This document shows, piece by piece, positions 1 to 64,000 of a DNA stretch of 64,000 bases (position 1 is its first letter; the number at the start of each line of letters is the position of its first letter). A program made the translations under genes and the position numbers. The notes under the pieces were generated by a model. It ran no database searches. It was not told the origin of the DNA and saw only the letters and a list, made by a program, of their open reading frames with translations. Location: assembly GCA_965662895.1 (NCBI GenBank), contig CBFIJH010000001.1, positions 64,001-128,000 on the forward strand, written 5' to 3'. The stretch comes from Candidatus Poseidoniaceae archaeon (GTDB lineage: Archaea > Thermoplasmatota > Poseidoniia > Poseidoniales > Poseidoniaceae).

Positions 1-1
1 T

Positions 2-172
2 GATTTTGATTTAATGATTGATTACTCAAATGCCGGTTCGATTTCAAACGGCTTAGGCGATAATCGAACGGTCTACGCAGAAGGAATCTTTCAATTCTCA
101 GATGGTATCCACATCGTTGAAGCTGAGACAATAAAGACATCTTGCCCTTCAAAATACGAAGAAGAGGCTTGA
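2..172 (+). CDS. ccmE: Cytochrome c maturation heme chaperone CcmE, C-terminal fragment (5' truncated), CxxxY type
   Basis: Hand translation of frame 2: DFDLMIDYSNAGSISNGLGDNRTVYAEGIFQFSDGIHIVEAETIKTSCPSKYEEEA*. V-x-x-EG...A-x-x-I-x-x-x-CPSKY is the CcmE signature of System I* (Cys replacing His). Not in the ORF track. Confidence 0.8.
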   Translation, partial: DFDLMIDYSNAGSISNGLGDNRTVYAEGIFQFSDGIHIVEAETIKTSCPSKYEEEA

Positions 173-224
173 ACTTCCAAAGCGTTTGATTGAAATACAG
201 TCGGTTGCAGGGAGTATCGGGATA

Positions 225-519
225 GGTGGGGAGCTAGGCGTACCCTGTACCACAAATCGTCTTCATGGTGGGCTGAATGCCTTGGGGCGGCGAAAGCGGC
301 TCATAGGTTCCTGCATGCGGACGTCGATGTCTCGCCCCCACATGATCCAGGTGTTGGGAACCGTTTCCGGAGGGAAACGGGAACCAAATAACCGGGGGAA
401 CAGGTCAGGCCGGGAACGGAGCATCCCTACCTGGGGCCATGGGTGCTGTGGGGATTCGGGACGGAGGAAGTGTGTAGATACGGCCTGTGGGTACGAGCGT
501 CCACCCAAGGATTCCCACC
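225..519 (+). ncRNA. ffs: Archaeal signal recognition particle (7S) RNA
   Basis: GC-rich ~295 nt. Ends pair (GGTGGGGA / TTCCCACC); Alu-like CCCTGTAC; helix 6 CCGTTTCC-GGAG-GGAAACGG (361-380); helix 8 CAGG-CCG-GGAA-CGG-AGCA SRP54-binding motif. Confidence 0.92.
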
Positions 520-520
520 T

Positions 521-1006
521 TCAGATGTCGAATACGACATCGCTGTACCAACCTGGGCCCTCGAATGTTGGTACTTCAACCCAGGGCGAACGCAGAACTT
601 GTCCGTCTGAAATCTCGGAAACACAGAGGTCTTGTCGGGTGACTGCCTTGATTTCTACCTCTCTTTTGATGTGACCTGAATCTACCCATCGAACGTGAGC
701 CTCAAGAATTAAGGCTGAATCCGTTGCATGAATCTTTACCGTACAATCGACCAACCATTTCTCCTCAACCTGGTCCATGTAGAGTATTTCTTCGAGCCAT
801 TTGATGAGAAGTAATCCATTTGCATCATCATGCAATGGAACGTGAACATTCCAAACTGCTGAATGTTGGATTGCATCTGAGTCGACCTGCTCTTCCAAGA
901 GATAGTTTTGCATTCCAAATGCAGTTTCCTCAAAAAGTCTTGACTTCGTTGCAGCAAAGGAACGTAAACCAATATCTGCTGTTGTAGGCCTTGGCCACGA
1001 ACTCAT
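521..1006 (-). CDS. Archease (RtcB tRNA-ligase cofactor)
   Basis: Likely start MSSWPRPTTADIG; TAD motif, LLIKWLEEILY, EIKAVT and C-terminal VVFDI are typical of archease. Confidence 0.85.
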   Translation of the reverse strand: MSSWPRPTTADIGLRSFAATKSRLFEETAFGMQNYLLEEQVDSDAIQHSAVWNVHVPLHDDANGLLLIKWLEEILYMDQVEEKWLVDCTVKIHATDSALILEAHVRWVDSGHIKREVEIKAVTRQDLCVSEISDGQVLRSPWVEVPTFEGPGWYSDVVFDI

Positions 1007-1016
1007 TGAACTCGCC

Positions 1017-2084
1017 TCATCGCTTTGAAACTTGCAACGACCATGCAATTTCGCCGATTCGGTCAACCATATCGTCCAAACGAAGAACGAATCGATCGGT
1101 TCGATCGGCATTGAGAATGCACTCGCTTGCAGCGTTTGCGAGTTGAGCCGTTTCTTCAACAGAAAGTTCGAGTGTAATCGCAGTTGCGACTGCGACTGCT
1201 GCAGCATCAATCAAACCAATCATTTGTCGAATATCCTCAAGCATACATTGAACGTGCACCGTATCCTCTTCTCGTGAATGAATCGTAACACCATCTTGAC
1301 CCTCAAGAATCAAAAGGTGCTTCCAATCATTCGTTTCGAGAAGCATGGTCGCTGCTTCTGCACCCGTTGTGGCACCCAAGCGTCGCCGCATAAGTTCCAA
1401 TCCCTTGGATTGAAACAAAACCCAGTCAACACCTTGCGTCCGATGCAATCCTGTGAGTTTTGGATCAGCAATGATCGGGACATCATGTTGTTTTGCAGCC
1501 GTAATGAGGCGTTCGGCACCAGCATCGTCCAAAACACCGAGACCGTAATCGGACAATATCAAACAAGATGAACCAGGAATTGCCTCGATGGTACGGTCAA
1601 TGAGGGCTTCCAAAGCAGGGGATGGGATTGGCTCATCATCTTCAATATCCCAGCGCAACAAGAGTTGTTCGCCTTTGATCAAACCTTCTCTTGCACCCAA
1701 AAGCCGTGTTTTCACCGTTGTCGTTCGACCTTCGAGCACAGCGATACCAGATGTTTTCACGCCTTCTTCTTCAAGCATCTCCAATACTGCAAGCCCTGAA
1801 TCATCATTGCCAACTATTCCATGAAGTTGACTTTTCAATCCAAGAGAATCGAGACCCCGTGCGACGTGTGCAGCCGCTCCGACATCAACATCTCTTGAGA
1901 TCTCTTTAAGCACGGGAACTGGGGCACGAGAATTTAGATTATTTGCGAAACCATGAATGTAGCAATCCATCATGATGTCGCCTACGAGAAGAACTTTTGA
2001 TGGTTCCAATGTTTTCAATCCTCGTTCTAATTTTTTTAAATCGTCATAGACTTTAGCGTCGCTGTCACTCATTCCCATCTTCAT
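1017..2084 (-). CDS. PfkB/ribokinase-family protein resembling the RfaE/HldE kinase domain, with a degenerate catalytic motif
   Basis: VLLVGDIMMDCYIHG...APVPV, GAAAHVA, GIVGND, TTVKTR, LILSDYGLG, IADPK; C-terminal MIGLIDAA instead of VTGAGDT. Confidence 0.75.
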   Translation of the reverse strand: MKMGMSDSDAKVYDDLKKLERGLKTLEPSKVLLVGDIMMDCYIHGFANNLNSRAPVPVLKEISRDVDVGAAAHVARGLDSLGLKSQLHGIVGNDDSGLAVLEMLEEEGVKTSGIAVLEGRTTTVKTRLLGAREGLIKGEQLLLRWDIEDDEPIPSPALEALIDRTIEAIPGSSCLILSDYGLGVLDDAGAERLITAAKQHDVPIIADPKLTGLHRTQGVDWVLFQSKGLELMRRRLGATTGAEAATMLLETNDWKHLLILEGQDGVTIHSREEDTVHVQCMLEDIRQMIGLIDAAAVAVATAITLELSVEETAQLANAASECILNADRTDRFVLRLDDMVDRIGEIAWSLQVSKR

Positions 2085-3043
2085 CCCTCGATACCATCTT
2101 GTAATTTTGCTAGAAGCATTGCATGCTCTGTATCCGTCACTCCAGTTTTTTCTCGCAGCGTTTCAAGCATTGCTGATTCATCATTCGTAATGATACCATC
2201 AATGAGGGCTGTCTTCAAAACAGACTGGTACGCTTCGAGTTCTGGAGATATGTACGGTTCAGTTTGTGCTTTTCGAAGAATTCGTTTATGTGTCTCTTTA
2301 TCAATGTCAAAAGCGATTTGTACAGTTTTGAGCAAGGCTTCCTCTTCTTCATGTATCACGCCATCAACCAGTGCTTGGCGCAACATTTCGAGATAAATCT
2401 CCTCTGGAGGTGGAACGTCGATTTCGCGACGTGCTTCATTGGATAATCTTCGAACCCGATCAGGATGCATTCCCAAAAAGTCGACCACCTCATTGAGGAG
2501 AAGTTGTTCGTCCTTTGTAATTCGTCCATCTTGCCAAGCACGAGCAAACAATCGACGGACCAGCGCTTCTCCAGCTTGGGCGTCGAGCGAGGCTGAGCCT
2601 TCTGGATGAGAAACCGGTGACATGACGGGTTCGTGATGAACGACCATGTGTTCATCAATGTGGGCAAGAGTTTCCAACGTATCCTGTGCGGATGTAAAAA
2701 TGGAATCCAATAATACAGTTTGACCGTCTTTCTGCACGGGTGTTGATTTAATCTTGTTGAGTAAGGATTGGGCTCGTTCCCTGCCGATAGCGGTGAGTGA
2801 GTACACCCGTCTGCGTTGACGTGCACCAGGTACATGTCGGCTCGTTGTGCTGAGGAATTCTTTCGATTCGAGTCGTTTCAACGTACGTGGTACGTGCTTC
2901 CTTTGGACGTGGACAGCTGCGGATATTCCAGCTTGTGTGAGTTCCATTGGTGCCTCCCAGTTGCTCTCCGGTAGACGATGATTGAGAAGATGAAGAAGTG
3001 TCCTTTCTTCCGTGGTAAGTGTTCCTAAGAACCCGCTAACCAT
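2081..3043 (-). CDS. Winged-helix protein with three TerB-like repeats
   Basis: N-terminal wHTH (TQAGISAAV...RTLKRL...VYSLTAIG); repeats AWQDGRITKDEQLLL, ALVDGVIHEEEEALL, ALIDGIITNDESAML. Confidence 0.65.
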   Translation of the reverse strand: MVSGFLGTLTTEERTLLHLLNHRLPESNWEAPMELTQAGISAAVHVQRKHVPRTLKRLESKEFLSTTSRHVPGARQRRRVYSLTAIGRERAQSLLNKIKSTPVQKDGQTVLLDSIFTSAQDTLETLAHIDEHMVVHHEPVMSPVSHPEGSASLDAQAGEALVRRLFARAWQDGRITKDEQLLLNEVVDFLGMHPDRVRRLSNEARREIDVPPPEEIYLEMLRQALVDGVIHEEEEALLKTVQIAFDIDKETHKRILRKAQTEPYISPELEAYQSVLKTALIDGIITNDESAMLETLREKTGVTDTEHAMLLAKLQDGIEG

Positions 3044-3131
3044 AGTGCTCCCCGGTTGTTATGTTCCAGTGGTAGTCCTTAGGACAATCGGTCATCGACG
3101 CAACAATATGCAGGGTATTCTTCGTCATAAC

Positions 3132-4241
3132 ATGGTCCGGCAGCGACGGAAGTTCAAGCCTAGGACACGAACAACGCGAAGTTTAGATTCAAACTTAATC
3201 GGTGAGCGTGATGTTCAAAAGATTCAACCTCCAGTCAGAGAAGGAAATTTTTGGCTTGTTCCGCCCCCACTTTCAATCCGATTGTACGAAAAAAGTGCAC
3301 TCGGTTTTCGCCTTGAGGATGGTTCGATCTTATTGACGGCATCAGAAGTACTGTTCTGTCACTGGCATCGACACTTACCGCTTCCTGATGAACAATGGCT
3401 TGAATCGGAGCTCGAGGTCAACCCACGTCTCATCTATGAGGCCATTATCATGGATGTGGGACGGAACGGCGGTGAAATGATTGTTCCATCGCACCATCGT
3501 CCAGAAACCGAACAACTCGAATGGGGAATTCGATGGCATCGGGATCGAAATCACTTGAAAGACAACTATCAGTCATCGGTATCGATTGCAACAACGCACG
3601 ATAAGCTCGATTGGAAATTACTTCTTGAATGGTGTAAAAAGTCCAATGCGCTAGGTGTCGATACTGAGTTGTTTGTGATTGATGATGAACTTGACGTAAC
3701 AATGTACCGAGTAGACCTTATTCAACCCAAAGGAGACTTACCTTCATGGAATGCATTTTCTGAACACGAGAAACAGGAATTCCTCCAATTATGGTCCAGC
3801 AGAACTCGGACAGAGAATGGTAGTTACATTCGCCATTCATCCAAATGGGATTGGGACCAGATCGGAATCGAGCATTTGTCTGGTCGAGTTCTCCGTTTCG
3901 AGGAAGACGCCTATATCCAGCAGATGATCTCAAAGCAAGTTGAACCTACAAGTGATTCTCGCCTCATGCACGACCTCTTCAATCGTGGATTGTTGTTGCG
4001 TCCTGGCTTCAAATATGGGTGTCGGTGGAGAGTCTACGATGGTGATTTAAACGAATCCCACGCCCCATGGCTTGTTCAACCAATGGATGAAACAGCCAAT
4101 ACGTGGGAAGGTGTTTGTTTGAGTGTTCGGCTCGCTGAAGGCGTTCACAAGCAATGGGTCTGTGCTTTGCCAGATGATAAGGAGTGGAAGTATCTACGAA
4201 TTCAGAGGTGGTTGCCGGGGAAGAACTCCTCGTCCGATTGA
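3132..4241 (+). CDS. endA: tRNA-intron (splicing) endonuclease
   Basis: C-terminal catalytic unit RPGFKYGCRWRVY...HAPWLV...VRLAEGVHK (Tyr/His/Lys triad); length fits a two-unit type. Start uncertain (3108 or 3132). Confidence 0.85.
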   Translation: MVRQRRKFKPRTRTTRSLDSNLIGERDVQKIQPPVREGNFWLVPPPLSIRLYEKSALGFRLEDGSILLTASEVLFCHWHRHLPLPDEQWLESELEVNPRLIYEAIIMDVGRNGGEMIVPSHHRPETEQLEWGIRWHRDRNHLKDNYQSSVSIATTHDKLDWKLLLEWCKKSNALGVDTELFVIDDELDVTMYRVDLIQPKGDLPSWNAFSEHEKQEFLQLWSSRTRTENGSYIRHSSKWDWDQIGIEHLSGRVLRFEEDAYIQQMISKQVEPTSDSRLMHDLFNRGLLLRPGFKYGCRWRVYDGDLNESHAPWLVQPMDETANTWEGVCLSVRLAEGVHKQWVCALPDDKEWKYLRIQRWLPGKNSSSD

Positions 4242-6265
4242 ACTGGGTCTTCCCGTTCGTCCTTTGGTTTGCTCCCTCTCGAAAATACAGATGCTGCAAA
4301 CCAAACTGCGAAGAGAAGGAAAAAGGTGGTCAAGACAAATGCTTGATTTCCGATGAACTGAAATCCGTCGTTTTCTGTTGCTTTTAATTCAACACCGATT
4401 TCCCAGATTTCACCATTGAATGATTCGACGTGTATCGTGCCCAGAACATACATGTTTTCTTGCAGCAATCCATTCGGTTCGATTTGTAATGTGATGGCCC
4501 CATTTCCATCCTCAATTTCAAGGATCGAATCGGATGTTGCTATTCTCGACAAAGGCCCTTCGATCTCAATTTTGAAGGTCCCAGACCCATTTCCAAATCC
4601 AGTGTAGGGCAGATGCAATGTCGATTGTTCGTTGACGTGGATTGTGTCGACAAGCCTCATATTCCTTGCATCGGGAATTGTTCCGACGGTCGATACCGTC
4701 GTTGTTACGTTGAATTCATCTGAGTTGCAGTTCAAAATACCAGAGAAAGTGGCCGTTGAATCAAGGATTCCCAAGGATGAAAACTCTCCAAAATGCAGTG
4801 AACCTTCGTTTGAATTATTTTGGAACTGGAGCGTACGCCCATCCGAGCCATCGAGGGTTCCCCAACACTGGACTTGCTCACCAATCTCCGAAGTTTCAAG
4901 GGTGATTTGTTCTCCCTGCAAGACCGTTGATCCAAAATTCTCGAGGTTAACGTCAATCGTTGGTGAACATTTCAACGAATGAAACTCGATTTTCCATTGT
5001 TCATTAACTTCAACAATACGTGCATACCAGGGGACAAGAATCCCGTCATGGTCTCGTATTTCCACACCCCGTTCCCCGAATTCATCACCGGGTTGAAACA
5101 AGTCGGATGGAACACCATCATTGATGCCTTTCAATTGATCCTGATTTCCATCAGCTTCTATGGTTTGCAGGTACGGTCGACGTTGATCAATGTTCAAGGC
5201 ATTCTGGACAGAATCTCCAACAGACCAATCTTCCATCAAAACAAGGACGCCTGAACCAGGAAGCGATTGATCAAATCCTTGTTGGGTTCGTTTTTCAATC
5301 CAAATGAATTCATTTTCAGAAACTTGAATGCGTAAACGATCACCGCCAATCGCTCGAGATTCCAAGTCAATCGTCGGACCAATACATGGACTGAGGGAGT
5401 CGGTTGGCCATACAAGGTCGATTTCTCTTGTTGGAGGATGACCAATCGCTGCCATACTCGGACCGGTTGGGAGCGAGGGCGTATTCCCTCCACCGTTCCA
5501 ATTTCCACTCGCCATGATATCCCATACTCCTATCCCCTTCCAAGCGCCAGAATATCCTGAGTCGTGAACGGGATAAAGGTCGAAGGCGCCAAACTGGTGC
5601 AGCATCTCATGCAGCATTGTTCCAAGCCCGTTTTGCCCATGTCGCATCGATGTCATTGTGTAATGCTCGAAATAAGAATCATCTTTGCTGATTGGTTCTC
5701 TGAATGACGTAAAATGTGACCAAATCCTGTCCGAGGATCCAGACCCTTGCTCTTGTGCTTGGGTTGAATGAAGGATTAGAAATCGATCGACAACGCCATC
5801 ATCGTTCAAGTCGTAATCCTCCAACGAGTCGGTTTGAAGGGTTTGGATAACAAACTCTGCAAGTTGAGCAGGAAGAAATTCAGTACCTTCGCCATAATCC
5901 CTCCCACTTGGTCCATCGGCACCATATGCTGAAACCGGTTTTGGTGCTGTGAGTATATCTTCGTAAACATCAACGGACAATATCACGTTCTTTCCTGTCG
6001 CTTCTGAGAGATATTCTTGAGCGTATTCTTCAAGTTCATTTCTGATTGAATTCGTTACGCTATCCTCCAATGGATTCGATTCAAAATCAACTAGGACGAC
6101 CAACCAAGATTCATTGAGCTGCAAACCAACCAACGGAGCTGAATTTTCCTGAGGTTCCTCTACCGAAATCACAAAGAATTCATTGATGTCTTCAGAAAAA
6201 AGATGCGAAAACATCGCTAGAGTAAGGCAGAGGACCATTCCGATGGCGTGACCCATTTTGCCCAT
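4202..6265 (-). CDS. M6-family (immune inhibitor A-like) metalloprotease, membrane-anchored at both ends
   Basis: VVLVDFE, YDLNDDGVVDRFLILH, IWSH, HEMLH zinc motif with GAFDLY, WDIMASGNW, FDQSLPGSGVLV; N- and C-terminal hydrophobic helices. Confidence 0.88.
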   Translation of the reverse strand: MGKMGHAIGMVLCLTLAMFSHLFSEDINEFFVISVEEPQENSAPLVGLQLNESWLVVLVDFESNPLEDSVTNSIRNELEEYAQEYLSEATGKNVILSVDVYEDILTAPKPVSAYGADGPSGRDYGEGTEFLPAQLAEFVIQTLQTDSLEDYDLNDDGVVDRFLILHSTQAQEQGSGSSDRIWSHFTSFREPISKDDSYFEHYTMTSMRHGQNGLGTMLHEMLHQFGAFDLYPVHDSGYSGAWKGIGVWDIMASGNWNGGGNTPSLPTGPSMAAIGHPPTREIDLVWPTDSLSPCIGPTIDLESRAIGGDRLRIQVSENEFIWIEKRTQQGFDQSLPGSGVLVLMEDWSVGDSVQNALNIDQRRPYLQTIEADGNQDQLKGINDGVPSDLFQPGDEFGERGVEIRDHDGILVPWYARIVEVNEQWKIEFHSLKCSPTIDVNLENFGSTVLQGEQITLETSEIGEQVQCWGTLDGSDGRTLQFQNNSNEGSLHFGEFSSLGILDSTATFSGILNCNSDEFNVTTTVSTVGTIPDARNMRLVDTIHVNEQSTLHLPYTGFGNGSGTFKIEIEGPLSRIATSDSILEIEDGNGAITLQIEPNGLLQENMYVLGTIHVESFNGEIWEIGVELKATENDGFQFIGNQAFVLTTFFLLFAVWFAASVFSRGSKPKDEREDPVQSDEEFFPGNHL

Positions 6266-6324
6266 ATTGGTCTCACATCCTTGCATCGTTTCAATTGTTG
6301 GGTGTGGTTGTACCTACGAACTGC

Positions 6325-7614
6325 TCAATGTATGAAATGATCAATCTCTTCCTCAGTCCAATCTTCAACGGATATTCGAAGACCTCCTTTGGTCGCCTCT
6401 GGCCATGTTCGGGTACGCACTGGAACAATCTGATCGATGGTTGATTGTCTCAGTTTCTCATTCAACGTATTCATCCTTTGTTGCCACGACCATGGATCGG
6501 TCAGATTTGTGAGTTGTATGTTGACTTCATCTTTCAATTGTTCCTGATCCTTGGGAATTGCACCTTGCAACTCAAGGAGATTCAATCCACGTAGTGTACA
6601 ATTGACTGAACCAAGTGTGTCGCGATACTGTATCGGTAATGGTGAACCATCGCAACCACCAATGACGACATCGGTGAGTTTGAATCGTGAAATAGAATCT
6701 ATGAGATGGTCACGTTCATCGATGTTATCACACAATGAGCGATATCTGAGTAAACCGGTGTTCTCAGGAGATGTATCGATTGGATAGGCAACGCCTTGAC
6801 AAGAACAATCGATGTATGTGACGAATCGCCTTCGTCCCTCATGATCAAAGATTGCGTTTGGACTGAGAATGTTGTAGGATTTTCTCGTACTTTTCTGTAT
6901 TGAAAATTCCAACATAATGAGCATAACACTTAGCAGCATGATATTCATGCCATTCCAACGTCCTGGTAAGGAGAGAAGGAGTACTAATCCTCCAAAACCA
7001 AGGATTCTCACCCTCCACCAGTCTTGATTGTTTTCTGTGATCAACCGAAGAGCACCGGCTGTAATCGTCGCAAGTGCGAGTAAATATGTAACGAGAATCG
7101 CCCAAAAAAGAGAAAGTGCAAACGTAAACAGTGAGATTCCATCGTATTGGGAGGTCAATCCGACATCGGTATGAATTTGATCGCCGAAGTAATACAGCCG
7201 TGGTATCAGTACTACGAACATGGCAACCAATGTTGCATACCCAAGAAAAGTGGTTGACATCAACCAACGCTTGAGCATTCTTCTCTCACTTTGTGTAAGT
7301 CCATGGTGAGCAAATCTGTAAAGTGAAGAGAGGGCAAAAGGTAGTATTGACAAGATCGACAAAAATACTGCGGAGAGCCATCGTACAGCACTCCAAGATG
7401 CAGGCTCGTACAATGCCAAGCAAGATGAATCGTTGCAAGGACTCAAGTGTTCGAGAAGTCGTTGCAAAATGTAATCAATTCTCGTGATGAATAAAATTGA
7501 CAACAAACCAACCATCACAAAATACAGTGTTGCTTTTTGTGTAAGGGCATCGAAGTGATCCTGAATTGGTAAGGAGGTGTCTTGTTCGAGATGCAATCCT
7601 CCTGCTCGATTCAA
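6325..7614 (-). CDS. tatC: TatC-like membrane protein fused to a C-terminal Cys-containing (HdrA-N-like) domain
   Basis: PIQDHFDAL, LYEP and YRFAHHGLTQSERR resemble TatC motifs; ~6 TM helices; tail DCSCQG...SLCD...VVIGGC. TTG start preceded by GGGAG. Confidence 0.65.
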   Translation of the reverse strand: MNRAGGLHLEQDTSLPIQDHFDALTQKATLYFVMVGLLSILFITRIDYILQRLLEHLSPCNDSSCLALYEPASWSAVRWLSAVFLSILSILPFALSSLYRFAHHGLTQSERRMLKRWLMSTTFLGYATLVAMFVVLIPRLYYFGDQIHTDVGLTSQYDGISLFTFALSLFWAILVTYLLALATITAGALRLITENNQDWWRVRILGFGGLVLLLSLPGRWNGMNIMLLSVMLIMLEFSIQKSTRKSYNILSPNAIFDHEGRRRFVTYIDCSCQGVAYPIDTSPENTGLLRYRSLCDNIDERDHLIDSISRFKLTDVVIGGCDGSPLPIQYRDTLGSVNCTLRGLNLLELQGAIPKDQEQLKDEVNIQLTNLTDPWSWQQRMNTLNEKLRQSTIDQIVPVRTRTWPEATKGGLRISVEDWTEEEIDHFIH

Positions 7615-7623
7615 TTGACTCCC

Positions 7624-8589
7624 TCACACCAAATCATGGTGTTCAGGATCTGCTCGTGCCTGGACGATTGTTCGATAAACACCAAACAATCCCCAAAGTG
7701 CGAGCATACCCAAGACGAGAGCATAGCCCCATGGTTGGCCATCATCGACCGCCCATCCGAAAACAAGCAAGGTAGAAATTGTCAACAATCCTCTTCGAAT
7801 TCCTTGAGGGACTGCAAGTCGCATATCGAGATGTTTTGGACCTCCACCAAACCGGCGCTCGTAAAACTCCCCTTGGACGACAGCTCCAACTAGAATAATG
7901 GATAATGTTGTCCAATAGAAGAGGTTTCCATTGGTGAAGAAGTCATCTGCAATCTCTGCTTGCCGTTTTGCTTCGAGTGCTTCAGGGTCTTCCACTGCGA
8001 CGAACAGGGACTCAAAATCGCCTACGCTAATCGTCCGCAATGCAAGGTTTTCTTCATCGTCGTTTGTCATTGATTCTGGAGATGATATAAAGAATGACAA
8101 GAGATTCCAGTTATCTCCTTCATTTGCACCTCCGACACCATCGACAGCATTTCCTGCAAGTGAGAATGAAATGTCACCTACATCACTCGATGGAGCGGTC
8201 CAAGTGACAACCCAATCGTTGCTCGGTGCGCTTTGCGACACTGCGCCTGGCTCTGAGCCATCCGTATCAGTAACAATTTGGGTTCCTTCGCCTGCCGTGA
8301 AGGTTCCAACGCCGTAATCTGTCAGTAGGAAGCCACCATTTTCGTAGGAGGCATGTTGCAAATTAATGGTAAATTCGTAGGACTCGCCAACTGTATAGGC
8401 TCGTGGAACTCCTGATATTGAAACAACAACGTCGTTGGAGGGAACACCATCGCCGTGGCATGTACATCCCGTCTCAACGGTTAATCCACCGTTGATCGGG
8501 TTGACCCATGGTGGGCCGTTTGGATTGGCAACCGCTGGTGCAAGGAGACAAACCGAGAGCAGCAAAATCAGAAGCGTTCTCGACTTCAT
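7624..8589 (-). CDS. Exported Reeler-like (choice-of-anchor V-like) protein with a CxCH motif and C-terminal TM helices
   Basis: Signal peptide, GCTCHG, GVPRAYTVGESYEFTI, WTAPSSDVGDISFSLAGNAVDG, three C-terminal hydrophobic segments. Confidence 0.65.
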   Translation of the reverse strand: MKSRTLLILLLSVCLLAPAVANPNGPPWVNPINGGLTVETGCTCHGDGVPSNDVVVSISGVPRAYTVGESYEFTINLQHASYENGGFLLTDYGVGTFTAGEGTQIVTDTDGSEPGAVSQSAPSNDWVVTWTAPSSDVGDISFSLAGNAVDGVGGANEGDNWNLLSFFISSPESMTNDDEENLALRTISVGDFESLFVAVEDPEALEAKRQAEIADDFFTNGNLFYWTTLSIILVGAVVQGEFYERRFGGGPKHLDMRLAVPQGIRRGLLTISTLLVFGWAVDDGQPWGYALVLGMLALWGLFGVYRTIVQARADPEHHDLV

Positions 8590-8651
8590 TTCATCCCCTC
8601 AATTAAACCCAACTCGAATCATCCTTTCAACGTTCCTTCAAGACCACGTAT

Positions 8652-10073
8652 TCAAGACTCTTTGATTGCATTGTTAAGGCCGGTCATCATCGCCTTTCCG
8701 TCGCCAAAGAGCATCATCGTCTTGTCCATGTAAAACAGGTCGTTGTCGACACCAGCGTAACCAACAGAAAGCGATCTCTTGATGATAACGACGGTACGTG
8801 CAGCATCTGCGTCAATAATCGGCATTCCTGCGAGTGGCCCTTCACCACTTCGAGCAGCTGGGTTGGTCGTATCGTTTGCACCTATCACGAGTGCTACGTC
8901 ACAGTCGGGGAATTCAGGATTGATTTCATCCATTTCGATGAGCTGCTCGTATGGAACGTTCGCTTCAGCCAGCAGGACATTCATGTGACCTGGCATTCGA
9001 CCTGCAACAGGGTGGATGGCATATTTGACTTCAGTATCATATTTTTCAGCAATCAAGTCAGCAAATTCTTTGACCTGATGTTGACATTGTGATACGGCCA
9101 TTCCGTAACCGGGGACGATGATAACCTTCTGAGCACCATCGATCATCATGGCTACTTCATCAGGATCGGAACCAACCTTCGTTCTCGTCAAAGACTCTTT
9201 CTCGCCAGTGCCTCCGAACGACTTGAACAAGACGTCGGGTAGCGTACGGTTCATCGCTTTGCACATGATAAACGTCAGAATGAGACCTGAGGCCCCTACG
9301 AGGGAACCAGCAACGATGAGGACGGAATTGCCGATGATGAATCCAGTAAAGGCTGCGGCGATTCCGGACAATGAATTCAGGAGTGAAACGACCACTGGCA
9401 TATCAGCACCACCAATTGGTAGTACCAAAACAATGCCAAGGATGGAGGAAATACCTATGATTCCCCATAGATAATTTTCGTCAGTAGGTGCATCGATGCT
9501 GAGGTAAATCAACACAGCGACGCCAAGGACCATCAAAACTTTGAGTGGGTTGAGCCAAACCGGCCCCCAAGTAGGTGTCTTCATCCACTTCCCAAAGATG
9601 CTTACTCCACCCTTGAGTTTGAACATTGCAAGAATCGAACCAGTCAGTGTCATCCAACCGACCAGCGCAGACAAACCCGCAGCGACCATGATAACCGTAA
9701 TCTCAAGTTGATCAGTCGTTACGTTGGCAGGATCTTCGATGTATCTCCAAACTTCAGATAATGCAACAAGGGCAGATGCAGCACCACCAAACCCGTTGAA
9801 CAAAGCAACAAGTTCAGGCATACCCGTCATTTCGACACGAATGGCCATCCAGAGGCCAATGAGTGAGCCAATGACCAATCCAGAGCCGATTAAGACCCAC
9901 TCAATGCCATCGCCTAACCCCATCTGTAAGATGGTGGTCACAACTGCTACAAGCATTCCAAGAGCACCGAGTTGGTTTCCAAACGGTGCAGTACGTGGGT
10001 GTCCGAGTTTCTTCAAACCAAAGATGAACAATGCAGCGGACAAGAGGTAGCCAAGAGAAATCCAGTCCTCCAT
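8652..10073 (-). CDS. pntB: NAD(P) transhydrogenase beta subunit
   Basis: MTGMPELVALFNGFGG, IGGADMPVVVSLLNS, VPGYGMA, IHPVAGRMPGHMNVLLAEA. Confidence 0.97.
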   Translation of the reverse strand: MEDWISLGYLLSAALFIFGLKKLGHPRTAPFGNQLGALGMLVAVVTTILQMGLGDGIEWVLIGSGLVIGSLIGLWMAIRVEMTGMPELVALFNGFGGAASALVALSEVWRYIEDPANVTTDQLEITVIMVAAGLSALVGWMTLTGSILAMFKLKGGVSIFGKWMKTPTWGPVWLNPLKVLMVLGVAVLIYLSIDAPTDENYLWGIIGISSILGIVLVLPIGGADMPVVVSLLNSLSGIAAAFTGFIIGNSVLIVAGSLVGASGLILTFIMCKAMNRTLPDVLFKSFGGTGEKESLTRTKVGSDPDEVAMMIDGAQKVIIVPGYGMAVSQCQHQVKEFADLIAEKYDTEVKYAIHPVAGRMPGHMNVLLAEANVPYEQLIEMDEINPEFPDCDVALVIGANDTTNPAARSGEGPLAGMPIIDADAARTVVIIKRSLSVGYAGVDNDLFYMDKTMMLFGDGKAMMTGLNNAIKES

Positions 10074-10074
10074 T

Positions 10075-10386
10075 TCAGGCACCTCCTCGCTTTTTTCCCG
10101 CAATCATGTTGAGCATTCGATTGGTAACAGCAAAACCACCGACAACGTTGATCATCGCTAGTACGACAGCAACGAATGCTAGAATTCCGGATACTGCGGT
10201 ATCGCCTCCATTGTACGCTACGTTCGCCCCAATCAGAGCACCGATAATGGAAATTCCAGAGATAGCATTCGCCCCGCTCATCAACGGAGTGTGGAGTGTT
10301 GCTGGAACTTTTGTGATAAGTTCAAAACCAAGGAAAATAGCGAGTACGAACAGTGTAATATTTCCAATCAAAAATTCTGGGGTCAT
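10075..10386 (-). CDS. pntAB: NAD(P) transhydrogenase alpha-2 (membrane) subunit
   Basis: KVPATLHTPLMSGANAISG, INVVGGFAVTNRML. Confidence 0.95.
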   Translation of the reverse strand: MTPEFLIGNITLFVLAIFLGFELITKVPATLHTPLMSGANAISGISIIGALIGANVAYNGGDTAVSGILAFVAVVLAMINVVGGFAVTNRMLNMIAGKKRGGA

Positions 10387-11546
10387 TCGAGGACACCTCC
10401 TAATCGTGTTTGTTTTGGATGCATTTCCCCATTCGTACAAATAAGGACGCCTCCCATTCCATTGACATAGAAGTCGCTACCTTCTGGAGCTCCAACGAGA
10501 ATGTCATCATCTTCCGAAATGACGACGGCACCATCGTCAACAAGCGAAGTAATGAAAGTCGTAAGATTGTTGGAATACAGCATGCTTGCAGTTGTTGCAA
10601 TAGTACCTGGAAGGTTCGATGTACCAACAACGATGACTCCATTCTCGGTTGTAATTACTTCACCGGCCACAGTGTCCTCACAGTTTCCTCCAACATCCGC
10701 ATTCATGTCAACAACTACTGCTCCTGACTTGAATTCCTTGACAGCGCTTGAGGGCACTGTAATTGGTGCAGGTCGACCAAATATTCGAGCGGTTGTAACG
10801 ATGATATCAGCATCTGCAGCAACACCACAAACCGTATCGTTGACCTTCTGAATGAATTCTGGAGTGAGGGGTTTTGCATAACCGGCTTCATCTTCGAAGT
10901 CGTCCATACCGTCGACTTCGATAAATCGACCGCCAACCGATTCGATTTGTTCTGCTGCTGATTTTCGTACGTCCGATGCATAAACGACTGCACCAAGACG
11001 CTTTGCCGTGGCGATAGCTTGGAGTCCAGCAACGCCAGATCCCATAATCACAACTTTGGCTGGACGAACGGTACCAGCAGATGTCGTCATCATTGGAATT
11101 CCTTTTGGAACATGGGCTGCACCGAGGAGAACAGCCTTGTATCCCGCAAGGTTGTCTTGGCTAGAGTTCACGTCCATGGATTGCGCTCGACTCAAACGTC
11201 GTGGAATCATGTCCATTGAAAGGAGTGTAATCTTGGATTCAAGGCAGTCTTTGACGAACTGTGGATTGCGAAATGGATCCGATACACAAGCAAGATTTGT
11301 TCCTTTGTTCATCCCTTCGACGCCTGGAAATCGAATGGTGATGATTGTTTGGCAAGACAGCGCATCCTTGCGACTTCCAATGATCGCACCAGCAGCTTCG
11401 TATTCAGCGTCATGATAATTCGCTGCTTCACCTGCGCCGGATTCGACGATTACTTCGAAACCCGCTTTGAGTAGTTTCTTGAGACTTGTTGGAACGATTG
11501 CAACACGTGTCTCTCCTTCTGGTTCTTTGAGTACACCCAATTTCAT
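10383..11546 (-). CDS. pntAA: NAD(P) transhydrogenase alpha-1 (domain I) subunit
   Basis: GETRVA, RAQSMDVNSSQ, MTTSAGTVRPAKV, GSGVAGLQA, GYAK. Confidence 0.95.
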   Translation of the reverse strand: MKLGVLKEPEGETRVAIVPTSLKKLLKAGFEVIVESGAGEAANYHDAEYEAAGAIIGSRKDALSCQTIITIRFPGVEGMNKGTNLACVSDPFRNPQFVKDCLESKITLLSMDMIPRRLSRAQSMDVNSSQDNLAGYKAVLLGAAHVPKGIPMMTTSAGTVRPAKVVIMGSGVAGLQAIATAKRLGAVVYASDVRKSAAEQIESVGGRFIEVDGMDDFEDEAGYAKPLTPEFIQKVNDTVCGVAADADIIVTTARIFGRPAPITVPSSAVKEFKSGAVVVDMNADVGGNCEDTVAGEVITTENGVIVVGTSNLPGTIATTASMLYSNNLTTFITSLVDDGAVVISEDDDILVGAPEGSDFYVNGMGGVLICTNGEMHPKQTRLGGVLE

Positions 11547-11675
11547 GACAACACCGTTATTTTCTGCCAACGATAGGGGGTTCTTCAATACCACCCTTTG
11601 GCCCCATCAAACAGGACAGCAGCATACCAACTTGATTAAGAACGTTCGACTCTGGCAACCAAGTGGAGAGAGACC

Positions 11676-12617
11676 ATGTCAAGAGGAAGTAGAAAAATCG
11701 CAGTCATCGGTGCAGGAAATGTAGGCGCAACATGTGCTTTTGTACTTGCAAATATGAAAATCGCCGATATTGTTTTGTTGGACATATACGAAGGATTTGC
11801 CAAAGGCAAAGCACTTGATATGAGTCAAAATGCAAACGTGCTGAATTACGATGGAAAAATCACTGGGACCTCAAGCTACGAAGACATAGCAGGTGCAGAT
11901 GTTGTCGTTGTTACAAGCGGATTTCCTCGCCAACCAGGCATGACTCGAGAAGACCTTATCGGAAAAAACGCAGAAATCGTTGCACAGGTTGGAGCAGGTA
12001 TTCGTGACCACGCACCAGACTCAGTCGTCATTGTTGTCACAAATCCATTGGATTTGATGACGTATCATATGCAAAAAGTCACTGGGTTCCCCGCAAACAG
12101 AGTCATCGGTCAAGCCGGTGTTCTCGATAGCGCACGGATGGCGCATTTTATTGCTCTTGAATTGGATTGTGCAGAAGAAGATGTTAGTCCAATGGTTCTT
12201 GGAGGACACGGTGACACAATGGTCCCACTTCCCCGATATACAACAGTAGGTGGCATCCCGATTACGCAACTTATGCCGCAAGAGCGCATTGACGCTATTT
12301 CTGCAAGAACTGCGAGCGGTGGCGGTGAAATCGTCAAGTTGCTTGAACGAGGTTCTGCATTTTATGCGCCTGGATCAGCAGCAGCTGTTATGGCTGAATC
12401 TGTCCTAAACAACCGACGCCGGCTTCTTCCTGCCTCATGTTTATTGACCGGTCAATACGGTTTGGATGATGTCTACATCGGTGTTCCTTGTATACTCGGT
12501 TCCAATGGTGTCGAGAACATATTTGAATTGCAACTTACTGATGAAGAACTTAAGTCGCTGCAAAACTCAGGCAACTTCTACAAATCTCAATTAGCTGAGG
12601 TTTTGGGTTACAATTGA
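11676..12617 (+). CDS. mdh: Malate dehydrogenase (LDH-like)
   Basis: GAGNVG, GKALD, PRQPGMTREDL, VTNPLD, LDSAR, GGHGD. Confidence 0.95.
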   Translation: MSRGSRKIAVIGAGNVGATCAFVLANMKIADIVLLDIYEGFAKGKALDMSQNANVLNYDGKITGTSSYEDIAGADVVVVTSGFPRQPGMTREDLIGKNAEIVAQVGAGIRDHAPDSVVIVVTNPLDLMTYHMQKVTGFPANRVIGQAGVLDSARMAHFIALELDCAEEDVSPMVLGGHGDTMVPLPRYTTVGGIPITQLMPQERIDAISARTASGGGEIVKLLERGSAFYAPGSAAAVMAESVLNNRRRLLPASCLLTGQYGLDDVYIGVPCILGSNGVENIFELQLTDEELKSLQNSGNFYKSQLAEVLGYN

Positions 12618-13898
12618 TTTGATTTTTTTCGGACTTTTGATTCCGAACAGGTATCGAGTTGTTTTTGTCCGTCGAACGATCTCGAAGATGATCCAGCAAC
12701 CTATTGTGACAAATATACAACCAAGAACAACCGCTGAAATTCCTGATATGCCCCAACTTTTTGCGATTTTTAAACCTGCAAAAGTGAACGGCATATGAAC
12801 GATGTAGAACGGATAGACCCCTTGATTGAGATAGGCCAGTGATGGACTGTTTTTGTTGAGTAAATGGGCGCCCCATGAAAAAACAGTGAGGCACCAAAAC
12901 CAAGCATGGAAACTGTGAATGAAGCAGCCTAGAACCGTCATTTTGTTATGAACTATACCGTTTTCAATCCAACCACCGTCAATGTAAGGTATACCATCTG
13001 CATGTTGTTGCAATCGAATGAGAATGAATGCTACCGTCAAGAGGATGGTCAATCCTGTAATTGCAATTCGATGTGTATCAATGAAATCGTAGTACAACTC
13101 ACGAGAAACGATGCAGATGTAACCAAACAGAAAGAAGACGAGATACCAAAACCATTCATAGCCAATTCCAATGAAGCCAGGAAACCATGGCTTCAACAAG
13201 AGTTCTGTGAATGCTAGCAATGTCGGTAAAAGAATGAAAATTCCCAACCCATATTTGACCGCAAATGATGAGCGAAGAATGGTAGCAAATGGACCATCTG
13301 GATTTTTTTGAACGAAATGAAAAATTGGAACACAAATGAGAGAATACAAGAACAAATTCCAAAGAAACCACAGGTGGCCAAGTGCAATGATTTTACCAAA
13401 CAATGGCACCCAGAACAGAAATGATGTGAACACCACATGCAATGCGAAAGCCATCATGGTATCAACGAAAGAATTACCTTCAAGATCCACGCCATCTGTT
13501 ATAATTCCTCCAACAAAACCAATGGTCCACATCCCGAAAAACATTGGGACGAGTAGCCGTTGCAACCGTTCAACTAGAAATGTTTTCCAACTTCGTCGTT
13601 TGAAAGCAAATGCAGTTCCCATTCCTGATATCATGAACAATGCAGCCAATCTCCATTGATGCATCCAGTGGAGGAACATACTGGTCGGATCAACAGACTC
13701 ATAGGTGTAGTCATTACCTTCTTCGGCGACGATTTTCTGTTCATCTGGGTCATCTGAAATGTTCGGATTGATACCTTCTCCATACGTCGACCAGTACACG
13801 CCTATTGCAACATGAAATGGAATAAGTAATCCAAAAAGCAGGACTCGTAGCCAATCGATGTCATAGCGTCGTTCTGATTTTTCAGACGTATTTTCCAT
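12591..13898 (-). CDS. Acyltransferase family 3 (OpgC/MdoC-like) membrane protein
   Basis: RRYDIDWLR, FMISG, ERLQRLLVP, HLWFL, YPFYIVH; multiple TM helices. Confidence 0.85.
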   Translation of the reverse strand: MENTSEKSERRYDIDWLRVLLFGLLIPFHVAIGVYWSTYGEGINPNISDDPDEQKIVAEEGNDYTYESVDPTSMFLHWMHQWRLAALFMISGMGTAFAFKRRSWKTFLVERLQRLLVPMFFGMWTIGFVGGIITDGVDLEGNSFVDTMMAFALHVVFTSFLFWVPLFGKIIALGHLWFLWNLFLYSLICVPIFHFVQKNPDGPFATILRSSFAVKYGLGIFILLPTLLAFTELLLKPWFPGFIGIGYEWFWYLVFFLFGYICIVSRELYYDFIDTHRIAITGLTILLTVAFILIRLQQHADGIPYIDGGWIENGIVHNKMTVLGCFIHSFHAWFWCLTVFSWGAHLLNKNSPSLAYLNQGVYPFYIVHMPFTFAGLKIAKSWGISGISAVVLGCIFVTIGCWIIFEIVRRTKTTRYLFGIKSPKKIKSIVTQNLS

Positions 13899-13931
13899 AC
13901 ATATACCTCAAAATTGGACGCAATGCTCAAT

Positions 13932-14582
13932 TTATTGCCTTCGGATTGCAAGTGCTCCTTTGGTTCCTACACTTGTCGCGTCCTCTGAAGTTCGGGGAAC
14001 GCGCACTAATTGTCTTCCCATATTCCCCCGACTTCGCATTCGCGTGAGCACTTCTTGGCCAATGTAGCAACCTTTTGCTTCATGCACCAAGTGTTCCAGT
14101 CCACAATTGAATGGATGAAATTTTTCTGAAATTTCATATCCCTGAAGAGGGAGTAGATTCTCTATTCGATAATCCGTAAATTCCTCTTGCGTCATCGTGG
14201 TTTCGATTGGATTGTCCTTTGATACGATAATTAACCATCCTAAATAGGATTGGAATTGTGTTCCTCCTTCGTTTTCTTCAGGAGGCTCGGTACTCAGGTA
14301 CACACGGTTGAGGTTTGTGATATCGCGAATGGCAACATCCTGCTGCAAGATTCTCGGTTGTAGATGATGCAAGACTTTCTCCCGATACGGTCCATGACCA
14401 ATAATGGCTGCAGTTTCACCGACTTCGACAACGTCGATAACATCGATAATTTTTGCATTTGTTGTTGTCAAAACCGTGCTGCAGGATTTTTCTACCTTGT
14501 TTGTCGACAATCCATCGAGGAAGGTAAAACGGTCTGAGCCAGAAAGAAGAAAGATGTAAGCATCAAGTTGAATGATGCCCAT
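13932..14582 (-). CDS. ygfZ: YgfZ/Iba57-family folate-binding Fe-S maturation protein (short form)
   Basis: GSDRFTFLDGLSTN and signature KGCYIGQE. Confidence 0.85.
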   Translation of the reverse strand: MGIIQLDAYIFLLSGSDRFTFLDGLSTNKVEKSCSTVLTTTNAKIIDVIDVVEVGETAAIIGHGPYREKVLHHLQPRILQQDVAIRDITNLNRVYLSTEPPEENEGGTQFQSYLGWLIIVSKDNPIETTMTQEEFTDYRIENLLPLQGYEISEKFHPFNCGLEHLVHEAKGCYIGQEVLTRMRSRGNMGRQLVRVPRTSEDATSVGTKGALAIRRQ

Positions 14583-14591
14583 GATGTTTCC

Positions 14592-14972
14592 TCAGGCAAA
14601 AGATTCGCCACAACCGCATGAGGATGAAGCGTTTGGATTGTTGATTTTGAATCCACCACCCATCAAACGATCGACGTAATCGACTTCTATGCCATCGAGA
14701 AGATGCGAGGAAGCGTTTGGCACAAGCACTCTGAAACCTGAAATCTCCAATTCTTGACAGTCGATGTCCGTTGTTTCAACGATCTGTAAGTCGTACATGT
14801 ATCCTGAGCAACCACCAGACAAAACACCGACGAGTAGAGCATGACTTCGATCATCACCAAATGCGTTAGTAAGCATTTCAATTGCCTTTTCCGTCATTGT
14901 AAGATTGACATCAACAACCTTTGGTTGAACAATCTCAACAGCAGGTGCAGTCTCGCAGGTTCCGCAGTCCAT
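14592..14972 (-). CDS. A-type Fe-S carrier (IscA/SufA/ErpA, HesB family)
   Basis: GGCSGYMY and NPNASSSCGCGESF. Start may be 14972 or 15017. Confidence 0.93.
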   Translation of the reverse strand: MDCGTCETAPAVEIVQPKVVDVNLTMTEKAIEMLTNAFGDDRSHALLVGVLSGGCSGYMYDLQIVETTDIDCQELEISGFRVLVPNASSHLLDGIEVDYVDRLMGGGFKINNPNASSSCGCGESFA

Positions 14973-15013
14973 GGTTAACCCAACAACCCACCCATTATCA
15001 ATCTGACTTTCTA

Positions 15014-17350
15014 TCAACGGCGAGCAAGTTTCTTTTTACGCTCTTTTTCAAGGATTGTGCAGCGTTTGATTTGTTCCTTCGCTCTCTTGGCTTCAGCATC
15101 AGAAAGGCCTCTGGGTATGGACTGTTCATAACACTTGATGGCATCTGAAAATCGTTCCATCTCAGCATATGCTGTTCCCATGTTGTACAACGTTTGACCT
15201 CGAACGTTTGATGGATCAATCATCATTGCTTTATGGTACGATTCAACACAATCAGGGTATTCTTCAAGGAAGTAGTAAGCATTACCGCGGCCATTGAGAA
15301 TACGAATGATCATTTGGTTATCATTCGCAAACGATGGCAGTGCACGATCAAACGACGAAAGGGCTTCTCGATATTTACCATCCTCCATCAATTGTATACC
15401 TTGATTGTACCAGGAAATATCTTGATTTGCAATGGAACTTGAATCGGCTGAGAGAAGTGGATTTAATTGAACTTTCGCAGTAGCATCCAATGCGGCTTTG
15501 GCTAAATCAATTTCGACAATATCGTTTATTTCGACTGGTCGGCTTATGGGTTCAACGGGCGTCAGCAAAATGTCGTTCGCTTGACTTGTCATCTGCTCAT
15601 CAACCTGAATTTGCTGTTGTTGATCTGGCTGAGTCAGTGCGGGCTGAGTCATCAAGGCAGGCGGTTCTGGTGCGAAAGGTGGTGGTGTAGATGACGGGGG
15701 AGGTGGAGGTGTTTCGAATTGCTGTTGCGACACGCTCGTCGATTCCAAGTCGTTGGCTTTCGCATGGCAGCGTTGGGCAGTTTCGTTGTCCCCTGCTGCA
15801 TCAAGGGATTTTGCAAGACCTCTCCAAAGTGTTGAGTTTGCCTTGTCTCCTTGGATGAGTTCCTTCCATACCGTCACCGCTTCAATGTTCTCGCCTTTGA
15901 GGGTTAGAGCGCGAGCACGATCGACCGATGGACCAGGACTAAGCAAATCCAACGCATATTGTGCGAGTTGGGGTGCCTCGGGCATGGTAGGTGGGATTCC
16001 CGTAATGTATTCGAGAACCTCGACCTCTGTTTCCCCACAATTGAGGAGAGTCTGAATGATATCATTGCGTAGTTCAGGGTCATCTTTGCTCTCAAGAATT
16101 TTCATACCATGCATGAGGACTGTGCCTAGGTCGTTTTCTTCCTTTGCAAATTCGATTAACTTGTTTCGAGCTTTAACGTGCCGTGCATCAAGGTCAATGG
16201 TTCTTTCAAATGCTTCCTTTGCACCAGATGGATTCGCATTGCGGGCATAAAGAGTACCAAGATTGTACCATCCTGAAGCGACGCTTTCGTCCAATTTTGT
16301 CGCATGTACCAATGCAGCAATGGCGTGTGTATCAAGTTCCATTCGTGCCATTGCTCCGCCTGCAATTCGCCAAGCACCTGCATGTTGCGCACCGATTGTC
16401 TTGAGATGGGGCTTCAGAAGTGCAAGGGCCTTTTTTGGTTCGCCTTGACGAATCAATTCCGTAGCCTCGTCTGTTAATTTATCGAGATTTATTTCCTCGA
16501 CAATTGGACGTTGCTCGATTTCAGTTTCAATGGCCTCTTCGATTTTTTCCTCTACAATTTGTTTTGCTGCAACAATGCTAGCTGCGCTTTTCAGCTCCTC
16601 TTTGTCGAGGTAACCATCGCCATCCATATCATGGTGTGCAGCTTCAGCGAGAATTGCTTCAGAATCATCGACTCCTGTTTCTTCCATAACAACACTGAGT
16701 GTTGAATCTTGATGGGTCGCTTTCGATACTTTAGATTCAATGGCGTCGGGAACTTCCTCAACCGGAGCATGCATTGTTCGGTTCAAAACATCAGTTAAAC
16801 TCGGATGGCCTGGAAAGAATTCTAATCCTCGTCGAGCCATTGCAGCTGCACCAGCATCATCACCAATGCGGTCAAGAAGGATTGCTAGATTTGCCGTTGC
16901 TGGCGCGTGATCTGGGTTCAAATCAAGACATATTTGGAAAGCTTGTCTTGCCCCGCGTGCGTCTTGCTGAGCTTCCAATAGAACGCCTCGGTTAAACCAC
17001 GCCATGTCGCTTGACGGATCAAGCGCAATAGCTTTGTTGAATGCAACGAGTGCTTCTTGTGGCGAATTCGAACGAGATTTATATTCACCTTCCTCGATAA
17101 GAGATTGCACTTCTTCCTCGATGCTGCGTTCGTCATTTGGCTCATCGACTGCATTTGTTTCAGTAACCTCTTCTGCTTCTTCTTGTTCGGAGTCATCGAT
17201 TGCTTCGAAAACTTCTTGCGAATGCGAAGTTAAATCCTCCTTTTCAGAATCCAGCATTGAACCCAATCCTGCTGACCGCAATGCATCAGCCATATCGTTC
17301 ATCAATGCATTTGACATATCTTGGTCATCAGCATCCATACGCTTCCCCAT
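15014..17350 (-). CDS. Large TPR-repeat protein with an EF-hand-like loop and Pro/Gln linker
   Basis: Multiple TPRs (AWFNRG, GWYNLG, WYNQG, LYNMG); DMDGDGYLDKEEL. Confidence 0.85.
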   Translation of the reverse strand: MGKRMDADDQDMSNALMNDMADALRSAGLGSMLDSEKEDLTSHSQEVFEAIDDSEQEEAEEVTETNAVDEPNDERSIEEEVQSLIEEGEYKSRSNSPQEALVAFNKAIALDPSSDMAWFNRGVLLEAQQDARGARQAFQICLDLNPDHAPATANLAILLDRIGDDAGAAAMARRGLEFFPGHPSLTDVLNRTMHAPVEEVPDAIESKVSKATHQDSTLSVVMEETGVDDSEAILAEAAHHDMDGDGYLDKEELKSAASIVAAKQIVEEKIEEAIETEIEQRPIVEEINLDKLTDEATELIRQGEPKKALALLKPHLKTIGAQHAGAWRIAGGAMARMELDTHAIAALVHATKLDESVASGWYNLGTLYARNANPSGAKEAFERTIDLDARHVKARNKLIEFAKEENDLGTVLMHGMKILESKDDPELRNDIIQTLLNCGETEVEVLEYITGIPPTMPEAPQLAQYALDLLSPGPSVDRARALTLKGENIEAVTVWKELIQGDKANSTLWRGLAKSLDAAGDNETAQRCHAKANDLESTSVSQQQFETPPPPPSSTPPPFAPEPPALMTQPALTQPDQQQQIQVDEQMTSQANDILLTPVEPISRPVEINDIVEIDLAKAALDATAKVQLNPLLSADSSSIANQDISWYNQGIQLMEDGKYREALSSFDRALPSFANDNQMIIRILNGRGNAYYFLEEYPDCVESYHKAMMIDPSNVRGQTLYNMGTAYAEMERFSDAIKCYEQSIPRGLSDAEAKRAKEQIKRCTILEKERKKKLARR

Positions 17351-17436
17351 TCTTTGGCATGACTGTTATTGTATAAGCATAGTTGCTTCTTGGTTAGAAG
17401 ACAAAACAATGAATTCATCTATTGAATCCTCGTAGG

Positions 17437-17994
17437 ATGGCTATGACGGATACTCCATTGAAAGTTTTGGGCCTCTCTGGTTCCATTGGTCGATCATCGA
17501 AGAACGGCATGCTGGTCGATTTAGCGCTGAATAAGGCAGAATTACTTGGTGCGGACGTGCACTTTTGGGATCTCGAAAAGAAACCCCTTCCTCTTGTTGG
17601 AGAGGATGGTTGTTGGACCAACCCCAATGTCAAGGAATTCCAAGAACTCGCATCATCATGTGACGCATTTCTCGTATCATCTCCAGAATATCACGGCACC
17701 ATGTCCGGTGTGATGAAAAACACGTTTGATTGGGTATACGATCAACACGTTGGAGGCAAAGTGTTTGGCCTGATGTCAACGCTCGGAGGTATGTCGAATT
17801 CCAATACTCTCAATCACATGCGAATCATGCTTCGATGGCTGCATGGGATACCCGTCTCGGAACAACTTGCAGTCGGTCATGTCAAAGATGCCTTTGATGA
17901 TGAAGGAGGCTTGGCTGACTCTTCCATCGATGAACGATTGAATTCACTTGTTGCGTCTGTTCTGAAGACTGCAAAAATGTACCGAGATTCGTGA
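17437..17994 (+). CDS. NADPH-dependent FMN reductase
   Basis: GLSGSIGRSSKN, SPEYHGTMSGVMKNTFDW. Confidence 0.9.
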   Translation: MAMTDTPLKVLGLSGSIGRSSKNGMLVDLALNKAELLGADVHFWDLEKKPLPLVGEDGCWTNPNVKEFQELASSCDAFLVSSPEYHGTMSGVMKNTFDWVYDQHVGGKVFGLMSTLGGMSNSNTLNHMRIMLRWLHGIPVSEQLAVGHVKDAFDDEGGLADSSIDERLNSLVASVLKTAKMYRDS

Positions 17995-17998
17995 TTTC

Positions 17999-18748
17999 AT
18001 GAATCCAACGCGTCCTTCCTTTGAAGACGAATACGGCGGACAATACCATCTTGTTGAACCTGGTTCCTTCACCATCGGCGACCAGGTTGGTTCTGGTCAT
18101 CCAAATGAAGCACCACCGAAGGATAGAGAAATCAGTGAACCGTTTTTTCTCGGTGTTCGACCAGTGACACAAATTCATTGGACGTCGGTCGCTGGTAGCA
18201 ATCCGTCAAAATTTCAAGAAGGATGGAGTTCAGGATTGCGCCCGGTCGAATCCATCTCGTATGAGGATGTTCTGAAGTTTCTGGAAATCCTCAATGCAAA
18301 AAATGAGGTTCATATAGGATTTCGAGGCAAATGGAGATTGCCGACTGAGGAGGAATGGGAATATGTTGCAAAGGCGGGGACATCAACCAGGTGGTCTTTT
18401 GGAAACAAGGATTCCGAACTTGATGCGCATGGATGGCATGCAGGCAACAGTGGTGCAACGACAAGGGAAGTCGGATCAAAAAAGGCAAATCCGTGGGGAT
18501 TTTTTGATATGCATGGTTTGGTTTATGAAATGACGGAATCTGTATGGAGTTCCAATCATGAACAACATCCCAAGGAACCAGATTTCTCGAATCCATCAGA
18601 TGTGGAGTACATCGTTGCAAAAGGTGGTTCATGGTTCACAGAATCCGATTCAACACGTTCATCAGCGCGTCGCCGTGTTCGCCGAGACGATCGGAAAGAT
18701 GGAATTGGCGTGAGGCTTGTTTGGGAACCAATCGAACCCGTAAATTAG
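17999..18748 (+). CDS. Formylglycine-generating-enzyme (SUMF1/FGE-sulfatase) fold protein
   Basis: PVTQ, PVESIS, RLPTEEEWEY, NPWGFFDMHG, KGGSW, GVRL. Confidence 0.88.
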   Translation: MNPTRPSFEDEYGGQYHLVEPGSFTIGDQVGSGHPNEAPPKDREISEPFFLGVRPVTQIHWTSVAGSNPSKFQEGWSSGLRPVESISYEDVLKFLEILNAKNEVHIGFRGKWRLPTEEEWEYVAKAGTSTRWSFGNKDSELDAHGWHAGNSGATTREVGSKKANPWGFFDMHGLVYEMTESVWSSNHEQHPKEPDFSNPSDVEYIVAKGGSWFTESDSTRSSARRRVRRDDRKDGIGVRLVWEPIEPVN

Positions 18749-19251
18749 TCCCCAACACGTTTTTCCAAATCTGCTTCAAACCCCACGCTATCGGTCAATT
18801 CTTGACCGACGGGAACAATCCCAGGGCCAGTCTCCCAATCAATGTCTTCTGTCTTATCGACAAATCTCATGACTTGGAGATTGATGAATCTCTGAATTCC
18901 AGCATGCGTTCTGTGAACAACTGGGGAAACATCCTCGTGAAATGTTGAATTCATATGGTTGCATACCTCTGCAAATGTTCGTTGTCCATTGCACAGTTCC
19001 CAGAGCACACTGTTCTTGTCCAACAATGGCCTGCGCAACTCTCGAGGAGCTCTCATCAATGTTGCAAAAAATTGTTCAATTCGACCAAATGTTTTCTCAA
19101 ATCGTAAAACGATGGTTTTTCCAGTACAGCCAGAAACATTCGGGTGTGGACCCGAGTCCCCTGTCCGACACCACCAAACCGGGAGACGAACTGGTATTTT
19201 ATTCGCCAGAGGGTGATTCTCTAAATCGATAAGTTCCATCAAATCCCTCAA
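18745..19251 (-). CDS. PqqD-family (RRE-like) protein
   Basis: LDKNSVLWELCNGQRTFAEVCNHM...F...FINLQVM matches the PqqD pattern L-x-x-x-x-x-x-W-x-x-x-DG-x-RT-x-x-EI. Confidence 0.65.
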   Translation of the reverse strand: MRDLMELIDLENHPLANKIPVRLPVWWCRTGDSGPHPNVSGCTGKTIVLRFEKTFGRIEQFFATLMRAPRELRRPLLDKNSVLWELCNGQRTFAEVCNHMNSTFHEDVSPVVHRTHAGIQRFINLQVMRFVDKTEDIDWETGPGIVPVGQELTDSVGFEADLEKRVGD

Positions 19252-19439
19252 AAATCAGTCCATGTCCAAAGGACCAAACTTAACATCGAAATAATTCCAG
19301 CAATTGCTGATATACGAACAAGTTCTTGCTTTTTGCCGAATTTATCGAGATACCATGTCAGCACGCCAAAGAATGCGACAGCAACCCAAAGAACGTACCA
19401 AAGCGGACTATCTTGGGCCATGGTTGTCCATATCGACAT
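19248..19439 (-). CDS. Small two-helix membrane protein
   Basis: 63 aa with two hydrophobic segments; tightly coupled to neighbours (3-bp gap upstream, 4-bp overlap downstream). Confidence 0.65.
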   Translation of the reverse strand: MSIWTTMAQDSPLWYVLWVAVAFFGVLTWYLDKFGKKQELVRISAIAGIISMLSLVLWTWTDF

Positions 19440-19442
19440 GTT

Positions 19443-22400
19443 TCATGGGTGTTTCGCTCGACGATCAAGATATTCTTGTCCGTAGTAGTTCCACTGTTCC
19501 ACACTCCAACCAGGGGGCAGACCTTCTTCGGGTATTGGAGGTGGTTGCTGAATCTCCGGTTGTTCAGTAAGTGGTTTCGTCTGTTCCAGTTCTGGACCCG
19601 TTTTGATGGTTGTTTGCGTGCTAATTGGGGGTCCTGACACACTTGGAGCATCTTCGAGTTGTGTTTTTCGTTGCTTTCGGACGAGAAGAAGAATAACAAA
19701 CAGAATCATTACCCCGAATGCGGAAGCGATGATTGTTGGTCCGTTGACAGCATCTAAGAAGAATCCTTTCTCGCCTTCTACACGTTCAAACGTGATACTT
19801 CTGGATGCGGAATATGTGAATTCTTCATCCGCTGTCGAAGCATTAATGAAAATTTCTCCACGATATGAACCACTTATTCGTTGCACTTCACATCGTACGT
19901 CGCTAATCGTGTCCAAGCTTCTGCTGTATGGAAGCGAGGTTTCGATGGACTCGTTGTTGGCGATGAGCATAGAATCGCACATGACCTGCCAATTTTCTGG
20001 GTAAGCGAATCTCGTGTACACTATCTCATTTTGAGTGGAAGAACTTGAAAGGTTTAACCACATTTCAGCAACATCGAGATACGTCTGATTCTCGTGATTT
20101 GAAAGTTGCATCCCAACCTTTCGTTGTTGATCTACGATGATGAGATTTTGGCTTTCCAATCGGATGGTATTTCCATCACTATCCAAACCACCCTCTGCAT
20201 AGAGTGTAACAACAATTCTTGTATTCAAGGCTACGTTCTCACCAAGAATAACATCGATGTTTAGCATGGATTCTTCACCTGCAGCCATAGGAAAGGTCAC
20301 CATCTCACCTGAGCCAGATACTGCACCGCCTTCTCCTACGGTCATAAAGGCAACAATGTCTGTTGAAGGCGGCGATGACGACAGTTCGAATCCAACATCC
20401 ATGCTTGATTCCATAAAGTTTCCAACGTTTTTTACCGAACCATTGATTCCGACTGTTGAGCCAACTTTTCCATAATAATCGAGTGTTGAGACATTCAATT
20501 CTGGGTAATTCACCCGCTGAGTAATCATATCGATACTTTCGTGATTATCGCTCGGTTGAATATCGGTTCCGTCTGGCGAAGCGGTAATGGTGATGGTGTG
20601 TATTTCCCCTCCTGCTTCATTGACTGGAACAGAGAGCAATACCTCTACAACTTCCTCATCCTGTCCGTCATATGACACACCGAGATCGATAATCGGATTG
20701 TCAAGAACCAAACCACCCTTACGAACCGAATACGTCCATGAAGAAGGTACGTCATCGAGGCCGATGAAAACACTCGTTGGACCATTCCCATGGTTCGTTA
20801 ATTGAATGCTGATGATGGTCGCATCACCGGGTAAAAGAAGAGATGATGACGAGACGATTTGAAGTCCTACATCATAAATTGTCTCGATGATAATTTCATC
20901 GTACGTCGGACCATCATATTGCATTCCACTTCGTAGAGAAGTTAGCACAGGCCGGAATTCAGGAGCCCGATCGTTTGCCTGTGCATTGTTCGGAGCCGTT
21001 ACAGCGACGTAGAACGACACGGTTGCACCAGGGTTAACGACAATGGCTGGTCTTTGTTCTGCTTCAACAGCCCAACCAATCTTTTCAACAAAATCAACAG
21101 TCAGCTCAAAACTATCTTGTCGACTTGCACGATTCGTGATTTCGTATTTGATTTCAATTCGTTCACCAGATCCAAGCATTGACACTTCGCTGCTATCCTG
21201 ATCGAGAACAACCAATGCGTCTGAAATCATTGATGCTTGTATGCTGATTGCTTCTCGAATCGTTCGACTGGTGTCATTTTGTGCTGTTAAGGTTAACCAG
21301 AAGTCCCCAGTTTTGTCCGGTATTGCTTCGACTGGGACAGTCATCACGAACTTAACGGATTGGATTTGGTTTGGAACAAGTCGAATGGATGAAAGTTGAT
21401 CAAAGGCGAGATTAACGTTCCAACCGTTTTCCAACGATTTCGGTGCCGTTTGGAGATCGAAAACGTCGGTTGCTTGGCCAATATTTTCGACTTCAATGGA
21501 AAACGCACATGTTGAACCAGGTGCACACTTTGGTTTTACCTCAGGTATGTGAATGTGAGGTATTCGATCTGCGGAAACTTGGAATTGCATCGGTTCAACC
21601 ACTGAAAAACTCGGATTCTGGAGGCTGTTTGCTTCAAAGGTCAACGGTACAAATCCAACACTCGAATTCAAATCGGGTTGAATTCGAATATCAATCTGTT
21701 TGGATTCTCCAGGTAGGAGTTGAATTCCTGCATTGAGATTGACGCCAGCTCCGCTCGGAAATGAATACGCCACGTTCCAGTCTTGGGGCAGGTTTGCAAC
21801 GGATGGAACCAAGACATCGCTAATGTTCCCGGTGTTTGTCAATTCCATTCGAATCTTCCCCCATGCGCCTGGAATTGAACCGTCTGTGAAGATTCCAGTT
21901 ACATCAAGGTTGTATTCTTCAGTCCTCGCTGATTGGTCGTATACAAGAATAAAATCATCCAACCAATAACCAACATCAGTCCCCGAAGCGTCACTTGAAA
22001 AACTAAATTTGAATCTCGAATTTGCGTGGAAATGACTCGCTGGGTCAGCGGGTATAAGCGGCGTTATATGACCCATATGATTGTTTGAAATTGTTCTCCA
22101 GTTGGACAAAGAGGTACCAGCAGCACCTGCAATGTTTGCAAGTTCATCCCAACCGCCTTGCTCATTGAATGCGTATACCTTCATTCCATCATTTTGATTT
22201 GCGCTACCTGCATAGTAAAACGAAATCCCATTCGTTCGAGAGGGACTCCCAACAATGTCGTCCATATCCCATACAGGCGTCATTAGGTCCGTTTGCAAAT
22301 TGTTAGGATATGATCCAGACTGGCCTTGGCCGATATGGCACGACTGGCCCATGCTTAGTGCGGTGTCTGTGCTCGTCCCCCAATATTGACCAGCATTCCA

Positions 22401-22976
22401 TCCGACGAGCGACGTACACGTGAAGTATACTTTTGCGACGGTGTAGTGACGGTTGAGAACATCGTTTGATGGATTGTCATCAACGCCTTGGAAACTTGGA
22501 AGGACACGCAATGTGTGATTGCCAGAATAGTTTACGTAGACATTGTAGAATGTCATCGTACCCTGTTCACCTGCATTTAAACTGTTCATGGTAATTGTTC
22601 GATTAGCTAATTCAAATCGTTGGTACTCATCGTGAAGTATGAGCAACTGAAGTGTGATAATTCCAGAGGGTGTGTTGCCATCGTTGCGAACGGTGACTTC
22701 GATGTCCATGGGTGTTGAATTAACCGAATCGACGGCGTACAAACTCTTTGGCCGATCAAATCCTAGAATCGGATGATTGGAGGAGAACATTTTGAACTGC
22801 GATTCATCGGACGGATTCGAATACCTAATCGAAACGTCAGTTGCCGATAGGTCGACACCACTGTTTCGTGCAGCGTAGTTCACTGAGTTGTCTTCGAGAA
22901 GGCTCATATTCGAAACAGGATGGACGAGTAGCAAGATTACCAGTAAGAGCGCAACACCGGTTCTTCCCATAGACAC
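19443..22976 (-). CDS. Large exported surface protein with CARDB/NEW3-like Ig repeats, C-terminal TM and Pro/Trp-rich tail
   Basis: Signal peptide; repeats NTGNISD, NIGQATD, NRASRQD, NHGNGP; TM helix; tail PPIPEEGLPPGWSVEQWNYYGQEYL. Confidence 0.8.
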   Translation of the reverse strand: MSMGRTGVALLLVILLLVHPVSNMSLLEDNSVNYAARNSGVDLSATDVSIRYSNPSDESQFKMFSSNHPILGFDRPKSLYAVDSVNSTPMDIEVTVRNDGNTPSGIITLQLLILHDEYQRFELANRTITMNSLNAGEQGTMTFYNVYVNYSGNHTLRVLPSFQGVDDNPSNDVLNRHYTVAKVYFTCTSLVGWNAGQYWGTSTDTALSMGQSCHIGQGQSGSYPNNLQTDLMTPVWDMDDIVGSPSRTNGISFYYAGSANQNDGMKVYAFNEQGGWDELANIAGAAGTSLSNWRTISNNHMGHITPLIPADPASHFHANSRFKFSFSSDASGTDVGYWLDDFILVYDQSARTEEYNLDVTGIFTDGSIPGAWGKIRMELTNTGNISDVLVPSVANLPQDWNVAYSFPSGAGVNLNAGIQLLPGESKQIDIRIQPDLNSSVGFVPLTFEANSLQNPSFSVVEPMQFQVSADRIPHIHIPEVKPKCAPGSTCAFSIEVENIGQATDVFDLQTAPKSLENGWNVNLAFDQLSSIRLVPNQIQSVKFVMTVPVEAIPDKTGDFWLTLTAQNDTSRTIREAISIQASMISDALVVLDQDSSEVSMLGSGERIEIKYEITNRASRQDSFELTVDFVEKIGWAVEAEQRPAIVVNPGATVSFYVAVTAPNNAQANDRAPEFRPVLTSLRSGMQYDGPTYDEIIIETIYDVGLQIVSSSSLLLPGDATIISIQLTNHGNGPTSVFIGLDDVPSSWTYSVRKGGLVLDNPIIDLGVSYDGQDEEVVEVLLSVPVNEAGGEIHTITITASPDGTDIQPSDNHESIDMITQRVNYPELNVSTLDYYGKVGSTVGINGSVKNVGNFMESSMDVGFELSSSPPSTDIVAFMTVGEGGAVSGSGEMVTFPMAAGEESMLNIDVILGENVALNTRIVVTLYAEGGLDSDGNTIRLESQNLIIVDQQRKVGMQLSNHENQTYLDVAEMWLNLSSSSTQNEIVYTRFAYPENWQVMCDSMLIANNESIETSLPYSRSLDTISDVRCEVQRISGSYRGEIFINASTADEEFTYSASRSITFERVEGEKGFFLDAVNGPTIIASAFGVMILFVILLLVRKQRKTQLEDAPSVSGPPISTQTTIKTGPELEQTKPLTEQPEIQQPPPIPEEGLPPGWSVEQWNYYGQEYLDRRAKHP

Positions 22977-22999
22977 GAATCTGCTTCTATCTATTTGAT

Positions 23000-23821
23000 T
23001 TATTCGTCCGAACGTTCTTCGACAGCAAGTCTAAGTTTTTGCTCGTTTTTGCGTTCCTTTGCTCGTGCAGCAAAATACACGGTGAACGACGGGATGAGCA
23101 CCATCGAAAAGCAACCAACAACCGCTGCAAGTGCCCACAAAAACTCGGTGGCTGCATCGATTTCAAACGGTGAAATTGACGAAAATTCTTCATTGACGGT
23201 GCTCAGACTGACAACAGGCGGGACAGATTTGTTTCCCGGCTCAACGATTTGGATGACGATTTGAGATGGATCATGGAAGTAAGAAATCTCATTTTTTGCG
23301 AGCGTTTCTGCATCGGACAAACTGTTTGCGAATACCGTACCGTTGGACCTTCTTGCTGGGTCTGTTGATGTTAGTGCCTGTATGCTAACACTACTTGAGT
23401 CGGCTTCAATTTCTATTGATTCACCGTAAATGCAATGTTCCGAACATCGGAAATCAACTGTTTTCCCATCGATCTCAACTTCTGCATCAGGGACGCCAAG
23501 GAAAGGATGTGAGTACAGTTTCCCTTGGTTGGTCATCTTGACCGTGGCACCACTGGCAAGATTGGCGACGGTCATGTTTACCCAAGTAAGATTCTGTCCA
23601 TCGGGCGAAATCGTTGCTAACCACGTCGTCTCGTTGTTCTGGTATACTTTCTGCAACTCGATGTCTTCGAAGTCGTTGTCAACGGCCTTTGTTTCGTAGA
23701 TGTAATAATCGGGCGAAATTGTAGCCCCGTAAACGGCGTATGAGAGCAGAACAATCAAGGTAAGAGACAAACCAATGAGGGTTCTCAGGAGGTTTGGATT
23801 CTGAGCCAGTGCCTTCTTCAT
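23000..23821 (-). CDS. Hypothetical membrane protein (N- and C-terminal TM, extracellular loop)
   Basis: Long ORF with two hydrophobic helices, co-oriented with the surface protein gene. Confidence 0.7.
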   Translation of the reverse strand: MKKALAQNPNLLRTLIGLSLTLIVLLSYAVYGATISPDYYIYETKAVDNDFEDIELQKVYQNNETTWLATISPDGQNLTWVNMTVANLASGATVKMTNQGKLYSHPFLGVPDAEVEIDGKTVDFRCSEHCIYGESIEIEADSSSVSIQALTSTDPARRSNGTVFANSLSDAETLAKNEISYFHDPSQIVIQIVEPGNKSVPPVVSLSTVNEEFSSISPFEIDAATEFLWALAAVVGCFSMVLIPSFTVYFAARAKERKNEQKLRLAVEERSDE

Positions 23822-23956
23822 TGGTTGTTCTAGATGCAACTCGTTCAAGAATACTTGCACAAGCCCCAAAACACACAGATGCGCTTCCTTTCCGTGTGGT
23901 ATTCTCCCGCTTTATTCAAATAGGGGAGATAAGTCGCAAGGTTGCTTGGTGTTGAC

Positions 23957-24451
23957 ATGACGACGTATTTCGATGTTCCTGCTAATTTTCTGATTCCAGC
24001 TTTGGCTGAAGAATTGAAGAGCAATGATGCGATTAAAATGCCGGATTGGGCTGATGTTGTCAAAACTGGTTCATCTCGCGAGCGCCCTCCGACTCAGGAC
24101 AACTGGTGGCACACACGAGGTGCTGCTTTGTTGAGAAAAATTGCTCGACAAGGTCCAATTGGCGTAACGGCCCTATCCCAAGAATACGGTGGTCGCAAAA
24201 ACAACGGCTCCAAACCGAACACGCCTGGTGTAGGTTCCCGAAAAGTGATTCGAACCTTGGTGCAACAACTCGAAGAGGCTGGACTTGTATCGACAAAACC
24301 AAGCCGTCTTGTTGAACCTGAAGGTAGGGAAGCAACACAATTGTACCACGGTCGTGTTATCAGCCCAGCTGGACAGAAACTTCTTGATCAGGTTGCTCAC
24401 AGTGTTCGTCCAGATGTCGAAGCTGCCTATCCTGGTCTTGATAAATATTGA
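23957..24451 (+). CDS. rps19e: 30S ribosomal protein S19e
   Basis: PDWADVVKTG, ERPP, WWHTRGAALLRK, GPIGV, YGGRK, GR-I-S-x-x-GQ. Confidence 0.96.
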   Translation: MTTYFDVPANFLIPALAEELKSNDAIKMPDWADVVKTGSSRERPPTQDNWWHTRGAALLRKIARQGPIGVTALSQEYGGRKNNGSKPNTPGVGSRKVIRTLVQQLEEAGLVSTKPSRLVEPEGREATQLYHGRVISPAGQKLLDQVAHSVRPDVEAAYPGLDKY

Positions 24452-24465
24452 TTGGACGTGATTGT

Positions 24466-24831
24466 ATGACGAGCATTGCCGACGATTCAAACGAATTGGA
24501 AGCCTTCCGTCAACGCCGCCAACTTGAGTTGCAACAACAATTGGAACAACAAGCAAAACAGCAGGCTGCTGCCGAGGTTGAATCACAAGCCATTGCCCAA
24601 GAACAGCAAGCGCTCGATCAAGCGATGAAAACAATTCTGACCTCTGAGGCACGAAGTCGTTTAACGAACATTTCCTTGGTCGATGCCAACAAGGCGAACC
24701 TGCTCAAGCGACAATTGATTACACTTCACGACCAGAAGAAAATTTCCATTCCAGTCAACGACGACCAGCTGAAAAGAATCCTAACAAGCCTATCCAAGAG
24801 CCGCAGAGATGCGTCTATCCGTCGAATCTAA
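24466..24831 (+). CDS. PDCD5/TFAR19-family DNA-binding protein
   Basis: ELEAFRQRR, ILTSEARSRL, C-terminal IRRI; canonical position after rps19e. Confidence 0.88.
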   Translation: MTSIADDSNELEAFRQRRQLELQQQLEQQAKQQAAAEVESQAIAQEQQALDQAMKTILTSEARSRLTNISLVDANKANLLKRQLITLHDQKKISIPVNDDQLKRILTSLSKSRRDASIRRI

Positions 24832-24846
24832 GAGGGGTGCTCGAAT

Positions 24847-25002
24847 ATGTCAAAAAATAAACCAGCAGCAAAGAAAATACGCCTAATGAAGGCAGGAAAG
24901 CAAAACCGACGTGTCCCCGTTTGGGTCATGTTGAAAACGAACAGAAACACGGTCTCGCACCCAAAGCGGCACCACTGGCGACGAAGCAAGTTGCAGCGAT
25001 GA
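24847..25002 (+). CDS. rpl39e: 50S ribosomal protein L39e
   Basis: Hand translation: [51 protein letters not shown]. Below the ORF-track cutoff. Confidence 0.96.
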
Positions 25003-25013
25003 GGTGATTTTCT

Positions 25014-25292
25014 ATGGCAAGACCAGCAACATCCGAACTTATTGTGCCGCTACGGAAGGCTTGGAACATTACACGTTTCAAGCGCGCACCTCGTGCTATC
25101 CAGATTATTCGTGACGAGGTCATTCGTCATCTGAAAGTCCTTCCCGAGGAAGAAATCTACATCGATCCTTCCGTTAACGAAAAAATCTGGGAACGTGGAA
25201 TTGAAAACCCACCTCGTAAGATACGTTTGACGGTTATTCGTCATGATGAGCCGGATATCCCTATCGAAGTCCAATTGTTTGAGGAGGCCTGA
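25014..25292 (+). CDS. rpl31e: 50S ribosomal protein L31e
   Basis: VPLR...KRAPRAI...[17 protein letters not shown]. Confidence 0.96.
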
Positions 25293-25294
25293 AC

Positions 25295-25486
25295 ATGGGT
25301 AACATCCGACCAAGTTTTATCAAAATCCGCGCTATTCGTCTCGTTGAAGAACATGGAGAAAAATTCACAGATGATTTCGACCACAACAAACTGATGGTTG
25401 AACAACTCACTGACGTCAGTTCCAAAAAATTGCGAAATTGGATTGCAGGCTACGTAACTCGATACCGTCAACGTCCAACCGATTGA
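25295..25486 (+). CDS. rps17e: 30S ribosomal protein S17e
   Basis: [10 protein letters not shown]...FTDDFDHNK...[14 protein letters not shown]. Confidence 0.96.
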
Positions 25487-25499
25487 TGAGGGAATCAGT

Positions 25500-25721
25500 G
25501 TGCCCATATGGGTTGATTGGAACAGGACACCCGTTTCTGTTCATGGTTCCGTGCAAGAACAACTTGAACGACTGATTCTCCATCTTCGAAATACCCACAA
25601 CCTCCGCCGACGTTCACTCGTCATGGCAGATCGAGAGCATGGTGGCTATCTCTTTTTCATTTATCAAGCATGCAATCCACTGTGGATTGCGGAATTCGTT
25701 GAACAAATGGAGGAGGAGTAA
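25500..25721 (+). CDS. Hypothetical 73-aa protein within the ribosomal operon
   Basis: GTG start after GAGGG; stop overlaps the trmJ start (TAATG). Confidence 0.65.
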   Translation: MPIWVDWNRTPVSVHGSVQEQLERLILHLRNTHNLRRRSLVMADREHGGYLFFIYQACNPLWIAEFVEQMEEE

Positions 25722-26557
25722 TGGGTGAACGAAGCGATATACCTCTCCCAAAGTCGAACTATTCGCTCCATATCGTTCTTGTTGGTATACAGCATCCTGG
25801 AAATTTGGGTGCAGTATGTCGTTCACTTCTGAATCACGGTTTTGACTCTCTTCGGTTGGTTCAACCTAAATGTCATCCAGACGATGTTGAAGCGAGAAAT
25901 CGTGCAAAGCATGCTGGGCGAATTCTGGACACCTGTCGTAGTTTTGAAACCCTTCACGATGCAGTGCGTGATTGTTCTCTCGTTGTTGGAACGTCGGGGA
26001 AGCGCGAAATCGGGAACAAGACACAAAAACGTCATTTTGTTTATCCATGGGAGTTTGTCGAACGAATTGAGGATTTTGAGCAATCCGTTGCTCTCGTCTT
26101 TGGTGAGGAAGGAATGGGTTTATCCACAGAGCATCTTTTGTCGTGCGACTATCTCGTCACACTTCCCACTTGGGAAGGGTATCCAGTAACAAATCTAAGT
26201 CATGCAGTTCATACGTTAACCTATGAGTTGCATCGCGACAGAGTTTTGAAACAACAAGGTCAAGATGACGCTCTTCCAAACATCGTTCCAATTTCACGGG
26301 GTATTTCTCCCGAGCAGAGGGTTGTGCTTCGTAAATCGGTTGAAGACATCGCACGTTTCCTCCCAGGCGGGGATGAACGACGTATCTCATTCACGCATTC
26401 GTTAATTCGTGCATTGCAACGTTCCGGATTGGAACCGGATCAAACAAATCGGTTAATCGGAGGTTTTGTTGATGCTTCAACAGCCCTTGAGTTTGCATCC
26501 AAACATCCGAGTTGGAAATCTTTACGAAGACGTCGAGTTCATCTTGAAGAGGAATAA
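25721..26557 (+). CDS. trmJ: SPOUT RNA methyltransferase, TrmJ/LasT family
   Basis: IVLVGIQHPGNLGAVCR, ALVFGEEGMGL, YPVTNLSHAV. Confidence 0.85.
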   Translation: MGERSDIPLPKSNYSLHIVLVGIQHPGNLGAVCRSLLNHGFDSLRLVQPKCHPDDVEARNRAKHAGRILDTCRSFETLHDAVRDCSLVVGTSGKREIGNKTQKRHFVYPWEFVERIEDFEQSVALVFGEEGMGLSTEHLLSCDYLVTLPTWEGYPVTNLSHAVHTLTYELHRDRVLKQQGQDDALPNIVPISRGISPEQRVVLRKSVEDIARFLPGGDERRISFTHSLIRALQRSGLEPDQTNRLIGGFVDASTALEFASKHPSWKSLRRRRVHLEEE

Positions 26558-27007
26558 CTAGGCATACCAAGATGCCCAACTCTTCGGTGTCTCTCGAACG
26601 TGCATAGCGACGAGTCGCAATGCGTTTCCATACGCTGTCCGAATGTGTGGTTGAACTTGTTCGAACGCCCACTTTGCGAGATTTTCAGCAGTCGGGATAA
26701 ACGGTACAATCACGGTACGATGTTCAGGTGGAAGGCCTGCGAGTAGGTTAATTGCCTCTTCATCACCTTCGTAGACAACGAATGCATGATCTACAACATC
26801 GTGAATGTGAACCGTTAGAATTTTGCTAACATCACTAAAATCCATCAGCATTCCTTCCTCACTAACGCCAGATGTTTCAACAATGTCACCTTCGATTTCA
26901 GCTTCAAATCGGTATCTGTGGCCATGAAAATGACGGCATTTACTCTTGTGATTTGGGACTCTGTGTCCTGTGTCGGTCTCGACATAACGGCGGATTCTCG
27001 TTGTCAT
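26558..27007 (-). CDS. queD: 6-carboxy-5,6,7,8-tetrahydropterin synthase
   Basis: GHRV...CRHFHGHRY, MDFSD, DH, PTAENLA, ETP. Confidence 0.93.
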   Translation of the reverse strand: MTTRIRRYVETDTGHRVPNHKSKCRHFHGHRYRFEAEIEGDIVETSGVSEEGMLMDFSDVSKILTVHIHDVVDHAFVVYEGDEEAINLLAGLPPEHRTVIVPFIPTAENLAKWAFEQVQPHIRTAYGNALRLVAMHVRETPKSWASWYA

Positions 27008-27387
27008 TCCCTCACCTCAAATTCCAAAGCTGCGCTGTTGATGCAGTACCGCTCACCACCATGCTGTCTTGGCCCGTCCTTGAAGACGTGACCAAGATGT
27101 GCGTCGCATGTTCCACACCGAACTTCTGTTCGTGTCATTCCATGCGACGTATCCACAACTCGCGTAATGTTTGCAGCATGATGTTCTGAATGAAACGCAG
27201 GCCAACCGCAACCGGAATCAAACTTCATCTGGTCCGTGAAAAGTTTTTTCTCACAAACGATGCAGAAGTAATCTCCCTTTCGATTTTCTTTGTTCAATAT
27301 GCCTGTAAATGGTCGCTCAGTACCGTTTTGTTGTGTAACATAATAAGATATGTCGCTCAGAGCAGCAATTCGTTCATCAATGTTCAT
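27004..27387 (-). CDS. msrB: Peptide methionine-(R)-sulfoxide reductase
   Basis: GTERPFTG, CIVC, KFDSGCGWPAF, CGTCDAHLGHVF, RYCINS. Start MNIDER overlaps the queC stop. Confidence 0.95.
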   Translation of the reverse strand: MNIDERIAALSDISYYVTQQNGTERPFTGILNKENRKGDYFCIVCEKKLFTDQMKFDSGCGWPAFHSEHHAANITRVVDTSHGMTRTEVRCGTCDAHLGHVFKDGPRQHGGERYCINSAALEFEVRE

Positions 27388-28171
27388 TCGTTTCAGCATC
27401 CTTGTGTTCTTTTTCAACGGATAACGCATGATTGAGAACAACATTCCAATCATTCTGATATTCAATTGGGTCTTTTCGACCGATGGAATGGAATGCTAGT
27501 ATTCGCTCAACATCTGATCCGCTTTTACCCGAACTTCTTCCCAATTCATCGGGATTGTACGAAGTAATTGTGTTCCGAAGTACATCATCAAAATCCAATC
27601 CAAGGTGTTGTGAGGATTGAATTGCATCGTTGAGTATTGTCGCTTTGTCACCGTGGAGATACGGAAGATCGAATTGAACCATCTCACTTTCCCAGTTTCC
27701 AATTTCAAACGCCGCTTGAAGCGCTTGATAGAATTCTGGACGACAATCAGGATAGATTGCATGATCTCCGCTATGGACGCCAAGGGCAAGAATAACACGC
27801 TCTTGCCGGCGTTTTGCCTCAGACAATGCAAATCCATACAGTATTGATGCAAAAATTGCGTTTCTGTTTGGAACAACAGTCTGCTTCATTTGCGTTTCTT
27901 CGTAATGACCCAGTGGAACATCTTGTTCTTTGGAAGTCAATGCAGAGTCAAACAAGGACATCGCTGGTGATAAGTCGACGATGTGATGTTCAACAGAAAA
28001 CCCATTGGATTTGCATAATTCAATGGTTTGCTTTGCCTTTTGAATTTCGATGACGTGTTTTTGACCATAATTGTATGATATACATACGGCACGATAATCT
28101 TTGGAGAGGTAATGAAAAAGCAGGCATGTCGAATCCATACCCCCGCTTAATGCCATGACGACTGTTTTCAT
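27377..28171 (-). CDS. queC: 7-cyano-7-deazaguanine (preQ0) synthase
   Basis: SGGMDS PP-loop, YGQKH, VPNRNAIF, YPDCRPEF. Confidence 0.93.
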   Translation of the reverse strand: MKTVVMALSGGMDSTCLLFHYLSKDYRAVCISYNYGQKHVIEIQKAKQTIELCKSNGFSVEHHIVDLSPAMSLFDSALTSKEQDVPLGHYEETQMKQTVVPNRNAIFASILYGFALSEAKRRQERVILALGVHSGDHAIYPDCRPEFYQALQAAFEIGNWESEMVQFDLPYLHGDKATILNDAIQSSQHLGLDFDDVLRNTITSYNPDELGRSSGKSGSDVERILAFHSIGRKDPIEYQNDWNVVLNHALSVEKEHKDAETNEH

Positions 28172-28821
28172 AATATCCCCATCCACTTATGCGTCTGCAA
28201 TGAAAGTCTCCAGCCGGGGTTCTCTTTGACGATTTGTTCGGTTGATTGAAACAAAGCGCCGTTCTTTTCAATTGATTCGGATTCAATGTAACACGGTTGG
28301 ATAAAATGGTGGTCAAATTCCGTTTTTAAATCATCGTACATTGAAAGTTCCTGCCCACAGTAGACAACTTTCAATTCATTACCAGTTCGCTGACGAATCA
28401 CTGAGTTTGGATAGACTTGATCTTTTGGCGATATGCAAATCCAATCCAGAAGTCCTTCTGGTATCTGAATGGTTCCGTTGCTCTCAATCGAGAGATTGAA
28501 GTCCCGACGCTTCAGTAATCGATGCAAAGGCCAAAGGTCGTGAAGCATTGGTTCCCCGCCAGTAAAAATCACTCGTTTGCAATTGTATTGCAGAATTTCT
28601 CCGAGAATATCCAAGGCATTCATTGATGTGAACGTGTCAAAATCTGTGTCACACCACGAACATCGTAAATTGCATGTTCCAAAGCGAACAAAAACATGGG
28701 GAATTCCTGCATGGAAACCTTCACCCTGAACCGAAAAAAATATTTCAACAATTGGATATTCTGCAGCCAAGTCTTTCGGATCATCCCCAACGTGCTCGCC
28801 AGAGCGTTCGCAGTCCATCAA
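28168..28821 (-). CDS. queE: 7-carboxy-7-deazaguanine synthase (radical SAM)
   Basis: EIFFSVQGEG, CNLRCSWCDT, TGGEP, ESNG, SPK, LSLQTHK. Confidence 0.95.
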   Translation of the reverse strand: MMDCERSGEHVGDDPKDLAAEYPIVEIFFSVQGEGFHAGIPHVFVRFGTCNLRCSWCDTDFDTFTSMNALDILGEILQYNCKRVIFTGGEPMLHDLWPLHRLLKRRDFNLSIESNGTIQIPEGLLDWICISPKDQVYPNSVIRQRTGNELKVVYCGQELSMYDDLKTEFDHHFIQPCYIESESIEKNGALFQSTEQIVKENPGWRLSLQTHKWMGIL

Positions 28822-28824
28822 GCA

Positions 28825-29391
28825 TCAACTCGAATTTTCAATAAGTTGCATAAGCTCGTTACGTGCTTCCTTCTTGTCGAAAAATACACCACGCATGGCA
28901 CTTGTCGTCATGATTGCATTCTGTTTACGTACTCCTCTGCAACGCATGCATCCATGAGATGCTTGTAAAATGACAGCCGCACCAAGTGGATTTAGTTGCT
29001 CGACGAGGTCGTTTGCAACGTCATTTGTAATTCGTTCTTGATTTTGTAATCGTAGAGCATGGTGATCAACAATCCGTGCCAATTTCGAAATTCCAACAAT
29101 ACGGTCCACAGGAATGTATGCCACGTGTGCCTTCCCGCTGAAAGGTTGAAGATGGTGTTCACAGGTCGAGTGAAATTCAATGTTGCTCAGGAGTACAATT
29201 CCATCGTATCCCTCGGCATTAAATGTCGCCTGAAGAATGTCTTTTGAATCGGTTGAATAGCCAGCAAAGATTTCATCCCAGGAATCGATTACTCGTGAAG
29301 GAGTATTCATCAGACCTTCTCGATCCGGGTCTTGTTCCAGATACTTCAGTAGTGTGTATACGGCTTTTTCAGCTTCATCTCTCGTCGTCAT
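28825..29391 (-). CDS. folE: GTP cyclohydrolase I (FolE, type IA)
   Basis: DREGLMNTPSRV, STCEHH, GISKLAR, RLQNQERIT, HGCMRCRG. Confidence 0.95.
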   Translation of the reverse strand: MTTRDEAEKAVYTLLKYLEQDPDREGLMNTPSRVIDSWDEIFAGYSTDSKDILQATFNAEGYDGIVLLSNIEFHSTCEHHLQPFSGKAHVAYIPVDRIVGISKLARIVDHHALRLQNQERITNDVANDLVEQLNPLGAAVILQASHGCMRCRGVRKQNAIMTTSAMRGVFFDKKEARNELMQLIENSS

Positions 29392-29566
29392 TGTGCTTCC
29401 CTCCAATGCGCCCGTGTCGGCTATCGATGGAATCCAATTGGTCCAACAGTTTACGGCATGCAGAACGTATCGCATCCGCTACACTGATGAATTTCTTTTC
29501 ATCACCTACATGCAACTTCAAATCGGTAAGAAGTTCATTCGGCATGTCCAGACTTATCTTGGGCAT
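29375..29566 (-). CDS. Ribbon-helix-helix (CopG/NikR-N-like) transcriptional regulator
   Basis: MPKISLDMPNELLTDL...FISVADAIRSACRKLL; overlaps the folE start. Confidence 0.8.
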   Translation of the reverse strand: MPKISLDMPNELLTDLKLHVGDEKKFISVADAIRSACRKLLDQLDSIDSRHGRIGGKHNDDER

Positions 29567-29575
29567 AGCCTGTGC

Positions 29576-29590
29576 ATATTATGGTAATAT
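29576..29590. promoter_or_regulatory. Palindrome ATATTA-TGG-TAATAT in the promoter of the RHH-folE-que operon (candidate operator)
   Basis: Perfect 6-3-6 inverted repeat 10-24 bp upstream of the RHH ATG, adjoining an AT-rich TATA-like tract. Confidence 0.4.
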
Positions 29591-29600
29591 AATAAGAATA

Positions 29601-30815
29601 CTATGATTTCGTGGTGATGATGTCTTCTCGGTGAAACTGTTTCGCTGCATAACGGACCGTAAGGATGCAAATAAGCGACGATACACCAATCCAAATAAGG
29701 ACGTGCTCAATGATAATTCGATTAAGCAGCAACTCACGTAAACCAAGTAATACATTCACAAAAGGTACGCCAAACCAAAACAATTCAACATCATCAAGAT
29801 TGATAAATTGCGTGAGCAGGATTGGTAGAATCATCGCCAACGTCACTGGGGTTAAGACAGATCCAGCCTCCTTGACCGACTTTGAACGCATGGCAAGAGC
29901 GAGGTAGAGAGCCACAATCATGGTGCCGTAAAACCCAACAGCAAAAGTGAGCAAGACAATGGCCGGTAGACTAAGCGATGGGACATCGATGAAATCACTT
30001 GCAAGATAAGCAATCCCAAACAACAGTCCACTGATTTGCAAGGCAACGCCAACACCTGTGATTGTAACAACGGCTAACCATTTTCCGAGCAACAATTCCG
30101 TTCTTGATAAAGGTAAACTGAGAAGGGATTCCAACGTACCTCGCTCTCGTTCACCAACAGTCATATCAATAGAAGGTTGAACAGCTGCACTTGCAGTCCA
30201 AATCGCCAATACAAATGGAATGAACAAGGACAATAGCATACCAGCCTGTTCACCTTTTGTAGCCACATCTGCATCGGATATCGTTCCGTCCCATTGGACT
30301 GGATTGAGTGTTGATTCAACATTTAGCCCCGCTGATTCGATCCGCTGCGCGGTCAAATCGTCTTCCCACTGAGAAAGCACGTCGAGCAATCGACTACGAG
30401 CCTCATTTGATTGTTCAGATGTGGATAGGTGCAAAATCGCGTAATACCAGGTTTCGTTTCTTAATTCCATTCTCAGAATTGCATCGATTTCCAATTCTCT
30501 GAGTTGATCTGTGTTGTTCCCTGAGTCTGAAAGGGATTCCAAATCTACAGGTAATGGTTCAATTGAAATTGCTGCTGATTGATTCACTATCTCCTGAACG
30601 AGATAATTTTCAATATCATCGGATTGTATGAGGATCTCCACAGTTTTTTGTTCCAATTCGGCTGCCTCATTCTGCATAACAACAGGAAACGCAATGAAAA
30701 GCAACGGAAAAAGAAGCAATGGAATGAGGACAAGAGCTACGATCGTTCTCCAATCCCGAACAAATTCGATGATTTCTTTCTTGGCTACGATTACGATTCG
30801 TCTTCGACTACTCAT
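29601..30815 (-). CDS. ABC-2 exporter permease (NatB-like)
   Basis: KKEIIEFVRDWRT, GERERGTLESLLSLP...LLGK. Confidence 0.88.
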   Translation of the reverse strand: MSSRRRIVIVAKKEIIEFVRDWRTIVALVLIPLLLFPLLFIAFPVVMQNEAAELEQKTVEILIQSDDIENYLVQEIVNQSAAISIEPLPVDLESLSDSGNNTDQLRELEIDAILRMELRNETWYYAILHLSTSEQSNEARSRLLDVLSQWEDDLTAQRIESAGLNVESTLNPVQWDGTISDADVATKGEQAGMLLSLFIPFVLAIWTASAAVQPSIDMTVGERERGTLESLLSLPLSRTELLLGKWLAVVTITGVGVALQISGLLFGIAYLASDFIDVPSLSLPAIVLLTFAVGFYGTMIVALYLALAMRSKSVKEAGSVLTPVTLAMILPILLTQFINLDDVELFWFGVPFVNVLLGLRELLLNRIIIEHVLIWIGVSSLICILTVRYAAKQFHREDIITTKS

Positions 30816-31629
30816 CCTCGGCCACCTCCATTGGTTTGGAGCGCGTGAAGAATTTCCTCCACAGAAGTGAAAATTTCGATGGCTTTTCCACCTCTTGCAA
30901 TCGGGGTCTTGCAGTTTCACTCGTCAACGTGACATAGGCCTCTTCGAGTGTTGATGTATCTGTCATGGCGAGTAATTCTTCAGGAGTTCCATCCGCCTGT
31001 ATCAATCCATTATGGACGATGATTATACGGTCGCACACTTGTTGGGCTTCAGCTAAATGGTGCGTGGAATAAATCACGGTTCCACCCTCATCTTTCAATT
31101 TTCGAACGAGTGAACGAACCGTTCGTGCTGATGTGACATCCAACCCTCCGGTTGGTTCGTCGAGAAGAAGGATTTGAGGTCCATGTGCTAACGCACGCAA
31201 GAGAGCAGTTTTTTGCTTCATACCTCTCGAGAATCCTTCTGTATATCGATGCAAGGAGTGCTCGATATCGAGCAATTGTGCAAAACGGTAGGTTCGGTTC
31301 CATGCAACTTGATCATCAATACCATGAAGACGACTATGGTATCGAATGTTCTCCCAAGCTGTCAATTTTGAATAAAGGCCTGTAGATTCCGGTACCACAC
31401 CCAAAACATTTCGCATTTCGGAAACATGCCGTCCATTGTCCAATTGAATCGTACCCTTGGTAGGCTGATACACTCCCGACATTAGTCGCAGTAAGGTGGT
31501 CTTACCAGCTCCATTCCCGCCAACGAGACCAACAACCGAATTTCCGTAAATATCGATGTTAACATGCTCAATCGCTTGGATATCACCGAAAGATTTCCTA
31601 ACATCGATGAGTTTTAAGAGCGGCTCCAT
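30808..31629 (-). CDS. ABC exporter ATP-binding subunit (NatA-like)
   Basis: GGNGAGKTT, FSRGMKQK, LLDEPT, STH. Confidence 0.92.
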   Translation of the reverse strand: MEPLLKLIDVRKSFGDIQAIEHVNIDIYGNSVVGLVGGNGAGKTTLLRLMSGVYQPTKGTIQLDNGRHVSEMRNVLGVVPESTGLYSKLTAWENIRYHSRLHGIDDQVAWNRTYRFAQLLDIEHSLHRYTEGFSRGMKQKTALLRALAHGPQILLLDEPTGGLDVTSARTVRSLVRKLKDEGGTVIYSTHHLAEAQQVCDRIIIVHNGLIQADGTPEELLAMTDTSTLEEAYVTLTSETARPRLQEVEKPSKFSLLWRKFFTRSKPMEVAEDE

Positions 31630-31640
31630 TTCAAGCACAC

Positions 31641-31946
31641 TCAAGAGGCTCGACCACTTTCAACGGCAAGATCAAGACCAGGGTGTTTTTCTTCAAGCCG
31701 TTTGGCGCGGTCGAGTGTATTATGCAGTTCAACCTGTATTTCTTGCTGCGACACTCCCATTTCAATGAGCGTTCCTATCAACTCAAATGCGCCTTGAACT
31801 GCACCAGCATCGAGAAAGGCTTCATTGGTAATCGTCCCATTATGTCGGAGGATTTCCAATTGTTGGGATAGAAATTCTGATTCACGTCGAATACGAGGAC
31901 CTGCAACGTGAGATAGGGCCAGTATATGATCGATGCAACTCCTCAT
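31641..31946 (-). CDS. Hypothetical helical protein
   Basis: ORF fills the gap between mce and the ABC genes on the same strand; start uncertain. Confidence 0.6.
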   Translation of the reverse strand: MRSCIDHILALSHVAGPRIRRESEFLSQQLEILRHNGTITNEAFLDAGAVQGAFELIGTLIEMGVSQQEIQVELHNTLDRAKRLEEKHPGLDLAVESGRAS

Positions 31947-31996
31947 CAGGTTGGTGTGGTCAAGGACAATTATGAGCATTCTGTATGGATTGTCTC

Positions 31997-32416
31997 TCAT
32001 CTCTGTTTGAGTTCAACCAAAATACCGCCAGTGCTTTTCGGATGCACAAAAGCGATGTACGAATTATGAGCTCCTTTTCGGGGAGATTCGTCAATCATGT
32101 GGATGTCATTGTTCAATAGATGTTGAATCATCTCATCCAAGTTGTCGACAGCGAGGCACAACTGTTGGATCCCAGGTCCTCGTTTTGCAAGAAACCTTCC
32201 GATTGGGGTCTCATGACCAGTTGGCTCAAGGATTTCGATGTTCGTTGCTGAATCAGGAATTTGATCCAACGGAAAAAAACGAGTGATGACGCCTTGGTCT
32301 TCCACACGGTCGTCAGTGCCAGAACTCACCAAACCTATGAGTTCCCAAAATCGACTCCCCTCGTCCAAGCTATGTGCAGCGATTCCGACATGATCAATGG
32401 TAATTCGTTGTTTCAT
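31997..32416 (-). CDS. mce: Methylmalonyl-CoA epimerase (VOC fold)
   Basis: IDHVGIA, IEILEP, FLAKRGPG, AFVHPKSTGGILVEL; adjacent to the mutase. Confidence 0.93.
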   Translation of the reverse strand: MKQRITIDHVGIAAHSLDEGSRFWELIGLVSSGTDDRVEDQGVITRFFPLDQIPDSATNIEILEPTGHETPIGRFLAKRGPGIQQLCLAVDNLDEMIQHLLNNDIHMIDESPRKGAHNSYIAFVHPKSTGGILVELKQR

Positions 32417-32424
32417 GTTCTCAC

Positions 32425-33999
32425 CTAGAATCCGCTGGGTGCAGAGTACGTGCCAAAGACTTCCTTCATGGCTTGCATGATTTCACCGAGTGTTGCATCA
32501 GCTCGAACGGCATCAAGGACAAGAGGAAACAGGTTCGAGCCATCCTTTGCGGCGTTCGTAATACGTTCAAGAATCAGAATGACATCCTCACTCTTCCTAT
32601 TTTGACGCAGTTCTTGCAGACGTTCGCATTGCTGTTGAAACACCTTTGGATTCAGTTTCATAGGCTTGATTTGAAGAGATTCGTCCATAGTACCGTGATT
32701 AATACCTACAATTTTTCGGGAACCATCCTCAATTTCGTTGAAATAGCGATATGCTGTAGTATGAATTTCTTGTTGCTGATAGCCTTGCTCGATTGCTTTT
32801 AATGCGCCACCCATCGATTCAATATGTCGAATCTCTTCTTTTGCTCGTTTGTAAATCTCATCGGTAAGGGATTCAATATGATAGGAACCAGCAAAAGGAT
32901 CGACGACATCAGCAACACCCGATTCTTCTGCAATAATTTGTTGTGTACGTAAAGCGATGGTTGCACTTTCCTCTGTGGGTAGTCCCAATGCCTCATCATA
33001 ACTGTTGGTGTGCAGGCTTTGTGTACCACCACATACTGCAGCAAGCGCTTGAATCGTAACACGACTGATGTTGTTCAACGGTTGTTGTGCTGTCAACGAA
33101 ACACCGGCGACTTGTGTATGGAATCGTAATTGGGTTGAACGTGGATTTTTCGGAGAATAACGCTCTTTCATTAAATCGTGCCAGAGCCGTCGTGCAGCGC
33201 GAAATTTTGAGATCTCTTCAAGGAAATCATTGTGACAGTTGAAGAAAAACGATAACCTTGGAGCAAAAGAATCAACCTCCAGCCCTTTGGTATGAGCTGA
33301 TTCAACATAGGCAAGTGCATTTGATAGTGTGAACGCTAATTCTTGAACAGCGGTTGACCCGGCTTCTCGTATGTGATAACCTGAAATTGAAATGGTATTC
33401 CATTTCGGAATATTTTTCGAACAATGTTCGAAGATGTCCGTAATCAAGCGCATGGAATGCTCAGGTGGAAAGACGTATGTGCCGCGTGCAATGTATTCCT
33501 TGAGTATATCATTCTGGATTGTCCCTGAAATTTTTTCACTTGTAACACCTTGTTCTTCAGCCACAACGCAATACATTGCAAGTAAAATCATTGCAGGAGC
33601 GTTAATTGTCATGGATGTCGATACCTTGTTCAATGGTATCTGATCAAACAAATCTCTCATGTCCTGAAGGCAAGAAATTGAGACGCCAACCTTTCCTACT
33701 TCTCCTTCACTCAGCGGATCATCCGCATCAAGGCCTAGCTGTGTTGGTAAGTCGAAGGCGACTGAGAGGCCTTTTTGACCACGGTCGAGCAGGAGTCTAA
33801 AACGCTCATTTGTTTCTTTTGCTGAAGAGAAACCAGCATATTGGCGCATGGTCCACAATCTGTTGCGATACATTTTTTCGTGGATTCCTCGGGTGTATGG
33901 GGGCGATCCGGGAATTTCAGTAGCATCCTTGGGTTTGTGATACGCAGGAATGGGCAAGCCTCCAAGGGTTTCCCAGGATGACTTTCTCAACTCAACCAT
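32425..33999 (-). CDS. mcmA1: Methylmalonyl-CoA mutase, substrate-binding (large) subunit
   Basis: PYTRG, WTMRQYAGF, AFDLPTQ, GTIQNDILKEY, SISGYHIREAG, QSLHTN; no fused B12-binding domain. Confidence 0.95.
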   Translation of the reverse strand: MVELRKSSWETLGGLPIPAYHKPKDATEIPGSPPYTRGIHEKMYRNRLWTMRQYAGFSSAKETNERFRLLLDRGQKGLSVAFDLPTQLGLDADDPLSEGEVGKVGVSISCLQDMRDLFDQIPLNKVSTSMTINAPAMILLAMYCVVAEEQGVTSEKISGTIQNDILKEYIARGTYVFPPEHSMRLITDIFEHCSKNIPKWNTISISGYHIREAGSTAVQELAFTLSNALAYVESAHTKGLEVDSFAPRLSFFFNCHNDFLEEISKFRAARRLWHDLMKERYSPKNPRSTQLRFHTQVAGVSLTAQQPLNNISRVTIQALAAVCGGTQSLHTNSYDEALGLPTEESATIALRTQQIIAEESGVADVVDPFAGSYHIESLTDEIYKRAKEEIRHIESMGGALKAIEQGYQQQEIHTTAYRYFNEIEDGSRKIVGINHGTMDESLQIKPMKLNPKVFQQQCERLQELRQNRKSEDVILILERITNAAKDGSNLFPLVLDAVRADATLGEIMQAMKEVFGTYSAPSGF

Positions 34000-34040
34000 G
34001 ACTCGCCCATGCAAAGACGATTCATCAAGCCTCGCATGAA

Positions 34041-34523
34041 TCAGTGCTGATGTCCGCCAGGTCCATGCGCATGGCCGTGCGCCAATTCTTCAGCAGAAGC
34101 CGCACGCACATCAACAACTTCAACACTAAACTGCAGGGTTTCTCCTGCAAGTTTGTGATTAAAATCTACTGTGACGGTTTCACCCTCAACGGATACAACG
34201 TTGAATGGACCAACATCTGACATGAGGGTCATACCTGGTTCCGGTTTTATATCTCCAAACATTTCGGATGGAATCTGTTGAATTGCTTCAGCATTTTTTT
34301 CTCCATAAGCGCGCTCTGGCTCAAGCGTAAACGTTCGGCGCTCACCTTTTTTAGCACCCATCAATTCTTGCTCAAATCCAGGAATCATTTGCTTGTGCCC
34401 GACGAGAAACGTCAGTGGATCGCGACCCTCACTGCTATCAAAAACTTCGCCGGTTTCAGGTAGAGTACCTGTGTAATGTACTGATGCGACCGCATCCTTT
34501 TCTATTGTTGCCATATTGTTCAT
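34041..34523 (-). CDS. slyD: FKBP-type peptidyl-prolyl isomerase, SlyD-like
   Basis: VHYTG, FDSS, IPGFE, AYG, VDFNHKLAG; His-rich tail HGHAHGPGGHQH. Confidence 0.92.
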   Translation of the reverse strand: MNNMATIEKDAVASVHYTGTLPETGEVFDSSEGRDPLTFLVGHKQMIPGFEQELMGAKKGERRTFTLEPERAYGEKNAEAIQQIPSEMFGDIKPEPGMTLMSDVGPFNVVSVEGETVTVDFNHKLAGETLQFSVEVVDVRAASAEELAHGHAHGPGGHQH

Positions 34524-35401
34524 CTCTTCGTTGTCAAGGCCTTGACGAGGACTCTTAGTTGTTCGGCAATTTCTGGACTGATAATCAGTTGTTCTTGTTT
34601 CTCTTCAATGAAATCAAATGACGCTTCTACACCAATACGTTCACCCTTTGCCCAAATTTGTCCGAGTAGATTTGAACGGTGTTCCTCTGCAACAAATTCA
34701 TTGTCAAGAATATCACGTGCAGCGTATTTGTAATCGTTGTATCGTTGCCGATTCAATTTCTTGACCTTTGGTTGTCGCCCGCCACCGTCATCATAACGTG
34801 AACGTCGTCTTCGATGTTCTCGTTTTTTCGGTGTCTTCGTGGCAATTTGTTTGAATACATTTTTCGATGAAGTACTTTCGACTTCTGGAAGGATTTCGAC
34901 TTCTGGACCGACTACTTCTTCAGGTATCTTCTCTTGAATAGGGGCTTCAGACATCTTGATTGTTTCTTCAATGGTGTTTGTAACGGGGGTGACCTTCGGT
35001 TCAAGAATCGATTCTGTTTTCTTAACGGACTCTTGCGATTGTTTCCTTAACTCGGCAAGACGATCGGCTCGTGAGACTTGTTGAGGCGCATTGTTCGAAT
35101 CAGTCTTTCGAATATCGTCAATATCTACAGCAGGTTTTTGCACAGAAGGCTTTGCTTGTTGTGCCTGTGCTCCGAGTCTTTTTCTTGCTTCCTCTTGCTT
35201 TCTGCGCAAATCATCTTGAACTGCGGTTTGACGAGTCGGGGTGCGTTGCTGACCAGCGTGGCTTGGGGGCGCGGAGGAGTTTCGCTCGCTTCGCTTTTTT
35301 TGGCGAACTTGGTTGGCATTTGCAGCAAATGGATTGAATGGTTCATCCGGTTTTCTGCGCCTGTCTCGAATTTTAAATCCCCCAGTATTCGTAACTCTCA
35401 T
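34520..35401 (-). CDS. Hypothetical protein, largely disordered and basic, with a folded C-terminal domain
   Basis: Long ORF overlapping the slyD start; Arg/Lys/Gln/Pro-rich. Confidence 0.7.
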   Translation of the reverse strand: MRVTNTGGFKIRDRRRKPDEPFNPFAANANQVRQKKRSERNSSAPPSHAGQQRTPTRQTAVQDDLRRKQEEARKRLGAQAQQAKPSVQKPAVDIDDIRKTDSNNAPQQVSRADRLAELRKQSQESVKKTESILEPKVTPVTNTIEETIKMSEAPIQEKIPEEVVGPEVEILPEVESTSSKNVFKQIATKTPKKREHRRRRSRYDDGGGRQPKVKKLNRQRYNDYKYAARDILDNEFVAEEHRSNLLGQIWAKGERIGVEASFDFIEEKQEQLIISPEIAEQLRVLVKALTTKR

Positions 35402-35433
35402 TCGACTTGTTAAAAACAATCCGCTACTATCGC

Positions 35434-36450
35434 CTAACTCCAGATGATTGCTGTATCATCCGTGCGCAGGTATTGATTGATTCCACTCGTCTCAAAAGTT
35501 GTCTTCCTGCCAGATTTCAGTTCGATGTATCCGAGCAGTCCAATCATGGTACCGTTATCGATGCAGTACATTCTTGGAGGTGCATGCGAAGTTGCCTCTC
35601 GGTCCTTCGCCATTTGTGAAGACATTTCCCTTAATCGATTGTTGCAGGCTACGCCTCCTCCAAGTAAGACTTCATTTTTACCGCTGTGCGCAAGGGCTCG
35701 TTCAGCAACTTCGATGCAGGCTGCAAATGCATGTTCTTGTAACGACCAACAAACAGCATCCAGATCCTTTCCTTTTTCGATAAGACGTTGTGCAGCAGTG
35801 AGGATGCCCGAAAATGCAAGATCCATACCACGAACCGGATAAGGAAGTTCAAGCCCATCCAGCGTAGCGTCAGGATTATTCTCAATGTATTGTTTCGCTA
35901 GTTTTTCTATGACAGGACCGCCAGGGAATGGAAATCCTTGTTGTCGTGCGAATTTGTCCAGCATATTTCCTATACCTATATCCAAGGTTTCGCCGAGAAC
36001 TCTGTATTTTCCTTGCAATTTAGCGATAACTTGTGTATTTCCTCCACTGACATAGAGGAGAACCGGGTCGTCACATGCACATTGTTGCCTTCCGATTTCA
36101 ATGTGGGCAACACAATGGTTGACGCCAATTAAGGGGACGTTGAGTTTGCTTGCTAAGGTTCTCGCAACAGATGCACCGATTCTTAGACATGGTCCAAGAC
36201 CCGGTCCTTGTGAATAGGAGATTGCACCAATATCGGATGGCTTCAATTGCTGTGACTCCAATACTCGAAAAAACAAGTCGGCGGCAAAATCTCTGTGATG
36301 ATCTGCAGCTTCTCGAGGATGAATTCCACCTTCAAGAGGTTTGATGGTATCTCCAATTGAGGGATATGGAATGCCATCTGCATCAACGAGACCGAATGAA
36401 AATGTGTGCGCTGTGGACTCAATCCCTATAGTCCATTTGCTTTCTTGCAT
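35434..36450 (-). CDS. kae1: tRNA t6A synthase Kae1 (KEOPS)
   Basis: GIESTAHT, GGIHPREAA, GPGLGPCL, NHCVAH, SGGNTQ, GETLD, DNG. Confidence 0.96.
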   Translation of the reverse strand: MQESKWTIGIESTAHTFSFGLVDADGIPYPSIGDTIKPLEGGIHPREAADHHRDFAADLFFRVLESQQLKPSDIGAISYSQGPGLGPCLRIGASVARTLASKLNVPLIGVNHCVAHIEIGRQQCACDDPVLLYVSGGNTQVIAKLQGKYRVLGETLDIGIGNMLDKFARQQGFPFPGGPVIEKLAKQYIENNPDATLDGLELPYPVRGMDLAFSGILTAAQRLIEKGKDLDAVCWSLQEHAFAACIEVAERALAHSGKNEVLLGGGVACNNRLREMSSQMAKDREATSHAPPRMYCIDNGTMIGLLGYIELKSGRKTTFETSGINQYLRTDDTAIIWS

Positions 36451-36494
36451 GGATACCCCTACATGCGATTGTTCTTGAACTCTCACCTACAGCA

Positions 36495-37715
36495 ATGTAC
36501 ATGCGAACCATATTCCACAATATAGGTTCCATACAAACGCTTGATGAAAACGATTCATTAATTTTTGGAAAAAGTATTGTTGTAGAAAGTAATGTCATAG
36601 TAGATATTTGTGATTCAATAGAAGAATATCAATCCTCAGATTCAAAACTTGTCGATGCAGGTGGCAAAGCGATAGTTCCTGGATTTATTGATGCGCATAA
36701 CCACCTGTTGTGGTCTGGTGATCGATTTAACGAACATAATTTGCGGATGCAAGGCAAATCCTATTCGGATATTGCAAAACTTGGCGGAGGAATAATGCAG
36801 ACGGTTCGCCAGACGCGGGGAAGCAGTGATCAGGAATTACGAGACTTAGGGAAGTCCAGACTACAAGAAGCCCTGCGATACGGTACAACATTCATTGAAG
36901 CGAAATCTGGATATGGACTATCAACAGACTCTGAAATTCGATTGCTGACAATAGCAAAGCAACTAAACGAAGAGGAAAACCTACCCTCGCTTCATTCAAC
37001 ATGGATGGGGGCACACGCTGTTACACCTGAACATACATATTCGACATATACTGAGGAAATACTCTCTGACCAATTACCCTCGATTCTTGACTCAAACCTA
37101 GCTGATTCCGCTGATGTGTTTTGTGAACCTGGATGGTTTACATTGGAACAATCCGAGGACATTTTGCGAGCTTCGAGAAAAGGCGGTCTTGATTTACGAA
37201 TGCATGTTGATGAATTTGTTAATGGAGGTGGTGGTGAACTGGCTGCAGAACTCAAAGTCCGCACAGCGGATCACGCCCATCATACCTCTCGGGACACGCG
37301 TCTGAACATGCGAGATGCTGGAGTCATGACAGGTTTCTTGCCGGGCACACCGTATTGCAATGGTGATTCTTGGCCGGATTTTCAGCAAGCTGAATCGGAC
37401 AACGTGCCATTTACGCTCGCTACGGATTTTAATCCGAATTGTTTCATTAACAGCATTCCATTCATTGGATCCTTGGCTGTGCAACGGAATGGTATGACGC
37501 CATATCGAGCACTTGATTGTGTCACTCGACAAGCAGCGCTCTCAACACCACGTTTGGATGGTTTAGAACATGGTTCGATTAAAATCGGCTCAGTAGCAAA
37601 TTTCAACATCCTCAAGAGTAAACACTGGGAGAGTTGGTGCATGACCCCCGCCACGTCTCCAATTGATTCCGTTTGTCTTGAGGGACAATTTATTGAGTTT
37701 TTATCAAACTCTTAA
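36495..37715 (+). CDS. hutI: Imidazolonepropionase
   Basis: PGFIDAHNH, GGGI, EAKSGYGL, DVFCE, HVDE, ATDFNP. Confidence 0.93.
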   Translation: MYMRTIFHNIGSIQTLDENDSLIFGKSIVVESNVIVDICDSIEEYQSSDSKLVDAGGKAIVPGFIDAHNHLLWSGDRFNEHNLRMQGKSYSDIAKLGGGIMQTVRQTRGSSDQELRDLGKSRLQEALRYGTTFIEAKSGYGLSTDSEIRLLTIAKQLNEEENLPSLHSTWMGAHAVTPEHTYSTYTEEILSDQLPSILDSNLADSADVFCEPGWFTLEQSEDILRASRKGGLDLRMHVDEFVNGGGGELAAELKVRTADHAHHTSRDTRLNMRDAGVMTGFLPGTPYCNGDSWPDFQQAESDNVPFTLATDFNPNCFINSIPFIGSLAVQRNGMTPYRALDCVTRQAALSTPRLDGLEHGSIKIGSVANFNILKSKHWESWCMTPATSPIDSVCLEGQFIEFLSNS

Positions 37716-37765
37716 CGTAAAGAAATATTTTTGAACAGTAATCTTGAAGTAAATGAGGGATATTC

Positions 37766-38098
37766 ATGGCATGGTTGGAAACGGTTGTATGTTCATCGCT
37801 GAAAAAAGTCGATGCAAGGTTCTTGAGGATCCTCAACTCGCATCAAGAACTCAAACGAAGACAAGACGGGTGTCTTCTTGCGTGGGCTGCGAGATCTGTT
37901 GATGGCCAACCACTGTTTCTTGTCCAAACGTTGTACAAATCCCGTAGCTACATGAAATCGATCACAAAGTTGGTCTCAAACAAGTTGGACCAAGAGCATG
38001 GTCCACTCGAGTCTTTCATGAGTGGTCCTCCTCTAGTTGGCATTTTCGAGGTTGACGAGTTGAAATTCCTCGAACAACTCGAATCTCTCAAAAATTAG
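37766..38098 (+). CDS. Hypothetical protein, possibly an ABM-like dimeric alpha/beta barrel
   Basis: 110-aa ORF; the pattern RQDGC...FLVQTLYKS loosely resembles ABM monooxygenases. Confidence 0.55.
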   Translation: MAWLETVVCSSLKKVDARFLRILNSHQELKRRQDGCLLAWAARSVDGQPLFLVQTLYKSRSYMKSITKLVSNKLDQEHGPLESFMSGPPLVGIFEVDELKFLEQLESLKN

Positions 38099-38107
38099 AA
38101 CCCCTAC

Positions 38108-38135
38108 GCGTCGTATAATGGTAGTTATACGTCAT
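38108..38135. other. Candidate dif-like (Xer-type) recombination site
   Basis: GCGTCGTATAA-TGGTAG-TTATACGTCAT: 11-6-11 layout, ATAA-N6-TTAT core, 7-bp perfect inner arms, intergenic. Confidence 0.5.
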
Positions 38136-38328
38136 TCTTCTGACTAACCCACATTGAAGAGCGTCTTCATTTTCCCATGAGTAGTGTGCAGTACGCTGTT
38201 TACACATATTTCAAGTTGATGAATTTTCAAAAATTCCTTTTTTGATGGTGCAAAGTAGGGGGTAAAAGGCGGATAATTGGCATTTCTTTGCCAAAGAGTT
38301 CATACAGTTCCTTCTATGGTTTGATTCC

Positions 38329-38481
38329 ATGACATCGATTGAGGGTTTTTGTCTGAAATGCAAAACATATGGACCAATCAAAAATGGGAAGGAAGTCAAA
38401 ATGGCAAATGGTCGAACACGATTTGCTGGTATGTGTTCACAGGATGGATGTACTGGAAAAATTTCCAAAATCATTTCCTAA
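38329..38481 (+). CDS. Small Zn-ribbon protein (DUF5679-like)
   Basis: Hand translation: MTSIEGFCLKCKTYGPIKNGKEVKMANGRTRFAGMCSQDGCTGKISKIIS*. Absent from the ORF track. Confidence 0.8.
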   Translation: MTSIEGFCLKCKTYGPIKNGKEVKMANGRTRFAGMCSQDGCTGKISKIIS

Positions 38482-38539
38482 ACCAAATCCATTCCTACCG
38501 ATGTGAATAAATACGCGTCTATGGTGGAACAACTACCTA

Positions 38540-38615
38540 GGGCTCGTGGTCTAGGGGTTATGACGTTGCCTTGACATGGCAAAGATCGAGAGTTCGATTC
38601 TCTCCGAGCCCACCA
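38540..38615 (+). tRNA. tRNA-Val(GAC), CCA encoded, no intron
   Basis: Acceptor GGGCTCG/CGAGCCC; anticodon arm TTGCC-TTGACAT-GGCAA; T arm GAGAG-TTCGATT-CTCTC; ends ACCA. Confidence 0.97.
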
Positions 38616-38675
38616 GTGATATTCCATCATATATTCTAAGTAAATCGTTTCTACTAATCATTTAATGAATAATAT

Positions 38676-39029
38676 TTATTCACTAATCACTTCGACATCT
38701 TCAGGCTTGTATCTGGTTTCCACGTTCACTGGCTCATCATCATCAAGATCTGAAAAATCAGTATTCCCTCCTTGCCATGATTGAATTTCATTTGTTTCAT
38801 CAAACGATTCCGAGACCAACTTTGCAGATGATGATAATGAATAAGCTGATGGATCGATTTCTCTTTCCTGTACGCGTTCTGAAGGAGTAGGGGCTTTTCT
38901 TTCTTCCATTGGCAGGGTGGAATGGAATAATCCACATTCAGGGCATTTGAACGTTCCTTTTGTTTCGATTGTACCGCATGATGGGCAACGAACCGTTGAA
39001 AGTAGAGTGAAAAGAGGGTCGTTCGACAA
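38676..39029 (-). CDS. Zn-ribbon acidic protein
   Basis: CPSC...CPEC; TTG start 2 bp after the upstream stop. Confidence 0.65.
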   Translation of the reverse strand: MSNDPLFTLLSTVRCPSCGTIETKGTFKCPECGLFHSTLPMEERKAPTPSERVQEREIDPSAYSLSSSAKLVSESFDETNEIQSWQGGNTDFSDLDDDEPVNVETRYKPEDVEVISE

Positions 39030-39031
39030 AG

Positions 39032-41065
39032 TTAGTCCTCTGGAATGAACATTTCATCTTGATAGCCGACAATTTCATCGCCAGTTTCGTCTTCTTCAAT
39101 AACGACAGTTCCTTCTTCATCGTCGAATTCAATAATTGTGCCATAGTAATCTTCTCCATCAATTTCTAGGCCGACGTAGGATCCAACGTCGAATTCATCA
39201 CCCTCGTCCTCTTCATTTTCATCAATGACCTCGTCACCATCTTCAACCAAATCTTCCTCAATTTCATTGGCCTCGTCAACTTCGTTTTCATCGTTTGGTT
39301 CTGCGTTCTCTTCGATAGCTTCCTTTACTTCTTCTCGGTCTTCGTTGATGTCTTTCATCGCCTTGACTCGTGCTCTCCATCCTGGTGCAAGGATAAGGTG
39401 TGTGTAGAGGCTCCATATCAGTCCCGCTCCAGCGAGTGTCATAAGGACAACAGCATCCCAATAGAATGCACCTGGCATCGAAGATGCCTTTCCTGCTAAT
39501 GGCGTGAGTGAATTTTTACACTTGCCCTCTTGTATAGCAGGATCGCATGGATAAACATCGCCTTCGCTGACAATTTGGCCATCATCTGTTTGCCATTCTG
39601 TGAACTGCGATTCCTGATCGGAACGAATATCCAGTTCAACCAACCCTCCAGTCCCATCAATAAAGGGGAACAGTCCGTTGACTAGCAGTCCAACAATCAG
39701 TATTGCAAACGATGCATGAATCAACGGCCAGAACACATCATGCCACTTCTTTGACATCGCTCGGCTTTGCCATGGACTCGGGAATGTTTTGACCGTCTCT
39801 GCTTCTTCATCTTCGATTGAAACAATTCCATCCTCATGGCGTTCAATTGCGTCGACAAACTCAATCATATCGATGTTGCCATCTCCATCAGCATCCATTG
39901 AGTCCATCAAAACGTCAGCTTCGTCTTCTGTAAGACCTTCAGGAAGCATATCGTTTAATTTTTCAATGACCTCTACTTTTGTTAGCATGCGATTACCATC
40001 ATCATCAAGGTCTCCAAATGCTTTTGCTAGAGATTTGCCTTGTTCATCGATGATGTCGAGGAGTAGATCCATAATTTCAGGAGCACTTCGTGATGCAACA
40101 GTTTGTGTTTCGAACTCCTCGAGTGTTTCATCTTGTCCTACATCCGCCGATTCTTCGATTAGTTCCTCGTCGTCGTCAAGCGATTCATCGAGTTCCTCGT
40201 CGTGAATCTCATCACGCTTGTCTTCATGTTCTAACTCAACAATATCCTCTGTAAATTCCTGTTCGTCTTCGGTTTCAGGACTGTTATCGTCTTCTGTGTC
40301 AACAACGGATTCTTCGGTTGTTGTATCTTCAGATTCTTCCTCAATTTCCTCTTGAGATTGTTCTGGATCTTGAAGTTCCTGTTCATCGAATTCCTCTTGA
40401 GTATTCCATGAATCTGCGGCCGCTTGAAGTTCTTCTTTCTTGAGATACGCGTTACCATCTGCATTGTAATCCTGGGCGAAAGCAATAAACGACTCTCTTT
40501 CCGATGCTTCAATGTTGTTGGAATCCATGACCTGTGTCAAAACATTTTCATTGAATCCTAGACGTTCATCCTCTTGGTTTGAGTTCTCTTCCTCATGGGT
40601 CGCTTCTTCTATTGAATCCCCAACAATGATGCTCTGAAGTTCTTTCAAATCAATCAGGCTATCACCATCTTCGTCGATGGCTTCAACGAGCCGATCAACT
40701 TGGGAAGGAGGTAAGTCTGCTAAATTGAGGGAAAGGAGTCCTTCCCGTAATTCACTTGAATCAATCATATTGTCATTGTTGGTATCAAATCGTCCAAACA
40801 ATGTTTTCACATCCATTTTGTTGTTCGCCATCCAAGTTCGAAGGATATCGACAACATCATCTGCAACGAAAACTACACCACACTCCGGGCACTTTGTTGA
40901 ATCAAGTGGGACAAGCGCATTGCATGCTCCACATTCGCCCAATGCTTCATCTGATACCCCAGAAAAAGAGATGCCACACTCCGGGCATTCGCTTGAATCC
41001 ACAGGTACAATCGCTCGACACGACCCACATTCTGCCATAGCAACTTCTTCATTTTCTTCAGCCAT
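39032..41065 (-). CDS. Membrane protein with double Zn-ribbon, multiple EF-hands and a C-terminal SH3/Tudor-like barrel
   Basis: Four CxxC; loops DTNNDNMIDSSE, DEDGDSLIDLKE, NADGNAYLKKEE, DDDGNRMLTKVE, DADGDGNIDMIE; two TM helices. Confidence 0.8.
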   Translation of the reverse strand: MAEENEEVAMAECGSCRAIVPVDSSECPECGISFSGVSDEALGECGACNALVPLDSTKCPECGVVFVADDVVDILRTWMANNKMDVKTLFGRFDTNNDNMIDSSELREGLLSLNLADLPPSQVDRLVEAIDEDGDSLIDLKELQSIIVGDSIEEATHEEENSNQEDERLGFNENVLTQVMDSNNIEASERESFIAFAQDYNADGNAYLKKEELQAAADSWNTQEEFDEQELQDPEQSQEEIEEESEDTTTEESVVDTEDDNSPETEDEQEFTEDIVELEHEDKRDEIHDEELDESLDDDEELIEESADVGQDETLEEFETQTVASRSAPEIMDLLLDIIDEQGKSLAKAFGDLDDDGNRMLTKVEVIEKLNDMLPEGLTEDEADVLMDSMDADGDGNIDMIEFVDAIERHEDGIVSIEDEEAETVKTFPSPWQSRAMSKKWHDVFWPLIHASFAILIVGLLVNGLFPFIDGTGGLVELDIRSDQESQFTEWQTDDGQIVSEGDVYPCDPAIQEGKCKNSLTPLAGKASSMPGAFYWDAVVLMTLAGAGLIWSLYTHLILAPGWRARVKAMKDINEDREEVKEAIEENAEPNDENEVDEANEIEEDLVEDGDEVIDENEEDEGDEFDVGSYVGLEIDGEDYYGTIIEFDDEEGTVVIEEDETGDEIVGYQDEMFIPED

Positions 41066-41174
41066 GATTTGTCACTAACCTAAACCAAGACACGAGCGGA
41101 TATAATGATTGATGGTCATTTGGACGATAGAACCTATTTATCTCCAAGAATGAGGCGTATCTGGAGGGAGTGCG

Positions 41175-42029
41175 ATGTCTGGTCAAATGAGTTCGGTCAT
41201 ATCCACATCGACGGAGTTTTTTATTGAAAGAATCGATCGTCTGGATGTTCATCCAAATCATCGACAAATATTCATATCCAGATATCCGCAAACCCGGCTC
41301 ATAGAGCATGTCGATATCTCACAGATCGAATGCCATTGGTTGTCGTCGCTTGAAGGGAAAGGTTCAATCCCGCCCAGTTTAGAAAAAATCAATCATTTTA
41401 TTGAATCAAGCATTCAATCGGGTTATGGAACCATATTTTTGGAAGGGATCGAGTGGTTGCTTTCCCTCCATGGGTTTGATGCTGTTTATTCAATGATACG
41501 TGTGCTATCCGAGAGAGTGTCAACAAGCAATTGGAACATATTTGTCTCAATTTCAGAAAGCAGCCTTGCACCGCGTGAGTTGTCGAGATTTTACCGTGAG
41601 GCTCCATTGTATGAGTTTTCTGAAGTGCAACAAGTAGTATCAGCCGATACAATTGGTCAAGCAAAATCCTCTACAATTGAAGTTGAGCATATTGAGATCG
41701 ATCTGAACGATGATGGAACGCCGAAATTGATGTTACTTACACGTTTGCCACGAGAGGGGTTCACAAAACAACTCCTACAACGTCGTATTTTACAGTGGAG
41801 AAGAATGGGTCTTGATACATCAGATGTCGAAGCAACATTGTACCAAGACGATATGGAAGAAACCTACAATTGTTATCGAATCATCGAAGAAAAGGTTCGT
41901 AGAGCAACGGAGCTTGAACGTTTCATCAATGAGAACGTCGACGATAGTCATGAACGTACAATCGCAATGTTCCGCATACGCCAATTAACAGGACTCGATG
42001 AGTTGGAATCTAAATACTATTCAAATTGA
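41175..42029 (+). CDS. DUF835-family (inactivated KaiC-like) protein with C-terminal helical domain
   Basis: ISRYP, WLSS, IPPSLEKI, IFLEGIEWLLSLHGFD. Confidence 0.75.
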   Translation: MSGQMSSVISTSTEFFIERIDRLDVHPNHRQIFISRYPQTRLIEHVDISQIECHWLSSLEGKGSIPPSLEKINHFIESSIQSGYGTIFLEGIEWLLSLHGFDAVYSMIRVLSERVSTSNWNIFVSISESSLAPRELSRFYREAPLYEFSEVQQVVSADTIGQAKSSTIEVEHIEIDLNDDGTPKLMLLTRLPREGFTKQLLQRRILQWRRMGLDTSDVEATLYQDDMEETYNCYRIIEEKVRRATELERFINENVDDSHERTIAMFRIRQLTGLDELESKYYSN

Positions 42030-43580
42030 CTTCTTAATCGGAGCGTTCAATGATGATTGAACGATTGACAACCACTTGCTGTGTGTGAGTTCTCGCGCAA
42101 TGGAAATAATTTCGACGCTTGTACTTCGATCTTCAAAAGCATCCTCAATCGAATTATCCAAACATCGGATCATTGCCTGTACGCATGTTGAAGATGATTT
42201 ATCGATAATTTTTAGTGCTCGATGAGCGACAAATGCTTCACAGGCGAGAACTTCAGAGCAACGTTCAATCGCCTGAAGCAAATTCCAACTTGCTGTTGCA
42301 CCCATGCTCACATGATCTTCTTGGCCAGCAGATGTTGTGGTTGAAAACGCCGTGCGTGGCGTTACGTGTCCATGCAGTTCGCCTAGTGCTGCTGCTGCTG
42401 CGTATTGAACAATCATCAAACCAGACTCTAATCCCGGATTCTTTGCGAGAAAAGGATAGAGGGCTCGCCGATTTTTGTCGAGCATTTGGTCGATACGACG
42501 TTCACTAATCGAAGCCAATTCAAACAATCCCAAACTCATCGCATCAGATACGAATCCCAGAACTTCTGCATGGAAATTTCCTTGAGATACGACTTCATGA
42601 GGACCAGGATTCACTTTATCAGGAAAAATAAGCGGGTTATCTGTAGCAGAATTTAGTTCGATTGAAACCGTATCAATCAATTTCCGAAGCGTTTCTTGAA
42701 CGGGCCCATGAACTTGTGGAATACAACGGAATGAGTACGGATCTTGAACTTGGTTGCAATCCTTGTGATCATGAAGAATCGTCGAATCAGAAAGGATTGA
42801 ACGCATTCGATTTGAAACAAAAATTTGCCCAGGATGCGGCCGTGCTTGCTGAATCCTATCGTCAAACGGCGTGAGGGTTGATTCCGTTGCATCAATCGAC
42901 ATCCCTGCAATAATATCTGAATATGTCAGAAGGTGTCGGAGTTGTTCGATGGCAATGGAGAGCATACCAGTGATAAGACTCGTTCCATTGATTAACGACA
43001 AACCGTCTTTAGCTCGAAGCGTAAGCGGCACCAACTCGCATCGCCGAATGGCTTCCATAGCATCGATTTCCTCCCCATTTAATTCGACTTTCCCTTCTCC
43101 AATGAGAGCGCACGCCAAATGCGACAACGGTGCTAAATCTCCACTTGCGCCCAAACTACCGATTCGAGGTACGATTGGATGAATGGAATTGTTGAGAAAA
43201 GCAACGAGTTGGTGTACGACGTCAGAGTGGCAACCAGAATGTCCTTTAATCAATGAATTGATGCGTACGCACATCATGGCTCTCACAAGTTCAGTTGGTA
43301 ATTCTGGGCCCAGCCCTGTTGCATGCGATCGAATGAGATTCAACTGAAGTTGTTCGACTTCGTGTTGTTGGATTCGGGTGTGAACAAGTGAGCCAAAACC
43401 AGTACTGATCCCGTACACGGTTTCATCACCGTCAACAATGCGTTCTACGACTTGACGCGCATCCTGAACCTTCATCATGGCCTCAGGGGCGATTTCTACT
43501 TCAGCTCTATTGTGAGCAATATCGAAAACATCGAGAGTGTTTAGTGTCATACCATCCAAGGTCACGGTTCGCTTAGTCAT
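42021..43580 (-). CDS. hutH: Histidine ammonia-lyase
   Basis: YGISTGFG, LIRSHA, MIO motif GSLGASGDLAPL, LINGT, QDPYSFRC, DNP, GNFH, QEDHVSM. Confidence 0.96.
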   Translation of the reverse strand: MTKRTVTLDGMTLNTLDVFDIAHNRAEVEIAPEAMMKVQDARQVVERIVDGDETVYGISTGFGSLVHTRIQQHEVEQLQLNLIRSHATGLGPELPTELVRAMMCVRINSLIKGHSGCHSDVVHQLVAFLNNSIHPIVPRIGSLGASGDLAPLSHLACALIGEGKVELNGEEIDAMEAIRRCELVPLTLRAKDGLSLINGTSLITGMLSIAIEQLRHLLTYSDIIAGMSIDATESTLTPFDDRIQQARPHPGQIFVSNRMRSILSDSTILHDHKDCNQVQDPYSFRCIPQVHGPVQETLRKLIDTVSIELNSATDNPLIFPDKVNPGPHEVVSQGNFHAEVLGFVSDAMSLGLFELASISERRIDQMLDKNRRALYPFLAKNPGLESGLMIVQYAAAAALGELHGHVTPRTAFSTTTSAGQEDHVSMGATASWNLLQAIERCSEVLACEAFVAHRALKIIDKSSSTCVQAMIRCLDNSIEDAFEDRSTSVEIISIARELTHSKWLSIVQSSLNAPIKKSI

Positions 43581-45591
43581 TCGATTCACCATCCAACAAC
43601 GTGTCCAAGACCTGAGAGTCAACGATATTTGGGAGTGTTATGGTCAAATCTGGATTCAAATCCATTGCTCGCTTGATTGATGTTACAGCTCCACTGTTTC
43701 GAGCCCATGCTCGGCGTGCTACGCCATTGGTCACGTCCCAATGGAGCATTGACACAAGACGTCGTTCAGCATCTTGACTACCATCGATGACCAAACCGAA
43801 TCCTCCGTTGGAAACTTCTCCCCAACCAACCCCGCCCCCGTTATGGAGACTTACCCATGTCGCACCACGCATGGCATCACCAACGAAATTTTGCACAGAC
43901 ATATCTGCAGTCCACTTCGAACCGTCGCGAATATTTGCAGTCTCACGATAAGGAGAATCGGTGCCACTTACGTCATGATGATCGCGTCCCAAAATAATCG
44001 GTGCAGATATTCTCCCATCTGCAATTGCTTGATTCAAAGCTGTTGCAATTCTTGTCCGACCTTGTTCATCAGCATAGAGTATACGAGCTTTTGAACCCAC
44101 TACCAAATTGTGATCATTCGCATTACGAATCCATTCCAAATTATCCGAAATCTGTTGACGAATATCTGGGTCTTTTTCTTGTTCAAACATCTCGTAAAGT
44201 ACTCGTTCAGCAATCTTGTCGGACTCGACAAGGTCAGCATCAAGTCCGGATGAGCACACCCAACGGAATGGCCCGAAACCTCGATCGAAGCATAAAGGAC
44301 CCATGATATCTTCAACATACGAAGGGTACTTGTAGGAACCATCGTGCTTGAAAATATCAGCCTCAGCTCGACCAGCCTCGAGGAGGAATGCGTTGCCGTA
44401 ATCCCAAAAGAACATACCTTTCGAGGAGAGAATATTGATTGCGGCGACGTGCCTTTTTAGAGAAGATTGGACTCGTTTCTTAAATTCGGCTGGTTCCTCG
44501 TGCATCAAGGATTGCGCATCCTCAAAGGATAAGTCTGCAGGAAAGTATCCTCCCTGAAATGGATTGTGGAGTGAAGTTTGATCGCTACCGAGATGGATGA
44601 AAATATCTCGTTCAACAACTCGTTCCCATAAATCGACAATATTCCCTACAAAACCAATTGAAGTCCCCATCTTTTGCTCCGATGCGGTCATCATTGCATC
44701 AATCGCTTCATCCACATCGTAGGATAACTGTTCGACCCAACCCTGTCCGTATCGCTTTTCAGCAGCAATAGGGTTGGATTCTGCCACAATGCAGGCTGCA
44801 CCAGCAATCACTGCTGCTTTTGCTTGCGCACCCGACATTCCACCAAGTCCCGATGTAATGAATCGCATTCCACCCAAGTTCCCTTCAGCAGGTATGCCGA
44901 ATTTCATTCGAGCAGCGTTCATTAACGTGATTGTGGTTCCATGTACAATACCTTGAGGACCAATGTACATGTACGACCCTGCCGTCATCTGACCGTATTG
45001 TGTGACGCCCATTGCATTGAGTCGCTCGTATTCATCCGGTGTCGAATAATTTGGAATCATCATCCCGTTTGTAACGACAACTCTTGGAGCCGATGGGTTT
45101 GATGGGAATAGGCCAAGTGGGTGCCCTGAGTACATAACCAAAGTTTGCTCATCGTTCATCTCAGAGAGATACTTCATGACCAAACGGTATTGCGCCCAAT
45201 TTTGGAAGACAGCGCCGTTTCCTCCATACGTGATTAATTCGTTTGGAAATTGTGCGACTTTTGGATCGAGATTGTTGTCGATCATCAACATGATTCCTGC
45301 AGCTTGTTGAGATTTTGCAGCATATTCATCGATTGGACGTGCATATATTTCGCCGTGGGGGCGGTATCTGTACATATAGATTCGACCGTATGTCCGTAGT
45401 TCGTTGAGAAACTCCTTGCTTAGTTCTTCATGATGCTGCGGCTCAAAATACCTCAATGCGTTTTGGAGTGCCAACCGTTCATCCCTCCGAGAAAGAATTT
45501 GTTTTCGTACTGGTGCATGATCGACACCGTTGAGCAGGCCCGGGTGTTTCGGAGGGATTTCAGGTATGCCAATGCTTTCGTTTTTATCCAT
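43573..45591 (-). CDS. hutU: Urocanate hydratase (long, ~670-aa type)
   Basis: NNLDPKVAQ, YGQMTAGS, GPQGIVHGT, GLGGMSGAQ, SDQTSLH, GPFRW, GRDHHD, HNGGGVG. Confidence 0.96.
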   Translation of the reverse strand: MDKNESIGIPEIPPKHPGLLNGVDHAPVRKQILSRRDERLALQNALRYFEPQHHEELSKEFLNELRTYGRIYMYRYRPHGEIYARPIDEYAAKSQQAAGIMLMIDNNLDPKVAQFPNELITYGGNGAVFQNWAQYRLVMKYLSEMNDEQTLVMYSGHPLGLFPSNPSAPRVVVTNGMMIPNYSTPDEYERLNAMGVTQYGQMTAGSYMYIGPQGIVHGTTITLMNAARMKFGIPAEGNLGGMRFITSGLGGMSGAQAKAAVIAGAACIVAESNPIAAEKRYGQGWVEQLSYDVDEAIDAMMTASEQKMGTSIGFVGNIVDLWERVVERDIFIHLGSDQTSLHNPFQGGYFPADLSFEDAQSLMHEEPAEFKKRVQSSLKRHVAAINILSSKGMFFWDYGNAFLLEAGRAEADIFKHDGSYKYPSYVEDIMGPLCFDRGFGPFRWVCSSGLDADLVESDKIAERVLYEMFEQEKDPDIRQQISDNLEWIRNANDHNLVVGSKARILYADEQGRTRIATALNQAIADGRISAPIILGRDHHDVSGTDSPYRETANIRDGSKWTADMSVQNFVGDAMRGATWVSLHNGGGVGWGEVSNGGFGLVIDGSQDAERRLVSMLHWDVTNGVARRAWARNSGAVTSIKRAMDLNPDLTITLPNIVDSQVLDTLLDGESND

Positions 45592-45695
45592 ACATCTTGC
45601 CCCCCGTTATCTCTTCGAGTCAGCCGAAGGACTTGAGTATTATTCATCACACCATGAGGCGACGGGTTGAAGAACACAAAGCATCTCATAAGAAC

Positions 45696-47582
45696 ATGAC
45701 CAGCGAAGAGCCGCTCGACGCTGTTGTTCTCGATGTTGAAAAAGATGCGACAAATTCATTCAATGCTGTCCTCGGTGCGACGATAGCAGTTTGCATTGTG
45801 TTTTTGTTTATCTCGGCAAATTTTGGCGATTCAATGTCGACAATTGCCTCCAGTGATGATACTGAACAATCATACGTCCCAGTTTGGGAGCGATACACCC
45901 AAGATTATGAAACTGATGCTGACAATGGTAGCGTGCTTAACCGTGGTCCGTACAAACTCCTTGAAACTGCAAATGAGTGGAATTCCACCCACTATTTCGT
46001 CGAATATGAAATCCCAATCGAAGAAGGGGGTGCTGCACCAAACGGTTTGATCAGTCTTGCTGTTTGGTTGCCCGATGCGGTCGAAGAAGGAATCAAAGTC
46101 CCTGTTATTGCGGAAAGCGGTCCTTATTTTCAAGAGCCTTCGGTGCAAACCGATAGTATCGAAGTTCCAGGAAGCTGGCTCGGGACGATGATTATTGACC
46201 AAATTTTACCCCATGGATACGCATTTGCTCAAATATCTGTTTCTGGTACCGGTCAATCGAATCACTGCATGGATCTTATGGGAACTGCAGAACAATTGGG
46301 CAATGATGCAGCCGTTCGCTGGCTTGGGGAACAAAATTGGAGCAATGGGAACGTTGGCTTGATTGGTAAATCCTATGATGGGTCGACGCCGTGGCAAGCA
46401 GCAATGTTCGGTAGTGAACACGATTATTTGAAGACAATTGTACCGATATCCGGCTTGATTGGTGTCAAAGAATTAATGTGGAGAAATGGTAGTTCAGAGG
46501 CTCGTGCTCCAATCATGCACAATGGCGTGTATGGTTCATATGGAATCGATGGAGATGAGGAGGATTATCAAAACCTCTGTCCAGATTATGTTATTGGTCC
46601 AGGTACAGGTGCTTCTGCATATCTTCTTGGTTCTGAGATCTTTGGTGATTATTGGGCAGAACGATACTTTCTCGATCGAGTTCTTGAGCATTACACAGGC
46701 TCAGTGTATCTGATTCAAGGAATGCATGATTGGAATGTTGACCCACACATGGCCGTTCCAACGATGAATGCGCTCATCGACGCAGGTATTGAAGCCAAAG
46801 GCTTGTTTGGCCAGTGGGACCATGATTACCCTGATCGTCCAATTCAGTTGTACGAACGAAGTGACATAGGCGGAAGAGGCGGAGAGGCATTTCCACAGAT
46901 GATTCGTTACGATTGGATGCAAGACTTGCTTGAATGGTTTGAGTACTATCTCCAAGAAAGGGGTCCAAAACCGGGCCAATGGATTGAAGTCCAGGACAAC
47001 TATGGCGAATGGAGGATTGAATTCAATCGATATCCACCAGATGATGCAAACCAATGGACTGCCAGTCTTGGCGGCGAATTATCGAATGTTGGTGGCTCCT
47101 TGACAATTCTTCCAGATGCGACAACTGGCCCAGTTTGGGAGACTGAACCATTGACAGAAACGTTGCGAGTTGCAGGAACGCCGAGATTGCACGTGGATGT
47201 CACTACCGCGAGTGTTGGTGGACAACTGTATGCTCTTTTCGAAGATTGTTACGAGGATGAATGCATTCACGTAGGACATGCAATTATGGACTTGCGATAT
47301 CATGCAGGCGGTGATGAAATTCAAACATGGATACCCGTCATAGAGACTATTAATGCCAAAATGGAATTCTTCCCTCTGGATGCAGTCATCGCAGAAGGGC
47401 ATACGATTCGTCTTTCGTTGGCCTCAACAGGTGAAGATTATCTTCCAGCAAGTACATCTTCAATCGTAACCATTCAAGAAGGTGAAAGTTCAATATTGCA
47501 ATTGGATGTCATCGATCCCAATTCTGAGGACGAACGACTGTATTTCACGCCTCCAATTTGTGATCACGAGCTTTGCTCTTAG
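45696..47582 (+). CDS. CocE/NonD (S15-like) serine hydrolase, membrane-anchored
   Basis: N-terminal TM; GTGQS, WSNGNVGLIGKSYDG, GMHDWNV, GQWDH. Confidence 0.88.
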   Translation: MTSEEPLDAVVLDVEKDATNSFNAVLGATIAVCIVFLFISANFGDSMSTIASSDDTEQSYVPVWERYTQDYETDADNGSVLNRGPYKLLETANEWNSTHYFVEYEIPIEEGGAAPNGLISLAVWLPDAVEEGIKVPVIAESGPYFQEPSVQTDSIEVPGSWLGTMIIDQILPHGYAFAQISVSGTGQSNHCMDLMGTAEQLGNDAAVRWLGEQNWSNGNVGLIGKSYDGSTPWQAAMFGSEHDYLKTIVPISGLIGVKELMWRNGSSEARAPIMHNGVYGSYGIDGDEEDYQNLCPDYVIGPGTGASAYLLGSEIFGDYWAERYFLDRVLEHYTGSVYLIQGMHDWNVDPHMAVPTMNALIDAGIEAKGLFGQWDHDYPDRPIQLYERSDIGGRGGEAFPQMIRYDWMQDLLEWFEYYLQERGPKPGQWIEVQDNYGEWRIEFNRYPPDDANQWTASLGGELSNVGGSLTILPDATTGPVWETEPLTETLRVAGTPRLHVDVTTASVGGQLYALFEDCYEDECIHVGHAIMDLRYHAGGDEIQTWIPVIETINAKMEFFPLDAVIAEGHTIRLSLASTGEDYLPASTSSIVTIQEGESSILQLDVIDPNSEDERLYFTPPICDHELCS

Positions 47583-48816
47583 GGTTCCAAATCGTAAAGA
47601 TGCAACCACTGAAAATCATAATACAAGCAAACAACAGAACACCTTGTTGAAGATTCACGTAATTGTTTTCAATCAAGTATCCTGCAGAAATGGTTGAAAT
47701 GACTTGGCCGATAGAAAGCATGAGCATATCGGTCGAAAATACCCTGCCGCGCATCTCATCCTCAACCCATTGTTGCGTCAATACCGTGGAGAGGACCCAA
47801 TTTCCACCACTGGCAGAATGTGCGAGAGTTACGAGGGCTAGAGTAAGAAGGAGAGGTCCATTGAGGCTCAATCCCACAAGGAAATAGAACAAGCCGCTTG
47901 CGACGATGAGTATGCCAATCAATCTTGGCCACTTTTCAGAATTTTTGAAAAATCTGCGCGCAAATATTGGCCCGATACCCGTTCCAACACCTCTTGCAAA
48001 GAAGAAGATTCCAAAGCCCAAGGCTGCCCCAACAAATTCAATATCATTTCCTGCTAAGACTAAAAATACACCAGCAAGACCGCCTCCTGCTATGTTCCAT
48101 GACGTTTTTGCAAAAATAATTCGAAACAATCGCGGGTCTGACTTGATTCTCTTTTGACCGAGCCAGATGTCCTTGACAGCAGATGACAGTATTGAGCCTG
48201 AAGATGGCTTATCGTATGTCTGTGGTACAGTCAATGGGATGAGGATCAGTGTTCCAATCAAAAATGTTAACGAATCGATAACAAATGCGACTGTAACTCC
48301 AAATTCTGAAACAACCAAACCACCTACGAATGCACCCAAGCATAGTGCAGTGGACCATGTGGCGCTATCCAAAGCATTGGCTGTTGTAAGATCTTCTTTG
48401 CTTACGATGTTTGGTAATGCAGCACGCTCTGCAGTGACATACAAACCATGCAATGCCATCATGACTCCAGAACAAAGAAACATCCACCACATGTCTTCTG
48501 GACCATCGACAGCGATGAATGCTAATGCGAGAAAGACCTGTAGAATGTTGGTAGCAATCATGAGGGTCTTTCGATTAAGCCTATCAGCTAGCAAACCAAA
48601 AAAAGGCTGCATAAGGGCGAAACATCCCATGCGGACCGCCATAAGCACACCAAGCAGCAGTTCCGACTCAGTGTATTGCAGAATGATCAAGAAAAGTGCA
48701 ATTGTGTTGAACCATTCTCCAAACATCGAAATGAAAGCAGCAATCCAGAATTTGCGATAGGTATCGTTCTCACGAACCAAACGAACGTATGGGTTGTCCA
48801 TCATTCTCTCACTCAT
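47545..48816 (-). CDS. MFS transporter
   Basis: GLLADRLNRK motif A, ALPNIV...ANAL, MRGRVFS; ~12 TM helices. Confidence 0.9.
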   Translation of the reverse strand: MSERMMDNPYVRLVRENDTYRKFWIAAFISMFGEWFNTIALFLIILQYTESELLLGVLMAVRMGCFALMQPFFGLLADRLNRKTLMIATNILQVFLALAFIAVDGPEDMWWMFLCSGVMMALHGLYVTAERAALPNIVSKEDLTTANALDSATWSTALCLGAFVGGLVVSEFGVTVAFVIDSLTFLIGTLILIPLTVPQTYDKPSSGSILSSAVKDIWLGQKRIKSDPRLFRIIFAKTSWNIAGGGLAGVFLVLAGNDIEFVGAALGFGIFFFARGVGTGIGPIFARRFFKNSEKWPRLIGILIVASGLFYFLVGLSLNGPLLLTLALVTLAHSASGGNWVLSTVLTQQWVEDEMRGRVFSTDMLMLSIGQVISTISAGYLIENNYVNLQQGVLLFACIMIFSGCIFTIWNPKSKARDHKLEA

Positions 48817-51101
48817 TCCTCTTCAGATTGTGAATCTTCTGAAGTGGAAAGAGATACCTCAATCCATTTTGATGTTGGCGTGTTGGAAATGCTTGCTGTC
48901 GAATCAATGGGAACGAGTTCATTTGCTTCTGGGAAATAGGCTGCCAGATTACCACGTGGAATTTCATAAGGAACGACTATCCAATCATTCGAATGGCGTG
49001 TAGCGGTATCGAAATGACTCGTCATGTGTACAACATCCCTTGATTTGATTCCCCTTTCTGACATGTCGAGTGCGTTCATGAAAACGATACGACGGTTGCC
49101 ATGGACACCCCGATATCGATCATGAAGCCCATAGATTGTTGTGTTGTACTGGTCGTGGCTACGGATGGTCATCAGTACATATCTGTTCTGGTTTACTTGC
49201 AGATTCGGTAATTCGTGGACAGTAAAATGAGCCTTACCAGATTTAGTGTTAAAGGTACATTGATCTCTCGGGGGGTTCGGAAGCAAAAAACCATTTTCTT
49301 GACGAACGCGATTGTTGTAATTGTCAAATCCTTCTAGCGCCACAGCCATTATGTCGCGAATGTAATCATAATTATCTTTGCATTTCTCCCAGTTCAACAG
49401 TTCAGGACAAAGGCGCATACCGAGTTGTGCAACAAGCGATGGTTCGCTCATCAACATGCTTGATGTTGGTTTCATTGAGCCCTTCGAGCGGTGTACGACC
49501 CCCATTGAGTTTTCAACTGTGACAAACTGTTCACCTGAACTTTGGACATCTTTTTCTGTTCGGCCAAGAACTGGAAGTATGAGTGCTGTTTTGCCTGTTA
49601 CAAGATGACTTCGATTTAATTTCGTTGAAATCTGTACCGTTAAGCCAACATTCTGTAGAGCTTGGGCTGTGTAACGTGTATCCGGTGTTGCAGATAGGAA
49701 GTTTCCTCCCATGGCGAGAAATACATCGACCTTTCCAGAATGCATAGCATGAATGGCATGAACAACGTCATAGCCATGTTCCTTGGGCATCTTAAATCCA
49801 AGCTCGGTCTCCAACTTCTGTAAGAACGAGTCACTTGGCGCCTCCCATATTCCAACCGTTCGATCTCCTTGCACATTCGAATGGCCACGAACTGGACAAA
49901 GACCAGCCCCTTTGCGCCCAATGTGGCCGCCCATGAGCAAAAGATTCACCACTTCTTGAATCACTTGTACACCATTTCTGTGTTGTGTCAATCCCATAGC
50001 CCAGCATGCAATCGTAGCATTGGATTCTTTGCACATGGATGCAATGGTTTGAATCATTTCGCGTGATATTCCTGAGTCTTGTTCAATACGACTCCAAGGA
50101 ACATTGGAGAGGGATGATCTTAATGCATTTAATCCGATTGTTTTATTTTCAATGAAATTTTTGTCAATCGAATTTGAATGGAGGATTTCCTTCATTACGC
50201 CCTTAAGCAATGCCGCATCGCCGCCAATTCGAACCGGTACGTACAGGTCTGCGAGTTGAGTGGATTGAAAATCTGCAACCATGTAATCCTGGGGGTGCTT
50301 GAACCGTTGAAGGCCTGTTTCAGGTAATGGATTGATGCTGATTATTTTCGCTCCGTTCTTTTTTGCATCCCGCAAGGCAGTTAGCATACGGGGATGATTT
50401 GTTCCAGGGTTTTGTCCAATAACGAGAATAAGATCGGAATGATTGAAATCTTCCAAATGTACGGTCCCTTTTCCAATTCCTATTGTCTCGACGAGTGCCT
50501 TACCGCTCGATTCGTGGCACATGTTGGAACAATCTGGAAGATTGTTTGTTCCCAATCCACGGACAAGAGCTTGGTAAAGGAACGCAGCTTCATTTGACGT
50601 GCGTCCGGATGTGTAGTATACACCGCGATGTGGAGAATCCATCGACTGAATCACACTGGAAATGACATCGAGTGCCTCTTCCCAGTCAATGGGCTTGTAG
50701 TGCGTAGCATTTTGTTCAAGAATCATTGGTTGCGCTATGCGCCCTTGACTGTTCAACCAGTAATCTGATTTCTTCAACAACTCATCCACAGAGTATTTTG
50801 CGAAAAACTTGGCGTTTACCTTGGCTTTCATCGCTTCATCGGCTACTGCTTTCGCACCATTTTCACAGAATTCGAAAGAAGTTCTGTGTTCGGGATCAGG
50901 CCAAGCACAACCAGGACAATCAAATCCATTTTTTTGATTGATGGTAAGCAGTGTGCGAACTGTTTTTGTTACGCCCATTTTGCGAATTCCGTGGTTCAGG
51001 GATGATACAGCAGCGGGTATACCAGCTGCTGACTTTTTGACGCTTGAAAGACGTAATTTTGTCCTGTCAGGGGGTGTTGTCCCATCTACCACCTCATCCA
51101 T
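48813..51101 (-). CDS. FdhF/YdeP-family molybdopterin oxidoreductase
   Basis: GFDCPGCAWPD, FCENGAKA, YTSGRTSNEAAF, NLPDCSNMCHES, RGHSNVQG, RSHDQYNTTIYG. Confidence 0.93.
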   Translation of the reverse strand: MDEVVDGTTPPDRTKLRLSSVKKSAAGIPAAVSSLNHGIRKMGVTKTVRTLLTINQKNGFDCPGCAWPDPEHRTSFEFCENGAKAVADEAMKAKVNAKFFAKYSVDELLKKSDYWLNSQGRIAQPMILEQNATHYKPIDWEEALDVISSVIQSMDSPHRGVYYTSGRTSNEAAFLYQALVRGLGTNNLPDCSNMCHESSGKALVETIGIGKGTVHLEDFNHSDLILVIGQNPGTNHPRMLTALRDAKKNGAKIISINPLPETGLQRFKHPQDYMVADFQSTQLADLYVPVRIGGDAALLKGVMKEILHSNSIDKNFIENKTIGLNALRSSLSNVPWSRIEQDSGISREMIQTIASMCKESNATIACWAMGLTQHRNGVQVIQEVVNLLLMGGHIGRKGAGLCPVRGHSNVQGDRTVGIWEAPSDSFLQKLETELGFKMPKEHGYDVVHAIHAMHSGKVDVFLAMGGNFLSATPDTRYTAQALQNVGLTVQISTKLNRSHLVTGKTALILPVLGRTEKDVQSSGEQFVTVENSMGVVHRSKGSMKPTSSMLMSEPSLVAQLGMRLCPELLNWEKCKDNYDYIRDIMAVALEGFDNYNNRVRQENGFLLPNPPRDQCTFNTKSGKAHFTVHELPNLQVNQNRYVLMTIRSHDQYNTTIYGLHDRYRGVHGNRRIVFMNALDMSERGIKSRDVVHMTSHFDTATRHSNDWIVVPYEIPRGNLAAYFPEANELVPIDSTASISNTPTSKWIEVSLSTSEDSQSEEE

Positions 51102-51150
51102 GGCTGATGCAATGCAACCTGACTCATCAATGCTTGGAGCGAATATGAAT

Positions 51151-51930
51151 TTAGATTCCGATTTTCCAAGCTCCTTGCTCTTTAACAAAGGCATAGAGAA
51201 TTATTCTATGCTCCCGTGCGAGTTGGATGGCTGCTGTTGAAAGGGCGCCATAGGATGCGATGGCAGGTATACCCGTACGTACTGCTTTCGCAACGAGATC
51301 CCATCCACATCGTCCCGAGAGTAAGAGCATAGAAGATTGATACTCTTCCATGCCATCAAAAACTGCATGTCCAATGGCCTTGTCGACTGCGTTGTGTCTT
51401 CCAATATCCTCGCACACGTATCGCACACCGTTTTTGAAATCAAAGAAACCTGCACCATGACTTCCTCCACTCATCGTGAACGTATGCATTTTTTGAGTTA
51501 GAGAGGATAAAGCCTCCTGAACAGTTGGTAGGTCTAAATCACGAAATGCATCGCTTCGATTTCGTTTTAGGAAACTGTCGACAAACAAATCAGGATGGTT
51601 GCAGGCTCCACAAGAACTTGTCACAACTCGTTCTTTTGTTGGAATCTCGATTTGTTGGCGATACTCCACAGTGATATGCGGTGATTGTTCAAGGGCAAAA
51701 TCTGATCGATGTATTGGCGACGAGATGTATCCTTCTGCTAACAAATGGCCTGCATGCAATTCGATAAGATTGGTTGGTGTTGCCAAAAGTGTCGTATGCG
51801 TGTACATGTCTCCGAGTGAATTTTTTGCATCGAGTCGAATAGCAGTTTCCTCGACAATTGCCTCTTTTTGCAATCGCAATCCCGAGGTTGTCAATCGTTG
51901 CAAAGGCAATTCCTTCGCACCATTAGTCAT
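51151..51930 (-). CDS. fdhD: Formate dehydrogenase accessory sulfurtransferase FdhD
   Basis: VEE, ATP, GHLLAEG, SSCGAC, GGSHGAG, EDIGRHNAVDKAIG, SGR. Confidence 0.92.
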   Translation of the reverse strand: MTNGAKELPLQRLTTSGLRLQKEAIVEETAIRLDAKNSLGDMYTHTTLLATPTNLIELHAGHLLAEGYISSPIHRSDFALEQSPHITVEYRQQIEIPTKERVVTSSCGACNHPDLFVDSFLKRNRSDAFRDLDLPTVQEALSSLTQKMHTFTMSGGSHGAGFFDFKNGVRYVCEDIGRHNAVDKAIGHAVFDGMEEYQSSMLLLSGRCGWDLVAKAVRTGIPAIASYGALSTAAIQLAREHRIILYAFVKEQGAWKIGI

Positions 51931-52465
51931 ACGGTTCAACCTCAATATCAAAAAATTCAAACTGCAAGGAGACAAGTTCTGCAGAACTTTTCGCTTCTGC
52001 ATAAGCAATTAACGGCTCTTGGTTGAGTTCAAAAAACCGTTCGCCCCATCGGAATTTGCTCAACAATTCACGCGCCTGGTCATCTCGCCCCATCAAAACA
52101 AGGGATGCAGCAAGTGCTTCGACCGTCGTTAGTTTTCCAGGTTTCCCCCAGTTAACAGGATTGGCTGCGAGTAACAATGGTAGCATTCGTGGTTGCAACC
52201 GAGTTTTTCTCATGACGCGCTCGACAGATTCCTCGATCTGCGCCCAAGAGCAATCAAGTCCGACGAGCGCTCCATTTCTCTCAAAAACCTCCCTGTCCTC
52301 TGGACCAAGTACCTTTCCGCAAAGTGGTTCAAGGATGATTCCTCGCCTTGGTAGGCGTTTGAAATCTTTGTGCAATCGCAATAAATTATCCCTAGATGCA
52401 CGAACGGCTGTATTTTTTTTGGGGTCATCCTGTGCCAACCATAAGGCATGAACGGCGATATCCAT
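51923..52465 (-). CDS. tsr3: rRNA aminocarboxypropyltransferase Tsr3 (DUF367)
   Basis: QDDPKKNTA, LDCSW, RMLPLLLAANPVNWGKPGKLTTVEALAA, FRWG. Confidence 0.93.
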   Translation of the reverse strand: MDIAVHALWLAQDDPKKNTAVRASRDNLLRLHKDFKRLPRRGIILEPLCGKVLGPEDREVFERNGALVGLDCSWAQIEESVERVMRKTRLQPRMLPLLLAANPVNWGKPGKLTTVEALAASLVLMGRDDQARELLSKFRWGERFFELNQEPLIAYAEAKSSAELVSLQFEFFDIEVEPYD

Positions 52466-52469
52466 GAAC

Positions 52470-52961
52470 TCACCGAAGATCTTTCAGGTAATCGCCGATA
52501 GTCATCCCGCGACTGTTTGAGTTTTGTCCGAGCATTGCTTGGTGCTCCTTCGAAGAATCAACCATAAGTTCGATACCAAGAATCATTTCAAATTTCTTTA
52601 CAACGGCATCGGTTGGTGGTTTTCCTGATTCTGCAGATTTGATGACATTGATTGTTTCTGCCATTCGTTGACCCAATTGTGTTTGTGTCCAATTTTTCGA
52701 TTCACGGGCTGCTATGATCCTTCGAGAAAAATCACTTGCGAGTTCTTTTTCCTGTTTGTTCATGATGTTGTTTTTGCGAAAAGTACGTTGTTGTGGTTTG
52801 CTGGAGGGAACTCGCCGAGCACGTGCGAGACCAGGTGCTTCTTCTTTGGGTGCTAGGTTCATCTGTTGAACACACTTTGGACAAATTGCTAACATTGCCT
52901 TGTTCACTCGATGCTCACGTGTTGAAACTTTGGTTGCTCCACATAACTCGCAATCACCCAT
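52470..52961 (-). CDS. mbf1: Archaeal multiprotein bridging factor aMBF1
   Basis: N-terminal CELCG...CPKC Zn ribbon, HTH (ARESKNWTQTQLG), C-terminal TIGD; divergent from pan. Confidence 0.9.
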   Translation of the reverse strand: MGDCELCGATKVSTREHRVNKAMLAICPKCVQQMNLAPKEEAPGLARARRVPSSKPQQRTFRKNNIMNKQEKELASDFSRRIIAARESKNWTQTQLGQRMAETINVIKSAESGKPPTDAVVKKFEMILGIELMVDSSKEHQAMLGQNSNSRGMTIGDYLKDLR

Positions 52962-53069
52962 TATATCCCCATTGATTGCTCTTGAAGCCATTAGATGAAC
53001 CCTTCGTTGTTATCGCATTGATGCAACGATGTATTGATGAACTGTAGACACGAGGGCAGAACGGTTGCG

Positions 53070-54290
53070 ATGGGTACTGAAGTCGACAGAAATTCAGAGT
53101 CAATGAAGAACCATCGAGATGATGATTTTCAAAAATTGGAACAGGAATACAAAACACTCCAAGAAATGACACAAGAACTCATCAGTGAGCGAACACATAT
53201 CGAATCGGAACTTCGAAATCTGAAAAAGCAAGCAGGTAGGCTAGAAGAGGAAGTTCGTCACTTGCGTGCACCGCCACTTATCGTTGGAACGTTGCAAGAT
53301 GTTCTCGATCCTGAACGTGCCATCGTCAGATCATCAAACGGAACAGTTTTCCAAGTATCGTTGAACCAACGACTCGATCCTGAATTCCTTAAACCCGGCA
53401 CGAGAGTTGCATTAAACCAAGATTCACTCTCCCTCGTCGAAGTGCTGCACGATGCTTGGGATCCCATTGTAAGTGGTTCTGAGATGGTTGAGAGGCCTGA
53501 CATTTCTTATGACATGGTCGCAGGTCTCGACGATGAAATTCTTTCCGTGAGGGAGGCAATTGAGTTGCCGCTAACAAAACCAAAATTATTCCACAAAGTA
53601 GGAATTAAGCCACCAAAAGGCGTTTTGCTTGTCGGTCCACCAGGGTGCGGAAAGACACTACTCGCCAAAGCTGTTGCTCATCATACAAATGCTACATTTA
53701 TTCGCATGGTCGGTTCCGAACTCGCGCAAAAATACATTGGTGAAGGAGGACGTTTGGTCCGGGAATTGTTTTCCCTCGCAAAGGACAAATCGCCATCAAT
53801 CATTTTCCTCGATGAAATCGATGCAATAGGTGCCAAAAGATTGGATGGTTCGACGAGTGGAGACCGTGAAGTGCAACGAACCCTGATGCAATTGTTAGCG
53901 GAACTGGATGGATTCGATGAGTTGGAACATGTAAAAATCATAGCCGCTACAAACCGGCCTGATATTCTCGATGATGCTTTGCTTCGGCCAGGACGATTCG
54001 ATCGTATTATCGAGATACCTATACCGGACGAGAGTTCACGCTTGGCAATCCTGAAACTTCATCTTGCTAGCATGAATACGAAAGGCGTACGAGTACAAGC
54101 CATTGCAAAAGCAACAAATGGATTTAGTGGTGCAGAATTGAAAGCAACCTGCGTCGAAGCAGGAATGATTGCTATACGCTCTGAACGGGGAATTGTAGGT
54201 CATAAAGATGTAGCGCAGGCTGTCGAACGCATCAACAAAAAGAAATCACAATCTGGAGCCACCTCATCACCCGATGGTTTGTATGGATGA
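53070..54290 (+). CDS. pan: Proteasome-activating nucleotidase
   Basis: Coiled coil, OB domain, GPPGCGKT, DEID, DREVQRT, ATNRPD, RPGRFDR; HbYX-like end LYG. Confidence 0.96.
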   Translation: MGTEVDRNSESMKNHRDDDFQKLEQEYKTLQEMTQELISERTHIESELRNLKKQAGRLEEEVRHLRAPPLIVGTLQDVLDPERAIVRSSNGTVFQVSLNQRLDPEFLKPGTRVALNQDSLSLVEVLHDAWDPIVSGSEMVERPDISYDMVAGLDDEILSVREAIELPLTKPKLFHKVGIKPPKGVLLVGPPGCGKTLLAKAVAHHTNATFIRMVGSELAQKYIGEGGRLVRELFSLAKDKSPSIIFLDEIDAIGAKRLDGSTSGDREVQRTLMQLLAELDGFDELEHVKIIAATNRPDILDDALLRPGRFDRIIEIPIPDESSRLAILKLHLASMNTKGVRVQAIAKATNGFSGAELKATCVEAGMIAIRSERGIVGHKDVAQAVERINKKKSQSGATSSPDGLYG

Positions 54291-54329
54291 TATGTGAATG
54301 TTCAAAGTCCGACTCACGAACCGTCGTGT

Positions 54330-55364
54330 ATGACAAGCACCATTGTAGAATGTGTTCCGAACATATCTGAAGGACGAGATTCTGAAAAAATATACAGAAT
54401 TGTCGATGCTGCCCGTCGCCAAGGTGTGAAAATACTCGGTGTCGAACCCGATCCTGATTACAACAGGACTGTAATCACATTTGCAGGAAACCCGGAATCC
54501 GTTGAACAAGCTGCAACATGTCTCATTGAGAAAGCAATTGATGAAATCGATATGCGCAACCATACTGGAGAGCATCCTCGAATGGGTTGCGTTGATGTTT
54601 GCCCCTTTATACCAATAAAGGGCATTACCATGGAGCAATGTGCAGAAATGGCTCGTCGCGTTGCACATAATATTTCAAAAAATGAAGTTCCGGTCTTTCT
54701 CTACGGCTTTGCTGCTACTTCCGAAGATCGAACCTCACTTTCAACATTAAGGAAAGGAGAATACGAAGGATTGAAAGATCGATTGAATCAATGTTCAACG
54801 ATTCATGGTGATGCAACATCCCTGCCTGACCTTGGGTCATTTGAGTGGACTGAAAAGTCGCAGAAAAGTGGTGGAATTACAATCGGTGCGAGAGATATTC
54901 TCTTGGCCTACAATGTGAATATCGATGATGCAGACCCCTATGTTGCGCAGCAGATTGGCTCTATTGTGCGCAGTTCTGGACGTTTGTTGAAATCAACGGA
55001 TGGTGAGCGACGATTTCGCACGAAAGGTCTCCTCATGCATGTGCAAGGCATGGGTGTCCCTCTCGAGACGCACCAAATTAGCCAAGTGTCAATGAATCTA
55101 CAAAATTACAGAATAACAAATCTGCATCATGCATTTGATACAATCGATAGTCTTTGCAAGAACATGAACAGTTCAACCAAAGGAAGTGAAATCGTTGGCT
55201 TGGTTCCACTTGATTCGATGGTCCAAGCGGGCAAATGGTACGGTGGAGAAGACCGAAGTGAATCCGAATATATTGAACTTGCAATAGCAAAATTGGGGTT
55301 GGATTCGATCAACAAATTTGAACCGAAAGAGCGAATTATCGAATATGCAATGATGGAGGAATAA
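54330..55364 (+). CDS. Glutamate formimidoyltransferase (FTCD N-terminal part)
   Basis: ECVPNISEGR, DYNRTVIT, HTGEHPRMGCVDVCPF, QVSMNL, GSEIVGL. Confidence 0.93.
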   Translation: MTSTIVECVPNISEGRDSEKIYRIVDAARRQGVKILGVEPDPDYNRTVITFAGNPESVEQAATCLIEKAIDEIDMRNHTGEHPRMGCVDVCPFIPIKGITMEQCAEMARRVAHNISKNEVPVFLYGFAATSEDRTSLSTLRKGEYEGLKDRLNQCSTIHGDATSLPDLGSFEWTEKSQKSGGITIGARDILLAYNVNIDDADPYVAQQIGSIVRSSGRLLKSTDGERRFRTKGLLMHVQGMGVPLETHQISQVSMNLQNYRITNLHHAFDTIDSLCKNMNSSTKGSEIVGLVPLDSMVQAGKWYGGEDRSESEYIELAIAKLGLDSINKFEPKERIIEYAMMEE

Positions 55365-55367
55365 AGT

Positions 55368-56000
55368 ATGAGTTGGGCGAATAAATCCTTACGAGAATTC
55401 CAAGACGCACTTGCAAGCGACGCACCAACTCCGGGAGGCGGTTCTGCCGTTGGAGTAGCACTTGGGCAAGCTGCCGCATTGTCAATAATGGTCAGTGACC
55501 TCACACTATCAAACGAAAAGTTCGCCGACGGATGGGCGGTTGCAGAACGTGTAAAGAATATTGGAATTCCTTTACTTCATCGAGGCTTGGATTTAGCCAT
55601 CGATGACAGCGATGCGTTCGATGCAGTCGTGAATTCTTTTCGACTACCGAAAGAAACTGAAGATGAGAAAAATCAGCGCAAACTTGCAATCCGTCAAGCA
55701 ACCTTAGGTGCAGCCGAAGTTCCATATCAAACGGCGTTGGCTGCACTTGAATTACTTCAGTACCTTCCAGAGTTAGCTGAAAAAGGGAACGGTAATGCTG
55801 CTTCTGATGCAGGTGTTGCTGGATTGTTGGCTTCAGCAGCGCTCAAGGGTGCTGTGTTTAATGTCCAGATCAATCTTCAATCATTACCAGACGATTATGG
55901 AGTTGAGATGCGGGAAAACCTACCGTCAATAATCGAAGATGGTCGAATTTATTCGAGGAAATGCATGGACGCGGTACGTATGCAGTTATCGGACAGTTGA
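55368..56000 (+). CDS. Formiminotetrahydrofolate cyclodeaminase (FTCD C-terminal part)
   Basis: LASDAPTPGGGS, DSDAF, GNGNAASDA, NVQINL. Confidence 0.9.
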   Translation: MSWANKSLREFQDALASDAPTPGGGSAVGVALGQAAALSIMVSDLTLSNEKFADGWAVAERVKNIGIPLLHRGLDLAIDDSDAFDAVVNSFRLPKETEDEKNQRKLAIRQATLGAAEVPYQTALAALELLQYLPELAEKGNGNAASDAGVAGLLASAALKGAVFNVQINLQSLPDDYGVEMRENLPSIIEDGRIYSRKCMDAVRMQLSDS

Positions 56001-58229
56001 ACCAGTCGTGATTTCACCATCAATTGTGATGAGTTTTACAGTTCCATCGTTATCGTCTGCTGCTAACATCATACCTTCACTAACAACGCCGCGGAGCGGG
56101 CGCGGTTTCAAATTCGCAACAAAAACGACGAACTTGTTGGTTAGTTCTGCCTCTGTATAGTATTCTTTTATGCCTGCACAAATTGTACGGCCATCTTCAC
56201 TTCCATCATCCAAATGGACAACATACAATCGATCTGCATTCGGATGGTTTTCGACTTTGGTAATTCGACCAACCTTAAGTTCAACTTTCATGAAGGTATC
56301 AAAATCAAGATATTCAATACCTTCTGGGGCTTCTTCTTTCATATTCTTCTTCTCCTTTTTCCCACCTTTGACGGCATGAATAACATTTTTCGATTCTTTT
56401 CCATCATCAACCAACGACTGTTCCTCCTGAACAATTTCTTCCACATCGAGTCGTTTGAACAGTGGCTCATAGGTAGGCAAAATGTCTGGGACAGAAACAG
56501 TCCAATTCGTTGCATCATGCCAAGATGTTTTCTCTATTTCATGGCTTATTCCAAGCATATTCCAGAGTCTCTTTGCACTGAACGGTAAGAAGGGTTGAGT
56601 GACAACAGCGAGATAGCGACAGATTCTCCAACCGAATGCCAGTGATGAGAGAGATTCGAAGCGACCTTCAGAATCTTTTTCAGATTTCAGATGTTTCCAG
56701 GGCATAGCGGATTGCAAGAGTTGGTTCCCGTGTTGTGCGGCAGTCATTGCCGTTCGTAATGCCTCTTTGTATCGATGCTTTTCGAGTGAGGTTGTCATGT
56801 TGGAGTGCAACTGCTCAAGCGTTGAGCATAATTCTGAATGAATATCAACGCTGTCGAATGCGGAAAGGGATTCGCCTCCGGGCGTATCTGGCAACCGTGA
56901 TGAGAGAGAAAGGACCCGATTCACAAAATTACCATATGTAGCGATGAGTTCATTGTTTATGCGGTCAACAAATTCATTCCAGGTAAAGTCCGTATCATGG
57001 GACTCGGGCATATTGATGCTGAGGTAATATCTCAACGTGTCTGGATCAAATCGTTCAAGGAAGGAAGGAAGCCAAATGGCATGCTTCCTCGATTTCGAAA
57101 ATTGACCACCGGCAAGCATGAGATATTCCATTGCAGGTACATTGTCTTCCAGGCGCAGGTCGCCATTCATTGGCAAGGTAATTGCGTCATCTGCAGTTTT
57201 TCCGTTTCGTGCATGATTAAGACCCATGAGAATAGCAGGCCATATTACTGTATGGAAAGGGACGTTGTCCTTGCCTAAGAAATAATAATGCCGTTGGTTT
57301 TTTTCAGAATCTTCGATCCACCAATCTTCCCAAGATTTTGTTGTAGCAAAAGATTCCGACCAAATTTGTGAACACGTAAGATAGCCTTGAACAGCTTCGA
57401 ACCAAACGTAAATACACTTGCCTATCCATTCATCCCCTTCAAGTGGAACTTCAATGCCCCATTCTAAATCTCGAGTGACTGCTCTCGGTCGCAATCCCAT
57501 ATCGAGCCATTGTTTCGTCATAGCCCGAACATTTGGTTTCCAAAATTGGTGATTGTTTGCTGCATGCTGTTCAAGTGCATTTTGAAACAAATCAAGACGA
57601 TAAAAAAGATGCTCAGTATCTCGAATCTCAACCGTCAATTCTGGATTCATCTTTGAAACAGGATTTTTGAGTTCCGTTGACTCATACGTTGCTCCACACG
57701 AATCACATTGGTCACCACGTGCGCCCTCTGCTCCACATGCAGGACATGTGCCTTCGATGTAGCGATCTGGTAGGAATCTACCTCCACCACCTGGATGAAT
57801 TTCAAAATACTGCTGCATTGTTCTCTTTTCAAAAAATCCTGCATTGTACAGCAATGAAAAATTTTCTTGAACATTTTCTTTGTGTCGTGGGTCGCTCGTT
57901 CGATTGAACAGTGAACCACCGTACTCAGCTCCACGCTGATCTATGTTCGGCATCCAAGTGCATCCTAAATCAAGCAATGCTTGTGCATTCACGTCGTGAA
58001 ATTCATCGACAATGCTTTGTGGGGAAACCCCTTCTTGTTCTGCAGTGACAGTAATTGGTGTTCCATGTTCATCTGAACCGGAGACCATTAAAACTCGATT
58101 TCCACGAGACCGTTCAAATCGTGCATAAATATCAGGGGGGAGATAACATCCGGCTACATGGCCTAAATGGAGTGGCCCATTTGCGTATGGCCATGCTACG
58201 CAAACCAGAACATGGTCGCCATCCGACAT
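55986..58229 (-). CDS. metG: Methionine--tRNA ligase with C-terminal tRNA-binding domain
   Basis: WPYANGPLHLGH, SDEHG, CPAC...CDSC, YVWF, GKDN, FSKS, HPNADRL, SEGM. Confidence 0.96.
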   Translation of the reverse strand: MSDGDHVLVCVAWPYANGPLHLGHVAGCYLPPDIYARFERSRGNRVLMVSGSDEHGTPITVTAEQEGVSPQSIVDEFHDVNAQALLDLGCTWMPNIDQRGAEYGGSLFNRTSDPRHKENVQENFSLLYNAGFFEKRTMQQYFEIHPGGGGRFLPDRYIEGTCPACGAEGARGDQCDSCGATYESTELKNPVSKMNPELTVEIRDTEHLFYRLDLFQNALEQHAANNHQFWKPNVRAMTKQWLDMGLRPRAVTRDLEWGIEVPLEGDEWIGKCIYVWFEAVQGYLTCSQIWSESFATTKSWEDWWIEDSEKNQRHYYFLGKDNVPFHTVIWPAILMGLNHARNGKTADDAITLPMNGDLRLEDNVPAMEYLMLAGGQFSKSRKHAIWLPSFLERFDPDTLRYYLSINMPESHDTDFTWNEFVDRINNELIATYGNFVNRVLSLSSRLPDTPGGESLSAFDSVDIHSELCSTLEQLHSNMTTSLEKHRYKEALRTAMTAAQHGNQLLQSAMPWKHLKSEKDSEGRFESLSSLAFGWRICRYLAVVTQPFLPFSAKRLWNMLGISHEIEKTSWHDATNWTVSVPDILPTYEPLFKRLDVEEIVQEEQSLVDDGKESKNVIHAVKGGKKEKKNMKEEAPEGIEYLDFDTFMKVELKVGRITKVENHPNADRLYVVHLDDGSEDGRTICAGIKEYYTEAELTNKFVVFVANLKPRPLRGVVSEGMMLAADDNDGTVKLITIDGEITTGSTVR

Positions 58230-58347
58230 GTTTAATCCTAACACCCATTGATTTTCAAACCAACCCATGAGGCCGTAACAAAACAACATTTTCAAGAAGC
58301 ATGAGGTACTGGGTCAACCATCCAACGGACAGGAGTTCACGTTCAAC

Positions 58348-59382
58348 ATGGACCTAACTTTACTCATTTTTTATACAATACTTGCTCTTGGCGTCTCGTT
58401 CTTATGCTCAATCCTTGAGGCTGTTGTCCTCTCCATTCCAAATACCCAAGTAGCAGTATGGGAAAAAGATGGAAATAGGCGCGGAGAATTATGGAGCAAA
58501 CTCAAAGCTGATGATGCTGTAAAGCCTCTTACTGCAATTTTGACTCTGAACACAATCGCCCATACGATGGGGGCTGCTGGTGTTGGTTCAGAGGTGCAAA
58601 ACCAATTAGGTAATGAATATCTTACCATCGCATCCGTCGTCCTAACACTGGCTGTCTTATTCCTCTCTGAAATTATTCCAAAGACCCTGGGAACTGCTTA
58701 CTGGCGTCAACTTTCACTGTTTACTGGGATTGTTTTAAACTCAATAACAATCGTTCTGGCCTTCCTTATCGTCCCGATTCAATGGATGAAGAAAGTTCTG
58801 CCAAGTGCTGATGGGCAATTGGTAACACGTGATGATTTGGTCGCTCTTGCAGATTTAGGCGAAGAGGAAGGTGCGCTAATGGAAGATGAAGAAACGGTCA
58901 TTCACAACCTCCTTCGATTGCGAGAAATTCCCATCACTGAAATCATGACGCCGCGTGTTGTTGTGACTGCGCTACAACAGGATAAAACGATCAAAGAGGT
59001 CCTTGAAGAGTTCCCAGTCCTCCGATTTTCTCGGATTCCAGTATATTCTGAAAAAATCGACGACATACAAGGGTTGGTTATACGTTCTGAACTTCTCGTT
59101 TCTGCGAGCCGTGACGAATGGGATCGCAAAGTTGTTGAATTCATGAAACCCGTTGAATTCATATCGACAAACGAAAACGTCGATGCTGCCCTTGAGATGT
59201 TTCTTGATCGGCGACAACAGTTCGCCGTTGTTCAGGATGAATTTAGTGGAACATCAGGAATCATCACAATGGAAGATGTCATCGAGACTCTCCTCGGCGA
59301 AGAAATCGTTGACGAGCTCGATGAAGTTGATGATATGCGGGAATTAGCTCGAGAGAAAGCGGAATCAGGAGAAGAAGAGTGA
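58348..59382 (+). CDS. CNNM/CorB-family (DUF21 + CBS pair) membrane protein
   Basis: SFLCSILEA, SEIIPKT, IMTPR, FSRIPVY, GIITMEDVIETLLGEEIVDE. Confidence 0.9.
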   Translation: MDLTLLIFYTILALGVSFLCSILEAVVLSIPNTQVAVWEKDGNRRGELWSKLKADDAVKPLTAILTLNTIAHTMGAAGVGSEVQNQLGNEYLTIASVVLTLAVLFLSEIIPKTLGTAYWRQLSLFTGIVLNSITIVLAFLIVPIQWMKKVLPSADGQLVTRDDLVALADLGEEEGALMEDEETVIHNLLRLREIPITEIMTPRVVVTALQQDKTIKEVLEEFPVLRFSRIPVYSEKIDDIQGLVIRSELLVSASRDEWDRKVVEFMKPVEFISTNENVDAALEMFLDRRQQFAVVQDEFSGTSGIITMEDVIETLLGEEIVDELDEVDDMRELAREKAESGEEE

Positions 59383-60357
59383 TTTCTCTCGCATCCATTC
59401 TTCGATCAACATATCTCGATGTGAATTTTTCGACTCATATGCGTGTTGTAATTTATCGGTAATGTGAAACGTGAAATCAGTGTCAATTTTGGAGTGTACA
59501 TCAATTAACAACTCTGAGTGAATCTTGCCGAGCGTTGCATCGAATTTAGCTTGCACAAGTAGAGTAGGGCAGACAGGTAACCCCCAGTTTGGTGTTGCAA
59601 GGTCTCCTACGTCATTTACCTGAAAAACTGGTGGATTGAGTTTGTTGTAGTATCGCAGCAAGCGATGCATCATGGCATGATGCAAGAATGAAGGAATCTT
59701 GAGATATTCACAGGTCTGGTTGTTGATGTACTCATATGAAGTGACTGGAGATTCCAAAATCATCCCTCGAGCGTTTTTTGAGGTCTCCAACTCAGGTCGT
59801 AGCACTCTTTGGGCTACAAAACCACCTAAACTGTGTCCATGAAGAATGAAACCATTGTCCAACCAACCACGATCGTTGAAAACTTTGAGAACCTCTTCTA
59901 AATCATGACAGACATGCAATGCTGCCCAATTCGAAACACGTTTGTTACCACCATGGGCTCTCATTTCAAACAAAATACAATTGTAACCCAATCGTTCATA
60001 CAGTTCACTTCGACCTGTCATATTTGCTGCACGTGAGTTCCATCCATGGATAAGAATGACAAGCGGCTTAGTTGCATCGAACGATTTCATCAGCCATCGT
60101 ACTGGGTACCTCATGACAACATGTTCTTCCCACTCCCATCCTTCTGGCGATGGTTGGTCGCTTCTATGTACAGGGAGCCGTAACATGAAGCCAAGACATA
60201 ACGCCAACCACAGATCAAGAACGATGAATGATAGGAGGTAGACTAGTAACTGCGTTCTATCGAGATAGGAACAAGCTAAAACAACGACGAACCAAAAGGA
60301 AAGGTGCCATACGAAAGCAGAGTGGCGATGTTTCAGCATGGTATCAAGAAGACTCAT
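59365..60357 (-). CDS. Membrane-anchored alpha/beta hydrolase
   Basis: Two N-terminal TMs; IHGW, RAHG, GHSLGG nucleophile elbow. Confidence 0.85.
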   Translation of the reverse strand: MSLLDTMLKHRHSAFVWHLSFWFVVVLACSYLDRTQLLVYLLSFIVLDLWLALCLGFMLRLPVHRSDQPSPEGWEWEEHVVMRYPVRWLMKSFDATKPLVILIHGWNSRAANMTGRSELYERLGYNCILFEMRAHGGNKRVSNWAALHVCHDLEEVLKVFNDRGWLDNGFILHGHSLGGFVAQRVLRPELETSKNARGMILESPVTSYEYINNQTCEYLKIPSFLHHAMMHRLLRYYNKLNPPVFQVNDVGDLATPNWGLPVCPTLLVQAKFDATLGKIHSELLIDVHSKIDTDFTFHITDKLQHAYESKNSHRDMLIEEWMREKSLFFS

Positions 60358-61250
60358 TCATCTTTTTTTGATGCTGAAGAATCCGAATCAGTCTGTTCAC
60401 TTGAGTCCTCACTTTCATCATCGGCAGCATCCGATTCTTCTTGTGATTTTGCTAATTTTTCTTCTTTTGCCTTTGCCCTTTCTTCAACACGCTTCGCATA
60501 TTTTTCTCCAAATTGGCTCATACTTTCGAGTCTGGCGCGGAAGCCAGAGGTTGCTTTTTCCTCTGGGATGTAACGAACCAGATAGCTAGCAAATATCAGA
60601 TCGACGAGACCTTGGTTCAAATCGCTGTTGCGAGTAAATTGCCAGTTGACAATCCATAAAATCATGAAGACCACTCCAAGGGATGTCATGACAATCGGCG
60701 CTGTACCCCCATCAGAGAGTTGTCCTGCTTGCGTAAAAATCATTAAGAGGCCAATGAGGAAAAGCAGGCCCAGGTTATTTACGAACAAACCATGAATGAA
60801 AATTGGCTTTGAACCATCTCCACGGACATAACGAGTGGACGATGTGTATTGGCCAAGGTTGCGACCCGTATACATTGGAAGGAAAATGGCATTGAAAAAG
60901 AGTGTAAGTATGGCAACAATAAACAAAATGGTTGTCTCCAGACCTCCGCTTTGTCCCCCAGTAAAGGCGGACATGAATAATGCGGTTATCAGGATGGAAA
61001 AGTTTGCGAGGAAATTCACCCACCAGCTGATGACACGACTGAGTTTAGGTGCGATCTCAAATTCAGATGACAATCCTTCAGGACGAGGTTTTTTTGTCCG
61101 CGCTTTTTTGGGTTTCTTTTCCTTCTTGGGTTTGGCCGGTGCAGATTTGGGTTCTTTCACAGGCTTGGCCTTTGCAACTTTCTGGGCCTTTTGGGCAACT
61201 TTCTTCGAAGCGCCTTTTTCATTTGATTCAACTTTATCGAGTAGTCCCAT
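60354..61250 (-). CDS. Membrane protein, RDD-like, with Lys-rich N-terminus and acidic C-terminus
   Basis: RVISWWVN, GRNLG, QGLVDLI resemble RDD motifs; four TM helices. Confidence 0.55.
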   Translation of the reverse strand: MGLLDKVESNEKGASKKVAQKAQKVAKAKPVKEPKSAPAKPKKEKKPKKARTKKPRPEGLSSEFEIAPKLSRVISWWVNFLANFSILITALFMSAFTGGQSGGLETTILFIVAILTLFFNAIFLPMYTGRNLGQYTSSTRYVRGDGSKPIFIHGLFVNNLGLLFLIGLLMIFTQAGQLSDGGTAPIVMTSLGVVFMILWIVNWQFTRNSDLNQGLVDLIFASYLVRYIPEEKATSGFRARLESMSQFGEKYAKRVEERAKAKEEKLAKSQEESDAADDESEDSSEQTDSDSSASKKDE

Positions 61251-61263
61251 ATTCTCGCCTCAT

Positions 61264-62259
61264 TCACGTGTACATTTCAGAAATTTGCTTGTAGATTGTA
61301 AAGTTCTCTGATTCTACAAACGATTGGATGGAAGCATCAGGCATGTTTCCAAGTTGTTCATCGATAATCTGGAAGAAAATACCACGTTGTTCATCATCAA
61401 TAGCACGAGGATCTTCACCCACCTGTTTGAACAATTCGAAGCCATCGGACGCAAGGAACGTTTGAATGGCATCTTCTGGAAGTTCATCACCCAATAAATC
61501 GTTAACAATTTCAAAGAATTGAGAAAACAAGGCATCTGCTTCGTCGTCGCTTTCACTTGCTTCGGCTTCCATTGGCTCATCATCGGATTCGTCGCTTGAA
61601 GGGGGTGTTGATACGGGCTCGCTCATAAGTGAACGACGTTCTTGCATCAATTTTTCAAGTTGAGGAACAATCATTCGCAATGTTTCCTTGTCGCCATCGG
61701 CTTTCGCCTCTTTGTATTGCGGTTTTAATTCTCGAATTAAATTCTCAACTTCCGTGAGGCGGTCAGTCTCTTCGACTTCAGCATCGAGCAACTCAACAGA
61801 GGGAGCACTTCGAGCAGCATTGAGAGCGTCTTCACGTTCTTTTTTCCTCAAAACGATGATGTCCCGATCAAGTTCATGCCCAAATCGATCTGCGTATCTG
61901 TCGAGAAGTGAACCGGACTCTCCAGAACCGATACGGTCAATTGCCCCATAGATTTGCGGCAGTGGTTTTGCTGAACGTTTCGCCCACAGCTCACCGTATT
62001 CGTTTGTCTCTTCAGTGGATTCAGGTAAAGCCGATGTTTGAGAGACTGGTGATGGAACTGTAGGGAGCGGTGCTGGAGCGGGAGATGGGGGCAACGCAGG
62101 TTGTGCTGTAGGGTCGGGCGTGGATGCGGCTGGAACCGGTGGAAGCGCTCCATCGGGCAAAGGAGGGAGGGGAGCCTCTGGGAGTGGTGGCATGTTCGGA
62201 AGTGGAGGCAATGGAGATGGTGGTGCTTGTCCGGATTTATTCTTTTTCCGACGTCGCAT
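61264..62259 (-). CDS. Hypothetical protein with polyproline N-terminus and duplicated C-terminal helical unit
   Basis: MRRRKK then Pro-rich tract; repeat FFEIVNDLLG..LPEDAIQTFLAS / FFQIIDEQLG.MPDASIQSFVES. Confidence 0.7.
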   Translation of the reverse strand: MRRRKKNKSGQAPPSPLPPLPNMPPLPEAPLPPLPDGALPPVPAASTPDPTAQPALPPSPAPAPLPTVPSPVSQTSALPESTEETNEYGELWAKRSAKPLPQIYGAIDRIGSGESGSLLDRYADRFGHELDRDIIVLRKKEREDALNAARSAPSVELLDAEVEETDRLTEVENLIRELKPQYKEAKADGDKETLRMIVPQLEKLMQERRSLMSEPVSTPPSSDESDDEPMEAEASESDDEADALFSQFFEIVNDLLGDELPEDAIQTFLASDGFELFKQVGEDPRAIDDEQRGIFFQIIDEQLGNMPDASIQSFVESENFTIYKQISEMYT

Positions 62260-62343
62260 ATGCTCACCTCTATTCTGACTGGATGCTATTCTACCCTTGA
62301 ACCTTACCACAATTAGAACAAGAAATTGCGAATCCTTGGATGG

Positions 62344-63549
62344 TCAGGGTTGAACTATACTCGCCCATCCTTTGAGACTAAGAAACGTTGCAGATGACTC
62401 AGAGACGTGCAATCGATCACCTTTTGCAACATCGTGTTGATCTTCGCCAAACCTCAAAACGGCATCATCCACAGTTATTTCTACGTCAATCGATTTGTCT
62501 TTCCCAAATACAAACGCTTCACTCAATGCATCAAATGGATTAGGCCCCTCAGGGTCAAGTCTCTCTAGAGGAAATTCTGTAACACGCATGCCTGTCTTTC
62601 CGTGCAACGACGTTGGCCAACGTATTTGCCTCCGAACATCGATTGTAACAACTTCATCTGTTTCCCCTGCAGCACCAAGAACAATGGATGAATCCGATTT
62701 CACGAGATTCAAAAAAAGGGCTTGATGGGCTCCCAATCGAGAGATTTGACCGTTGATAACGGCATTTCGTCGCTCAGTGTGGAGAAACATATCTGCCAGT
62801 TTCCGTATACTTGCCGGACCTTTGCCGGGTTTCCCTTCGCGCTGGAGATGGTCTTTCAATCCAAGATGGAGTTGTTTCATCTCTTTCGATGCGTTTTCAT
62901 CATTCTCTGCGATTCGAACAAGTTTATCGATAAGCAACGGGACTTGTTGCCGAATTCGTTTTGTCCACCCATTTGCACTCGCATCATGGAAGCGTGTTAA
63001 TCCACCTTGAACATCAACGCCTTCTCCACGAATGAATGAGACAAGTTCCCGCCGAGCCTCAGAATCGAGATGAAACAATGATGGATCTCGATAGTGAAGG
63101 TGGAATCCACGATGACCGGAGAAGGTCACCTGCAAGAATGATTCATCAAATCCAAATTCAGGTTCCAAAAAATCGTTCCATAATGCGTGCGCCTGGTCGC
63201 GAATAACATCCAACATCGCAGGAAAATCACGGTCTGTAACGCCCGGTAGGTGATCACCATCCAAATCAAAGATTAAGTCAGCACCATGCCAAATCTTGTC
63301 GTTCATTTTGAGTTCGTATGGTTTCTGCCAATAAGCAGTTGAGTAGAAGCATGAATGCATGGCACGATCCGATAAGAAGTGACGAAGTTCTTGCTCGTTT
63401 CGAAACGATTTATGTCGAAGAGGAGGACTTCCTCCAAACGGAATAAACATCCATTCTCTCTTGGGCATTCGTGGTGGACGCCAAAATTTAGATGTTCGGT
63501 AATATTGACCGAACCGGTGTGCAAATCGTGCCCATCCGGTTGAAGCCAT
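62344..63549 (-). CDS. priS: DNA primase catalytic subunit PriS
   Basis: REWMF, YSTAYW, GADLIFDLDGD, FSGHRGFH, DEVVTIDVRRQIRWPTSLHGKTG. Confidence 0.95.
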   Translation of the reverse strand: MASTGWARFAHRFGQYYRTSKFWRPPRMPKREWMFIPFGGSPPLRHKSFRNEQELRHFLSDRAMHSCFYSTAYWQKPYELKMNDKIWHGADLIFDLDGDHLPGVTDRDFPAMLDVIRDQAHALWNDFLEPEFGFDESFLQVTFSGHRGFHLHYRDPSLFHLDSEARRELVSFIRGEGVDVQGGLTRFHDASANGWTKRIRQQVPLLIDKLVRIAENDENASKEMKQLHLGLKDHLQREGKPGKGPASIRKLADMFLHTERRNAVINGQISRLGAHQALFLNLVKSDSSIVLGAAGETDEVVTIDVRRQIRWPTSLHGKTGMRVTEFPLERLDPEGPNPFDALSEAFVFGKDKSIDVEITVDDAVLRFGEDQHDVAKGDRLHVSESSATFLSLKGWASIVQP

Positions 63550-63585
63550 ACCAAACCGTAGTGGTGACAGTTTTTGAACGAAACC

Positions 63586-63795
63586 CTAGTCTTTCTTCAT
63601 GTAGAATTTTTGTTCGGTTTCTCCGACAACTGTTACAGTGTCAGCACCTGTTTGTTCAACGTAGTGATCCCAACAATAGTAATGCTGATTGTGGACCATT
63701 GCCGCACCAAATGTAAGCCGTGTGCCACAATCATGACAACGCGGACCAATTTCACCATTAGGGGCTTGTGCGAGTTGTACGTGCTCATGTGGCAT
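63586..63795 (-). CDS. Small Zn-finger protein (resembles the second finger of a LIM domain)
   Basis: RCHDCGTRL...YYCWDHY; AGGTGAG Shine-Dalgarno before the ATG at 63795. Confidence 0.7.
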   Translation of the reverse strand: MPHEHVQLAQAPNGEIGPRCHDCGTRLTFGAAMVHNQHYYCWDHYVEQTGADTVTVVGETEQKFYMKKD

Positions 63796-63852
63796 TATCT
63801 CACCTGATTGCTGCAAGAAGTCTCGGTTCTAAAATGTCGTGATGGATTCTGT

Positions 63853-64000
63853 TCATGCCGACACGGTACTGTTGCTGACCCATTCAAGCAAATCCAGTGC
63901 TACCTCGCACGATTCACGGACTTCAACATTGTCATCTGTAAGGTATTTTTCCAAAACTGGCACGGCATCTCTGTTGCCTATGGCACCAAGTGCTTCTGCA
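63853..64000 (-). CDS. HEAT-repeat protein, deoxyhypusine-hydroxylase-like C-terminal fragment (5' truncated)
   Basis: Hand translation: AEALGAIGNRDAVPVLEKYLTDDNVEVRESCEVALDLLEWVSNSTVSA*. Not in the ORF track. Confidence 0.65.
   Translation of the reverse strand, partial: AEALGAIGNRDAVPVLEKYLTDDNVEVRESCEVALDLLEWVSNSTVSA

Follow-up and report, generated by a model that had tools for sequence, protein, structure and literature searches.

A conserved half-size homologue of eukaryotic deoxyhypusine hydroxylase in Poseidoniales and other Thermoplasmatota

Introduction

Eukaryotes complete the hypusine modification of translation factor 5A with an O2-dependent enzyme containing two irons, deoxyhypusine hydroxylase (DOHH; EC 1.14.99.29). 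The enzyme, represented by the human protein (PDB 4D4Z/4D50) and by yeast Lia1, is described in the consulted sections of two earlier papers as carrying four His-Glu motifs and eight HEAT repeats, the latter divided equally between the two arms of a symmetrical dyad (PMC8153317, PMC3306375). The iron ligands of the human enzyme are given as His56/His207, His89/His240 and Glu90/Glu241 (PMC3306375). HEAT_PBS and HEAT_2 repeats and an alpha-solenoid fold are also found in the PBS-lyase HEAT-like proteins, namely CpcE/CpcF, CpeY and NblB as well as E. coli YibA, the last of which is reported to be without the active-site residues (PMC3306375).

For archaea, the consulted sections of four papers (PMC3306375, 2012; PMC5178350, 2016; PMC6105217, 2018; PMC8153317, 2021) say that a DOHH orthologue has not been found there and regard the way in which archaea complete hypusination as unsolved. 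Hypusine itself has been reported from Sulfolobus acidocaldarius, and Haloferax volcanii is reported to have deoxyhypusine only (PMC5178350). Our own literature search, with subscription journals mostly outside it, found no published description of an archaeal DOHH homologue.

Here, we analyze a DOHH-like gene of a Poseidoniales archaeon and its relatives. The encoded protein has the HEAT fold in common with eukaryotic DOHH, is about 48-49% identical to it and carries its His-Glu motifs in the same two repeats, and the 'SVDPAPP' arm at its N-terminus is equivalent to the segment linking the two eukaryotic lobes. The protein amounts to a single lobe, with four HEAT repeats, two His-Glu motifs and 156-159 amino acids compared with eight repeats, four motifs and about 300 amino acids in eukaryotic DOHH. 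The archaeal protein corresponds to one arm of the DOHH dyad and would possess four His-Glu motifs only as a homodimer. Its di-iron site would likewise need a homodimer, whereas eukaryotic DOHH has both lobes in one chain. Unlike the eukaryotic gene, the archaeal gene is coupled to mqnD in Poseidoniales.

Results

A half-size DOHH-like gene at the edge of the window

The window, meaning the whole stretch of 64,000 nucleotides analyzed here, corresponds to positions 64001-128000 of contig C1 of genome G000. A preliminary description made from its letters alone had supposed an aerobic marine archaeon encoding a DOHH-like protein; the genome does belong to Poseidoniales (Marine Group II) and contains COX1 (haem-copper oxidase subunit I). 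Based on ORF listing, genome placement and alignment to DOHH, the 3' end of the DOHH-like gene occupies window positions 63853..64000 on the minus strand, with the stop codon at 63853-63855 (minus strand). This part comprises the codons for residues 112-159 plus the stop, and the reading frame is open at the window edge. Translation of the minus strand of 63853-63999 yields AEALGAIGNRDAVPVLEKYLTDDNVEVRESCEVALDLLEWVSNSTVSA, followed by the stop. The peptide AEALGAI-x18-VRESCEVALD, on which the preliminary description was built, is found in this interval with one correction, namely that the spacer consists of 19 residues (G119-E137) and not 18. AEALGAI represents the tail of the second His-Glu helix while VRESCEVALD is part of the last HEAT repeat.

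The remainder of the gene was taken from the genome. The full ORF spans C1:127853-128332 on the minus strand and encodes 159 amino acids from a GTG start. The 332 bases beyond the window (C1:128001-128332, equivalent to window 64001-64332, minus strand) contain codons 1-111, which specify the 'DPAPP' N-terminal arm and both His-Glu motifs. The motifs had been predicted to lie just outside the window, and two are indeed located there, H76-E77 and H109-E110, in the DOHH contexts ALLRHELAYVLGQ and MVRHEAAEALGAI, respectively. Two motifs per chain is the number foreseen for a half-size protein. The gene is present in one copy in the genome and is therefore not half of a split pair. The protein is one lobe of a DOHH-type enzyme, made up of an N-terminal arm, four HEAT repeats and two His-Glu motifs.

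The first GTG overlaps the stop of the upstream gene by 4 nt. A second GTG is located three codons further in and has an AGGAG sequence 8 nt upstream of it; a database protein 94% identical to the DOHH-like protein is 156 amino acids long. Because of the AGGAG sequence and the length of this close relative, the second GTG may be the real start, giving a protein of 156 amino acids.

Three further ORFs follow downstream on the same strand. The first, 40 nt from the end of the DOHH-like gene, is a Cys/His-rich ORF of 76 amino acids (window 63586-63816, minus strand; CHDCG...HYYCWDHY), probably encoding a small zinc-binding protein. Its match to the Pfam LIM family is sub-threshold (18.4 bits, cut-off 22.9). 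Throughout Poseidoniales, this ORF is conserved beside the primase gene, and in MGIIb, where the gene order differs, it remains with PriS. The primase gene itself (window 62344-63549, minus strand) encodes a DNA primase small subunit of 401 amino acids (PF01896, 61.7 bits). It is followed by a 348-amino-acid ORF (window 61264-62310, minus strand) whose product is very rich in proline over its N-terminal third (PPSPLPPLPNMPPLPEAPLPPLP...) and acidic in its C-terminal half, and for which no Pfam family was found at E 0.001 or better.

The protein is a specific homologue of eukaryotic DOHH

A phmmer search against all PDB sequences returned human DOHH (4d4z) as the best match, with an E-value of 1.7e-67 and 229 bits. 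Query residues 26-153 align to the N lobe (104 bits) and residues 8-151 to the linker and C lobe (123 bits). With 121 bits, a synthetic multi-repeat HEAT protein comes next and is thus the best chain outside DOHH. Similarity to the PBS-lyase HEAT-like proteins is weak, with 38.7 bits for CpcE (5n3u) and 23.6 bits for YibA. The grouping with CpcE and PBS-lyase proteins, named earlier as the alternative, is thus not what the scores show. Pfam assigns only generic repeats to the protein (HEAT_2, 88 bits; HEAT_PBS, 60 bits; also HEAT), and the nearest NCBIfam models are NblB (35 bits, cut-off 300), CpeY (31.7 bits, cut-off 600) and CpcE (26 bits, cut-off 330), so that the curated equivalog score of none of these PBS-lyase families is reached in the NCBIfam models.

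In gapless alignments, H76, H109 and E110 coincide with the human iron ligands His56/His207, His89/His240 and Glu90/Glu241, respectively. This mapping takes the chain numbering of 4d4z to be the native numbering plus 5, an offset inferred from the fit of the four His-Glu motifs. In an alignment of 31 archaeal half-size proteins, H76, H109 and E110 as well as E77, G83 and Q84 are invariant in all 31. Further invariant residues are D17-P18 of the 'DPAP' arm, the segment M106-V-R-H109-E110, E113 and G116. E77 and G83 occupy positions associated with the binding of deoxyhypusine in human DOHH.

An AlphaFold2 model built on 31 archaeal relatives (pLDDT 91.1) consists of eight helices, corresponding to four repeats, with the first 25 residues at low confidence. 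The best Foldseek matches of this model in the PDB are 4d4z_A and 4d4z_B (E 1.3e-10, TM 0.82-0.84), aligned over 144-147 columns at 48-49% identity; other HEAT proteins reach a TM of 0.68 or less.

The relationship can also be read in the opposite direction. Of 213 full-size proteins examined with an HMM of the archaeal halves, 208 contain two matching domains and 5 contain three. Matches to C lobes begin at the arm and score about 200 bits; those to N lobes begin after it and score about 160 bits. The linker motif ('SVDPAPP' segment) is present in 317 of 331 full-size proteins, with an N-terminal copy in only 5. The DOHH-like protein is a specific homologue of eukaryotic DOHH and not a generic PBS-lyase HEAT protein.

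Distribution in Thermoplasmatota

The DOHH-like gene was detected in 32 of 41 relatives, two of these being weak generic HEAT matches. Within the class, 120 of 201 genomes encode it at an E-value of 1e-15 or better, distributed by family as 76/89 (f1), 43/66 (f3), 0/43 (f4) and 0/2 (f5). At the level of the phylum (E 1e-12 or better), the count is 109 of 401 genomes and includes families outside Poseidoniales: f30 (18/19), f11 (7/9), f27 (3/3), f29 (2/6) and f19 (1/1). The archaeal halves are spread across at least ten Thermoplasmatota families. All 20 non-Poseidoniales loci examined encode half-size proteins; long open frames upstream of such halves proved to be high-GC artefacts, the exception being one in-frame fusion (G033) described below. 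In the phylum search, the gene was not found in 6 of 21 g12 genomes and in several MGIIb genera; three g12 genomes show a clean deletion of it, flanked by an intact mqnD on one side and the following gene on the other. Many aerobic Thermoplasmatota keep the DOHH-like gene under selection and as a single copy; in some Poseidoniales it is dispensable.

Searches of large protein collections returned 3163 relatives of similar length at E 1e-10 or better. Among longer relatives, the best 120 are all eukaryote-type DOHH proteins of about 300 amino acids or more at 45-55% identity. Similarly, in a profile search with the divergent archaeal group, the matches listed are eukaryote-type DOHH proteins of 250-294 amino acids. 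Several half-size members are called 'deoxyhypusine monooxygenase' by the JGI pipeline, while NCBI calls one of them 'hypothetical protein'.

A full-length profile of the eukaryotic enzyme, run against prokaryotic species genomes, gave a single full-length match in addition to 79 half-size loci, whose titles are of Thermoplasmatota type. The full-length match (L120, MNJR01000114.1), in a metagenome-assembled genome labelled 'Acidobacteria', was rejected. It is 62% identical to fungal DOHH and lies on a contig with only short ORFs, none of them running continuously over the match, which extends over 931 nt for 292 residues and contains an intron-like gap. Because of the missing continuous ORF and the gap, it is probably a eukaryotic contaminant.

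Several loci (L019, L022, L198, L128 and others) combine a Poseidoniales- or Thermoplasmatota-type gene and neighbourhood with bins labelled Salipiger, Rhodobiaceae, Proteobacteria or Halobacteriales. These contigs are likely mislabelled or mis-binned records.

Candidate function and genomic context

The genome also encodes the other parts of the pathway, a deoxyhypusine synthase (DHS; PF01916, 152 bits) and, as substrate protein, aIF5A (TIGR00037, 99.5 bits) with the loop SKPGKHGSAKA. All families with a DOHH-like gene also have COX1, and searches of the 139 genomes in the four families without COX1 (f6, f7, f17 and f20) did not find the gene. Since the gene occurs solely in families with COX1, its co-occurrence with COX1 fits an O2-dependent enzyme, keeping in mind that kinship inflates such patterns.

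We hypothesize that two identical chains pair head to head in the manner of the N and C lobes of the eukaryotic dyad. Each chain would contribute His76, His109 and Glu110 as ligands of one iron, so that the dimer would hold a di-iron, O2-activating centre. In human DOHH, a blue peroxo-diiron(III) species is known. The conserved N-terminal 'S-V-D-P-A-P-P' arm, equivalent to the eukaryotic inter-lobe linker, probably clasps the partner chain. Such a dimer would hydroxylate the deoxyhypusine side chain on aIF5A, yielding hypusine. Taking sequence, predicted fold and genome content together, we consider it fairly probable that the archaeal half is a homodimeric di-iron enzyme which hydroxylates deoxyhypusine on aIF5A, with both dimerization and activity being inferred.

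The genome neighbourhood has a different theme. In the window's genome, a VitK2_biosynth (MqnA/D) gene is located directly upstream of the DOHH-like gene, with a 4-nt overlap or a 5-nt gap depending on the start, and another VitK2_biosynth gene lies further upstream, together with one for an MqnC/E-like radical SAM protein. Among 203 distinct loci, 193 have enough upstream DNA to be evaluated, and in 150 of these the immediate upstream neighbour, encoded on the same strand, is an MqnA/D-family gene. One MGIIb genome (G033) even contains an in-frame MqnA/D-DOHH-half open frame of 463 amino acids with no stop between the two parts (L117 = G033:C2:118600-122100, frame 1490-2878, minus strand). 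It is the sole case among the genomes searched and reflects either natural gene fusion or the loss of a stop codon. Neither DHS nor aIF5A was found near the DOHH-like gene in any of the 203 loci.

In the genus of the window, the two groups of futalosine-pathway genes are split by a gene for a WD40/beta-propeller protein of 741 amino acids. It lies outside the window on the plus strand, opposite to the DOHH-like gene (L274 7317-9542 = G000:C1:129317-131542). Some other Poseidoniaceae are without this gap of about 2.2 kb between the futalosine-gene groups.

The Mqn gene upstream in most evaluable loci, the further mqn genes nearby, the G033 frame and the separation from DHS and aIF5A could all hint at a quinone-related role. 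The protein might then be a DOHH-type di-iron oxygenase with another substrate, either a step of the futalosine route to menaquinone (ring or side-chain hydroxylation), an aminoalkylated protein or a polyamine. We judge this to be unlikely, though well worth weighing, as several observations speak against it. All 150 Mqn-coupled loci belong to the Poseidoniales-like set, while the 43 loci without Mqn coupling include all 24 with less than 52% identity to the window's protein, and the neighbours of the gene outside Poseidoniales vary. Across genomes, the two genes show a double dissociation. Family f30 encodes the DOHH-like gene in 18/19 genomes and the MqnA/D family PF02621 in 0/19, f29 has the gene in 2/6 and Mqn in 0/6, and f27 has the gene in 3/3 and Mqn in 1/3; conversely, PF02621 is present and the DOHH-like gene was not found in f36 and six g12 genomes. 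Further, mqnD remains intact where the DOHH-like gene has been deleted, and the ligand-adjacent E77 and G83 are invariant. Whether a genome has the DOHH-like gene does not follow its content of futalosine genes, and tight coupling to mqnD is a feature of Poseidoniales alone. We therefore prefer the reading in which the protein hydroxylates deoxyhypusine on aIF5A.

Archaeal halves lie between the two eukaryotic lobes

Trees were calculated on 133 core columns for three sets of rows. The first was a FastTree analysis of 215 rows. The second, an IQ-TREE analysis, combined 30 full-size proteins split into their lobes (4 named and 26 drawn at random from 50%-identity representatives) with 27 archaeal rows; two of 10 representatives looked up, Gloeochaete and Trichuris, had informative cluster names. 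The third, also calculated with IQ-TREE, used 23 named eukaryotes (animals, fungi, plants, a glaucophyte and oomycetes) with the same 27 archaeal rows. In all three trees, the C lobes form one clade without any archaeal row (support 97; 100/99; 99/95) and so do the N lobes (98; 94/96; 81/83). The archaeal rows are placed between these clades, inside neither, and form two groups, A1 (Poseidoniales and f30) and A2 (f11, f27, f29 and others); the attachment of A2 to the C lobes is weakly supported (90; 84/74; 91/79). The maximum-likelihood trees split the archaeal rows in two, although archaeal monophyly is not rejected in AU tests (p 0.516, 0.475). Rooting with ammonia-oxidiser proteins as outgroup was tried in a quick tree and discarded, as the outgroup joined the long eukaryotic branch Gloeochaete_C, a long-branch artefact.

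Mean pairwise identities are 45.8% for A1-N, 47.3% for A1-C, 41.7% for A2-N, 44.6% for A2-C and 40.0% for N-C. The archaeal halves are nearer to each lobe (42-47%) than the N lobe is to the C lobe (40%), in agreement with their central position in the trees. The mean identity between A1 and A2 is 46.5%, meaning that the archaeal halves are as diverged from one another as they are from eukaryotes.

Because the archaeal halves lie outside both lobe clades and show these central identities, a recent capture from a crown eukaryote appears unlikely. Its most explicit form, in which the C-terminal half of a eukaryotic DOHH gene was recently acquired by horizontal transfer and truncated, leaving a protein of no settled function, could draw on the high identity to the eukaryotic lobes (45-55%), on the preference of the archaeal HMM for C lobes (about 200 vs about 160 bits) and on the DPAP arm, which is common only to the C lobes. 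We nevertheless find it very improbable, since in both IQ-TREE analyses the C lobes exclude all 27 archaeal rows, as do the N lobes, and since the divergence between A1 and A2, the spread over at least ten Thermoplasmatota families and the greater distance of the lobes from one another than from the halves all stand against it.

A possible scenario, which we put forward tentatively, is that the archaeal half is a surviving pre-duplication homodimeric di-iron DOHH. The eukaryotic two-lobe protein would then have arisen via duplication and fusion, with the arm kept as linker. In a bolder and weakly supported variant, the division of the tree into A2 plus C lobes and A1 plus N lobes would be real, and the two eukaryotic lobes would derive from two archaeal lineages of halves.

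More distant HEAT proteins in ammonia oxidisers

The ESM Atlas suggested that similar proteins occur in Nitrososphaerota and Bathyarchaeota. Ammonia-oxidiser genomes were located via an amoA primer, and 4 of 5 of them encode proteins of 162-170 amino acids with two His-Glu motifs. Among 301 genomes of Thermoproteota, 49 encode such two-His-Glu HEAT proteins, with E-values of 1e-11 to 1e-17 against the window's protein; a strong, Thermoplasmatota-type homologue was found in none of the 301, the best match having an E-value of 7e-17. At about 165-175 amino acids, the ammonia-oxidiser and Thermoproteota proteins resemble the archaeal half in size, and they carry 'VRHEAAFSLGQ' and 'VRHEAAxALG' in the same two repeats. 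They are 35-40% identical to it and have neither the DPAPP arm nor the ESCEVAL motif. The ammonia-oxidiser proteins match designed consensus HEAT proteins at 194 bits and DOHH at 76 bits. They are more distant relatives, and as they are nearer to designed consensus HEAT proteins than to DOHH, they can be assigned to the DOHH family with much less certainty. For the same reason, His-Glu motifs in HEAT repeats are not diagnostic by themselves.

That the window's protein is itself a non-catalytic HEAT scaffold, or a PBS-lyase-like protein merely resembling DOHH, is hardly credible: these two-His-Glu proteins of about 170 amino acids, the purely generic Pfam repeats and the identity of the nearest NCBIfam models (NblB, CpeY, CpcE) would suit such a protein, but the order of scores is reversed here (DOHH 229, synthetic HEAT 121, CpcE 38.7 and YibA 23.6 bits), the NCBIfam scores of 26-35 bits are far under the cut-offs of 300-600, and there is little or no variation at the three ligand positions or in the linker-like arm that the protein has in common with the eukaryotic C lobe.

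Discussion

The archaeal halves are a real and conserved half-size variant of a known enzyme family, encoded in a domain said to lack DOHH, and a function in hypusination is plausible for them. What is already known is a name, as relatives carry the label 'deoxyhypusine monooxygenase' in the automatic annotation of JGI.

The half-size family cannot be the general archaeal answer to hypusination. In a control search, the genome of Sulfolobus acidocaldarius contained no HEAT_2 match. Since this organism is reported to have hypusine but gave no HEAT_2 match, archaea must have another route as well, for which a DOHH homologue is not required, and the Sulfolobus case is left unsolved by the family described here.

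For a large group of archaea abundant in the ocean, the half-size DOHH family provides a concrete and expressible candidate for the last step of hypusination. As a natural candidate for a single-lobe di-iron HEAT enzyme, it may also be useful for understanding how the active site of the dyad is built, and the position of the archaeal halves between the N-lobe and C-lobe clades bears on the origin of eukaryotic DOHH. If either of the origins considered above is true, true hypusine would be made by an enzyme of the eukaryotic type in aerobic planktonic archaea, Marine Group II among them.
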